NCBI RefSeq assembly: GCF_963921235.1
Contig: NC_086120.1
Location: forward strand, 8,556,001 to 8,620,000
Reading direction: 5' to 3'
From: Mobula hypostoma
Lineage: Eukaryota
Length of the DNA stretch: 64,000 bases
Below the pieces are notes generated by a model that did no database searches, was not told where the DNA came from, and worked only from the letters and a program-made list of their open reading frames with translations. Shown one piece after another: positions 1 to 64,000 of the stretch (positions are counted from its first letter, which is position 1; each line of letters begins with the position of its first letter). A program made the position numbers and the translations under genes.

Positions 1-1627
1 AGTCCGCTCCGCCCACGCCTCCACCCCTTTAGGGGTGAATGTTATTCCAAAGACCAGGCCATAGATGGACCATTCAGACCACTCTTTCCCCTCCCTCCTG
101 ACAGTATTGACAGCCCCTGGCCCCGCCCCATCGGGGCACCAACAGACACTGGCGATCCCACCTCCGTGATGTCAGCGCAAGCCCGCCTGAAGCAAGGTCT
201 GAGACCGCCAATTTATCAAACTTTTGCGCTACGGTTTCAACTTCACCATCTGCTTTAACCGCACTGAAAAATCGAATTCACAATTCATCCAAGGTACGAA
301 TATCCACCCCACTCAATCTGTTACTAACCGTAATCCCACAGAGGTACACAATACTAACTGTAATCCTACAGGGAGACACGTTACTGACAGCAATCCCACA
401 AAGACACAGCAGCACTAATTTAAAAATGGCAATCACACAGCACCCTACAAAAATCCACATCCTGGACGATAGCCGCCACAATGTAGCCCCCTGGTAAACC
501 TCAGTCTCGCTCAGCTCCCTTCCGTCTAGGGAGAGCAGCCTTCGGCCCTGCCAAACTGGGTATTCAAGTTTGTGTGGATGCTGTGTGTTGTGTCCCCTGT
601 CTAACATAAGTACCGAAAAATAACACTCAGTCCACACTGTGCTGTTAAATGATTAAGCTTTTATATTTAAGTATAGGAGTTAGTAGAGAAACAAATGAAA
701 AGGAAAACAAATCAAAGGTGCCAACAATCTCATAATCATGTCCAGTGCACAAACGTTGGAGCTCACAGATTCCCTTTCGTTGATCTTCCTTTGCTCGTCG
801 TCGACCCCTGGGCCCCGTCCCCTCAGGCCCCCCAATGGGTCCGGCAACTGTCTCCTCAAGCTACGTCTTCTCTCTTCATCCTCTTTACACCGTCTTCCCT
901 CGAAGCCCTCGCAAATTAACAGCTTTCACACAGACAGAAAGAATAACATCTATCACAATTGGTTAACTATTGAATACAAGTCCTGTTATCACTAATTATA
1001 ACCCAAACATACTGCTATAGAGAACCACTGTCTCAGCAGTTAACAGTACAGAGAAGCCATTTTATTCACCTTAGTGGTAATATAAAAGAAACATTCTCCA
1101 TTCATGGCTGTGGAAGTAACTTAAGAGAAAAAAAATAAAAGTTAAATTAAATGTTGTTGTCCAGCTTGACTAGCTCAGTATTGCTCAAGATTTGGATGAT
1201 GAAGGTGACAGGATGATATGCAGATGCCTCCCTGCCTGTGCTCACTAACAAGAGCTGGAAATAGATCATGACAGTGGTGAGGTTTTGTTGACCTTTGTTC
1301 TGGACTGTCTAGCTAATAGAGGAACTGATTGCACACGTACACTACCAATTTTATGTATCGTGCAGGAATATTTGTAAACTGGCTGATACCTAAAAAGAGC
1401 TTCTCGAAGTCGCTGACTAATTATCTTTAACTGTTGGCTGTTGCCGAAAATTTACTGAATAATTTTAAGATGTAACCTGACATTGGCGGAGTTGTGATCT
1501 CGCAAAAGAGAGTTAAACATACACCAAAGTCTGTGTCTTTAATTCTGTTTCATAATAGGGTAAATTTTCTTACAGTAAAATAGGGTAAAACAGGGCAATC
1601 TGGTGACAAAATTCTTTGACAGTACTT

Positions 1628-1645
1628 TGGGGACGAGGATGGGAT
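1628..1645 (+). promoter_or_regulatory. Putative retroelement primer-binding site (tRNA-Ser(GCT)-like) of a decayed LTR element
   Basis: TGGGGACGAGGATGGGAT differs at one position from TGGCGACGAGGATGGGAT, the complement of the 3' end of vertebrate tRNA-Ser(GCT) as I recall it. An LTR-like stretch precedes it, but I could not define LTR ends or a gag ORF. Confidence 0.5.
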
Positions 1646-2429
1646 CCCTACGATATGGGATTCCGAAGGAACCCATCCATGATACTTGCTTGAAAAGATA
1701 GAAGTTCGCTCGAGGAAGAGGGGTGAAGACCGGACACGGATGCCTGAGCTGTCCCACACCAGCTTGTGACCACCCCTGAGTTCGAGTAGAGGAACAAGAT
1801 GATGACTGGAAGAAGGGACATTGAAGGCTCCGGGAGAATACATTTAGATTAAAAGATAAGAGAAGAAACTACGGTGTGTGGTAGATGATTGGCTAACCAT
1901 TGGGGCGAAGGGATTGTAAATAATATCTGTAAAGAATATTGGATCTTATATAGTTGTTAAAAGATGGTTTTAATAGTAACTGGAGTAGGAAATAGGTAAA
2001 AGTAATGGTGCATAACAACGTAAGTGTCAAGAAAAATCACCAAGGGATGAATCATCTCTCCAATTGAGGCATGTCAATACACTAATAAAGGCACCGATTA
2101 ATAAGTATGTATACGGAGGAAAGTTGAAAAGTATGAGAAGGCAAACCACCTCGTAGCTGATCCGCTTGTTCCCCGGGTTTAACTGCCGACAAGGTTTGGC
2201 GGGAAACATGGGACAGCAGGTACTGTGTCACATCCTCGAGCGATTTGTATGGATAGAGTTGTGTTTGTTGGCCGTATAGTATGTCTTTCAATTCAGAGAA
2301 AATTCTGTACTGGAAACACGAAACAGAAGCTGGAAATGGGGATCCGAACTGGGACTTAGAATATGTGATGTGGGATGTATAGGTCCTTGAAGTGCTGGTG
2401 GATGTAGCTGGTTGCGCCTTTCCCAGTTT

Positions 2430-3600
2430 CTCCTGACATTGAAACCGCTTAGACTGAGCAGCAAGGTGGAGGTATTCGTTGAGTCTGCAATCCCCTTATA
2501 AACAGTCCTCTCCAGCTTCTCTAATCCTGTGACAATTTCCTTCATTCATTCAGATTGATGTGACATTTTCTCAGTTGGATCTTGATATTGACTTTGAACC
2601 GCTTCTTTCTGCCCACCAGGATTGCACTTTGCATTCTTGCGCTGGCCAAACAGGAGTTGTTTAGGTCGGCAAGAGTCAGGCATGCAGATAATATGATCAA
2701 CCTATCGCAAATGGTGTTGAGTCACTATTGTGGCTACGGAGATAAGGTTAGCTTCCTCCAGGAGGCTTGAGTTAGTGCGCTTGTTCTTCCAGCTACCTCT
2801 CAGAATCTTTCTGAGGCAACTTTGATGGTTCTTTTCAAGATGTCTGCTCTATGTTGTCCATGACTCTGCTCCATGTAGAAAGGAGGGAAGGACCAGAGCT
2901 TTGCAGATTGGAAGCTTGGTGCTGGTCATGATAACCCAACATTGAAAAAAAAACTTTTTCTCAGCCTGGCGAAAGCTCAAAATAAAACATAGCCTATTCT
3001 TTGATCTATTTCAAGGTCAATTTTTGGCACTTGAAGAAAGAAGGCTGCCAAGATATAGGAAATGCTCAGTGTTATCCAGAGGGATGTTGTCACCTTGGAT
3101 GGTTGGAGGTTTAGAGCCGGATTTGGAGCAGGTTGGTGCACAACTTGGGCTTTCCTGATATTTAGATCATGTCCCTGGAATCGTATGCTCTGCAGAAAGC
3201 ATTCAATGTGCATTGCAGATCCTCTTCAGAGAGAGCTATGCTGATGTTGTTGGCTTCATATTGGAGCACAATGACAGAAATAGTTGACACCTTGCTCCTT
3301 GCCTTGAACCTGTTAAGGTTAAATAACCCTCCATATGTCCTGAAGAGAATCTGGAGTCCTTGTAAGAGGTTTTAGCCTGTGAGGTGAAGAATGTTTGGAA
3401 TTGAAACAGCAAACAGAGTTAGGGCATTGATTCAGCCCTGTCTAACCCCAGCCGCGCCTTGAAAAGTGATGTTGTGGCTGATGACTGTTCCAAAAATATC
3501 GCTGAAAAAACTGAAGGATCTGGATGTATTTTTCCGGGCACCCAATGTTGGACAATACCAGCGAAAGGAAAGGACAATTTACAGAGTCAAATGCTTTTTG
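2430..3600 (-). mobile_element. RTE-clade LINE remnant (degraded RT C-terminal region)
   Basis: Minus-strand translation around 2580-2710 gives (W)xGH-IICMPDSCRPKQLLFGQ...PGGQKKRFKVNIK, the characteristic RTE C-terminal motif. Many stops and frameshifts; boundaries approximate. Confidence 0.65.
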
Positions 3601-3719
3601 TAAGGTCTATGAAGGCCATATTAAGTGAGAGACTTTGTTGCTGGGCTTTATCCTATAATTGACGTGCTGTAAAGAGCATTTCAGATGCTCGTGTGGCTGG
3701 ACGGAAGCCACACGGAGGC

Positions 3720-5323
3720 TCAGGCAAGAGGTAGTAAACACAGGCACCAAACATGGTGGTGCCGTCAACATCACGGCCTCTGTCCCAGATGAGCTCAAGT
3801 GCTTTTAAGCTCGGTTCGATGTCGCTAACTCTGAGCCCCCGAGGAAAGCCACCGCTATAATCTGCAGCTTGATTGCCTCTGAGGCTGAGGTACACTGATG
3901 TTTCCAATGGGTTGACAGTTGCAAGGCGAGTACTCAAGATGTGCACAGCACAACTGGCAGGTGCGTTTACAAACTTTTTAATCTCTCCCTCTCCCAGTGT
4001 AGGGTGCCCTCCTGCTTCAAATTATCCACCATTGTCCCTGTACCAAAAAAGACCAAGGTAACATGGCTGAACGTCTGACATCCTGTCGTGCTCACCTCAA
4101 TAATACACAAATGCTTTGAGAAGCTGGTCAAGAACTACATCTGCAACATGCTACCACTCAAATTCTACCCCATACTGTTTGCCTACCGACATGACAGATT
4201 GACAGACGACGCAATAGCCACTGCTCTACAAACCACCCACGTCTAGAGAAGAAGGATGTTTATGTGAGAATGCTCTTCTTGGAATACAGTTCTGCATTCA
4301 ACACCATAATTCCATCCAGACCCAACAGGAAACATAAAAACACAGAAAATTTTTTTAAAAAACTACCGTACAAAACAGGCCCTTCGGCACACAAAGTTGT
4401 TGCGAACATGCACCTGCCTTAGAAATTACTAGGCTTACCTACAGCCCTCTATTTTTCTAAGCTCAGGGACCTCGGCCTTGACCTTGCCTTCTGCAGCTGG
4501 ATCCTGGACGTCCTGTCAGATCGCCACCAGTGGGAAGAGTGGGCTCCCTCACCTCCACCCCTCTGACTCTCAACGTAGGAGTCCCTCAGGGCTGTACTAA
4601 TTCCCCTCCTTTACTCCCTGTATACCCATCAGTGTGTCGCCACCCAGAGCTCTGATCTACTAATTAACTTTGCCAAGGACGCTACATTGATTGGCCTAAT
4701 CTCAAACAATAACGAGGTGGCCAACAGGGCAGAAGTCATCTTTCTGACACAGTGCGATCAAGAAAACAATCTCTCCTTCAATGTCGCAATAGCAAAAGAG
4801 CTAGTTGTGGATTACAGGAGGAATTGAGACAGGCTAACCCATATTGACATCATTAGACCTAGGATTGAGAGGGTAAACAGCTCTGTATTCCACGGAAGCC
4901 ACATCACTGAGGAGTTCATGTGGTGTGTACACACCAGCTTTGTGGTGAAAAAGGCACAAGAGCGTCTCTTTCATCTCAGACGGTTGAGGAAGTTTGGTAT
5001 GGGGCCCCCAGAATCTAAGAACTTTCTACAGGGGCATAATTGAGAGCACCCTGACTGGCGGCATCACTGTCCGATATGGGAAGTGTATCTCCTTTAATCA
5101 CAGGATTCTGCAGAGAGTGGCATGGACAGCACATCTGGAGTTATGAACTTCCCATGATTCAGGACTTTACAAAGGCAGGTGTGGAAAAAGGGCCAGAAAG
5201 ATCATTGAGGACCGAAGTCAGCCTAAAAATAATCTATTCCAGCTGATACCATCTGGGAACTGTTACCTCAGTACAAAAGCCAGGACCAACAGGCTCTGGG
5301 ATAGCTTCTTCCAACAGGCTATC
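3720..5323 (+). mobile_element. Rex1/Babar-type LINE remnant, 5' part (RT domain, degraded)
   Basis: Decayed RT: ...[12 protein letters not shown](L)[34 protein letters not shown]...KCFEKLVK, followed by a GVPQG-like segment near 4580. It is interrupted at 5323 by the LTR array and resumes at 11841. Confidence 0.8.
4332..4464 (-). mobile_element. Short CR1 3'-end fragment inserted into the Rex RT
   Basis: Contains the CR1-type tail and the 'caggcccttcggc.cacaaagttgt' 3' UTR, also seen at 12880 and 63880. The Rex sequence continues on both sides (aggaa ... gctcaggg). Confidence 0.6.
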
Positions 5324-6462
5324 TGTCATAAGGAGGTGGCTAGGAACGGACCCAAGTGCAAGACACAGACACTGAAGTACTAGGGACAGGACTAGGAGAC
5401 AGGGTGAGGACAAGGACCTGGACACGTAAACTGGGATCCAGGAACAGGACTGGACCAGAGAGCTAGGAGCCCGAGCTTGGACTCCGAGCCAGAGACTGGT
5501 CAAGGACCCAGTACCTGTGTCTTTCCTCTGGCTCAGACCCCAGAACTAGACAAGTACGAGGCTTTTCTGGCAGACAGAACGAGGCTGGAGTCTTCAGACT
5601 TGAGGCTCGAGACTAGAGGCGAGGCTTGGCAGGAGGCAGGAGGCTGGAGTCTTCAGGCTTAAGGCGAGAGACTTCAGGCGATGGTTGGCAGGAGGCAGGA
5701 GGCTGGAGTTTTCAGGTATGATGCTGGAGACTAGAGGCTAGAGGCGAGGCCTTCAGGAGGCAGGAGACTGGAGTCTTCACGCTTGCGGCTAGAGGCATCA
5801 GACGAGGCTTGGCATGAGGCTGGAGGCTGGAGACTTGACTGGAGGCCGGAGACTAGAGGCTCCTCCTGGGTAGGGTGCTGTAATCCTGGGCAGGGCGTGG
5901 AAATCATGGGCAGGGTGCAGAACTCCACCCGATGAAGGCAAAGGTTAGGAAGGGACAGAACAAACCGCAGGTAACGGCAAGATGGCCTGGCTTACCAGAT
6001 GGAAGCAAGGGTTAGGAAGGGACAGAACAAACCGTAGGTAATGACAATACAGCCTGGCTTACCTGGGTGGAGGCAAGGGACAACAATTGAGCTAGGTACA
6101 GGGTGGCGCCAGGACAAGACTCCAACACGAGGCGCGAGTTACCAGCAAAACAAGGCAAGGCTTCAGGCAATACAAGGCAAGACGAGACCTTTAGGTGAGG
6201 CGAGAGTTACCGGCAAGACAAGGCAGGACTTCAGGCGAGGAAACAGAAGGCAGAGGAAGGGATACAAGGAGTAAGGACAAGAACAATCCAGCAACCATGG
6301 CCTGGTCTCTGAAGGTATTTATGCAGCCTGCCCCAACGAGCATCAGCTGCCTCAATTAAAGCTCAACAAGAACAGAAACAGGGTAGACAGGAAATCCTGG
6401 ATCAAGTGTCGATGGACCGGACAATGAACAGGAATACGGACTTCCCGGATCGGACCATGACA
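5324..6462 (-). repeat. LTR A of array (1139 bp, most divergent copy)
   Basis: Runs from TGTCATAAGG to GGACCATGACA and abuts the left TSD. Visibly diverged from copies B-E. Confidence 0.8.
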
Positions 6463-6627
6463 GGACATACCCCGCCTCTCTACAGGAGCCTCCTGGTGAC
6501 CAAACAGGGTATACAGACTATGAATGACATGAGCGGGTGGAAGGATATTTAACAGAAAGGAACACCGGGTGGCAAGAGGAAAATGACAATGTCTGTGTCA
6601 CTGGGTCCATGGGTGGCTGGATTTTTC

Positions 6628-7903
6628 GTCATACTGGGGTAGCTGGAAATGGACCCAAGTGCAAGACACAAACACTGAAGTTCTAGGGACAGGACTAGGA
6701 TACAGGGTGAGGACAAGGACGGACACATAAACTGAGAACCGAGAACAGGACTGGACGAAAAAGCTAGGACCCCTGCTTGGACTTTGAGCCAGAAACTGGA
6801 CAAGGACCCAGTACCTGGGTCTTGCCTCTGGCTCGGAGCCAGAACTGGGCAAGGACCCAGTACCTGGGTCTTGCCTCTGGCTCGGAGCCAGAACTGGGCA
6901 AGGACACAGTACCTGGGTCTTGCCTCTGGCTCGGAGCCAGAACTGGGCAAGGATGAGGTTTGGCTGGCAGGCAGTACAAGGCTGGAGTCTTCAGGCTTCA
7001 GGGTAGAGACCAGAGGTGAGACTTGCCAGGAACAGGATGCAGGAGCCTTCAGACTTGAGGGTAGAGACTTGAGGCGAGGCTTGGCAGGAGGCAGGAGGCT
7101 GGAGTCTTCAGGCTTGAGGCTTGGCAGGAGGCAGGAGGCTGGAGTCTTCAGGCTTGAGGCTGGAGAGTTCAAGCAAGGCTTGGCAGGAGGCTGGAGGCTG
7201 GATACTTGACTGGAGGAAGAGACTAGAGGCTCCTATTGGGTAGGGCACGGTAATCCTGGGCAGGGCCCGGTACTCCTGGGCAGGGCGCGGAACTCCACCC
7301 GATGGAGGCAAGGGACAGGAAGGGACAGAACCAACTGTAGGTAACGGCAAGATGGCCTGGCTTACGCAACGGAGGCAAGGGCTAGGAAGGGACAGAACAA
7401 ACAGCAGGTAACGGCAATACGGCCTGGCTTACCCGACGGAGGCAAGGGACTGGAAGGGACAGAACCAACTGCCGGTAACAGCAAGACGGCCTGGCTTACC
7501 TGGTCAGAGGCAAGGGACAGGAAGGGAGCTAGGTACAGTGTGGCTCCAGGACAAGACTGCAGGCGACATGAGGTGAGAGTTACCAGCAAGACAAGGCAAG
7601 GTTTCAGACAATGCAAAGAGAAATGAGACCTTCAGATGAGGCGAGAGTTACCGGCAAGACAAGACAGGACTTCAGGCGAGGAAGCAGAAGGCAGAGGAAG
7701 GGATACAAGGAGTAAGGACAAGAACAATCCAGCAGCCATGCCCTGGTCTCTGAAGGTACTTATGCAGCCTGCCCCAATGAGCATCAGCTGCCTCAATTAA
7801 AGCTCAACAAGAACAGAAACAGGGTAGACAGGAAATCCTGGAGCAAGTGTCGATGGACCGGACCATGAACAGGAATACGGACTTCCCGGACCGGACCATG
7901 ACA
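6628..7903 (-). repeat. LTR B of array (1276 bp)
   Basis: Runs from (T deleted)GTCATACTGG to GGACCATGACA. Near-identical to LTR C at a period of 1441 bp. Confidence 0.85.
6802..6948. repeat. 3 x 49-bp palindrome-containing tandem repeat inside LTR B (also 8243-8389 in LTR C)
   Basis: Unit AAGGACCCAGTACCTGGGTCTTGCCTCTGGCTCGGAGCCAGAACTGGGC starts at 6802, 6851 and 6900. It contains GACCCAG-TAC-CTGGGTC and CTGGCTC-G-GAGCCAG inverted repeats. Confidence 0.9.
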
Positions 7904-8068
7904 GGACACACCCCGCCTCTCTACAGGAGCCTCCTGGTGACCAAACAGGGTATCCAGACTATGAATGACCTGGGCGGGTGGAAGGGTATTTAACAGAAAG
8001 GAACACCGGGTGGCAAGAGGAAAATGACAGTGTCTGTGTCGCTGGGTCCATGGGTGGCTGGATTTTTC

Positions 8069-9344
8069 GTCATACTGGGGTAGCTGGAAATGGACCCAAG
8101 TGCAAGATACAAACACTGAAGTTCTAGGGACAGGACTAGGATACTGGGTGAGGACAAGGATGGACACATAAACTGAGAACCGAGAACAGGACTGGACGAA
8201 AAAGCTAGGACCCCTGCTTGGACTTTGAGCCAGAAACTGGACAAGGACCCAGTACCTGGGTCTTGCCTCTGGCTCGGAGCCAGAACTGGGCAAGGACCCA
8301 GTACCTGGGTCTTGCCTCTGGCTCGGAGCCAGAACTGGGCAAGGACACAGTACCTGGGTCTTGCCTCTGGCTCGGAGCCAGAACTGGGCAAGGATGAGGT
8401 TTGGCTGGCAGGCAGTACAAGGCGGGAGTCTTCAGGCTTCAGGGTAGAGACCAGAGGTGAGACTTGCCAGGAACAGGATGCAGGAGCCTTCAGACTTGAG
8501 GGTAGAGACTTGAGGCGAGGCTTGGCAGGAGGCAGGAGGCTGGAGTCTTCAGGCTTGAGGCTTGGCAGGAGGCAGGAGGCTGGAGTCTTCAGGCTTGAGG
8601 CTGGAGAGTTCAAGCAAGGCTTGGCAGGAGGCTGGAGGCTGGATACTTGACTGGAGGAAGAGACTAGAGGCTCCTATTGGGTAGGGCGCGGTAATCCTGG
8701 GCAGGGCCCGGTACACCTGGGCAGGGCGCGGAACTCCACCCGATGGAGGCAAGGGACAGGAAGGGACAGAACCAACTGTAGGTAACGGCAAGATGGCGTG
8801 GCTTACGCAACGGAGGCAAGGGCTAGGAAGGGACAGAACAAACAGCAGGTAACGGCAATACGGCCTGGCTTACCCGACGGAGGCAAGGGACTGGAAGGGA
8901 CAGAACCAACTGCCGGTAACAGCAAGACGGCCTGGCTTACCTGGTCAGAGGCAAGGGACAGGAAGGGAGCTAGGTACAGTGTGGCTCCAGGACAAGACTG
9001 CAGGCGACATGAGGTGAGAGTTACCAGCAAGACAAGGCAAGGTTTCAGACAATGCAAAGAGAAATGAGACCTTCAGATGAGGCGAGAGTTACCGGCAAGA
9101 CAAGACAGGACTTCAGGCGAGGAAGCAGAAGGCAGAGGAAGGGATACAAGGAGTAAGGACAAGAACAATCCAGCAGCCATGCCCTGGTCTCTGAAGGTAT
9201 TTATGCAGCCTGCCCCAACGAGCATCAGCTGCCTCAATTAAAGCTCAACAAGAACAGAAACAGGGTAGACAGGAAATCCTGGAGCAAGTGTCGATGGACC
9301 GGACCATGAACAGGAATACGGACTTCCCGGACCGGACCATGACA
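8069..9344 (-). repeat. LTR C of array (1276 bp)
   Basis: Same terminal 1-nt deletion and same 3 x 49-bp repeat as LTR B. Confidence 0.85.
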
Positions 9345-9509
9345 GGACACACCCCGCCTCTCTACAGGAGCCTCCTGGTGACCAAACAGGGTATCCAGAC
9401 TATGAATGACCTGGGCGGGTGGAAGGGTATTTAACAGAAAGGAACACCGGGTGGCAAGAGGAAAATGACAGTGTCTGTGTCGCTGGGTCCATGGGTGGCT
9501 GGATTTTTC

Positions 9510-10582
9510 TGTCATACTGGGGTAGCTGGAAATGGACCCAAGTGCAAGACACAAACACTGAAGTTCTAGGGACAGGACTAGGATACAGGGTGAGGACAAG
9601 GACGGTCACATAAACTGAGAACCGAGAACAGGACTGGACGAAAAAGCTAGGACCCCTGCTTGGACTCCGAGCCAGAAACTGGACAAGGACCCAGTACCTG
9701 GGTCTTGCCTCTGGCTCGGACCCAGAACTGGGCAAGGATGAGGTTTGGCTGGCAGGCAGAACGAGGCTGGAGTCTTCAGGCTTGAGGGTAGAGACCAGAG
9801 GTGAAGCTTGGCAGGAGCAGGATGCAGGAGCCTTCAGACTTGAGGCTAGAGACTTGAGGCGAGGCTTGGCAGGAGGCTGGAGGCTGGAGTCTTCAGGCTT
9901 GAGGCTAGAGAGTTCAAGTGAGGCTTGGCAGGAGGCTGGAGGCTGGATACTTGATTGGAGGCCAGAGGCTAGAGGCTCCTCTTGGGTAGGGCGCGGTAAT
10001 CCTGGGCTGGTCCCGGTACTCCTGGGCAGGGCGCGGAACTCCACCCGACGGAGGCAAGGGACAGGAAGGGACAGAACAAACAGCAGGTAACGGGAATACA
10101 GCCTGGCTTACCCGGCGGAGGCAAGGGACTGGAAGGGACAGAACCAACTGCCGGTAATAGCAAGACGGCCTGGCTTACCTGGTCGGAGGCAAGGGACAGG
10201 AAGGGAGCTAGGTACAGTGTGTTTCCAGGACAAAACTGCAGGCGACATGAGGCAAGAGTTACCAGCAAGACAAGGCAAGGTTTCAGATAATGCAAAGAGA
10301 AATGAGACCTTCAGGTGAGGCGAGAGTTACCGGCAAGACAAGGCAGGACTTCAGGCGAGGAAACAGAAGGCAGAGGAAGGGATACAAGGAGTAAGGACAA
10401 GAACAATCCAGCAGCCACGCCCTGGTCTCTGAAGGTATTTATGCAGCCAGCCCCAACGAGCATCAGCTGCCTCAATTAGAGCTCAACAAGAACAGAAACA
10501 GGTTAGACAGGAAAACCTGGAGCAAGGGTCGATGGACCGGACCGTGAACCAGAATACGGACTTCACGGACCGGACCATGACA
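9510..10582 (-). repeat. LTR D of array (1073 bp)
   Basis: Intact TGTCAT...ATGACA termini; single 49-bp unit. Confidence 0.85.
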
Positions 10583-10747
10583 GGACACACCCCGCCTCTC
10601 TACAGGAGCCTCCTGGCGACCAAACAGGGTATACAGACTATGAATGACCTGGGCGGGTGGAAGGGTATTTAACAGAAAGGAACACCGGATGGCAAGAGGA
10701 AAATGACAGTGTCTGTGTCACTGGGTCTATGGGTGGCTGGATTTTTC

Positions 10748-11840
10748 TGTCATACTGGGGTAGCTGGAAACGGACCCAAGTGAAAGACACAAACACTGAA
10801 GTTCTAGGGACAGGACTAGGATACAGGGTAAGGACAAGGACGGTCACATAAACTGAGAATCGAGAACAGGACTGGACGAAAAAGCTAGGACCCCTGCTTG
10901 GACTCCGAGCCAGAAACTGGACAAGGACCCAGTACCAGGGTCTTGCCTCTAGCTCGGACCCAGAACTGGGTAAGGATGAGGTTTGGCTGGCAGGCAGAAC
11001 GAGGCTGGAGTCTTCAGGCTTGAGGGTAGAGACCAGAGGTGAGGCTTGGCAGGAGGCAGGACGCAGGAGTCTTCAGGTTTGAGGTTAGAGACTTGAGGCG
11101 AGGCTTGGCAGGAGGCAGGAGGCTGGAGTCTTCAGGCTTGAAGCTAGAGACTTCAAGTGAGGCTTGGCAGGAGGCTGGAGGCTGGATATTTGACTGGGGG
11201 CCAGAGGCTAGAGGCACCTCTTGGGTAGGGCGCGGTAATCCTGGGCAGGGCCCGGTACCCCTGGGCAGGGCGCGGAACTCCTGGGCAGGGTGGGGATCTC
11301 CACCCGATGGGACAAGGGACAGGAAGGGACAGAACAAACAGCAGGTAACGGCAATACTGCCTGGTTTACCCGACGAAGGCAAGGGACTGGATGTGACAGA
11401 ACCAACTGCCGGTAACAGCAAGACGGCCTGGCTTACCTGGTCGGAGGCAAGGGACAGGAAGGGAGCTAGGTACAGTATGGCTCCAGGACAAGACTGCAGG
11501 CGACATGAGGCGAGAGTTACCAGCAAGACAAGGTAAGGTTTCAGACAATGCAAAGCGAAATGAGAACTTCAGGTGAGGCAAGAGTTACCGGCAAGACAAG
11601 GCAGGACTTCAGGCGAGGAAACAGAAGGCAGAGGAAGGGATACAAGGAGTAAGGACAAGAACAATCCAGCAGCCACGCCCTGGTCTCTGAAGGTATTTAT
11701 GCAGCTAGCCCCAACAAGCATCAGCTGCCTCAATTAGAGCTCAACCAGAACAGAAACAGGGTAGACAGGAAAACCTGGAGCAAGTGTCGATAGACCGGAA
11801 CATGAACCGGAATACGGACTTCACGGACTGGACCATGATG
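10748..11840 (-). repeat. LTR E of array (1093 bp)
   Basis: Runs from TGTCAT to GGACCATGATG and abuts the right TSD CTATC. Confidence 0.85.
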
Positions 11841-12036
11841 CTATCAGACTGATTAACTCACACTGATTTGAGTGTATTTCTATGTTACATTTTCTGTTCT
11901 ATTTACTATAAATTACTATGAATTATTACCATTACACTTTGCATATTTATATGGAGACACAACATAAACATTTTTACTCCTCATGTACCTGAAAGATTAA
12001 GAAATAAAATCAATTCAATTCAATTTAATTCAATTC
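11841..12036 (+). mobile_element. Rex1/Babar LINE remnant, 3' end with (CAATT)n tail
   Basis: Continues the sequence broken at 5323 (caggctatc|agactgattaactc) and ends in aataaaat-caattcaattcaatttaattcaattc. Confidence 0.75.
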
Positions 12037-12879
12037 CTCTGCCAGAGGTGAAAGCCAGTGACACAAAATTCAATGAGTACCTTTCCTGTTGCAGAGAGGT
12101 GGGAGATGTCTCTATAGTTTTTGCAATTATCTTTTTCAGCCGTTTTGAAGAGTGTGACTGTCAGGACATTCCTGAGGTCAGCTTAAATCTTTTCCTGATC
12201 CCAGATCTTGATTAACAGATCATGAATATGATTTAGAAGTTCTGTGCCACCTTCCTAGAGGATTTCTGCTGGAGTTCCTTCAGGCCCAGTACTTTTGTTG
12301 TTCCTCAGTTTCTTGCAAGCCACTTGCTCCTCTTTGATACAAGGAGGCTTAATCATGTCGTCCTTCATGGGTCTTCTGCTTGACAATGTCAGTGTCCACT
12401 GTGGTGTTGCTGTTAAGCAGCTCTTGCAAGTGTTACTTCCATCGAGAATTTAGGACCTCATAGTCCAGCCGAGCAAAGGGGAGTTCGGCCACAGTGGTTT
12501 GGGACATACACTGTCTTGCTGGGGGAGGTACAGAGGCCCACGCTTTGGAGGTTAATAAGTAGAATCTGTATGCCTGCAGACTATGGGAGGAAATTGGAAC
12601 ATCCTGTATGCAAGGAAATGTTCAGCAGGGTCTATCAGCTCCTCATTCACTGCAAAAGATGTATGAATGTAACAGTCTCTTGCTCACTGCTGAATGAGGG
12701 AATGCCCCTGCATTCAAATGGTCTCTGTCCTCGATGCTATTGGAGAATGGTACTGAAGTTCTGGGTTGGTGATTTATGGATTGGACAACAGTTCAATTCC
12801 ACTCTTTCCATTTTATGTTTTATTATTCTGTGTTTTTGCCCATTTTTCCTTATTGCATTTGCCCGATATAGAACATAGA

Positions 12880-13670
12880 ATATAGAAAATCCATAGCACA
12901 TTACAAGACCTTCGTCCCACAATGTTGTGCCGACCATGTAATCAACTCTACAAGCTGCCTGGAATTTTCCTATCGCATAGCCCTTTATTTTTCTAAGCTC
13001 CATCTACCTATCTAACAAACTCTTAAAATTACCTATTGTATCTGCCTCTACCAACTTCACTGGTAGCACATTCCTCACACCCACCTCTCTGTGTGTGAAA
13101 AACTTACCTCTGACTTTCCCCTGGTACCTACTTCCAAGTACTGTAAAATTATGCCCCCTCATGTTAGCTATTTCAGCCTTGGGAAAAAGCCTCCGGTTAT
13201 CCATGCCTCTTGTCATCTTGTACACCTCTATCAGGTCACCTCTCATCCTCCATCCCTCCAAGGAGAAAAGGCCAAGTTCACTCAACCTATTCTCATAAGG
13301 CACGCTGTCCAATCATAATGCTCTCCAATCCATGGAACAACCTTGTAAATCTGATCTGTACTTTCTCTAAAGCATTCACATTATTTCTGTAATGAGGTGA
13401 CCAGAACTGAACACAGTACTCCAAGTGGGTTCTAATTAAGATCTTACATAGCTGTAGTATTACCTCATGCCTCTTGAGCTCAATCCCATGGTTGATGAAG
13501 GTCAACACACCATACACCTTATTAATAATACTGTCAACCTACACAGCAGCTTTGAGTGACCCATGGACATGGACTCTCTTCAAATCTGTCCTGCCAAACC
13601 ACTTCACACTTATCTGGGATGAATTGCATCTGCCACTTCTCAGCCCAGTTCTGCATCCTATCCATGTCTT
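12880..13670 (-). mobile_element. Older CR1 LINE 3' fragment
   Basis: Minus-strand ORFs give VILQLCKILIRTHLEYCVQFWSP and YENRLSELGLFSLEGWRMRGDLIEVYKM; CR1-type tail near 12880. Confidence 0.85.
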
Positions 13671-13685
13671 GCTGATATATTTATA

Positions 13686-14381
13686 TGTAAGGGTGTTTCG
13701 ACTTTTATGTTACTGCGGAGGCTAACTAACATGGCGTTTTTGTTATGTTAATCTGGGGAATGTGGCTTTGTTGTGTTAAACGCTGAGAAAGTTTGCGCTA
13801 GCAGTTTGTTTTAGTTTAGAGTGTGATAAGAAATATGCAATTAACCAACTGGGATAGTTGTTTATGGTTTGGTGTGTTTGAAGATACTGTATGTGTGGGG
13901 TTTTGGGGGAGAAGGTGGGAGAGCGAGACAGAGGATGGACGAGGTGCTGTGATGTCTGCTAACGGGGTCAGACCCCGAGGAGGGCGTTCGGCGAGGAGAC
14001 GGAGACGGACCCGTGTGAAGCGTCTGGTCGACCACCATTGTTGGTCCCAGGCGGCCGGTCGAGGTGGTCTGAGGGGTCGCAGGGTGAAGAAGAAGGTCCT
14101 TGAGCTCCAACTGTTTTTGTGCACGAAGAGATTGACCTTTGATAAGTATGGCGCCTTTTATTTTCCTTTTATATCTTATTCTCTCTTAATTATATAGTTC
14201 CAGTAATATCTATAAACTGTAAATCATTTAATCGTATCTGGTGTATTGTCTGTTATTTGGGCGGTGTGGGGTATATCACACAACATCTACACAAACGAAT
14301 TACCCAGTTTGCCGGGGCCGAGGGCTGTTTCCCTAGACGACAGCGAGCCGAGCAGCCCTGAGGGTGGCCGGGGGGGCTACA
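13686..14381. mobile_element. Solo LTR (696 bp)
   Basis: TGTAAGGG...GGGGCTACA termini (TGTA/TACA), flanked by a 4-bp TSD TATA at 13682-13685 and 14382-14385. Locally CpG-rich. Confidence 0.7.
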
Positions 14382-15898
14382 TATATATTTTGCACATTAG
14401 GTGGGGGGTGGTGGAATTGATGTTTTTGGTGCCATTTTCATGAATTGATTTTTCTGCATGGGGTTTCGATATTCTTATTACAATTTGAAGTACATGCTTT
14501 TTTTGCACATGGGTTGATGAACTTGTTGCCACCTGTGCAACGTTTTTGTGCGTTGGGGTGATGATATTGTTCTTTGAATGGCTCCATGGTTTTCTTTGTT
14601 TCGGGGCTGCCTGTAGAAGAGAAAGCTCAGAGTTGTCTACATCCTAAATACTTTGATAATAACTGTACATGAACTCCAAGGGGAGGACATAGAGACTCCT
14701 TACAGATGACATTGGAATTGAACTCTGAACTCTGATATCTCAAGCTGTAATAGCATCATGATAGCCTCTACACGAGGGTTCCTCTCCCTTTATCCACACC
14801 CTCTTCCTCCTCTCTCTCTTGATTCCATCTCTTCATTATCTGACCCACTATCCATCTCCAACAAACAGCACCAGCCTCTGCTCCACCTTCCGTCGTGCTG
14901 CTGTACACTGGTAATATTTCTAGTTCCTTCTCTGTCGTGACTCTTGCTCTCGGTACAAAATATCAATATACACCTTTTGTCTCCGCAGGTGTTGTCTGAC
15001 CCTCTGTGTTCTTCCACTATAGCTTTTTTGTACCCTTGAATAGCGATGATTTTTTTTCTCACAGTGACAACTGGCAAATGTATTATTGTTTTAAAAAATC
15101 TCTTGTTTGCATATGCCCTATTAAATTTCTCTTTCTTGCCTTTTAGGGGCTTAAGGCATTGTAGAGACCTATTGGTGGTTAAATTTATGCTGCTCAATTG
15201 CTCGATGCACACATTGTGGTAACTTGAGGTTTCCAGGCAATTTTTAGATCTGAGAAGTTCTGCTTATATACTCTTTTATGTACTGCTTATATACCATATT
15301 TCACATTGAATCAGGGTCAGCAGCTTTGTTTAATTGGAGTGGTGGAGTGAGGATATGCTGGAACCTGGTCACAAAATGTAGTGTAAATATATAATATTTT
15401 TCTTCTGCTGATGACTAATGCTTCATGTGCTATTTTTGAGATGCCAAATCTATTTTGAAACTATCTGATTTAGTTTATTGGTGCTGCCGCAGAATGCAAT
15501 GGAGGGAATGCTTGATGTTAATTGAAGATTTTGTCAACATGATTGCAGGGTGGATACTCTTCCCATTTACTCTGTGGAAGAAATACATTTGTTGTTTGAC
15601 TAAACTATGGAGAGTTAAGATTTTATTCCATGTGTGTTTCTCATGTTTTGTCTGGTAAACATGTTGTTAAGGGCTCAGTCAACTGTGATGTGTGGCTGTT
15701 GGTTCACTCCTTCTGATGGACTTTTAGGACCCCACCTAGAGAACATTGTTCTTTCTCCAGTCTGTGTGGCCTGCACCTTGAATTCACTATGATGGAGAAT
15801 TTATTTATATTTGAAACTGTGTTTTACCTTGCATTCACTCTGATGGAGATTTTTTATTTATCATTGAAACTGTATCCAAGACTGACAATTAAATGTTT

Positions 15899-16271
15899 AA
15901 GATCCTAAAGGGATTGGATAGGCTAGATGCAGGAAGATTGTTCCCGATGTTGGGGAAGTCCAGAACGAGAGGCCACAGTTTGAGAATAGAAGGGAAGCCT
16001 TTTAGGACCGAGATTAGGAAAAACTTCTTCACACAGAGAGTGGTGAATCTGTGGAATTCTCTGCCACAGGAAACAGTTGAGGCCAGTTCATTGGCTATAT
16101 TTAAGAGGGAGTTAGATATGGTCCTTGTGGCTACGGGGGTCAGGGGGTATGGAGGGAAGGCTGGGGCGAGGTTCTGAGTTGGATGATCAGCCATGATCAT
16201 AATAAATGGCGGTGCAGGCTCGAAGGGCCGAATGGCCTACTCCTGCACCTATTTTCTATGTTTCTATGTTT
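15899..16271 (+). mobile_element. Young CR1 3' fragment (heavily 5'-truncated)
   Basis: Encodes KILKGLDRLDAGRLFPMLGKSRTRGHSLRIEGKPFR..., nearly identical to the end of the 50683-52776 ORF; (CTATGTTT)n tail. Confidence 0.95.
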
Positions 16272-16829
16272 CCTTGTCAATAACCAGCATCTGATGAAAT
16301 GTCCTGAAACTCAGGCCTGAAATGTTTCACCCTTCCTACTAACACACTACCCTCTACTCTTTTCTAATCTGACTACGACTGAACCAGTATCAGTAATTGA
16401 GGCTGTACGGCTGATAGCAAAGACAATTATTTCAATTGGTAATGGAGGAAGATTGGATGTGATTAATTATGGCAAAGTTGGGTGGTTATCTGATTAACCT
16501 AGATGTCTCTGAAATATTAGAACATTGCACTGAAACAGGTCCTTCGTCACAAAAATCTGCAGTGAATGTTATGCCAAATAATACTAAATCTCTTCTGCAT
16601 AAACATGATCCATATCCCTCCACTCTTTGCAAATTCATGTCTGCATAAAAGTCTTTTAAAAATGACTATCATATTGGCTTCTAGCTCATTCCAGTCACCT
16701 ACCACTCTCTGTGAAAAAGTACTGTTTTCCCCATATATCTCCTTTAAACTTTATTCATCTCACCTTCCATCCATATCCTCTAATAGTTGACATTTCTACT
16801 ATGGAAAAGAGACTGAAGTTTTAGCCTAT

Positions 16830-17500
16830 CAATTGTATATTAGTATATCAGTAACATGCTAAGTATATTGTTGAATAAGCATTCTTTATTTGTTTAAACT
16901 ATTCATGTTAGGTTATATGTAAAAGTACATGAATTGCATATGTTATGATGCTACCTTGTCATATGTGTCTTCTTGCTTAAGTAAAAACGTAGTAAACAAT
17001 TTATTCCTGGGGCCCTTGTTGTCCTTTCAAGTAGTTTAATGTTTTGAAATTACAAAACATAACGGTGGGAGCAAGGAAGTTTTAAACAAACCCTAAATGA
17101 TGTTTTACCTGTTGAAGTGCAGCGAGAAGTTTAAGTTTTTGAAAAAGTGCAGCAAAATGGTTGAGTATTTAGAAAGCAACATAGCACATTTTATTTCTTT
17201 GGAGCAGCATTTTTTCTTCACAAAAGGAAAAATCACAGAATTCAAAAGAAAAGGAAGAAAACAAGAACTCACGGCTTCTTAAACTGTGAGTACTGGGTGA
17301 TAATAATCATAAAAAAGAGCAAAAATAGCTAACTACATGGAAAAGATGAGAAACCGAGTTGCAGTCAGGAATGAAAGTGCTTGTGATTACAGTTGCAGCA
17401 CCAAAACAGAAACCAGCCTGGCCAAACAAATTGTGATACCATTATGGCCAGGACTTATATGCACCAGACCAAATGTCTCAGTGTATCCCAAAAGCTCATC
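16830..17500 (+). mobile_element. Possible decayed gypsy LTR plus leader/gag start
   Basis: AT-rich LTR-like block ending ...ttacaaaacataac, followed by a degenerate PBS-like GGTGGGAGCAAGGA and a gag-like 'ANYMEKM' segment. Weak support. Confidence 0.35.
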
Positions 17501-20500
17501 CTTAAGAATGAACTCTAACATCTTGCCTACCAGCAGTGGTAATTTCCTATCTTTTGCATCCCTCGCTTCTTAAAGAGTTAAGTGACATTTGCAATTTGCA
17601 GCCCTCGAAAGCCATTGCTGAATCTAATGATTCTTGAAAGATGACTACTAATGCCTCCAAACTCTTGTCAGCTACCTCTTTCAGACAGGTGGGCTGTACC
17701 TCATCTGGTCCAGCCGGCTTACCTTTCAAGTCTAGGTACCTGAACTGAATTCAACATTCTATGTTTCTCCTGAAAGGGCACATCTTGTATACTGCAAATA
17801 CTCTTTGTATTCCTTTTGCCATCTGCAAGCTGACTAATCAGACACTCTGTATTTTCATCTGAGTCATTTTCTGTACATTGTAAAAAACAGGAGTCCCATC
17901 ACTGATACCTGTGGAACATCACTGGCCATAGTCCTCCAATCTGGATATTACCCTTCCACCACTACCCTCTGTCTTCTACAGCCAATCAATTTTAAGTTTA
18001 GTATACAGAGTTATCTTGTAACCAAAGTGAATTACTCTTCTGGATCAGGCTACCCTGAAGAAGCTTGTCAGATGCCTTTGCAAACTTTCTAGTGAACTTC
18101 TCTACCCTTCTCAGTCATATTTGCACCTCTCCAAAGACCTCAGTCAATTTTGTAAGACATGCTGTGCCCTGCACAAAGTTATTCTGACTACGAGTAATAA
18201 ACCCATGTTTTCCCAAATGTGATAAAATCCAATACCTAAGATTCTGCTCCAATAGTTTTAATAGCTGGAAGGAGGAACCTTGCTTCCTCTCTCCTTTCTC
18301 CCCTTTTACTGGATTCAGTACTCTGTAGTGCAGGTCATCTTATGAGAAAAGTTGAGGCCTGTATACTCTGCAATTTTGAAGACTAAGAAGGAAATTGATG
18401 GGATCCTCAGTTCCGTAGACATCTTGGCTGGCTGCCGTGGACAAGGTGTAGGTGTTCAAGAGTCAGGGACTGCATTTTTAGAACAGATGTGAAATTATAT
18501 TTGTTTTTCTCTCAGAGAGCCATGAACCTTCGGAATTCTTTTTCTCCAAGGGCCTGTGGAACCAGAATCAATTTATATTTTTTAAGTCAGGAAGAAGGAG
18601 TAAGGTTACCTGGAGCATGGAGTAATGGGACATAAAGTTGAACCATAAAGTTATTGAATGTCAGAGCAGGTTTTAAGGGCTGAGTGATCTACTTCTTCTC
18701 CTTAATTGATGCTCATGCAGAAATCTACCTAATGGACTTCGTCACATATCACTCAGCAGAAGACCTCACGTGATTGAGCACACTGGAACTCACTTGAAAG
18801 TAGACAATTCTGGCGCAATATGTTCAGTTGGTGGTCAAATTACAGTTCAGGTCTGACTGGCAGGAGTTTGTGGACTCTTCCTTTCCATCGCCAAGAAGTG
18901 ACACAAACTACTTCACCTTCAGCAGAGTTGTGAGCAGCTAGCCAGGTGTTTAAATACAATACTGACACCAAGTTAAACAGCATCCCAGCCTGCAGGAATG
19001 TTTTTTTGTTATTTCAAAGTGCTCCCTCATTCACTGTATAGAGTGGTAGCTGTAAGTTCGATTTCCCAGAGACCCAGTACTGCAGGCTGAGTTTCCTGGG
19101 AGAGAAGACACATTTGCTAAATAACCATGATGCAATGGCTGAGGCAAACCAATACAATCCGGGAAATGTCACACCAACTTCTTTTCAGTCAGTGATATCT
19201 CACTGCCCCCTACAGGACAAAATAATTATCATTTGTAGTAATTTTACACGGAAAAATATCAGCAGTTAATTATTATAAAATAAACCCTGCGATTAATATT
19301 TAGCAAAAGAAATAATGAGGCCATTCAGCCCATTTGGTCCATAGAAGCTCCCGATAGAGAAAATCCATTGATGCCAATTTTATTCTCCTCACACCTGCCA
19401 TCAAATACCCTTTCACTTGTCTGTTGCTTCATTACATGAAGGGAAACTATACTGGAAAATATCCGCACAGTGCAAGGAAAATAGAGCAACAGTGGGAAAC
19501 TCAAGTAGTCACAGAGAGAACTTACAAACTTCACATGGACAAGCTCAGGATCAAATCTAGGTCACTGAAGCTGTGAGATGTCAGCACTGTATGACAACTC
19601 ACACATCCTTAAGTCGATCCTCCCAATGCATGGTCCAATGCTTCTGGAGGAAGAAGATGAAAATAAGGGGGATCCTGGGCAGCCCTGGAACTGGTGAGCT
19701 CTGGTTTACAGTGCACCACTTTGCCAAATGCAGCTGCAGTCCAAACCAGTGAGCTGATCAATTGTGGGATAACAATTGGAGAGTCAGTAAGGGGAGAGGA
19801 ATGACAACAGCATTATTCTACTCCGCTCTGTAGCAAACTGCTGAAGTGCAGATTTCAGAGTTGATTATAACATCAAAAACTGTGCTGGTTGCTATGTATA
19901 TATCGGCAGCTGTAAGGACATTCAGGATATTAGTTTCTGTGGGAAAGTAATGAAATAATTAACTCCAGTGGAGCAATTCTCCTAAATGCAGCTAAGGTAC
20001 ACTGCATCATTAACATTCATTAATGACAATCCACTGGATAATGCGAACACAGGTCACAAATCTGTGAATCCATGGTCTCTCAAGGAGATCAGGAATGGAG
20101 AAATTTGGATTCATATTGATAGGAAAGGAACAGAGAATTGTACAGAACAGAACAGGCCTTTTGAGCCACGAGGTTAATTAATGCCTCACAAAACAATTCC
20201 TTTCTGCCTACACAATGTTCATATGTCTTCCTTCTCTGCAGATTCATGTGCCTACCTAAAAACTTTTTAAATGCCTCAATCATATTTGACTCCACTACCC
20301 ACTCTGGCAGTGCATTCAAGGTCACACTTTCTGCAAAAATATCCCTGCAAATGTCCTTTGAACTTACCTCTTATCATAGGTGCATGCCATCTCGTATAGG
20401 AGACTTTTATCATGGGAAAAATATGCCAGATTTGCCCAACACTTCCCTATAGCACTTGCCCTCAACTTTAGGCAGCATCCTGGTAAAACTTTTCTGCACC

Positions 20501-21984
20501 CTTTCCAAAGCTGCCACTTCCTTCCTATTATGGGTTGACTGGAACTGAATGCAATAAATGTGCAATTGATTCAAGAGTGATGTATTTCATTGACCATATC
20601 CATCCATTTGTCGATAGATATTATATCATAGAAATGCCTTTACAATAATGATATACAGAGATCTATAAACCAACAAGTTCCACTGCTTGGTTTCTTTTTT
20701 AGAATACATAAATCAATCTTCTGTAGAGGATGCAGTTACTAAAACAAGCGCCCTTGCTCATTAGGATGTCCATACTCCTGCTCAATACCTGTGATCCAGA
20801 TTGCTCTCTGTGTGAGGAGCGCCGAACTGGGCTAGATGGGTTCACTTGCCCTTGTCTGCCACACTCACTGCCTGGCTTCCGCTGGGAAGAGTGGTCACTG
20901 TGTCAGTGAACTGCTGCTCCAGGTGCCCTCAGAGAAAGTTGGAAAATTGGAACACAGGAAGAATATAACTGAGTTTTTTTAACTTTGGGCAGATGTGTAA
21001 AATGGTGGTATTCACGTTCCTTTCATTGATAACTGATATGATAGTGGTATTTGAAGCTACTTCTTGTATGCTTTCATGCAACTGAAGAATTCAACTTGAG
21101 TACATTGGAGAAACAACAGACATGAGGGCAGGTTTGATTCCTGGATCTCTGGGACTGGAAACAACAGCGTGGCCATGTCCATGGGTCAAATGAGGGAACT
21201 AAACAATGCCACAATGTGAAGGGCAACCATATTTCCTGTTCCCAACCCAAAGGATAGTATTCATTCATTGAGAGATTTTAATCCGAAGTTTCATCAGCCT
21301 CCAAGTAGTACTGTAGAATGGGTGAATTAATGAATTTAGACCCATGCTGGGCACTGAGTTGATGAAAATTTGCTTGATTGTAACAACCACAACTGAGAAT
21401 GGGATAACTGTACAATGACCCATTTTTACCATGGTCAAACTTCCTTCGTTAAATACGTGTTTTTCAAATATACTTCAAAATTCATCAGTTTCTCAATTTC
21501 AAAGTCAAGTTTTACAAAGTAATTTTTTCTGGTCATGACTCACTGTAATATTAAGCAAAGCTGAGTTGGTAGGTAATCTGTTCAAGATAAGAAATTTATC
21601 AAAATTCCTAGATCTGCACACACAATGCTGTGAAATGTCAGTCCAGACGAGGAGCATTGTGAGTTTGGTGGAAGGATGATGATACTCAAATATGAATTCC
21701 CTGCTGGAATGGCCAGTACTGACATCACCTCCCTCATTGCTAAAAGTAAAGAGTATGATTCGGTGGGTTTCCTTCCTGGTGCTCTGTCTCCTGAAAAATG
21801 AACTCTCACATTTATGATCCGCAGATGAACCCACAGCACCATTCTCACTATTTTCTTGCTTGTTCATTTATCTCTCAGCCTATCTATTTATCCATCAATC
21901 CATCTGTTTATTTATTTGTTATTTATCTGTTTGTCTCTTTCTTTATTGAGCTTTTTATCTATCTATCTACTTAGTTATAGACTA

Positions 21985-22250
21985 TTTATTGGGATACAGT
22001 GTGGAGTTGGCCCTCCGGGCATTTCAAGCCATTCCATACAGCATCCCATCAATTTAACCTTAGCATAATCGCAGGTGAATTTACAATGACCTTATGACCG
22101 TTACATTGTTTGAATGTCGGAGGAAACTGGATCAGCTGGAAGAAACCCATGCAGTCATGCAGAGAACGTGCAAACTCCTTACAGCCAGCATCGGGAACTC
22201 AACCGAGGTAAACGGTAAACTTTGTGCATATCACTACACAACTGTGCCAC
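21985..22250 (-). mobile_element. V-SINE/HE1-like SINE
   Basis: Minus strand reads ...tgtaaggagtttgcacgttctc...gggtttcttcc...tttcctcc, the V-domain-like core, with a CR1-like 3' tail ending in (AATA)n. Related decayed copies lie at about 19330-19570 and 50000-50270. Confidence 0.6.
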
Positions 22251-23359
22251 CCCATCCTCTTCATGGGAATGGGCCTCTCCACTGCTAAAGGTGTAGGAAT
22301 TTATGCTCAAGATAATGTTCTCATGCCAAAACATATCTTAGCCCAGTGTGATGGGGTTGTCAGGTCCTGTGTTCAGTGTTCAGCTGTTGCAACAACATTA
22401 TTGTGATGCTGGAGGGGGATTATGGCAATTTTCCAAAAGTTTTTTTTTCATTTTCAGTTTATTTAAATACAGGCACAGTGTTGAAAAAAAAGTGCCCATA
22501 ATTCAGCTACCGGTATGAAATGATCGAATCACGATAGAAACAGGCAACTTAGACATTACATAAGAACTGACAATATGGGACGCGGGAAAGGGACAGTTGC
22601 TGAGAGGGCACCTCACTTCCGGGTCCCGGATTCTCCCGAGGAATGCAATTTCAGAATGATGGGTGCCCCAATAATGTAGGAGCTGGGAAAAATTTCTCTT
22701 CTTCATGGGTCCAGAACCTGTGGCATTCTCCACCTCAGACAGTTATGGAGGAGTAGACATCGACTATACTTCAGTCTGAACTGGACAGATGCCGCACTGT
22801 AATGGAGTTGAGGCTGTGCTGGGAACATTGGGATTGGCAGAGTTGAGGCCAAGAACAAATCAGCCTGAATGTGTTGAGGGGTTGAGCAAGAGCCAAGAGA
22901 AATGTGGTGTTAGGATCTGACTGGCATTGAGAAAATACATATGTGTTCATCAGTGAAATTTAAATGTCCATTGACATTAGCAAACAAATGTGGTCACTAA
23001 AGCTGTTCTCACACAGATTGAGTCCTCATGACCTGAGTCTGATCATCATTCTCTCTGAGCAAAAGAACACTGGTGAATGGGACAGGACCAGTCCACATGG
23101 CCATCCCTTGCTGCCTTATCATTTAGTCAGGTTATAGTAACATGATCTTGGCCTGAACAACACTTTCTTGCTATAATCCCGTTACTGGAGGACATTCTGA
23201 GGGATAAGTTATGCACGCATCTTGAAAGACATGAGAAGGAGAAAATCTGCAGATGCTGGAAATCCAAACAACACACACAAAGTATGAAAGGAACTCAGCA
23301 GGCCTGGCAGCATCAAAACAAAAGAGCACAGTCAACGTTCAGGCTGTGACACTCCAGAC

Positions 23360-24130
23360 ATGGGTTGATTAGAGGCATTGGCTTTGCCTTGTGTATGGGA
23401 GATGATGTCTTATGAACTTGATTAAGATTTTTGATGATGCAATATATGAAAGCCATTGAGGGCAGGGCCATAGACGTGATTTATATGAACTTCTGAAAGT
23501 CTTTAATGTTCACTTATTACGCTGCTCTGAAAGGATGGATCACATGGAATCCAGTAAGAGCTGGCTAACTGGAGACATAATTGGCTTGATATTAAAAAGT
23601 AGAGGGACAAAAAACAAAGCAGAGAATTGTTTCTCAGTCTGGGTACCCATTACTGGTGGTGTACCTTAGGCAATGGTGCTGGGCCCATTGATATTTGGCA
23701 TCTCTATCAACAATCCGAAAAAGAGCATATGAGACATGATTAATAAGTTTGCAGAAGTTTGTAGTACATGTTCTGCACAGCATTTTGGGCTGAAGCGTGT
23801 GTATTGTGCTGTAGGTTTTCTATGTTTCTATGTTTCTATGACAGTAAAGTGAAATATGTGGTATTGTAGACAGATAATGTAGAAGGTCATTATAAATTAC
23901 AGGGAGATGGTGAATGTCAAATAGAGTTTAATTTGGATAAGTGCAAGGCATTGCATTTTGTAAGATCAAATCTAGGTCGGACTTTAACATGAATGACATG
24001 GCTCTGGGGAGTGTTGTTGAACAGATGTACCTTAGAGCACAAGAACAAGATTAACTGAAAGTGTAGTCACAGGTAGACAGGGTGGGAATTAAAGCTTTTG
24101 ACATAATGGACTACATACTCAGGGCATTAT
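23360..24130 (+). mobile_element. Degraded CR1 RT fragments
   Basis: Decayed RT with a 'GGVP*AMVLGP' (GVPQG) region near 23650 and an internal (CTATGTTT)n tail near 23820. Confidence 0.6.
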
Positions 24131-24466
24131 CTTACATCCTAGCTCACCAGGTCCTGTCCACTACCTACAAGGCTCAAGGCAGTAGTGTGATGGAATGCTC
24201 TCCAGTTGTCTGGATGAGAACAGCTTCAACAACATTCAAGAAGCTCAAAACCATTTGTACTCACATGGGCCTCGCTATGCCTCTGTTTTGTTGGGTATGT
24301 GGGAGAGTTTTTATTCGAAAACCTACTCGGGCATCCATCCCCATCTTTTTCCATTACATTGTCAAATGCATCGGTGCAGTATCCTGATTTTGTGGAAAAA
24401 CTTGTCAATTTCACCATTGTTATCATATACTTCTACACTGCCTTTAACAATGATCATATCTGTTAT

Positions 24467-25540
24467 CATAGAAGCATAGAAACATAGAAAATAGGTGCAG
24501 AGTAGGCTATTCAGCCCTTCGAGCCTGCACCACTGTTTATTATGATCGTGGCTGATCATCCAACTCAGAACCCTGCCCCAGCCTTCCCTCCATATCCCCT
24601 GATCCCCATAGCCACAAGGGCCACATCTAACTCCCTCTTAAATATAGCCAATGAACTGGCCTCAACTGTTTCCTGTGGCAGAGAATTCCACAGATTCACC
24701 ACTCTCTGTTTGAAGAAGTTTTTCCTCATCTCGGTCCTAAAAGGCTTCCCCTTTATCCTCAAACTGTGACCCCTCATTCTGGACTTCCCCAACATCGGGA
24801 ACAATCTTCCTGCATCTAGCCTGTCCAATCCCTTTAGGATTTTATACGTTTTAATCAGATCCCCCCTCAATCTTCTAAATTCCAACGAGTACAAGCCCAG
24901 TTCATCCAGTCTTTCTTCATATGAAAGTCCTGCCATCCCAGGAATCAATTTGGTGAACCTTGTTTGTACTCCCTCTATGGCAACGATGTCTTTCCTCAGA
25001 TTAGGGGACCAAAACTGCACACAATACTCCAGGTGTGGTCTCACCAAGGCCTTGTACAACTGCAGTAGTACCTCCCTGCTCCTGTATTCGAATCCTCTCG
25101 CTATAAATGCCAGCATACCATTCGCCTTTTTCACCGCCTGCTGTACCTGCATGCCCACTTTCAATGACTGGTGTATAATGACACCCAGGTCTCGTTGCAC
25201 CTCCCCTTTTCCTAATCGGCCACCATTCAGATAATAATCTCTTTTCCTATTTTTGCCACCAAAGTGGATAACTTCACATTTATCCACATTAAATTGCATC
25301 TGCCATGAATTTGCCCACTCACCCAACCTATCCAAGTCACTCTGCATCCTCTTAGCATCCTCCTCACAGCTAACACTGCCACCCAGCTTCGTGTCATCCG
25401 CAAACTTGGAGATGCTGCATCTAATTCCCTCATCCAAGTCATTAATATATATTGTAAACAACTGGGGTCCCAGCACTGAGCCTTGCGGTACCCCACTAGT
25501 CACCGCCTGCCATTCTGAAAAGGTCCCGTTTATTCCCACA
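24467..25540 (-). mobile_element. Young 5'-truncated CR1 LINE
   Basis: Uninterrupted 324-aa frame (24565-25539) with GVPQGSVLGP and FADD RT motifs. The 3' UTR and (CTATGTTT)-type tail match the 50.6-52.9 kb copy. Confidence 0.95.
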
Positions 25541-26829
25541 TACTATCATGTGATACTATTTCTGTTGAACCACAGTGAATGCTCATAGAATCTAACTTGG
25601 AAGACAGATACAGATGTCAGAAACAAAGTAGTTGATGAGGACAGACACAGCCCTACAATTTGCTTGGACATATGTTTTCCCCACAGAGGTCACTGCAAAA
25701 TAATTCTGTGACAAGGAACTAATTCCGGATGCTGCAGTCTCCTATTTACATTTTTCATGGGAATTGATTATTTCAAACGACACCAATAGCGAATGTTCTT
25801 TATATTTTGTTTTTGTTTGTTTATTTGGAGTCTTGGCAGTCATGTGTTGTTGCTCAGCTGGTGATGCTGAATTATCTGTATTAGGAATATTCATTGAAAT
25901 ATGAGGGTCACTTGAACGATCAGATATTTGTAGAACTTGTTAGGTGGTGGAAATGCTAGGCCTGGATCTGTAAACGCTTCTTCTTGAAAGGCAGCACGAC
26001 AACAGCAATAACAAAGGATCCAAACCGAATATTCTTTCCGTCAATGTTTTTTTTCTGGACCTCGACCTTCTATACTGCTTGAATATATCTGCCTATGAGA
26101 ATTCCTTTATGATTCCTTTCTTTATGTAGCTTTCCAATAGGTATCTTATCTACTCTGAACAGTCATGGTGCACCTGTTAATTAAACCATGCAGGAGATGA
26201 AGCTTTCAACAAGCTGCTGGGAGAGATGGTCGGTCTCTGCGTATGTTCCGAGAAAGCAAATGACCATTGAAGCTTCATCATTAATAACTGTAAATCACTC
26301 TCATTGAGTAGCATAACAGAATGTCTGGTCAGAAGCCATGATAAGGACATGAATGACACTGTTCATGTTGCAGGCGTTGGCAATTTCCACCAATCCTCTC
26401 TTTCCTGTATCCAGTCTTGCACCAAGTATTGAGTACAAAGGTTCAAATGCATTTTTGTGACATTCACACATTCTGATTGAGCAGCTGCTTTTGTTTTCCC
26501 TCCGGTAGAATTGGAGAATCCTTTATTGCTTCTACAACTAGTTCATATAGGTCAGGGAAGCCTGAAAAAAAAAGATCACACAGTAATGACAATGAGATGT
26601 TTATCATTGACAGCTTATAGAAAAGTCTGATTCTTCTTCAGAGTGAATCATTATTAATTTGCAAATGCCAGGTAGAAACACATGGAATGCTTCCAAGGAA
26701 TGTTGGAAACTCATACATGATTATGCACTGTTTACTGTTGACAGGGTCATTTGCAGCTTCTAAAATACTTCTAACAATTAATCTCAGAGATCCCTGCCAT
26801 AACCATTACTTTGTCACTCCACAACTCCC

Positions 26830-27171
26830 AGAATATTGCTCCATTGTTTGTCTATCAGTAACAGACGAGGCATACAGCCTTCCCATGGTGGACACATACC
26901 CGTTTTAAATTGACGGCACAATGATAGTCCCTATGCGGAGAAGGCAAAGTGGCTTTCTTCTTGATGGACACACCCAACAAATCCAAATACTCTGAAGGCA
27001 CTCGAGACAACTCCATTCAGTACACATCCAGCCTTGAGGGGTCAGGATGCAACTCAATTGATGACTTGACTCTGAAACTTAGGCAGGCCTCTCAGAACCA
27101 TTAGCATAGGGTCACCCAAACTGGAATGGTACCGGAGAACCAATTAACCTAAAATTATGAAGTTGTAACTA
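26830..27171 (-). mobile_element. Tf1/sushi-lineage gypsy remnant, start of RT
   Basis: Minus strand: PSEYLDLLGVSIKKKATLPSP-HRDYHCAVNL...GRLYASSVTDRQTMEQY, resembling the PxEYxDLxxVFSKxxAxxLPPHRxYDCAIDL...GRLYxLSxxExxAMxxY linker of this lineage. Confidence 0.65.
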
Positions 27172-30100
27172 CAAATATATTTCCAATAAAAAGTATTCAT
27201 CCCCCTTGGAACTTTTCATGTATTATTGTTTTACAACATTGAATCACAGTAGATTTAATTCAGTGGCTTTTTTGACTGTGATTAAAAGAAAAGGACTCTT
27301 TCATTTCAAAGTGAAAATATATCTCTACAAAGTGATCTAAATTAATTAAAAAATATAAAACTCAAAATACTGATTGCATACATAACACCCCTTTAAAATG
27401 ACACACCAAAACATCACTGGTACCACCAGTTGATTTTAGAAGTCACATAATTATTTAAATGGATATCTCCCATGGATAACCAAGGTGTTTCAATGATTGT
27501 AGTAAAAGTCCACCTGCATCTGGAAGGTCCAAATGCTGGTGAGACAGTATCCTGGCAAAAAGTACATCATGAAGACAAAAGAACACTCCAAGCAACTCTG
27601 TAAAAAGGTTATTGAAAAGTAGAGTCAGGAAATGGATGCAAGAAAATGTCCAAGTCACTGACTATCTCTCGGAGTACAGTTAAGTCAATCATCAAGATAT
27701 GGCACAGGAGTAAGTCTGCCTGGAGCAGACCATCCTCAAAAACTGAGTGACCGTGTAAGAAGGGGACTAGTGAGGGAGACCAGCAAGGGACCTAGGACAA
27801 ATCAAGAGGAGATACAGGCTTCAATAGCTGAGAATAGTGGGACTGCACATATAACAACTGTTGCCTGGGTGCTTCAGCAATTGCAGCTTTTTGGAGAGAG
27901 TCAAAGAGAAAGCCACTGTTGAAAAAAAAACCTCACATGAAATCTCTGCTAGAGATTGTGAGAAGGCATGTAAAAAGACTCTGAAGTCAGCTCAAAAATG
28001 GTTTTGTAGTTTGATGAAACCAATTTTTAGCATTTTGGCTATTGCGCTAAACATTATGTTTCATGTAAGCCAAGCACCGCACATCAGCAAAACCACTTCA
28101 TAACTATCTTGAAGCATGGTGCTGGCTACATCATGCTCTGGGGAACTTCACTGCAGCAGACCCTGAAAGACTTGTGAAGGCAGAGGGTAAAATGAGTGCA
28201 GCAAAACACAGGGAAATCCTGGAGGAAAACCTAATGCAGTCTGCAAGAAAACAGTGAGTCGGAAGAACATTTGTTTTCCAGCAAGACAATGACCCCAAGG
28301 TGTTTCAATTGATTGTAGTAAGAATACACCCATATCTGGAAGGACCAACTGCTGGTGAGTCAGTATCCTGGCAAAAACTGCACCATGAAGACAAAAGAAC
28401 AGTTCAAGCAACTCTGCAAAAAGGTTATTGAAAATTATTATCAGGAAGTGGATACAAGAAAATGTCTGAGTCTCTGAATATCTCAGTTAAGTACAGTTAA
28501 GTCAATCATCAAGAAATGGAAAGAATATGGCACAGCTGTAAATCTGCCTGGAGCAGGCCATCCTCAAAAACTGAGTGACCATGCAAGAAGGGAACTGGTG
28601 AGGGAGACCACCAAAGGACTTACGACAAATCTGGAGGAGCTAAAAGCTTCTGTGGCTGTGATGGGAGAGACTGCACCGACAGTAAATGTTGCCCGGTTGT
28701 TTTGGCCGTTGCAGCTTTATGGAAGAGTAGCAGATGGAAGCTACTAGAGTTTGCCAGAAGGCATGTAGAAGACTTTGAAGTCAGCTTCAAGAAATTTAAT
28801 GGTCTAATTAAACCAATATTGGATATTTTGGCCATCAGGCTGAACAATATTTTGGAATAAGTCGAACACCGCACATCAGCAAAAATACACCGTCCCTCCC
28901 TTGAAGCATGGTGAGGCTGCATCATGCTCTGGGGATGGTTCACTAGAGCAGGCCCTGGAAGGCTTGTGAAGGTAGAGGGTAAAATGAATGCAGGAAAATA
29001 CAGAAAAATCCTACAGGAAAACTAATCCAGTCTACAAGAGTACTGTGACTTGGGAGATTAGTTTTCCAGCAAGAAAATGACCACAAACATAAAGCCAAAG
29101 CAACACAAGAAAGGCTTAAAAACAACAAAGTTCATGCCCTGGAGTGGCCAAGGCAGTGTCCAGACCTCAATCAAATTGAGAATTTGTGGCTCGTCTTGAA
29201 AAGGGCTGTTCACTCACGATCCCTATGCAATCTGACAGAGCTTGAGCAGTTCTGTAAAGAAGAAGGTGGAAAACTTCAGGGTCCACATATATAAAGCTGA
29301 TAGAGAAATATTCACACAGACTCAAGGCTGTAATTGTTTCGAAAGATGGTTCTGCTAAATACTGACTCTTAGTGGGTGACTACTTATGCAATCAGTAATT
29401 TAAGCAACACACACAAGGGAATATAAAAACAGAGTCCCAAACAGTCTTTCCAGGTGTGGCGAGACATCTCACCTGAGTATGTTAGGGTCATATACCGCGT
29501 CTCCCGTTTCTGGTCTGGCATCTTGTATATTGATAAGACCTGACGTAGATTGGGAGACTGTGTTGCCAAGCATCTAAGTTCCATTCGCCAGAAGAAGCAG
29601 GATCTCCCTCTTTCCAACAATTTTAACTCCACTTTCCTTTCCTATTTCGATACTTCAATCTATGGCCCCATCTACTGTTGCAATGAGGCTGCAATCAGGT
29701 TGGAAGAACAACACCTCGTATTCCCTCTGGGTAGCTTCCAACCTGATGGCATGTATATCAATTTCTCAAACTACTGGTAATGACTGCCCCCCTTCACCAA
29801 TACCCGACCTCTTTTCCCTCTCTTACCTTATTTCCTGCCTGCTCTTCACTTCCCTCTGGTGCTCCTCCACACCCCCCCACTTTCCTTCTTCCAGTGCCTT
29901 CTGTCCTCTCTTATCAGATTCCACCGTCTCCAGACCTGTATCTCTTTCACCAGTGATTTTGTCCCTCCCCCTCACAGTTTCACCTATCATCTTATTTTTT
30001 ATCTATTCACTTACACCCCCGCCCCAATCCACCTCTTGAATCTGCTCCTCATCTTCTTTTTCTGCAGTCCTGCCGAAGTGTCTCAGCCGAAAACATCGAC

Positions 30101-30394
30101 TCTACTTTTTTCCATAAAAGCTGCCTGGCCTGCTTTGTTCCTCCAGCATTTTGTATGTTTTGTTGTGATTTCTAGTACCTGCAAGATTTCTCTTGTTGCA
30201 TTCAATTATTTTGTTTTATATTTGCAATTAAGTTACATCACTTTGTAGAGATCTGTTTTCACTTTGACAGGAAATAGCCTTTTTTTCTGTTGATCAGTGT
30301 TTTAAAAAAGCCAAATTCCGTTCACTGACTCAATGTTGTAAAACACCAAAACGTGAAAAATTCCAGTGGGATTGAATACATTTCATAGGCGCTG
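27172..30394 (+). mobile_element. Tc1/mariner DNA transposon, defective, with internally duplicated transposase region and a Penelope insert
   Basis: About 170-bp terminal inverted repeats (AAAAAGTATTCATCCCCCTTGGAAC... versus the reverse complement of 30240-30394), with TA at 27170-27171 and 30395-30396. The start ATGAAGACAAAAGAACA (MKTKE...) occurs twice, near 27568 and 28386; QQDNDP-type DDE segments are present. Confidence 0.85.
29400..30190 (+). mobile_element. Penelope-like element 3' fragment (GIY-YIG endonuclease plus pseudo-LTR)
   Basis: LYIDKT.RRLGDCVAKHLSSIRQKKQDLPLSNNFNST...RLEEQHLVFPLGSFQPDGMYINFSN, followed by the 'ctg.cgaag.gtctc.gcc.aaac.tcgac...gctgcctggcctgct' terminal repeat. 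Confidence 0.8.
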
Positions 30395-31104
30395 TAACCA
30401 AGGATTCGGGGAATGCACTAACAATAAAATAAATGGAAATGAATCGATCCCGGTGACTTTCAATAGTCAACCTGAGAGAGACTGCCAGATAATAGATTTG
30501 TCTAGCTTCCAACGATCTCTTACCCAGGGCCATAGCAGAGGTGGGTTGGTAGAGGTATACCTTAGGAATCTGGATTTTCTTTGCTAGTCTGGTGTCCAAT
30601 AAAATTACCGCAAAACGAGAGTCTGCCAAGGCTCTCGCAGAATATTGATGTCTCCCCGAGGATAACAGTGATGGGAGGGCGACTCTGATACATGACAAAA
30701 TGGGAGAAAAGTTTGAGAGTGTTCCAGTTCTGCCCTCACTGGACGGCAGGTGTTTCACTCAAAAGCCGGCATTACCGCAGTATCAGCAACACCGCTGCCT
30801 CCTACGTCCATCTCGCTCCGCTGGGAGACCCAGGTTCTTCCAAGTTGCATGGGCTCTTCCTGGGATGTCTGCGGGGATCTGCATCGGTTATCAGATTGAG
30901 GAACCAGAGCAGTCATTGGACAGTTCTAAGAATCGGCCTTCTGGGTGACATCGGCTCCGCTCTCCAGCCTTGTTTCAGAAATATAGTTGAAGAGTCTTAC
31001 GCTGATGTCCATTAATTCTTGCAGATCCTCAACTAAACCCTGGTTGCAAGTATGTCTTTTAGCTGGTAATGTTATCTCTGTCTAAAAGGAGCAACCAAAA
31101 CCTA
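30395..31104 (-). mobile_element. Tf1/sushi-lineage gypsy remnant, gag C-terminus plus protease
   Basis: Minus strand: LVAPFRQ...QLKDILATR, QEEPMQLGRT, ERDGRRRQRCC*YCGNAG (zinc-knuckle-like), and ARALADSRFAVILLDTRLAKKIQIP (decayed DSG aspartic protease). Confidence 0.8.
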
Positions 31105-32819
31105 CAGTCGCATGCGGGAATTTGGGCACCGCTGGTAAAAATTTCTTTTACAGTGAATAGTTTAGTGAGTAGAAGATGACCTGATCTCCAAAAGTCATAA
31201 AGTGAAATACAAAGCATTCCATTCAATATTTTAAGCAAGATTAGTGTATTATTTTTCTTTTGTACAATTTTAGAGTGTAAAATGGAAAGGAGCACCATGA
31301 AAAAGTTTGGCACCCCAATAGATTTGAGCTCTCAGATAACTTTTACCAAGGTCTCGGACCTTAATTAGTTTGTTAGAGCTATGGCATGTTTCCAGTCATC
31401 ATTAGGAAAGACCAGGTGATGAAAATTTCAAAGCTTTAAAATACCCTGACTCCTCAAACCTTGTCCCAATAATCAGCAGCCATGAGCTCCTCTAAGCAGC
31501 TGCCTAGCACTCTGAAAATTAAAATAATTGATGCCCACAGATCAGGAGAATGCTATAAGATAGCAAAGCGTTTTAATTTATCCGTTTCCTCAGTTCGTAA
31601 TGTAATTAAGAACTGAAAGTTAACAGGAATGGTGAAAGTCACGTTGAGGTCTGGAAGACCAAGAAAACTTTCCAAGAGAACTGCTGTTAGTTCTGACCAA
31701 GAGTCTCGGCCTGAAACGTCGACTGTACCTCTTCCTAGAGGTGCTGCCTGGCCTGCTGTGTTCACCAGCAACTTTAATGTGTGTTGCAAGAGAACTGCTC
31801 GTAGTATTGCTAGAAAGGCAAATCAGAACCCCAGTTTGACTGCAGAAGATCTTCAGGAAGATTTAGCAGACGCTGGAGTTGTGGTGCAGTGACACCTGCA
31901 CAAATATGACCTTCATGGAAGAGTCATCAGAAGAAAACCTTTCCTGCATCCTCACCACAAAATTCAGCATCAGAAGTTTGCAAAGGAACATCTAAACAAG
32001 CCTGATGCAATTTGGAAACAAGTCCTGTGGACTGATGACGTTAAAATAGAACTTACTGGCCGCAATGCGCAAAGGTAAGTTTGGAGAAAAAATGGTGCAA
32101 AATTTCATGAAAAAAACACCTCTCTAACTGTTAAGCATGGGGGTGGATTGATAGTGCTTTGGGCTTCTATTGCAGCCAGTGGTACAGGGAATATTTCACT
32201 GGTAGAGGGAAGAATGAATTTAATTAAATACCAGCAAATTCTGGAAGCAAATATCAAACTCTCTGTAAAAAAGCTGAAGATGATAAGAGGATGATTTCTA
32301 TAACAGGATAATGATCCTAAATACACACCAAAATCCACAATGAAAGACCTCAAGAGGCACAAGCTGAAGGTTGTGCCATGGCCTTCACAGTCCCCGAATC
32401 TAAACATCATCGATAATCTGTGGATAGACCTCAAAAGAGCAGTGCATGGAAGATGACCCAAGAATCTTACAGAACTAGAAGCCTCCTGCAAGGAAGAATG
32501 GGCTAGGATCCCCTAAACAAGAACTGAAAGACTCCTAGCTGGCTACAGAAAGTGTTTACAAGCTGCGATACTTGCTAAAGGGGATGCTACTAAGTACTGT
32601 CCATGCAGGGTGCCCAAACCTTTGCTTCGGGCCCTTTTCATTTTTTGTTATTTGGAAACTGTAAAAGATGGAAATAAAAAAGTAATCTTGCTTAAAATAT
32701 TCAAGAAATGTGTCATCTTTAACTTTATTCTTTCGGGAAATCAAGTCATCTTTTACTCACTTCGCTACTCACTGTAACCGATATTTTGACCGGGGTGACA
32801 AAACATTTGCATGCCACTG
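31105..32819 (+). mobile_element. Tc1/mariner DNA transposon, near full length, inactivated
   Basis: TA|CAGTCGCATGC...TTTGGGCACC at the left end and GGTGACAAAACATTTGCATGCCACTG|TA at the right end. Transposase starts near 31481 (MSSSKQLPSTLKIKIIDAH...) and includes VLWTDDVKIEL, QDNDPKYT and WPSQSPNLNIIDNLW, with several stops. Confidence 0.9.
31686..31786 (+). mobile_element. 101-bp Penelope terminal-repeat fragment inserted in the Tc1 transposase
   Basis: Flanked by the 13-bp direct repeat CAAGAGAACTGCT (31673-31685 and 31787-31799). The insert matches the Penelope pseudo-LTR at about 30070-30160. Confidence 0.85.
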
Positions 32820-33283
32820 TACTCTCTGCGCTTAGGATATATAATCAATGGAATAGTCAGCCATTCCCAGATGCAACTGGATGACTCTGAGCCACTGGCA
32901 GGATGAAACAATACACTCCCCATCATTTTTAAAAAGCAGACATTATTTCAGAATACACTGGAGCGTCCTCCTCCCATAAAGCCATTGCCCATGAAAGGGC
33001 CTTGCCTGAGAGGAGGGAAATTATATAGGCCACCTTACTCCTGCTCAAGGAGAACATCCTGGGTTTTAATTTAAAAACTTGTGATCATTCACTGCAGAAT
33101 CTGCAGCAAGACGCTAGGACCCCATTGCAGTGCTCCAGGGCTGGCAGATTAATTGACTCTACATGGTAGTTCTGGGAACATGTAACAGGAAACATTGGCG
33201 ATTGCTTGACATCACAGTCCGACTGCGATTATGCAAGTATTACCTGGAGAAGTTCCTCATGTCATCCAACTGCCTATCCCTGG
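32820..33283 (-). mobile_element. Tf1/sushi-lineage gypsy remnant, gag N-terminal/capsid region
   Basis: Minus strand: HEELLQVILA...VFKLKPRMFSLSRSKVAYIISLLSGKALSWAMALWEEDAPV, a PEG10/RTL1/sushi-like gag motif. It runs into the N gap. Confidence 0.85.
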
Positions 33284-33453
33284 NNNNNNNNNNNNNNNNN
33301 NNNNNNNNNNNNNNNNNNNNNNNNNNNNNNNNNNNNNNNNNNNNNNNNNNNNNNNNNNNNNNNNNNNNNNNNNNNNNNNNNNNNNNNNNNNNNNNNNNNN
33401 NNNNNNNNNNNNNNNNNNNNNNNNNNNNNNNNNNNNNNNNNNNNNNNNNNNNN
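33284..33453. other. Assembly gap (170 N)
   Basis: Run of N. Confidence 1.
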
Positions 33454-34013
33454 CTAGTTTATTTATTTTTATTTGTTTACTGACAGTACGGAATTGGCCC
33501 TCTGAGCCCTTAGCGTTATGCTGTCCGGCAAACTAATTTAAACTTAACCTGGTTTAACCATTTGAGAAAAAAAACATCTGCAGCCCCAGCAGGAAATGAG
33601 CTGTTATTTTAAGGCGAGGGGCTGGCCAGAACTGAGACAAGACGTTACCATCTGATTTTCTACAACTTTACCCAAATATCACAGTTTCTGTTCTGCCCGT
33701 TCTATTTTAAGAATCTATCGGGCACTGACAGTTTAAAGGGACATCATCTTTGTTACTCTCCTTGAATTGTGACAGTCAGAAAGGGAATTGTTTCAGACAT
33801 TCTGCCATGTTGGTTGTCTGAGTAACTTTCTGGTGGATGCTGTGGAGTATGTCTGAATGTATGAGGTTTACATCATCAACATCTTCCATCATTCCTTTAG
33901 AACCTGAAACTTAAACGTCTCTTAGAAATGTGGATAATTCCATTTTAAGCTGCTCCCCTGTTTCACCATTCAGAATATGAATGATATGAGATCAAAGTTT
34001 TCCAGAACGAGAG

Positions 34014-34195
34014 NNNNNNNNNNNNNNNNNNNNNNNNNNNNNNNNNNNNNNNNNNNNNNNNNNNNNNNNNNNNNNNNNNNNNNNNNNNNNNNNNNNNNNN
34101 NNNNNNNNNNNNNNNNNNNNNNNNNNNNNNNNNNNNNNNNNNNNNNNNNNNNNNNNNNNNNNNNNNNNNNNNNNNNNNNNNNNNNNNNNNNNNNN
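34014..34195. other. Assembly gap (182 N)
   Basis: Run of N. Confidence 1.
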
Positions 34196-36689
34196 TTCTT
34201 TTCTCCAAGGAATTTGAGATAATCCTAATTTTGGCACAAGAAATTGAAAGGACTAGGAGAAAGTTTCTGTGTAAGTAAATGAGAAATTACTTCAGAGAAC
34301 TTTTTATGTGTCAGGAGGCCATGTAACTATGTGAATAAGCTCTGTGAAGGAGAGAGCTCTGTCAGATCTGACTACTTATTGTTCCTGCCTGTTTACTTTG
34401 GCCAGAGTGTTAAAGATGAATTACACTGTAGAGCCTAAATGTATTTAAGATTGTTTTTCATCAAGAATCTTCATAAAATTATTTTTTTGTTTTTTTTCTT
34501 CTGCCTGAAGCTCACATTTTATCCTTTATTATCTGCTTCCTTCCCTTCTTTACTGATGCAAATAATGACATGGTGATTACAAACTTTTTGCAGTTCTGCT
34601 CAATGCGGTGTACAATGTAAGGATCTCTAAATCCAGGTGTAAGTTTCACACTTATTAAATGTCATTGATTACAAACTGGTACTTTGGGAAACAATTTGGA
34701 GTGATTTGAAATATTCTCTTCCTATTTTAGAACAATCATTTCCCAGCAGGCTAGGCCTTACAATGATCATGTATTTTGCACTTTTAATATATTATCCAGT
34801 TGTTAATATTTAAATTACTCAAGAAAAGGGATGGATTGATGGGTTATAAATGTTTGAAACGAGGTACGACATTCAACATTGACAAAAAGACTTTCTTGAA
34901 TGCCTGTGTAAAACATTTAGAGTTTAGAGAGCAAATCTCAAGATGATAGCTTGTGAATATTTCAACCTTTTTGTTAGCACTCACTCGCTTGGCTGAACCA
35001 TCATTGAGGCTGGGGATTTTCTCAGAGCCTCCTGCTTCATAATGCATTGTGGTAAGACTCAGAGGATTGATTTGATCCATTGGAAATGAAGTCTCTCAGA
35101 TCTGCACAATAGATGCTGTGTTTGTTATTTAATGCTCATGTTGTCCTGTGTTGCCTCCTCAACACTGTGAGGCATCATCAGTGATGGGACAGACTGGTGC
35201 TGCTCCCAGAATTCCAACAGCGCTCATCATTCCACTGGAGTAGATGCTCTGGCTGAACAGTGAAGGAGGGTTAGGGATATGCCAGGCTGTCTGGTTACAG
35301 ATTATGGTGGTGGAAAACACTGCTGATGCTGATAGTCCAGACAGCCCTTATAGATGCCCAGTACTGAGCTGTCAGATCTGTAACATGTCTGTAATTCCTT
35401 ACAACATCATACAATAGAGGGAGTCATCGACGTAGAAATGGGATTTGTCTCCACAAGGATGTTCCAGTGGTCACTTCTGCTAGTGCAATCATTGACAAAG
35501 CCATCTGTCATAGCTGGATTGGTGAGATTGAGGTCAAATGTGATTCTGTCTGCTGTTGTTCATTCACTGCCTGCCACGGGCACAGTCAGCTTAGTCTGTG
35601 GTTGTGCAATCGAACCACCTTTTGTGATGACCATTAAAGTCCCAGGGAATATTCTGTGTCCTTGCTCCTCTTAGTATTTTCTCCAGGTGTTGATCAACAT
35701 GGAAGGACACAGATTTCTCAGTGGAAGAAAGCCTGAAGACAGCAATCAAGAGGAGGTTTCCTTGTCAATATTTGACCTAATTTCATGAAAATTTAATCTG
35801 ATTTAATTCAATGCTGAAGGTGCCAAGTGCTCTACCCGACTGCTTTGATAACAATGTATCCCAACTCTAGAGAGTCCATCCTTCTTGGGATAGGATATGA
35901 CAAGAATGGTGAGAGAGGAGTCAGACCAACTTTCTGTCATAATTTTATGAGTATAGCCATATCAAGTTGTTTCGGACTTATTCTGTGGTTCAGCTTCCAC
36001 AATTTAGAAGGCAATGTCAGATGTGTGTGAAGAAGACATTGCAACATCAATTGGGCTGGAGCCTTGGTATCAGAGCCACATTAGACTGAGTGTGGCATCA
36101 AGGAACACTAGTGAAAGCAACAGCAATGGGAATAATGAAACGTAGGAATGGTTGAGCCATAGTCTACAGAAAGAGAGGTCAAGCATCCCAGAGCAGTGTC
36201 TTCAGATCAAGCATCTTCCTCCAATCATAAAATCAGTAATGGGATGTTCACTGACTGCAAATTAATGTCCACTTTCACTTTTAACCCCTTGGCTTATGCT
36301 TTAGCCCCAGCCTGGATGCCACCTAGACCTTGACAACATTCAGTAAGGACTGATAAGTACATGCAAACCATGTGTCTAGTAATGACAGTGACATTGCTAA
36401 ATCCTCTTGAGGGTTAATATTGACCAAAAGCTCAAATGGACCAGCTAGTGAAATAGTTCAGACCCAGCACTAGGTCATAGGCTTTCAAGTGGTGGAGGGT
36501 GACTCGCCTTCTGTCAACTCCATGTCTTTGCACTATCTACATAGCACATCTTTTCATAATATGGGTACATAGGCCGTTGTCAGCATGGTTTCCTCAAAGG
36601 AAAATGTGTCTGACAAGTCAGTTTGAATTAGTTGAAGAAACAACAGGCTGGAAATTCAAAACGAGATAGGTGGATGTTGTGTTTGTGGA

Positions 36690-37860
36690 TTTTCAGAAAG
36701 TATTTGACAAGGTGCTGCACATGAGGCTGCTTATCAAGTTATAACCTAATGATATCATAGGAATGATAGTAGCATACAAAACACTGTGGCTGATTGGCAG
36801 GAGGCAAAGAGGGGGAATAAGGCAGCCTTTTCTGGTTCGCTGCCTGTGATGACTAGCTGTGATCCACAGGGGTCTGTGTTGCAACTGCTTATTTTACATT
36901 ATTTTTTAATAACTTGGTGACAGAATTGATACCTTTGTGACAAGGCTTCTGGACAATACAAGATAAGCGGACTGATAGGTAGTTTTGAGGAAGTAGAGGG
37001 GCTAAAGAGAGACTAACACAGATCAGGGAAACAGGCAAAGAAGAAGCAAATGGAATACAGGGTTAGGAAGTTTATGGTCATTCACTTTCTTTGGAGAAAT
37101 AAAAGGGTAGAATACATTCCAAATGGAACAAAAAATAAAATCTGATATACAAAGGGACTTGAGAGTCCTTGTGCAGGATTGCATAAAGGTTAATTTGCAG
37201 GTTCAGTTGGAACTAAGGAAGGCTAATGTGATGTGAGCATTCATTTCAAGAGGACCAGAATATAAAAGCATGGATATAATGTTTATGCTTTATAAATCAC
37301 TTCTAAGGCCTCTCTTGGAATTTTGTGAGCAATTTTGGGCCCAGTATCTAAGACAGGATGTGCTGATACTGGAGAGGGTTCAAAGGAGTTTCACAAAAAT
37401 AATTCTAAGACTGAAAGACTTGTCATATGAAGAGCATTTGATGGCTATGGGCCTGTAATCACAGGAATTCTGAAGAATAAGGTGTGACCTCATTGAAACC
37501 TATTGAATGTTGAAATGCTTTAACAAATTGGATGTGGAGAGGATGTTTCCTATGATGGGGGAACCTAAGACCAGAGGACACATCCTCAGCATAGAGGAGC
37601 ATCCTTTTAGAATGCAGATGAGGAAGAAATTATATCCAGACAGTGGTGAATCTGTGGAATGTGTTGCTACAGGTACGTCTGGTGGCCAAGTCATTAAGAC
37701 AGAGATTGCTAGATTCTTGTTTTGTCAGAGCATGAAGGGATATGGGAGAAGGCAGCAGATAGGGGCTGAGAAGGAAAATGTATCAAACATGATGGAATGA
37801 TGGAGCAGATATGATGGCCCACATGACATAAATCAGTTCATATATCTCTGGGCTTATGAT
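36690..37860 (+). mobile_element. Older CR1 LINE 3' portion (degraded)
   Basis: DFQKVFDKVLH, LYKSLLRPLLEFCEQFWAQ, and RGHILSIEEHPFR segments, with stops. Confidence 0.85.
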
Positions 37861-39789
37861 ATAAATAATGAAATGCTCTCTACTGCCTGGATTGAGTGCA
37901 AATATCACTTGTCACTTATCAGGTCATGGTAGAATTTAATCAACGTCTGGGTGGCAAACAGGTTGGGACTGCAACATGAGCTGAAAGGTTGCAAGTGGAA
38001 CTGAACATTCTGCATATGATAGGGAACATCCCACTTCTGCCTTTATGATGGGAGGAAAGTCAGTGATGAAGCAGTAGGAGTGAGGATTCTGCCTTGAGGA
38101 AAGCCTGCAAAATTGATAAACAGAAGAGAATCTGCAAATCCATCATCCTGCTGTTCTGGTACTTCACTTTCCATTGTGCAAAGCATAGTTCCAAAAATAG
38201 ACAAGAGTAGTGCAGGCAATATGTAACTCCACCCTCACCCCTCACCATTCTGGTTATGTCCTGTCCGGAAAGACTCTCTGGAGCTCGGAGCACGTTTGTG
38301 TGCTGGCAGGGGAAAGAATCCTTTGGTGTCTTGTGTATTGAATCCAGACACAGTGAAGTCTCATAATATCAGGTGAAACTTGGACAGATAGACCTCCTCC
38401 TGCTTACAATCTCCTGGCCTCCCTCCTTTGATGAATCAATGTTCCCTATATTAAACAAGTACTGAGAGAAGCATGGACACAAATTGTTCTCTGGGACTTT
38501 AATGACCATCACAAAGGGTGGCTTGCTTGCATCACCACAGTTTCAGTTCTCCAAGTCCTGAAAGACAGAGCTTCCAGACTGAGACTGCCACAGACAATGA
38601 ATGAACAACAGCAGTGAGAAACATATTTAACCTCAACCTCACTAATGCACTGATGGCAGATGCTTTTGTCAATGATCGTACTGGTAGAAGTGATCACCCA
38701 GAGGATGTAAATTAGGTGGCACTAAAGAGAACAAATCTCTTCATTTCTAAACTCCTTTGATTTCATTGGAAAAGAAACCAGCCTTTGGCATGTAATGAGG
38801 TTGAACTCACTGTCACACGGTTAAACCATCAGGCCACATTAACGTTGCCTTCCCCACGATCTCAGTGAATAAATCTGTGGGGTGAATTTGCTTTGACAAC
38901 TAATATGGCACAATTTCAGAAGCAATTCTTCTTCTCCCTGCCATAACTCAAGGGTAGCAACAGAGATAATGTCCCTTTAAATGTCAAGAGCTTGACAGAT
39001 TCTTAAAAGAATATGAGGCCAAACAGAAACAGTGATATTTGGATAATATGATACAAAATGCAAATGTAAATGTTCTGGGCTGTCCCTCTCCTTAACATAA
39101 CAGCTTCTATCCTGCTGGGGCAACAGATGATTGCTATTTACATATCCAGACAGCAGGTGATATGATCAGAACCAAAGCTCTTTTTTTTAAATGGTGAGGC
39201 AGTTTTATTGATAAAATTGATCATTAAAATAGCTGGTTTCTCCAAATTTGACACAGCTCAATAACATTCAATTTTGCATGGAATTCTTTCTCAGTGTTCC
39301 CATAGAATTTCTTCCATTCATAGTTTTGTCCAATTTGATTTAGCTGATTTGTGATAGTGATAGATTTCATAGCCCTCTTTTTATTCCAAGGATCCTAAAG
39401 TTTATGTTAAATTTTATCAATGACTGGAATGTAAGGTCTTAATATTATACAGTTCATTAATAACAAAATGGAAGATTACAGTCAAATAATATTAATGTAT
39501 TAGTACTGTCAAAAATACCACACTCTATGGTGTGAGGAATGATCATTTATGACTGAAACACTGGTAGCAAACAATAATTGCCTCAGATGCAATAATATTG
39601 TCTAAACAATACATAAGAAGATAAACTATATTCTCTGTATGAGGGAAAAGTTTTATAATTAGACTCGTATTTAGTTTCACTGGCATGTTGAAATTTGTTG
39701 TTTTACAGGAACTCTGCATAACAATTTCTAATAATAATGAACTATAAAATTCAATAAGGGATATTTATTTTTCTAACCCCTTATAGGTG

Positions 39790-40380
39790 GTGGACATGTG
39801 TGTACAAGATTTCAGATATTATTGCTGTAATTTTTTGCAGCCACTGTCCCAGTCCAGGTGTCACACCCCCAAGTGCTCCTATCACCACTGGGAATGGTTT
39901 AGCTTTAACCTTCCACATCCTTTCTATCTACACATTTAATCCCTGCTCTTTTCTGCAGTTTCTCATATTCTTTCTTCCCAATGATTCTTCCATTTGGGAT
40001 TGCCACAGCTATTACTATTGCTTTCTTCTGTACCTTCTCCAATATTACGATGTCTGACTGGCTGGCCAGTACCTGTTTATCTGTCTGTACTTGGGAGTCC
40101 CACAGATTCTTACCTCTCTCATTCTCCACTACCTTCTCAGGTTTTTCCCATTTGGACTGGGGAGCATCCAATCCATACTCAGCAAAGCTGTTCCCATGGA
40201 TAATTAGTACAAATTGGTTGTGCCATTCAGTGTACATTGTCCCTGCCTGCATCTTGCATCCTACTACTATATGCTGGATGGTTTCAGCAAATTCCTTGCA
40301 TCGTCTGCATCTTGGGTCTTTTCTTGTGTCATAGAACCCTGTTTCTAGTGTTCTTGTGTAGCCAGGAGCAGCGGCTCGAT
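39790..40380 (-). mobile_element. R4/Dong (Rex6-like) non-LTR 3' fragment with restriction-like endonuclease
   Basis: ORF 39905-40252: HNQFV...AEYGLDAPQSKWEKPEKVVENERGKNLWDSQVQTDKQVLASQSDIVILEKVQKKAIVIAVAIP, matching the RHN...PD...D REL pattern. Confidence 0.75.
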
Positions 40381-41149
40381 GCTGTCCCTCAGCCCTGCCA
40401 TTGGTAGGACTTTCTTATAACAGCCACCTCTGAAACTAACCCGAAGCCAATATATATAAAAGATTAAAGTAAATAACCAGTGCAAAAAGAGAGGGGAAAG
40501 TACCGACGTGGTGTTCATGGGTTCATTGTTCATTCAGGAATCTGATGGCGGAGGGGAAGAAGCTATCGCTGAAACATTGAGTGTGTGTCTTCAGGCTCCT
40601 GTACTTCCTCCTTGATTGTAACAATGGAGAGAGAACATTTCCGGAGTGATGGGTCCTTAATGATGGATGTTGCCTGTTTGAGTCATCCCCTTTTAAGGAA
40701 ACTGCTCAGCCTTTCCAATGCTGATCCCTCAATGAGGACTGGTGTGTGTTACGTCAAATTCCATAATCCATTGCTTGGTCTTACTGACATTGAGTGCAAG
40801 GTTGTTGTTATAACACACCTCAATCAGGTGATGTATCTCATTCTTGTATGCTTCCGCATTGCCATCTTTTGTTCTGTCACCTTCAATGTTTTGGACTGTT
40901 TTTTCTTAAAGAACTACTAATAATGGCCTGTCTTACAAGATTAAGAAGTTCTTTTTTTTTTACAAAAAAGAGAGTCACAAGGGAAGGGTATTGGATCTGC
41001 CAGTGATAATAAACCTAATAATCATTCTGGTACTGATTTTGGTCTTTTGATTAGAGTCCAGCTTGTTGCTTTCATTGTATTTTTCTAGTTTTACATTTCC
41101 TTACACTGGCTTTTATGTTTGTGTAATTAAAAGGACTCTGCAGAGAGTC

Positions 41150-42510
41150 AAGCTCCATAAGACACTTGGGCCAGACAACATCGCAGGCTGAGTACTCAGG
41201 AAATGTACACATCAGTTCACTGACCTCTTCACAGACACCTAAAACACTTCATTATCCCCACATGCTTCAGATTAGCTAACTGGTAATGGCACATGTCAGA
41301 AGCACCGCTCCTGCTGGATGATAAATATGCTTACCGACAGACCCACTCTATGTCGGATGGCAGCATCTGTCAAGCATGTGGTTCTGGTACACTGAGAAAA
41401 CAGGACCCATGTATCAGAATGCTGTTTCTGGATTTCAGCTTAACATTCAACACCATGGTCACATAGATCTTGGTAAACAAATTCCTACTCTTCAGTCTGA
41501 ATGCACCACTGTGCAACTGGACATAGGATTTCTCAATAAAGAGACTTCAAATTGTCAGGATGTACAACTGCTCATCAGTCTCCATCATCCCCAACATGTG
41601 CAGCCCCCACATCCCAGGGCTGTGTGCTGAGCCCATTGCTCTGCACTCTGCTCACAGATTGTGGTCTCGTATCGGGCCAATTACTTCTTTCTCAATGTCA
41701 ACAAAGCAAAAGATATCATTATTGACATCAGGAGAACTCACATCACATTGCCAGCACAGCACTGGAAATTGCGAGCAGTTTCAAACTCCTAGGAGAGCAC
41801 ATCTTGTACAGCCTCTCAGGTCCCAGAACACAATCCACACTATCAGGAAAGCTCACCAACATCTCAAGTTTCTGAGCAGGCTAAAAAGAGCTGGATCCTG
41901 CACAACCTCACTCATGTCTTTCTATGAATGCACAGTCAAGACCTTCTTAACAGCCTTTATCATGCGTCGGATGGAAACTGCACTGTGGTAAACAAGGTAT
42001 TCTCTACAATGGGTATGCCCTGTACATCACCAGCACCAGCCTACCTGCCATAAAGGACATATATGCAGAAAGATTCTGGAAAAGAGCCAGTAATATCATG
42101 AAGGATCCCACCAACACTGACATTGACTGTTTGCACTACTTCCATCTGGGCGGTGGCTGCATAGCATCCATGCCAGGATGGCCAGACTGAAGAACAGTTA
42201 ATTTTCACAAGCAATAAGGATGATCAACACTTCCACCCGTGAACCCTCACCTCCACACCCCCAACTACTTTATCATTTCATATCAGAGTCACCTTCTGTA
42301 CAGACACTCCTGTACTTAGTGTCAGTTTATGGACATTCAACCAAACTAGATATATAAGCTATCTCATGTATTCATATTTATTGTTTCTTTTAGTATTGTG
42401 TTCTAAATCGTGTTTGCTTTTTGTGTTGCATCAGATTTGAAGTCACAATTATTTCATTTTCCTCTACACATTCATAGTGCCTGGAAATGACAATGTTGAA
42501 TCTTGAATAC
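41150..42510 (+). mobile_element. Second degraded Rex1/Babar-type LINE
   Basis: Decayed RT with the same layout as 3720-5323, including RKAHQHLKFLSRLKRAG...SFYECTV; AATAAA-like end near 42490. Confidence 0.65.
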
Positions 42511-43007
42511 TGAATCTATTTATCCACGGATGTTTAGCAACTGGTAGTGTATCTGTTTCAACTAAATATTGGCCAAAGTGAAGTGTGAATTGGTAACTTC
42601 TCTGAGGTTTGTTATCAGGGACCAGTCTGAGTGCTTTTCCAATATGAATGTGAAGCATTTGCTCAGATCCCTTTGTTATTTGTCTGCTTTGTTTGCTGGA
42701 TCACACTGGACTTATCTGACCTCTACTATGATGAACATCTAATAAACCAGCTGTAACCATAACTTTGGCAACACATTTTGACTCCCGAAGAATCACCTGG
42801 GCAATATCATCTCCAGATCTAACCAAAGCTATAAAGGGAGTTGTACTATATTGGAGATAGATGCTGTCATGTCATCTCAGTGACCAGACATTACAGAAAC
42901 AAGTGAAGAAACTGGGAAATATCAGTCAATTATCTACGTTATTAAACGCACAAAAACCTGGAGGTTTTAGTAGGGAGATACCAGTGCTAAATTCACTGTC
43001 TCGGACT

Positions 43008-43133
43008 CAGAGGTCATCAGAGGAAGCTAAGTAATAGTGAAACAGAATATTTACTGGACATAGTGAGGGCAGAGGTGATCAGAAGAAGCTAAGTAATAGT
43101 GAAACAGAATGTTTACTGGACATACTGAGGGCA
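43008..43133. repeat. 62-bp tandem duplication (2 copies)
   Basis: CAGAGGT(C/G)ATCAGA(G/A)GAAGCTAAGTAATAGTGAAACAGAAT(A/G)TTTACTGGACATA(G/C)TGAGGG starts at 43008 and 43070. Confidence 0.95.
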
Positions 43134-46100
43134 TATGGCCCCTCAGACCAGCATATTATAAATGACATTACATCCCCCTGCCAACTACCCACAATCCTGC
43201 AGTTTCAGATATTTATCTGGCTCCCTTCTAATTATTTCAATGTATTCTCCCTGCACTAATATATTGGCTGTGATATTTAGACAGTGACAGAGACAGATCT
43301 AGCTCAAGTGAACTCACGTGTGGCCACAGATCACGCAACCTTTTTCAGACTCAAACCATTCATGTTTTAGTTACTTTCTCTCAAAAGCTATACAGTCAGA
43401 ATGCTACCTAACACAGCCCATTAGTCAAATTTTCTAGGGTCAAAGATCACATATTTCATCTATGAACTAGATATTTCCAATTCAGGATAGTTTGTGACTT
43501 GGATGTAAACTTGCAGGTGGCATTTCCTGCTAGTTCTGCCCTTGTGCACTTGGTAGTAGAGTTGAATGTCTTGGGATGTGTTGTCTGAGTAGCCTCTGGA
43601 AGTAATAGCAGGACATTTTGTCAATGGACAACACTACATCCATTGTATACATGTGGTGGATAGAATGAATATTGATGTTTTTTTGTTTAAGCCTATCACC
43701 CTCTCAGATCATAGGCTACGGACACACTCCACTGTCCTGACCAGTCATCAAAGTTGTACCCAGGTGTAACACATCTTCGAAAACCCCTCCTCCCAGGGAT
43801 GAGGAATTTGAAAATTCTGTCAGTGCTTCTGTCGCTCTCAGAATTTACGAGCTAACCCCACGATGAACAACTTCATTGTGGGGCTTCTGACCATCCATGT
43901 TGGAGTTTCCATGGTTGGTGGTGGAAATTGGCCTGCCTTGTCCCAGATGGTGTTGAGATTCTGAAATGATTTTGGACCTGTACACATCTTCTAAAGTGGA
44001 GAGTATTCCATTTTGTTCTTGTCTTCAATGTTGTAGAGTAAATGGTGGAAAGGTATTGTGATGGTCATGGCACTGAATTTCATGGTAGGTAGCTTAACAT
44101 ATTCTTCTTGGGCATGACCCTAGTCTGGCACATCTGTCATGTGAAGAAAACTTGCCCTTATTAGCCAATTCTTGTATGTTGTCCAGGACATGCTACATGT
44201 AGTTATGAACTGGTGGATGAGCTGAAGAGTTGCAATCATCAATCCACACTATTGCTTCTGTTCTTACAATGGAAGGAAGGTCATAGATGAAGCTTTTAAA
44301 CATTGTTGCGTTGAATATACTGCATGAGTTCTCCTGCATATATTCCATGAGAATCTCCTGCAAAGACATCCTGGGAATGGAAACACTGACATACAACAAC
44401 GACAACGGTATTCTTAGTGAGTGTTATGATTCCAATCATTGGTGTACTTTCATCATGATACCCGTTAACTTCGGTGTTAACAGATCTCATTGATGTTGCG
44501 ATTGGTCAAATTCTGCCTTGATAATGAGAGCAGTCAATCTAATTTTTACCTCCAGAATTCTGCTCTTTGGTCAATGTTTGACCTAAGGCTATGGTGAGTC
44601 ATAGACTTACACAGAACAGAAATCGGACCCTCAGACTACATGTCCATGTCAAATAATTTAGTTTTCTGTACCAGCCCAACTTATCTGCTTTTGGACTGTA
44701 ATCTTCTCTGCATTTCAAGTGTTTGTCAAGACTTTCTGCCTCTTCCACTTCCACACAAGTCATGTTCCAGTCTCTAAGTGGAAAGTTCCCCTCAGGTTTC
44801 CTATAAATGTCCTACCTCATTGGTTTAAGGCTCTCGATCCACTGTAGAAATATCCTTATGTCTACACTGTCTCCCCCTCATAATTTTCTGTCCCTCTATC
44901 AACTCTGAGGCTTGACCTCACCAAGTTCAAAGGAAACAAACTCAGTTGATCAAATCTCTCGTTATACCTGAACATTCAATCAATTATTCAGACATGCTTT
45001 CCTACAAATATCACCATGCTGACTATGTACCAGTCAGAACAATCTTAACAAGATTAAACAGAAAGCACCAACAATTAAAGTTTCTAGTTGAGACAACAAT
45101 TAACAAACACATGTGCTCTAGAAAGCTCCGAGCCCAATGCTCTCTGGATCACTGCACAGGCCCCAAAGAGCTCAAAACAAATATGCTCCTTAATATCACT
45201 GTCCCTTGCCCTAAACTCTCCATTTACTATGGATTTATCCCTTTCTGAATAGAGTTGAGATGTATCCATTGAAGATCTCTCACACATCCCCTGACTCCAA
45301 GCAGAGTTTCCACTTTGCCCCGACAGCAAACTATGCTTTCCCTATTTACTGCTTTTTACCTAACATACTTGTAAAATGCCTTGGGATTCTTGTTTACCTG
45401 TGTGCTAAGTATGTTTAATGACTCCTCTTTGCTCTTCTAAGATCTCATATATGTCCTCATATTCAAGGATCTGTTCCACTTTCAATCATATAAACCAGCT
45501 ATGTGTTTCTTTCATTGCTTCATTAAGCCCTTCATATACCTTGATATTGATGATTTCTTAATCTAACCATCTATTCCATTCACCTTTATAGGAGCATGTT
45601 AGCCCTGAGCACTCACTCTCCCACTTTTCAGACACCCTGACTAGTTAGATATTGTTTGTACCCAAAGCAGCTTCTTCCACTCAGCTTTACCTCTTACTGA
45701 AATGGCTTTCCCTGAGAAGTGTGAACACTTCACAAATCAGCATTGAAACGTACAGAACTCTTTCCACTATCACCAAAATGCTGCTTATTGACATTTCTAC
45801 CACTTCTTGAGACTCACTCCTAAGATAAGGTGGTGTACGGACCATTCCCAGTAGGACTACCAAGTTACGGCAGAAAAGAATCATCAATGCGCTTTACAAC
45901 ATTCACCCATCTAATCCCCTCACATTGAGGCATCCCAGTGCACTCTGCGGCAGTTAAAAACACCACTATATAAATCCCTTGCTAAATGCACATTCTATAA
46001 TATGAATTCCCTTTATTTATTGGTTCTTCTATCTCCTACTGACTTGTCTGCATATATCTAAAGCCAAATATTTCTGTGAAAATCCACGTGTGGTTCATTT

Positions 46101-47689
46101 ATCAAATTATGGCCGTGTAAGTGACGTTTAATACCATTGTCCATGAAATGTTCCACGTTTGCTGATGAGTGAGAACCAACTAAAAATACAGAAATTAGCT
46201 GGAATTGATCTGTGCGACATTTGATGAACAGAACAAATTTGAGTATTATTCCCCATTGACAAGTAGAGAAAAATCTTGTATCTGTTCAGAAAGCTGGGAT
46301 GCCAAGTCCCAAGTAATTTCACTCACTACCCAGACCCAATATGGCAGATACATAATTTAGTACAAAGTCAGTTTGTAGTGGTGGGACTCCAAGCCAGATC
46401 CAGTGATGGAAAATGAGGTTCCGAAACAGAGTATATTTTGTGTCCTTGTTACATTCAGTATTTCTCTATGAAAGAAGAACTTGTTGGGAAGGCCAATATT
46501 CACTAAAGTAAAGAGGAACGAGAGGATTTTACAGTAATTTTTAAAATTTCAGTAAGACTGGACAGAACCATTCTGAGGGAGATATCATCAATCACTGAAG
46601 AGGCAAAAACGAGAGGTGGAGTCCAAGTTATTAAAATATCCAAGAAGAAGGTGGGTACATTTCTCCGTGCTGAATCAATGAAAGAAGATTATCAGCCATG
46701 ATCATGTCAGATGAGACAGTAGGTCCAGGGGACCGAATGGCCTACTACTGTTCCTAGTTGCACTGTGTCCATGTCCCTCTCTGCAGCCTGTTCCACCACT
46801 TCACCAGCCTGCCACTGCCACCTTAATTTATATTGCTATCATCTTCAGACTGCACTGTCCCGAAAAGTTTTGTTTCACCTGCAAATCAGGAGGTTGTGTC
46901 CACTGAACCCAAGTGCAGCACAATAAAAGAAATAGGCAAACGGATAGTGGTCATCATAATTATCACTGGGGTACTCACTCACACCTACCTCCAGTCTGAT
47001 AAATAACCTGTTACTGCTACTCTCTATTATTATTGCTGTATCCTTTTTAGGTTCAGATACACATTGTCAGACCTGTTGTTATTATACCTGCCTATGACAT
47101 CTCTTTCGATATACACACTGCACTCTGCATGAAATTACTCCTCAGGTCCCTTTTAATTCTTTCCGCTTTCACTTTCAACCTAGGCCCCCTAGTGTTTATT
47201 TCCCCATCACTTGGAAAAGGGCCTTCTGGATTTGCACTATCTATACTCCCACTTCATTTTTTATAACTTTGTAAGTCTACACTTCATTCTCCCCACTTTA
47301 AGGAAAAGGTCCTCACCTACCCAACCTCCTCCTAAAACCCTCAGATATTACCAACATTCTCAGAGACTGTCTTTGCTCTCTTTGCAGCTTAATGAGGTTG
47401 TTCCTATAACAGTGCAATGAACACTGTACACAATACTCCAGGTACCACCTCACCCATGACTTTTAACTGTAATATAGTGTCCTGAAACCTATATTTGATG
47501 GTGTGACTGATTTGGCTAGTGTGGCAACTGAATTCTTTTCAATCCTTTATAGCTGTGCCGATATTCTGGACACTATATAATATTGCGTATTGGTCTTTCT
47601 ATTCCACAACTTTCAACAGAGGCCGACCATTTTCTGTGATTGTCCTATCCTAGTATTATTTCTCAAAACATGGCACTTTGGTGGCAAGG

Positions 47690-48065
47690 TGGAAATATCT
47701 CGCTAACAAAGGAGATGTATGCCAGTTGTACCCTCTGTTAGCCTCAAGTCATCCTTGGGCAAGGTGTAACCGTTACCTAACACCCCCCCCCACCCCGATC
47801 ATGGTCAAGAGAAGCCATGAGAGCAGCTGATTGATGCTAGTATGAGTAGCAGGTAAATATCACAACTCCAGGAAACGGTACCACTGACCCCAGGCAGACA
47901 ATCTCTGAAAAGTTTTGATCATGGCTGGGGTCACACAGCTTGGAAAAACACTGTCTAGAAGAAGGCAATGGCAAACCACTTCTGGAGAAATATTTGCCAA
48001 GATCAATCATGGTCATGGAAAAACCATGATTTCTCACATCATTCATGGCACAAAACGAAGAATGC
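47690..48065 (+). mobile_element. Probable RTE-derived SINE-like element
   Basis: Contains GAAGAAGGCAATGGCAAACCACT, resembling the RTE/BovB-type 3' motif; no ORF. Confidence 0.4.
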
Positions 48066-49738
48066 AAAAATAAAACAAAAACCTTATAGCTATCTGGATT
48101 GAACACCATTTGCCATTCTTTTCACCACTTATCCAACTGACCAATGACCCCTGTGTGTTTTGACAAGCTTTTGTTTCAGTCATCGATGGCCCAGCAAATC
48201 TTCACCACCATTACAATTATATTGATCTCATTAGTCAATATTTCAGGATGTTCACAGGCATAGATTGTTATAGAAACAAATCCAACTGTGGTAAATACAG
48301 AGCAGTCACCTGACTCACCACCACATGGGGGATAAATGACAGATTCCTCCTCAATCACCTTCATCGGTGACCGTAAAGCTGCTCCCTGAATCACTGTGTG
48401 AAATTCATTCACCCACAGAACAGGGGACATGATCTTCACTGTATGACTATTCCACTGACTCCATCAATCAAGAGGGTCTATAGAACATACTTCTCAAATT
48501 TGGTTCACAATCAAATTCAGTTCTATCTTAGATTTACTCTAAAAATGTTTAACAACAGATTCATTATTTGTGAAGACCAGTGTCAATCTTGCAGACTTTC
48601 CTGAACACTTTTCTCAAACTGTCTTGCTCCTATGTTGCACCTCAACTCCAACAACATTTCTGCAGGAGTGCAGATAATCCCCAGAACTAACAGGAAACAC
48701 TTAACCAACATGACTGCACTTTTGGACCAAAGTTTCCCAAACTCACTAGCCAGCCTGCTTTGTACAGGTGATTCCAGCATTTAGACATACACAAAGAAAT
48801 GCTCACCCTTTTATTGAGGAATACTACATAATTAACCTTCTGCTCAACTGTCACATAACTCACAATTCACTAGGGGACCCAGGTCACTATCTTTTCCGAT
48901 ACACCTGAGCTGTAGCTCAATTACAGAAGATATCTTAAGGGACTGTAAACTACGACCAACAGTACCTCCACAAAATTATCAGGGACAATTGAACTAATGC
49001 CAATCTTCTCAGGCAAACACTTGCAGTTCTAAGTCCATAGTTACATGAAGTTCTGTATGCTGGACAGGGAAGGTTGTTCATATACCTGAGTCCATTGTGT
49101 TGAATTAATATCACGTATTCCAAGCTCTGCCATGGGAAAAGTTTGCCTGATAGACAGAAAATAAGATTCAAATGTCTGTTCAATACCTCTTTGAAGAATG
49201 GCAACATCCTCAATGACTTCTGGAGACTCTCCTGCCTATGACCAATATAGGTGAAAGCGAGCATTTGGATTTGAGAAGGAAGAACCTCAAGCCCATGGAT
49301 CAGGAGTATATTGTTGTCCTGTATCAGTGGTGGAGAGAGCAGAAAGCCTCACAGATTGCACACTCCCCACCTGTCAACCTCCTCCTGCCTCATCCCCAAA
49401 AGAGTATGTGGTTCTCACATTAACCTCATTAGCTGCTTCAGATCCCACAAAAGTTGAATAGAAGTAAGATATCACAATATCATCAGCACACAGTTCATCA
49501 GTTTTGTTTCATTAACATCTTGAATTTGCCCATTCCGTAAATCTTGTGTGAAGCTTCTTGTATTTTATCATTATTTTGTCCTTTCTATAAAGATGTTTAT
49601 TTCTGTTCTGGAGATATTTATCTCACATTATTCTTTTTTCGACCTTTCATCTTTCATCTGCACTAAACAACACTGGTCACAATTCTGGCCGCTCGGTCCG
49701 GTCGGAACTGTTTACACCAACGCACCTCTTCCTCCCAT

Positions 49739-49739
<1 letters not shown>

Positions 49740-49782
<43 letters not shown>
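49740..49782. repeat. (CA)n microsatellite
   Basis: About 21 perfect AC units. Confidence 1.
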
Positions 49783-49786
<4 letters not shown>

Positions 49787-50647
49787 CCATGAACAGATGC
49801 TAATCACCCATGGTCTTCAGACTTCCTTCTGCACTATTTATTCAGACAAACATTGATCTGTACATTACTACACCCACAAAGTGAAGCAGGGGAATTAATC
49901 ACCATCCTTGTTCTGCTCCCTAATATTCCTACTACCTCCTTAAATTCTGGCTGTTTACAGTATTCTGCTTCACATTCACAGTGTAATATGTGACATTCAT
50001 ATGGAATGGAACCAGGCCCTTCAGCCCAAACTGTCAATAGTAACCATCAAGCCTGTATTTAGTCGAACTATGCACTAATCCCATTCCATTTCCTTAACTT
50101 AACATTCTATTCAAGTTCCCTTAGATTGTACCAGTGCCGACAAATAAATGGGGCAATTTACAGCAGCAGTTAATCTACCAGCCTACACTTCTTTAACATG
50201 TGGAAGGAAACTGCAGCATACAAAGGAATACAGCAGGGATATAGAACTGGTGGAAGTAAATTGCTTTCGTTTAAGTTGACACTATTTTGGGCACATGGGG
50301 AAGAGGCCTATTACTTTCAGGAACAGTTTGATATTCTGCTCTACAAATGAAGACTTATTCTTGTTCCTGATCCTCTGCCTGCACAATGAATTCATTTGCC
50401 TGGCCAAGCCTCTGTACCTAGAGGAATATGTCCCCAAACAGTACTCTGAATATAATACAGTTAGAGGGCAAGTTGTCTTCAGGGGTTTCCTGACCCATTT
50501 ACCTGCTTCTCTGTCTGTCTGGTGATATCCTAGTCTCCCCACTGCATGCAATAACTTTAGTTACAGGATGACAATCGTCATCTGGGTGTCCATTCCTATA
50601 GAACTGAGATTTTCCCTCAGAGAGTGACGTAGTTAATTCAGAAACAA

Positions 50648-52874
50648 AGGTTCTGAACTTAAAGAGGGGTAACTTTGAAGGTATGAGACATGAATTAGCT
50701 AAGATAGACTGGCAAATGACACTTCAAGGATTGACGGTGGATATGCAATGGCAGGCATTTAAAGGTTGCATGGATGAACTACAACAATTGTTCATCCCAG
50801 TTTGGCAAAAGAATAAATCAAGGAAGGTAGTGCACCCGTGGCTGACAAGAGAAATTAGGGATAGTATCAATTCCAAAGAAGTAGCATACAAATTAGCCAG
50901 AGAAAGTGGCTCACCTGAGGACTGGGAGAAATTCAGAGTTCAGCAGAGGAGGACAAAGGGCTTAATTAGGAAGGGGAAAAAAGATTATGAGAGAAAACTG
51001 GCAGAGAACATAAAAACGGACTGTAAAAGCTTTTATAGATATGTAAAAAGGAAAAGACTGATAAAGACAAATGTAGGTCCCCTGCAAACAGAAACAGGTG
51101 AATTGATTATGGGGAGCAAGGACATGGCAGACCAATTGAATAATTACTTTGGTTCTGTCTTCACTAAGGAGGACATAAATAATCTTCCAGAAATAGTAAG
51201 GGACAGAGGGTCCAGTGAGATGGAGGAACTGAGCGAAATACATGTTAGTAGGGAAGTGGTGTTAGGTAAATTGAAGGGATTGAAGGCAGATAAATCCCCA
51301 GGGCCAGATGGTCTGCATCCCAGAGTGCTTAAGGAAGTGGCCCAAGAAATAGTGGATGCATTAGTGATAATTTTTCAAAACTCGTTAGATTCTGGACTAG
51401 TTCCTGAGGATTGGAGGGTGGCTAATGTAACCCCACTTTTTAAAAAAGGAGGGAGAGAGAAACCGGGGAATTATAGGCCGGTTAGCCTAACGTCGGTGGT
51501 GGGGAAACTGCTGGAGTCAGTTATCAAGGATGTGATAACAGCACATTTGGAAAGCGGTGAAATGATCGGACAAAGTCAGCATGGATTTGTGAAAGGAAAA
51601 TCATGTCTGACGAATCTCATAGAATTTTTTGAGGATGTAACTAGTAGAGTGGATAGGGGAGAACCAGTGGATGTGGTATATTTGGATTTTCAAAAGGCTT
51701 TTGACAAGGTCCCACACAGGAGATTAGTGTGCAAACTTAAAGCACATGGTATTGGGGGTAAGGTATTGGTGTGGGTGGAGAATTGGTTAGCAGACAGGAA
51801 GCAAAGAGTGGGAATAAACGGGACCTTTTCAGAATGGCAGGCGGTGACTAGTGGGGTACCGCAAGGCTCAGTGCTGGGACCCCAGTTGTTTACAATATAT
51901 ATTAATGACTTGGATGAGGGAATTAAATGCAGCATCTCCAAGTTTGCGGATGACACGAAGCTGGGTGGCAGTGTTAGCAGTGAGGAGGATGCTAAGAGGA
52001 TGCAGGGTGACTTGGATAGGTTGGGTGAGTGGGCAAACTCATGGCAGATGCAATTTAATGTGGATAAATGTGAAGTTATCCACTTTGGTGGCAAAAATAG
52101 GAAAACAGATTATTATCTGAATGGTGGCCGATTAGGAAAAGGGGAGGTGCAACGAGACCTGGGTGTCATTATACACCAGTCATTGAAAGTGGGCATGCAG
52201 GTACAGCAGGCGGTGAAAAAGGCGAACGGTATGCTGGCATTTATAGCGAGAGGATTCGAGTACAGGAGCAGGGAGGTACTACTGCAGTTGTACAAGGCCT
52301 TGGTGAGACCACACCTGGAGTATTGTGTGCAGTTTTGGTCCCCTAATCTGAGGAAAGACATCCTTGCCATAGAGGGAGTACAAAGAAGGTTCACCAGATT
52401 GATTCCTGGGATGGCAGGTCTTTCATATGAAGAAAGACTGGATGAACTGGGCTTGTACTCGTTGGAATTTAGAAGATTGAGGGGGGATCTGATTGAAACG
52501 TATAAGATCCTAAAGGGATTGGACAGGCTAGATGCGGGAAGATTGTTCCCGATGTTGGGGAGGTCTAGAACGAGGGGTCACAGTTTGAGGATAGAGGGGA
52601 AGCCTTTTAGGACCGAGGTTAGGAAAAACTTCTTCACACAGAGAGTGGTGAATCTGTGGAATTCTCTGCCACAGCAAACTGTTGAGGCCAGTTCATTAGC
52701 TATGTTTAAAAGGAAGTTAGATATGGCCCTTGTGGCTACAGGGGTCACGGGGTATGGAGGGAAGGCTGGGTTCTGAGTTGGATGATCAGCCATGATCATA
52801 ATAAATGGCGGTGCAGGCTCGAAGGGCCGAATGGCCTACTCCTGCACCTATTTTCTATGTTTCTATGTTTCTAT
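50648..52874 (+). mobile_element. Young 5'-truncated CR1 LINE
   Basis: Open ORF2 fragment plus 3' UTR ending in (CTATGTTT)n; the APE domain and ORF1 are absent. Confidence 0.97.
50683..52776 (+). CDS. CR1 ORF2 fragment, reverse transcriptase (697 aa, uninterrupted)
   Basis: KSPGPDG, NYRPVSLTS, QHGF, DFQKAFDKV, GVPQGSVLGP, FADD and the CR1 C-terminal LEYCVQFW...RGH..K...NLWNSLP motifs. Confidence 0.92.
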   Translation: MRHELAKIDWQMTLQGLTVDMQWQAFKGCMDELQQLFIPVWQKNKSRKVVHPWLTREIRDSINSKEVAYKLARESGSPEDWEKFRVQQRRTKGLIRKGKKDYERKLAENIKTDCKSFYRYVKRKRLIKTNVGPLQTETGELIMGSKDMADQLNNYFGSVFTKEDINNLPEIVRDRGSSEMEELSEIHVSREVVLGKLKGLKADKSPGPDGLHPRVLKEVAQEIVDALVIIFQNSLDSGLVPEDWRVANVTPLFKKGGREKPGNYRPVSLTSVVGKLLESVIKDVITAHLESGEMIGQSQHGFVKGKSCLTNLIEFFEDVTSRVDRGEPVDVVYLDFQKAFDKVPHRRLVCKLKAHGIGGKVLVWVENWLADRKQRVGINGTFSEWQAVTSGVPQGSVLGPQLFTIYINDLDEGIKCSISKFADDTKLGGSVSSEEDAKRMQGDLDRLGEWANSWQMQFNVDKCEVIHFGGKNRKTDYYLNGGRLGKGEVQRDLGVIIHQSLKVGMQVQQAVKKANGMLAFIARGFEYRSREVLLQLYKALVRPHLEYCVQFWSPNLRKDILAIEGVQRRFTRLIPGMAGLSYEERLDELGLYSLEFRRLRGDLIETYKILKGLDRLDAGRLFPMLGRSRTRGHSLRIEGKPFRTEVRKNFFTQRVVNLWNSLPQQTVEASSLAMFKRKLDMALVATGVTGYGGKAGF

Positions 52875-53221
52875 TATTTGAGGACATATTGCCTTTTTTA
52901 CTCAACAGACTTATTTATTTACTTGGGTATTCAAAGAAGATCAATGCATGTATAAACTCACTGGGACATTACCTCCTGTTCTGCATTTCCTACTACAGCA
53001 TTGCTCCAGATCCTGGTACTATGGTCAATCTCAGATATTTCACATTCTTGCTTATGTTTATATTTACTACCCATCCAATGGTACCCAGAGGAGGTTTTGG
53101 TGAAGGCCTCTTATAAGTGGCTGTATCAATGAGTTGGGTTGGCAGGCCACTGCAGAGGGCATAGTGTGGCACTGGAGATGGATGCAGTCACTTCAGATGA
53201 TACTGTAAAGGTTGTTTTCAC

Positions 53222-54200
53222 CAAAATAAACTTTATTCATAATAAAAAAAAATGTTTAGAAGAGTAAACCGTGTAATACCTTTTCATTCTGAGGAAATCC
53301 ATTAAGTATTTTTCAACTTATGTGGTCCCCTTGGATCCTATACTTGCCGCAAAAATTGAGGATTTTCCTCGTTAAACCAGCCCCCTCCTGAACCCTACAC
53401 TGTGGCCCTTCCCCACCGATCCCCTGCGGTGACTGCACCAAGCTTCAATGCATCATCAGCACATACTCCTGCAGCCTGAAATGTGCGTATTTCGCCGAGT
53501 TGATAATCTTTCAGCCGCACCTGATAATCTGTCTCACGATGTGACGCCGGGAACGATCCGCAGATCAGACACTTTTCCGGCGCGCTGCTGCTCGGAATGA
53601 ACCGTGAAGCAGGCCCTAGCACTTTTCTTCATATCTTCTTCGCAACCCCGCAGTCCGCAAAGAGGCAAGTGACTGTCTCATCCCAAAAAGAGTCCTGTCA
53701 CGGGGAACGCACATCGACAGTGATGTTCCGGGCATACAATAGGGATCTGACTGTGAGAGCCCCTCACTCCGCTTGCCAAGCAAGGTCTTGGTGCCTAGTG
53801 GTGAGGTCTGGAGATGAGAGTTCTGCTGGATGATCTAACAAGCCTGCTCAGGGAACAACCCCGCTGTAAAACATCGAGTCCTTCTGCTGTAGTGTCTGTA
53901 GGACGTTCTGCGTTGACCACTGACTAGTGGGATTATGGTCAAAAGTGTTGATCCGGTAGAATTTTTTTTGCCACAAAGGACACGTCGTATGGCACCGTTT
54001 AGCTGATTGAGAAATTACGAGGTGACGGAGCCAGACTCATTTTTCACAAAACCGGGAACAGAAAGAACCTCGACAAGGATACTTGGTACCCACGTACTCA
54101 GGTGCCACGCACATTCTGAGGCAACCACGCATAAAGATGCTGTCCAACGTGAGGACGGCATTTCGTACTTTTAAACTAATTCAAAGGAAGACACTGCAGT
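53222..54200 (-). mobile_element. L1/Tx1-clade LINE 3' remnant
   Basis: Minus strand: ...ALTVRSLLYARNIT...DETVSHLFADCGVAKKI... (zf-RVT-like), ending RLQEYVL..ALKLGAVTAGDRWGRATV* at 53395; 3' UTR with AATAAA near 53235. Frameshifted. Confidence 0.75.
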
Positions 54201-54859
54201 CCGAAACATCAGTCTAATGTCGTGTTTAACTTTAAGCCAGCAGCGCATCTATTAGGTGTACCTTGTTGACCTATGCAGTTCACGCATCTATACATATATC
54301 TCGTAATTATTTATTTAAACAAATAAGAACACTCAGTTAAACTATGTATGTACTGAAATAAGTAAAATATTACGCAAATAATACTGAATATTAACTACAC
54401 AAAGGTGTGATTTTGCTTTGATTCTCCAAGGACTGTGCATTGTGAACCGTCTTCCTGGCTCCATCTTGGATTTCCAGAAGCTCCCGGAAGATGGCCCGGG
54501 TGTTTTCCAAACTAGAGAAACAAGGGATGGGCCACACCCTGCGCCAGCAGCAGCAACCCTGAGAGGGTGCCAGGGAGGGATTGAACGCCATATTGAATGA
54601 CTGATGTGGGATCCGGTATTCTGCACCTTCTACCCTGTTGTAACTGGAAGCGGGAGAGGCATCTCTGTTCCGAGAGATGGAATCAAGGAAATGAAGGGAG
54701 AGTATGGGAAATGTCAGACAATGAACGACCTGCTCATCTGCACGTTGTCTTGAACAGATATGTCAGTTACTGATGGTATCATCGCCTCAATCCGGTGGCG
54801 TGTGACGGTGAATGGGAGGGCTTCCAATCCTTCCTCTGGTTGGTCAGTGGGAGTCGCAC

Positions 54860-54900
54860 TGATTTGCATGGATTTCCTCCTGGAACGAATGGCCTTATAA
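54860..54900 (+). promoter_or_regulatory. Immunoglobulin light-chain promoter: decamer/octamer plus TATA
   Basis: TGATTTGCAT at 54860-54869 (octamer ATTTGCAT, in light-chain orientation) and TTATAA at 54895-54900, about 85 nt upstream of the leader ATG. Confidence 0.9.
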
Positions 54901-54982
54901 CTGGGGTCCATTGGCAGCGGCGGCCACAGTCCATCACAGATCCACCGGCAGAACGGAAGCAAGAAGCTGAGGGGCAAGAACA

Positions 54983-55028
54983 ATGCGGACGCTGTGTTTT
55001 TTCTGGTCTCTATCAGTGTGGCTGGGCT
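54983..55028 (+). CDS. Ig light chain exon 1 (leader L1, MRTLCFFWSLSVWLG + 1 nt)
   Basis: 46-nt phase-1 hydrophobic leader exon with donor T|GTAAGT at 55029, followed by a 103-nt intron ending tttcacAG at 55131. Confidence 0.9.
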
Positions 55029-55131
55029 GTAAGTAGAGGCAGCAAGTCTGCACCGCCTGTGTTTGCTGGGGTGGGTTTTGGAGTCGCGTTGAAGAGTCAA
55101 TCCTTAAAGTTGAATTCCTGTTCTTTCACAG

Positions 55132-55488
55132 GTGGGGAGTCCCAGACTCTGACTCAGCCTCCAACCGTGTCGGTGAATCCAGGAGCCACGGCCACGCTGA
55201 ATTGTAACATCGGAACAAAGGATAGCTATGGTGTTGGCTGGTACAAGCAGACACCGGGAACAGTTCCACAGTTGGTCGTATATCGCTATTATTCCTCGAG
55301 TAGCCCAAGCTACGGCCCTGGGTTTAGCAGCGACCGTTTCACGTCGACAGTCAACAGCGCCGGCACCGAGTACCCGTTGAGCATAAAGAACACGGAGAAG
55401 AGTGACGCCGCCGTCTATTACTGCGGAAAGTGGTTTTCATCCACCAATACTGTCGGATTCGGCCGAGGGACCAAGCTCTTTATTGCAG
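55132..55488 (+). CDS. Ig light chain exon 2: L2 + germline-joined V-J (sigma/sigma-cart, type I/NS5-like)
   Basis: CGES|QTLTQPP...LNC...VGWYKQTPG...YRYYSSSSPSYGPGFSSDRF (long CDR2)...DAAVYYC-GKWFSSTNTVG-FGRGTKLFIA. V and J are in frame with no RSS heptamer/nonamer between them. The isotype is assigned from the long CDR2 and recalled family features. Confidence 0.95.
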
Positions 55489-56505
55489 GCAAGTGACGGG
55501 AATAAAATAATGAATAGCTTAAGTACGGTCACTGGCATTTAATAATTGTAACGTTATTATTATTACCTGCGAATTTTACAGTGAAAATGTTGATTTACAA
55601 TCCGTGCCCAGTGTCAGTTTTACTCGATAGAGTTGCGTTCGGTGAATCGTTTCCGTCTTTTAATGAAGCATTTCTCTTTTCGGTTGTCTTTTCGGACAAA
55701 CTCTCCTTCAGCACCCATCCATTGAAAGACGCTCTCCCACTGCCCAGTCCTTGCCTCCTCTCCTGCCACGTGTTCCCCTCTGTGCTCCTGTTTTTTTTTT
55801 CAGGGGCGCTGTTCAATGATCCAGGCCACTACACCAACTATGACCAGAGCTCCCATTCTGCGGAGAATCCAACCTCCCCATCACCAGAGAGATTGGGAGC
55901 AAAATCCCTTGACATCATCCCAGATCACAGAGCGACCTACCCTACCTCGTTCAATGTAGCTCGGGACCGTGCATTTGGTGTTCTCGCCCATTTGGGGGAA
56001 GACAGATTGTGGCTTGTGTTTAATCTCTCGACAGCAGCGGGGCCATTTCTGATGGTGGGTAGGGCCGAGGGTGGAGGAGGAACTTGAAATACAGCGCTCA
56101 GCAATTATCAGTGGCCTCTCCTATCTTGTGTCAAGAACTGAGAATGGACTCAACTAAATAAACACGGCCCTACTGCCCACTGCCATACTGGACTGAGACA
56201 CCTCTATCGAGAATGATAAAGGGGCTGATGGCACAGAGAGTGGGCACTGCCCTGGGGCATTTTGATGCCAGTGTGTCTCTCAACTCCGTGAATGACTCAG
56301 AACTCAGCATCCTCACCGGTTGGAATAGATTTGTAGTTGGCAAACATGAAGTGTCCTTCTCCGCATCTCTAACTCCCCCTGATGCCTGTCCCTCCGTGAG
56401 ATACTTGGCCAAAGTCTATGAAGCTGGGATGTTTAACTTGAGCTTACGTTAAAGTGTGAAATCTTCTGTTATTTTGAAACACGTCTTGTCTTGTTCATTT
56501 TACAG

Positions 56506-56828
56506 ATCCGCAGCTCCCGGACCCTTCAGTGAAACTGCTTGGGCCGTCAGCCGAGGAGATCTCCGCTAAAGGATCGGGCACCTTAGTTTGCCTGGTCAGT
56601 AAATTGTCGATCGGCTTCCCTGTCGTCAGCTGGACAGTGAACGACAGTCCGACGAGCAGTGAGGTGCAAACCAGCGGGGTGACTCAGAACGCGGACAAAA
56701 CCTTCAGTCTCAGCAGCTACCTGACGGTGCCCGGCGCAGACTGGAGCAGTGGGAAGAGGTACTCCTGCTCAGTTCAACAAGGAGCAGCCTCGACAATATC
56801 CGCAACAGTCACACAATCCAGCTGTTAA
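56506..56828 (+). CDS. Ig light chain exon 3: constant (C1-set) domain
   Basis: Acceptor ttttacAG at 56504-56505. (G)AT-PQLPDPSVKLLGPSAEEI...GTLVCLVSKL...VSW...TFSLSSYLTV...W...YSCSV...QSSC*, with the terminal Cys for H-L bonding. The spliced CDS is 46+357+323 = 726 nt, giving 241 aa. Confidence 0.95.
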
Positions 56829-57116
56829 ACAGAGCGCGGCTTCGGCCTTGTTTGTTCCTGATTAACGGGAGATCATGTCCTTGTATCTTTCACCTCTACC
56901 ACTCTTACTCGCTCTTCACTGTACTTCCCTTCTGTTCCACTCTCTGTAGTTTCCACTGTGATGTTGGAATATTTGTACTCTGATTTGAGGCTGATTTTGT
57001 CATTTTTCCTACGGAGAAGCTACGCGGTGTTAAAGTGGATAGTTCCATGGATTTTGGAAATTTCAGGCGGTGAATGATTTTCTCTGGCACCGGGGTTTGG
57101 ATTAATTAGAATAATT

Positions 57117-57122
57117 AATAAA
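57117..57122 (+). terminator. Polyadenylation signal of the IgL transcript
   Basis: AATAAA 289 nt after the stop codon, followed by T/GT-rich sequence. Confidence 0.7.
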
Positions 57123-58393
57123 TGTTTTTGACATTCGCTCTCAGTTTCAAACTAACAGAAGGTAACGGTGACTAACTACCAATAAATATGATCAATGCAG
57201 GAATGATTTCCATGTGTGTGTTTTGTCATCTTTCGTGTTTGTTATATTCTGACACCGAGTAGGAGGATCTAAGTGAAAGGAGATTTGTTTCTCTGCTTAG
57301 GTTCGTGTCCTGGTTTCCTGAAGTTTCTCCTCAGCAGCTTTGAACACCGAATATTAGCAAAGAACGACGGCAGGTACCATTGAGAGAACTGTGGTGGGTT
57401 GACTGCGATGCCAACAGTTGGTTTTGTGGAGTTTAATGAAGGAAATGGACTTAACATGGCTGCAAATACTCAGGTTCTGGAGTATCTTTGGTAGAGAGAG
57501 GGATAAATTGTAGCTATGTTCTGGGCGAGTGCGGTTTCGGCAGTCATCACCGATAGTGACAAATTGGAAAATCTGGTTGTCTGAAATAACTGGATTGCAA
57601 GGGATGAAAATTGCCCAATCAGAAGTTTAAAAGCTGTAACTCAACTATCTTTTAGACGATGCCGTTGGGGTGAAAGAGTCCAGAAGCAGAATAGTTAAGC
57701 ATTTGTTTCACATTAATTCCTGATCCCCCTTCCCCTACTGTCTCAGCCGCACGCTCACCCTCTCTGTCTTCTCTTTGCAACCGAACACTCTTCCGATCAA
57801 TGCATCCTAGGCTGATACCTCAGCCTTTCTCCATTGGCAGCGCCATTACATTTATTTCCCGAACACTGCTCCTACTTTGATCCTTCACCTCCCTCCCCAC
57901 CAGCTCGCTTCAAATCTGTGAGCCCACCTCCACTCGCCTACTTCCGGTTACCTCGATGAAGGGCTAGTCAACACTTGGTGATTAAGGGCGGGGATTTCAA
58001 GTAATGACGACAGTCCTGCTGTTCATCATTCGAGAAGCAGAATATTTGGTGGCAGGGAGAGGAACATTATGTGGGTAAGAGAAAGAGAGATATAGAAAGA
58101 AGGAGTGAGAGATGGATAGAGAGAGGGAAACAGCTGATAGAGAAGGTGAGGTGAGGGAAAATGCCCAGGAGACAGAAAGGCAATAAGGAAAGCAGGTGAG
58201 AGGTGGGGTCAGAATTACTTATAGAGGAGAGGTAGAATGAGAACACGGCCATGCTGGTACAACTGGAATTGTTCCTTAATGTCCTGCCCCTCACTTCACA
58301 CAACCTTCCCCTCACTTCACACAACCTTCCCCTCCTTCCTCTTGCTGTTCTCTCCTCCCTTTTAATCTTCCAGTGTTACACCGCTCCCTGCTT

Positions 58394-58409
58394 TCTCTCT
58401 CTCTCTCTC

Positions 58410-58464
<55 letters not shown>
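58394..58464. repeat. Compound (TC)n(AC)n microsatellite
   Basis: (TC)8 then (AC)27 at 58411-58464. Confidence 1.
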
Positions 58465-58466
<2 letters not shown>

Positions 58467-58809
58467 AAATGGACTTTAGAAAGATCTGTGCAGTTTGCAT
58501 GTACATGGGATTTTGTAGGGATTGGGGACATCCCACAGCACAGGAACTGCAGCGCTGGGTTTCTAATAGAGAAAACACACTCACTAAAACCCCACACTGC
58601 ATTGAGCATGACCCACTTTTCCCATCAAACAGAGAAATCTCACACCGACCTGTTCCCAAGTTGCCCTTCGCTATTTGTGATATCTTTCTGCTTCCTCCAG
58701 AGGTAAAAGAATATTCAAGTAGTAATTTTATACTGAAAAAAGCCTTTAATCAAATATTACAGCATAAACTTCACTGTTCAATTGTTATTGGGTGATTTAG
58801 GGACAGACG

Positions 58810-59100
58810 CAATCTCAGAATACAAGACAGTCCATTTAGAACAGAGATGAAAAGGAATTTCTTTAGCCAGACGGGAGTGGATCTGTGGAACTCATTGCCA
58901 CAGACGGTGCTGGCGTCCAAGTCGTTACGACAATGACTCGGGAAATATGCTTTTTTAACAGCGGTTGCCAGTTTCTTACTTAGTAAAGGCGTTATAGGGA
59001 GAAGTCAGAAGAATGGGCTTGAGAGGAATAATAAATCAGCCATGATGGAGGTGACTCGATGAGCTGAATAGCCTGTTTCTGCTCCAATATCCTGTGGCCT
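58810..59100 (+). mobile_element. Old CR1 3' fragment
   Basis: RRNFFSQ..VDLWNSLPQT-like segment plus CR1 3' UTR. Confidence 0.7.
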
Positions 59101-59379
59101 TACGGTAGAATTTACCAAAACACATCATGAGGCCATTCAGCCCAATTCAGTTTCGAGCAAAGCAACCTGATTGGCGCTCTTTTTGTTTTCAAGCATTCCA
59201 TCAAGACGTAATATTATGAAGAAAATATATCAGTCAAGGGAATCATATCTCACCAAATGTAAGATGTTATGGTTGTTTGACATCAAATATACCAGTCCAA
59301 GGATATCACTGAGCAGTTCCTCATGCAACACATTCATCCTTCTTCTTCATCAATAACCTTCCTTCCACTGAAAGATCTC

Positions 59380-61300
59380 CAGAAGATGATACGGCATAGG
59401 AGCAGAACTAAGCCATTTGGCCCAGAGAATCTGCTCTGCCATGATTGATAAATGTTCCTTCTCAATCCCATGTATAAATGGTTGATTTATTACCCTCCTC
59501 ATCGCCATTCTCCTGCCTGTTCCCCTTAGCTTTGATGTCCTTACTAATCTATAACTTATCAATCTCTGCTGTAAATATACCCATTAACGTGGCCTCCACA
59601 GCTATCAGTGGCAATGAATTGCATATATTCACCAGTCTCTGGCTGAAGTTATCCCTCCACTTTACTGTCTAATCGATAGAATTTTTGTTCAGAGGCTCTG
59701 GTCCCTGGTCCTAGATTCTTCCACTCTTGGAAACATTCTCTCCGTGTCCACTCCACTAGTCCATTCAGTATTTGACAGCTTTCAATGAAATCCAACCTGT
59801 TCTTCTAAACTTCAGTGAGTGCAGGTCCAGAGCCATCAATCATTCCTCATATGTTAATCCTTTCATTCCAGAGATCTTTCCCATGACAGCATTTCCAAAT
59901 CCAGATAAGACTGCTCACAATACTCCTTGTGCAGTCTGACGAAATGCGTTATGAAGCCTCAGCATTACATCTTGATTTGTATCGTAGTCTGCTCAATTTA
60001 CTTTCAATAATACTGACTCAACCTGTAAGTTAACCATTATGGAATCCTGCACGAGGACTCCCAAGTCTCTTTGCATGCCTGATTTCTGGATTAGTTCCTT
60101 GTTAAGAAAATTGTCTAAAAGCATGCATGACCTTACATTTCCTTTCACTGTCTTCTATCTGCTACTTCTATGCCGATTTTCCAAATCTTTTCAATTCCTT
60201 CTACATACTCTCTACTTCCTCAGCACTTCATGCCTCTCCACCCATCCACAAACTTGGCCATAAAGCTATTACTTTCATCATCTACATCATTGACATAAAC
60301 CATGAAAAGAAGTGGTCATAACATTAACCTCTTGTCAGAGCTTCTGAAGATCTAATTTAAAACAACTTACACTTACCCTCCTTTGTTTATCCTGCCTGGT
60401 ATTTCCTCAAAGAATTCAAACAGAACTTTCTGCACGATTTCCCTTTTAGGAAACCATACTGACTTAACTCTCTTTTGTCATGAGTCTTCAGGTACTGCAA
60501 ATTGTAACTCGTAAAAACGAAATCTAACATCTTGCAAGCCACTGACGCCAGACTTACTGGCATTTACATTCCTGCCTGTTATTTCCTTCCCTTCTTAAAG
60601 AGTTGAGTTACATTTTCATTTTTTCATTCCTCCGAAACTATTCCAGAATCTAATGGTTCTTGAAAGATCACAACTAATGCTGCAACTCAACAGTCTTCTT
60701 AACTGCATCTTTCAGAACCCTGGGTTGTAGTCCATCTGCTCAGGGTGGTCATCAGGTCCAGGTAGCCTATCTGAATACAGTAATCTGTGTTTCTTTTGAA
60801 ACAAGCCCTGGGGAGATCACATTGGGGAACTGCGAGCAATCTCTGTATTTATTTTTCCATCAGAAAGTCTACGAATCAACCACTCTGTGTATGATCCAAG
60901 TCATTTACAGTAATCATAAGCAACAGAGGTCCAAGAACTGATTCCTGTGGAACACCACTAGCGATAGCCCTCCAAAGTGGATATTTCCCATCCACTACTA
61001 ACTTCTGTCTCCTATGGCCAACCAATTTAAAATCCAGTCAGATAAGTTATCATGGATACAAAGTGACTTAGTTTTCTGAATCAGGCTACCTGAGAAGCTT
61101 GTCAAATGCTGTTCTAAAATCCATGTAGAAAACATATACAACTCTAATTTCTTCAATCATTTTCGTCACCTCCCCAAAACCCCTGACAATTTGTAATGCA
61201 TGTTCAGCCCCACACCAATCCACGGGTAACTATTACTAATAAGAACATGCTTATCTAAATATGTCTAAATCCAATGCCTAAGGATCTCTTCAATACCTTT
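59380..61300 (-). mobile_element. Patchwork of old CR1 fragments
   Basis: Reverse complements of a CR1 3' UTR, 'LGLYS/RGQSL' regions and GVPQ(E)SVLG-like segments; highly decayed. Confidence 0.6.
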
Positions 61301-63875
61301 GTTAGTTGAAAGGGGGAACACTGCTTCCTATCTCCTTTCTTCCTTTTTCTTGGATTCAGCTCTCTGATATTTATGCCATGTTGTGAGGTAATGGGAGGCC
61401 TGTACCCACTGGAATTTTGAAAACTGAGAGGGAAATTGGTTAGATCATCAGCTCCAGAGTGTTCTCGGCAGGGAGAATATGAACAGGATGCTTCTTCTCA
61501 TCAGAACATCTAAAACATAATGTTAGTGTTTAATAATCAGGAGCAGTTTATTTAGGACAAATGCAAAGCTATGTTTGCTTCTCTGAGAGAGCAAAAAATC
61601 TTTTGAAACTATTTTTTTTACGGGGCTGTGGAAGCAAAATGAATTCATATTTTTAAACAATGAACAAGTTGAAAGTTAACTGTAACATAGGGTAATGGGA
61701 AATTAAGTTTACAAAAAGATCAGCCATAATGTGAATCAATGGCTGAGCAGGATGGAAGGGCTAAGTCATTTATTATTCTCCAAAATCAATCTTTGTGTGG
61801 AAATCTACCTACTTGAATTCATGACAGATCACTGACTGGAAGATTGCACCTCCCTGAGCAATATTGGACTTCACTTCAAAAAGCTCCAGATAGCACCCCT
61901 TTGTTCATTCTGTCTCAATCTATCCATTGTTTCTTTGGTAGCCAAGTGCCAGTTCAGATCTTATTGGCAGGTACTTGTGGGATATTCCTTCCTGTTAGGG
62001 CATATTCTGAAGGTAAGGTATATTGCAAATGTAGCAGTCTAAGTTGGTGAACATTTTTAAACTTAGCACACACTTGAATCTACATGAGTCAGTGGCCTCG
62101 GGATCACAAGGTATCACCAACACGGCAGAGAGATGAAATGTTAAATACAAAAGTAGTGTGGTATGTATGCGTGCATGTGTGCTTATGTAAGAAACTAAAC
62201 ATTTCTGTGTTAATTTTGTGAGACAGGACAACCAGTCGTGATGGGTGGTTACTGGCAGTTTGAGATGCCAATCAGATACATGTATACTTGTTTTGAAAAC
62301 TGTATTTTGGAAAAGGCATTTTCGTGTGTGTGTGTGTGATTTAATGATGCATCCGTAACGTTGGTGTAACAGTTAGATGCAAAGAAATATGACAGGCATT
62401 TGTGCAGTACATAAGTTGCAGATTGCAGAATATGTACTCTGTGGGTTTAAGTATGTAGTGTTTAATTTTTATCCACCATTTATATTGTATGTAGTGTGGG
62501 AATTAATGTGGAGATATTTGACGGAGACATTACACCCAGTTATATCTGTTAGGATGGCAGTGATTGCGGTCAGCGAATGTCAGGTTGAGATCCCTGAGAG
62601 TCAAGCCAATCATAAACCTTGATTATGACCATCCCTAAGTCAATCAGCCCTGGAGAGAAGCAGAGGATTTTCTCAGATTTATCCTCACCAACTTTTCCTG
62701 TACATCCATGAGAGTGTCCCGGAGACTAGTCATCAAGATTCTGACAATCCTTTGTAATGACATGGAATATGAACTTTTGCCTGTGATCCTGATACACTTA
62801 TGACCCTGATACATTCTCCTTGCTGGTGCCCTGACCGAAGAGTAAGCAATAATAGCCACTACTGAGTTTTACCTATCACAACCCAAATTGGTGAAAGTAA
62901 AGAATAAATAGCAAGGATTGACTTTAACAACCAATCTTTGACCTGAACATGGACTGGAGATTAAATTTTAAATGTAGACTTGGACAGTAGTTCTCTGGAG
63001 CTATGGAAACCAATTAATTGAAAACCAGTCAATTCTGATTAACATTCATTTTGTGTGTGTGGAGTGTGGGTGCAAAGAATGAAGTGTGAAAATTATATGT
63101 AATTCAAAGGAGGCATTGTAGATACATTGTAACTATAGAATTTTCTTTTTGCTGCCGGATTCGATCCTTAAAATGTAAAAGGTTGTGTAATATTGAGCCA
63201 AACAGGCATCTTCCTCCACGCGTGCCTCATTTTATTCAATAAAACACTTCAGCAAACACAAGCTTCAATATCTCTCTGATGACTTTGTTTGTAATGCAAC
63301 CGTTCCTGACAGACAGAAAAAACTCAGACTACCCCATCTTTAGCGGTGTTGTCAGGAATTGGGTGTGTATTTAAATACCTACAACAGCAGCAGCAAATTC
63401 AGCAGCATGCTTGCATGCAGGATACATTTTCTTTACTGAGTGCTCCCTCATTCACTGTGTTAATTTGGAGCTCAGGTTCGGTTTCCGACAACACTGGAAC
63501 TGCAGGCCAGCATTCCTGGGAAGGAAAACACATTCAACAAGTATGACAATGGCCAAGACCTACCAATCACACAGAGAAATCTCACACCAATTTCTTCCCA
63601 ATTAGTGATATCTCAGTACTCACAGCAGGAGGAAAATAAATATAATTTGAGGTAATATTACTGAAAAAAAAATCAGTAAATCAAATAATACATCAGAAGC
63701 TGTGTAGTCCTTATTTAGCAACACACATACTGAGGCCATTCAGCCCACTGGGTCTATATAAGCTCCCAACAGAGTAGCTACATTAATGTCACATCCATTC
63801 CCCTCACATTCCCTAAAGCACCCTTCGATTCTTTTCCTGCTTCTTTACATAGAGAGGCAGTTTACAGTACCTCAG

Positions 63876-64000
63876 AAACATAGAAATATAGAAAACCTAC
63901 AGCACAATACAGGCCCTTCGGCCCACAAAACTATGCCAAACATGTTCTTACCTTAAAACAACATAGTCTTACCCATAGCACTCTGTTTTCCTAAGCTCCA
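63876..64000 (-). mobile_element. CR1 3' end (runs off window)
   Basis: aaacatagaaatatagaaaacctacagcacaatacaggcccttcggcccacaaa..., the same tail family as 4332 and 12880. Confidence 0.75.

What the first reader, a model, noticed from the sequence alone, without database searches (positions are those of the whole stretch)
5319..11845. Five-LTR tandem array of a coding-less miniature gypsy element inserted as one unit
Seen directly: a Rex LINE is split cleanly, with CTATC duplicated on both sides. The insert is LTR(1139)-165-LTR(1276)-165-LTR(1276)-165-LTR(1073)-165-LTR(1093). Each 165-bp spacer keeps only the PBS, the first gag codons (ATGGACCCAGCG, MDPA) and the pol-end/PPT. Established knowledge: 5-bp TSDs and MDPA-type gag starts fit Tf1/sushi chromoviral gypsy elements, and tandem TRIM arrays are known mainly from plants. 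Inference: this is a non-autonomous, tandemly amplifying TRIM-like family in a cartilaginous fish, which I am not aware of having been described.
Basis: partly seen in the sequence, partly recalled or inferred. Interest (0 to 1): 0.8.

Follow-up and report, generated by a model that had tools for sequence, protein, structure and literature searches.

The report
Five-LTR array of non-coding retroelement
A tiny, gene-less jumping element with very long end-repeats landed once in an old LINE copy of a stingray genome and then most likely multiplied in place to five repeats, which is a known kind of structure and not a new one.

Summary
Window 5324-11840 is LTR(1139)-165-LTR(1276)-165-LTR(1276)-165-LTR(1073)-165-LTR(~1093). 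The ends read TGTCAT..ATGACA. The array sits inside a degenerate LINE 3' end and is flanked by a duplicated (G)CTATC. That duplicate carries a T private to this LINE copy on both sides, so it is a true target-site duplication.

The 165-bp interior has no detectable coding homology. It is multi-copy in two species' sequencing runs, but far rarer than the LTR, and most LTR copies end in unrelated DNA.

"Inserted as one unit" is not supported:
- The outer LTRs are the least alike (about 86%).
- LTR2-5 differ by 4-7%, while units 2 and 3 differ by only 0.6%.
- LTR1 is a mosaic: 16% divergent up to about 6196, then 3% (p = 2e-10).

Stepwise growth in place by unequal LTR-LTR recombination fits best.

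Strand and Gypsy/Tf1 ancestry stay open. The "gag start" ATGGACCCA is one arm of a stem whose other arm lies in the LTR.

It is not a strict TRIM, because a monomer is about 2.5 kb. Tandem LTR arrays are already described in plants, Drosophila, yeast, kangaroos and zebrafish. First readers of this scan noted similar arrays at five or more other places in this genome; those notes are unchecked.

Verdict: new member of a known kind, with modest interest.

The parts
5319..5323 (.). Left copy of the target-site duplication, CTATC (GCTATC if it is 6 bp, from 5318)
   Evidence: One search shows that other copies of the LINE have this site once, as GCCATC.
5324..6462 (.). LTR1 (1139 bp), a mosaic. 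Positions 5324 to about 6196 are of the common family type and are 16% from LTR2-5. From about 6197 to 6462 it belongs to the local lineage and is 3-7% from the others.
   Evidence: (Fisher p down to 2e-10).
6463..6627 (.). Spacer 1, the 165-bp internal region
6628..7903 (.). LTR2 (1276 bp). It lacks the first T of TGTCAT.
7904..8068 (.). Spacer 2, identical to spacer 3
8069..9344 (.). LTR3 (1276 bp), 99.3% identical to LTR2. This is the youngest duplication.
9345..9509 (.). Spacer 3
9510..10582 (.). LTR4 (1073 bp)
   Evidence: One search shows hundreds of family contigs leaving the sequence exactly after 10582, which confirms the LTR boundary.
10583..10747 (.). Spacer 4. The ATG of the proposed gag start reads ATA here.
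10748..11840 (.). LTR5. It ends ATGATG instead of ATGACA, or ends at 11839 if the duplication is 6 bp.
11841..11845 (.). Right copy of the target-site duplication, CTATC
3899..5323 (+). Degenerate host LINE with stops and frameshifts. It has RT-like pieces and a C-terminal PF09004 piece, and its ORF end ..FFQQAI is cut by the insertion.
11846..12070 (+). Rest of the same LINE: RLINSH*, the 3' UTR and a (TCAAT)n-like tail. Multi-copy depth ends at about 12075.
9469..9560 (-). Hairpin across the spacer/LTR-start junction, with 13-bp and 9-bp stems. It recurs at 6587-6677, 8028-8118 and 10707-10798. The loop holds the LTR end and GAAAAATCCAGCCACCC.
   Evidence: Minus-strand RNA z-scores are -3.1 to -4.4, against -1.3 to -2.8 for the plus strand.
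9198..9242 (+). TATTTAT (9198-9204) followed by ATTAAA (9237-9242) on the plus strand of each LTR. ATTAAA is intact in LTR1-3 only. On the minus strand the same box reads CATAAATA.
9376..9391 (+). TGGTGACCAAACAGGG (TGGCGACC.. in spacer 4, 10614-10629). It matches the tRNA-Lys3 primer-binding 16-mer at 13-14 of 16 positions and lies 31 nt after the LTR end.
   Evidence: 5e-5 of shuffles
9352..9363 (-). Purine tract AGAGAGGCGGGG on the minus strand, 7 nt from the LTR
9167..9174 (-). AATCCAGC in the LTR. On the minus strand it complements the post-LTR GCTGGATT/AATCCAGC segment at 9498-9505 and lies about 30 nt downstream of CATAAATA.

Best explanation
This is a non-autonomous LTR retroelement with very long LTRs (1.1-1.3 kb, full of minisatellites) around a 165-bp non-coding interior.

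One copy integrated into the 3' end of a LINE and made a 5-6-bp target-site duplication (shown). The two LTRs are long and lie only 165 bp apart. Misaligned homologous recombination between LTRs, on sister chromatids or homologues, then added LTR+165 units in register at different times (inferred). The last step duplicated unit 2 into unit 3. The reciprocal products of such exchanges are solo LTRs, which fits the large excess of LTR ends without the spacer in the read data.

The 5' 870 bp of LTR1 was replaced by, or derives from, the commoner LTR subfamily. Ectopic gene conversion is the most likely cause (inferred).

The family as a whole would be copied in trans by an unidentified autonomous LTR element (inferred). 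The strand is unresolved, at roughly 60:40 for the minus strand. On that strand a double stem brackets the LTR end and a short sequence complementary to an LTR segment just downstream of a TATA-like box, which is the layout of a Tf1-type self-primed element.
For: Structure and TSD.

Layered ages:
- LTR2 vs LTR3 differ at 9 of 1276 sites, and spacers 2 and 3 are identical.
- LTR2/3, LTR4 and LTR5 differ by 4.4-6.7%.
- The outer pair, LTR1 and LTR5, is the most divergent. This holds even in the 3' 270 bp (6.7%, tied with LTR2-LTR5).

One local lineage: all four spacers share four states that differ from the family majority. LTR2-5, and LTR1 beyond about 6196, share lineage-specific states.

Chimeric pattern: the internal LTR2 and LTR3 are closest to LTR4/5 in the 5' part and to LTR1 in the 3' part. 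A crossover between a downstream and an upstream LTR predicts exactly this.

Family data: the spacer is multi-copy in two species. Its summed contig depth is roughly 20-50 times below that of the LTR. LTR ends are mostly followed by heterogeneous sequence.

No coding capacity.

Hairpin at the junction, favouring the minus strand.

Precedent and mechanism for tandem LTR arrays: PMC11899658.
Against: - Divergence layers could already have existed in a source array, so growth in place at this locus is inferred and not observed.
- No orthologous empty or shorter allele was examined.
- The LTR1 mosaic needs an extra event.
- Other first-reader notes describe many such arrays, each within one TSD. 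That could also point to a replication-linked origin.
- Strand evidence conflicts. The plus strand has TATTTAT followed by ATTAAA and a tRNA-Lys3-like 16-mer. The minus strand has no poly(A) hexamer and would need an R-U5 of more than 1 kb.
- No autonomous partner was found.
Confidence: 0.6

Rival explanations
1. The array was made before or during integration and inserted in one step. The source could be a read-through multi-LTR transcript, transcription of a one-LTR circle, or recombination between cDNAs into a multimer.
For: - The whole array has one TSD.
- The three lineages LTR2/3, LTR4 and LTR5 are roughly equidistant at 4.4-6.7%, as if formed together.
- This route has been proposed for TRIM arrays and for weak LTR terminators (PMC11899658).
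- Unchecked first-reader notes report several similar arrays in this genome.
Against: - A single TSD does not discriminate between the two models.
- Reverse transcription of one RNA makes the two outer LTRs identical, yet here they are the least alike, and LTR1 is a mosaic of two subfamilies.
- Units 2 and 3 are about ten times closer to each other than to the rest, so at least one unit was added later.
- The RNA-like runs hold LTR pieces but none of the spacer.
Confidence: 0.17
2. A solo LTR of the common subfamily was already at this site. A mini-element cDNA or circle of the rarer subfamily then entered it by homologous recombination without integrase, giving the mosaic LTR1 and the first tandem unit.
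For: - The LTR1 5' part carries family-majority states where LTR2-5 share minority states, with a sharp switch at about 6196.
- Integrase-independent entry into resident elements is known in yeasts (cited in PMC11899658; PMC11042837 listed).
Against: A single reciprocal crossover predicts that the last LTR is of the resident type beyond the crossover point. LTR5 instead shares the local-lineage states at 11606, 11738 and 11747. It is also no more divergent in its 3' part than LTR4.
Confidence: 0.1
3. Part of the array, the near-identical units 2 and 3, is an assembly artefact such as two haplotypes placed in tandem. The true locus would then have four LTRs.
For: - Units 2 and 3 differ by only 9 of 1441 sites.
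- No independent spanning read could be examined. One search used contigs only, and no listed piece spans the stretch.
Against: Nine fixed differences are more than an assembly stutter would leave. The array is only 6.5 kb, short enough for single long reads to span. The other units differ by 4-16% and cannot be collapsed or inflated by mis-assembly.
Confidence: 0.05

Closest known systems
Tandem LTR-retrotransposon structures (LTR-int-LTR-int-LTR inside one TSD), as catalogued in rice and other plants (PMC11899658)
   Same: - LTRs alternate with internal regions and share internal LTRs.
- One 5-bp-class TSD flanks the whole array.
- It is inserted in another transposon.
- The same two candidate origins are debated: recombination between LTRs versus formation during retrotransposition.
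   Different: - The plant cases kept coding internal regions; here the interior is 165 bp and non-coding.
- The host is a cartilaginous fish.
- The LTRs within this array are much more diverged, and one is a subfamily mosaic.
TRIM tandem arrays: maize Wukong (PMC4528315), plant Cassandra (PMC7215508) and zebrafish LTR-11_DR/Helenus (PMC10886601)
   Same: - A non-autonomous LTR element with a very short non-coding interior.
- More LTRs than interiors in the genome.
- Tandem arrays that share LTRs.
   Different: - TRIMs are defined as under 1 kb with short LTRs. This monomer is about 2.4-2.7 kb with 1.1-1.3-kb LTRs.
- No tRNA- or 5S-like pol III module in the LTR.
- No clear tRNA primer site next to the LTR.
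Kangaroo KERV and walbRep megasatellites (Koga et al. 2023 and Hayashi et al. 2022, as cited in PMC11899658)
   Same: - A vertebrate example of tandem repeats that keep the LTR-interior-LTR register.
- It is explained by recombination between the two LTRs of one element.
   Different: - KERV units are full proviruses forming centromeric megabase arrays.
- Here there are five small units at an ordinary interspersed site.
Tf1/sushi-type self-primed Ty3/Gypsy elements (Tf1, Tj1; PMC4600332)
   Same: On the minus strand, a sequence 4 nt after the LTR complements an LTR segment about 30 nt downstream of a TATA-like box. It is bracketed by U5-leader-type stems. The TSD is of the 5-bp class.
   Different: - Only 8 contiguous complementary bases.
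- The transcription start is unknown.
- R-U5 would be over 1 kb.
- There is no coding sequence to place the element in that clade.

Membership tests
LTR retrotransposon (generic) | Long direct terminal repeats ending TG...CA | tested here: met
   Five direct repeats run TGTCAT...ATGACA. Family contigs break exactly at the LTR end.
LTR retrotransposon (generic) | 4-6-bp target-site duplication | tested here: met
   (G)CTATC lies on both sides. The site is single-copy in other copies of the LINE.
LTR retrotransposon (generic) | Primer-binding site next to the 5' LTR and polypurine tract next to the 3' LTR | tested here: inconclusive
   Minus strand: an 8-nt self-complementary site 4 nt from the LTR, and a purine tract 7 nt from the LTR. 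Plus strand: a tRNA-Lys3-like 14/16 match, but 31 nt from the LTR, and no clean purine tract.
TRIM (terminal-repeat retrotransposon in miniature) | Whole element shorter than about 1 kb with short LTRs (definition as given in PMC10886601) | tested here: not met
   The LTRs are 1073-1276 bp, so a monomer would be about 2.4-2.7 kb.
TRIM (terminal-repeat retrotransposon in miniature) | No coding capacity; interior reduced to priming signals | tested here: met
   The interior is 165 bp. There are no Pfam hits, no word-based hits and no exhaustive HMMER hits.
Ty3/Gypsy, Tf1/sushi clade | RT/IN (and chromodomain) phylogeny | not testable with these tools
   There is no coding sequence in the element. 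No autonomous relative could be fetched.
Ty3/Gypsy, Tf1/sushi clade | Self-priming: the primer site is complementary to the 5' end of the element's own mRNA | tested here: inconclusive
   There are 8 exact nucleotides, or 12 with one mismatch. Smith-Waterman score against shuffles gives p 0.02-0.14. The position relative to CATAAATA and the flanking stems fits, but the transcription start is not known.
Helenus / Cassandra / Ajax (TRIMs with a pol III module) | tRNA- or 5S-derived sequence inside the LTR | tested here: not met
   ARAGORN finds none. Rfam gives no hit near any gathering score.
Retrozymes | Hammerhead ribozyme in the repeats | tested here: not met
   No ribozyme match in Rfam at E up to 1.
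Tandem LTR-RT structure (sensu PMC11899658) | Alternating LTRs and internal regions in register, one TSD, no extra internal TSDs | tested here: met
   The junctions are identical in all units.

The most novel reading that the evidence does not exclude
The family makes multi-LTR arrays as a regular product of its own replication, for example through read-through or circle-templated multimer RNAs or through cDNA concatemers. Each integration would then seed a small tandem array. That would make it a vertebrate retroelement that generates proto-satellites directly.
Probability: 0.15. Interest if true: 0.6.

Novelty: new member of a known kind. Interest (0 to 1): 0.3.

Why it matters
It is a clean, datable example in a cartilaginous fish of how an LTR element with long repeats and almost no interior turns into a short tandem array. 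This is the first step on the route from transposon to satellite DNA. With the sister arrays noted elsewhere in this genome, the family could settle an open question for TRIM-like arrays: are they born at integration, or do they grow afterwards? Neither the structure nor the likely mechanism is new, so the value is as a case study and for repeat annotation of ray genomes.

Tried and rejected
- **Other copies in the window:** none of the LTR or spacer lies outside the array (BLAST). No uninterrupted paralogue of the LINE site exists in the window.
- **Proteins:** Pfam on spacer/LTR ORFs found nothing. A word-based search of the ORF spanning the spacer found nothing. An exhaustive HMMER search of the stop-free minus-strand frame (spacer plus LTR start) against 1.84 billion proteins gave 0 hits. 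No evidence was found for gag or pol remnants.
- **Rfam and ARAGORN on the array:** only sub-threshold miRNA-like hits on the palindromic 49-mer. There is no ribozyme, tRNA or 5S.
- **Metagenome scans** for two conserved LTR motifs, to fetch other copies: no match.
- **Hypermutation or editing as the cause of LTR1's divergence:** rejected, because the substitution spectrum is mixed.
- **A resident solo LTR plus one reciprocal crossover:** disfavoured by the state of LTR5's 3' part.
- **A larger 'true' LTR including spacer ends** (plus-strand AAGAGGAAAA|TG... and ...TCTACA): rejected, because the array edges, the TSD and hundreds of family contigs end at TGTCAT/ATGACA.
- **RNA evidence for strand or activity:** the RNA-like runs are contigs only. 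They cover LTR pieces and none of the spacer, so they say nothing about strand.
- **Covariation in the junction hairpin:** none is possible with four related copies.
Full report
**1. What is there**

Five direct repeats of 1139, 1276, 1276, 1073 and about 1093 bp are separated by four spacers of exactly 165 bp, from window 5324 to 11840.

- The repeats begin TGTCAT and end ATGACA. LTR2 and LTR3 lack the first T, and LTR5 ends ATGATG.
- Length differences are copy-number changes in internal minisatellites of 49, 59, 20 and 67 bp.
- The 49-mer is a strong palindrome.
- No other copy of the LTR or the spacer lies in the 64-kb window.

**2. The insertion site**

The left flank is a decayed LINE. 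It has RT-like pieces and a PF09004 C-terminal piece. Its frame ends ..FFQQAI at 5323 and resumes RLINSH* at 11846. It is followed by a 3' UTR and a (TCAAT)n-like tail.

Contigs of other copies of this LINE in public runs read ..CCAGGCC|ATCAGACTG across the site (loose ends at 11843). The window has GGCTATC on the left and GCTATC on the right. The site is therefore duplicated, and this copy's private T is present on both sides. This is a genuine 5- or 6-bp target-site duplication of a cleanly split LINE.

I did not test the label 'Rex'. It rests on motif memory.

**3. Family context**

Only contigs were available.

- The LTR is very abundant in the source species and in a second species.
- Hundreds of contigs leave the sequence exactly after 10582, the LTR end. 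They run into mutually unlike sequence, as solo or terminal LTRs do.
- The 165-bp spacer is multi-copy in both species, with 25-40 distinct contigs at its variant sites in one run and 7-26 in the other.
- The spacer's summed depth is roughly 20-50 times lower than the LTR's. The tool warns that this is not a copy number.
- The right half of the spacer is 2-6 times deeper than the left half, which hints at relatives with other interiors.
- The RNA-like runs hold LTR pieces and none of the spacer.

The refutation condition 'spacer only at this locus' therefore fails: the family is real. First readers of this scan noted similar 3-, 4- and 7-LTR arrays and two-LTR monomers at other places in this genome. 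These notes are unchecked and I could not read those loci.

**4. History of the array**

Pairwise identities are layered.

| Comparison | Divergence |
|---|---|
| LTR2 vs LTR3 | 0.7%, with identical spacers |
| Among LTR2/3, LTR4, LTR5 | 4.4-6.7%, uniform along the LTR |
| LTR1 vs all others, up to about window 6196 | 16% |
| LTR1 vs the others, after about 6196 | 3-7% (3.0-3.7% vs LTR2/3) |

- The LTR1 switch is significant (Fisher p 1e-8 to 2e-10; the maximum chi-square breakpoint is at 6196).
- The LTR1-private changes have a mixed spectrum, so they are not editing.
- I used the family-majority letters as an outside reference. LTR1's 5' part carries the majority state at eight sites where LTR2-5 share a minority state. 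Beyond the breakpoint all five LTRs share minority states. All four spacers share four minority states.
- So LTR2-5, the tail of LTR1 and the spacers are one local lineage. The head of LTR1 is of the commoner subfamily.

**5. One step or growth in place?**

A single TSD is expected under both models. Reverse transcription of one RNA, however long, makes the two outer LTRs identical. Here they are the least alike. Units 2 and 3 are about ten times closer to each other than to the rest, so at least one unit was added long after the others.

LTR2 and LTR3 are closest to LTR4/5 in the 5' part and to LTR1 in the 3' part. This is the chimera expected from a crossover between a downstream and an upstream LTR.

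I therefore favour a single integration followed by repeated unequal LTR-LTR recombination. LTRs of 1.2 kb lying only 165 bp apart would make that easy, and the reciprocal products are solo LTRs. LTR1's head needs one more event, most simply ectopic gene conversion from one of the many common-type LTRs.

A resident solo LTR entered by homologous recombination is disfavoured, because LTR5's 3' part is of the local lineage.

I cannot exclude that the three older lineages were formed together at integration. This remains the main rival, and at family level it is the most interesting open possibility.

**6. Strand and ancestry**

This is unresolved.

- A purine tract, AGAGAGGCGGGG, lies 7 nt from the LTR.
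- The sequence 4 nt after the LTR, AATCCAGC.., complements an LTR segment about 30 nt downstream of CATAAATA. This is 8 nt exact, and p is only 0.02-0.14 on its own.
- A 13-bp plus 9-bp double stem brackets the LTR end and that site in all four units. It folds better as minus-strand RNA (z -3.1 to -4.4, against -1.3 to -2.8). This is the layout of U5-leader stems around a primer site.

Evidence for the plus strand:
- TATTTAT is followed 39 nt later by ATTAAA near the LTR's 3' end. The minus strand has no poly(A) hexamer in any LTR and would need an R-U5 of more than 1 kb.
- Between subfamilies, the variable part is the plus-strand 5' part and the conserved part is the 3' 270 bp.
- Spacer nucleotides 32-47 match the tRNA-Lys3 primer-binding 16-mer at 14 of 16 positions (5e-5 of shuffles, before correction for the number of tRNAs). 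They lie 31 nt from the LTR.

The proposed gag start, ATGGACCCA, is the 3' arm of the inner stem, and its partner lies in the LTR. It reads ATA in spacer 4. The ORF behind it is 30 codons long.

No frame of the spacer or LTR start has any protein relative. 'Gypsy, Tf1/sushi' is thus a reasonable lead and not a result.

**7. Comparison with what is known**

Tandem LTR-interior-LTR arrays inside one TSD are documented in several groups:
- rice and other plants, with the same two mechanisms under debate (PMC11899658);
- plant TRIMs such as Wukong and Cassandra;
- Drosophila and yeasts, as cited in PMC11899658;
- kangaroo KERV megasatellites;
- zebrafish, where tandem arrays of the TRIM LTR-11_DR are reported (PMC10886601).

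I found no paper describing such a family in cartilaginous fishes. The library has no TE databases, so Repbase and Dfam were not checked.

The element fails the TRIM size criterion. It carries no pol III module or ribozyme.

**8. Verdict**

- It is a new member of a known kind.
- Interest is modest. Its main use is as a datable vertebrate example of array growth from an LTR element, and as a test case if the genome-wide census is done.

Noticed in passing
window 6786-6953 and 8227-8394 (single copies in LTR1, 4, 5): A 49-bp minisatellite inside the LTR. Each unit is a near-perfect palindrome. 3.4 copies fold with z = -7.3 and give sub-threshold miRNA-like Rfam hits.
   Followed up: partly
window 11070-11136 (59-bp repeat region of the LTR): The 59-bp GGAGGCTGGAGTCTTCAGGCTTGAGGCT-type repeat has by far the highest summed contig depth in both species (over 1e6), with many joints that skip or repeat units. 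It is probably also present as independent minisatellite or satellite arrays. An earlier follow-up in this genome (s1-141961) describes such an expansion.
   Followed up: no
window 50683-52776 (+): An open 697-aa ORF with a reverse-transcriptase domain (RVT_1, E = 5.6e-34). It may be a fairly young LINE ORF2. An RT fragment lies at 24565-25539 (-).
   Followed up: partly
window 54795-55496 (+): An ORF with an immunoglobulin V-set domain (E = 2.8e-18).
   Followed up: no
window 33284-33453 and 34014-34195: Two runs of N, 170 and 182 bases. They were left untouched.
   Followed up: no
window 10668-10747 versus 10601-10667: The right-hand half of the spacer is 2-fold (species A) to 6-fold (species B) deeper in contigs than the left half. 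Other elements may share only that end. This is a possible handle on the autonomous partner or on sister mini-families.
   Followed up: no
window 10748-10895: Many family contigs diverge from this array's LTRs upstream of 10896 (loose ends). LTR1 resembles that commoner version. The LTR family therefore has at least two subfamilies that differ in the first 150 bp or so and beyond.
   Followed up: partly
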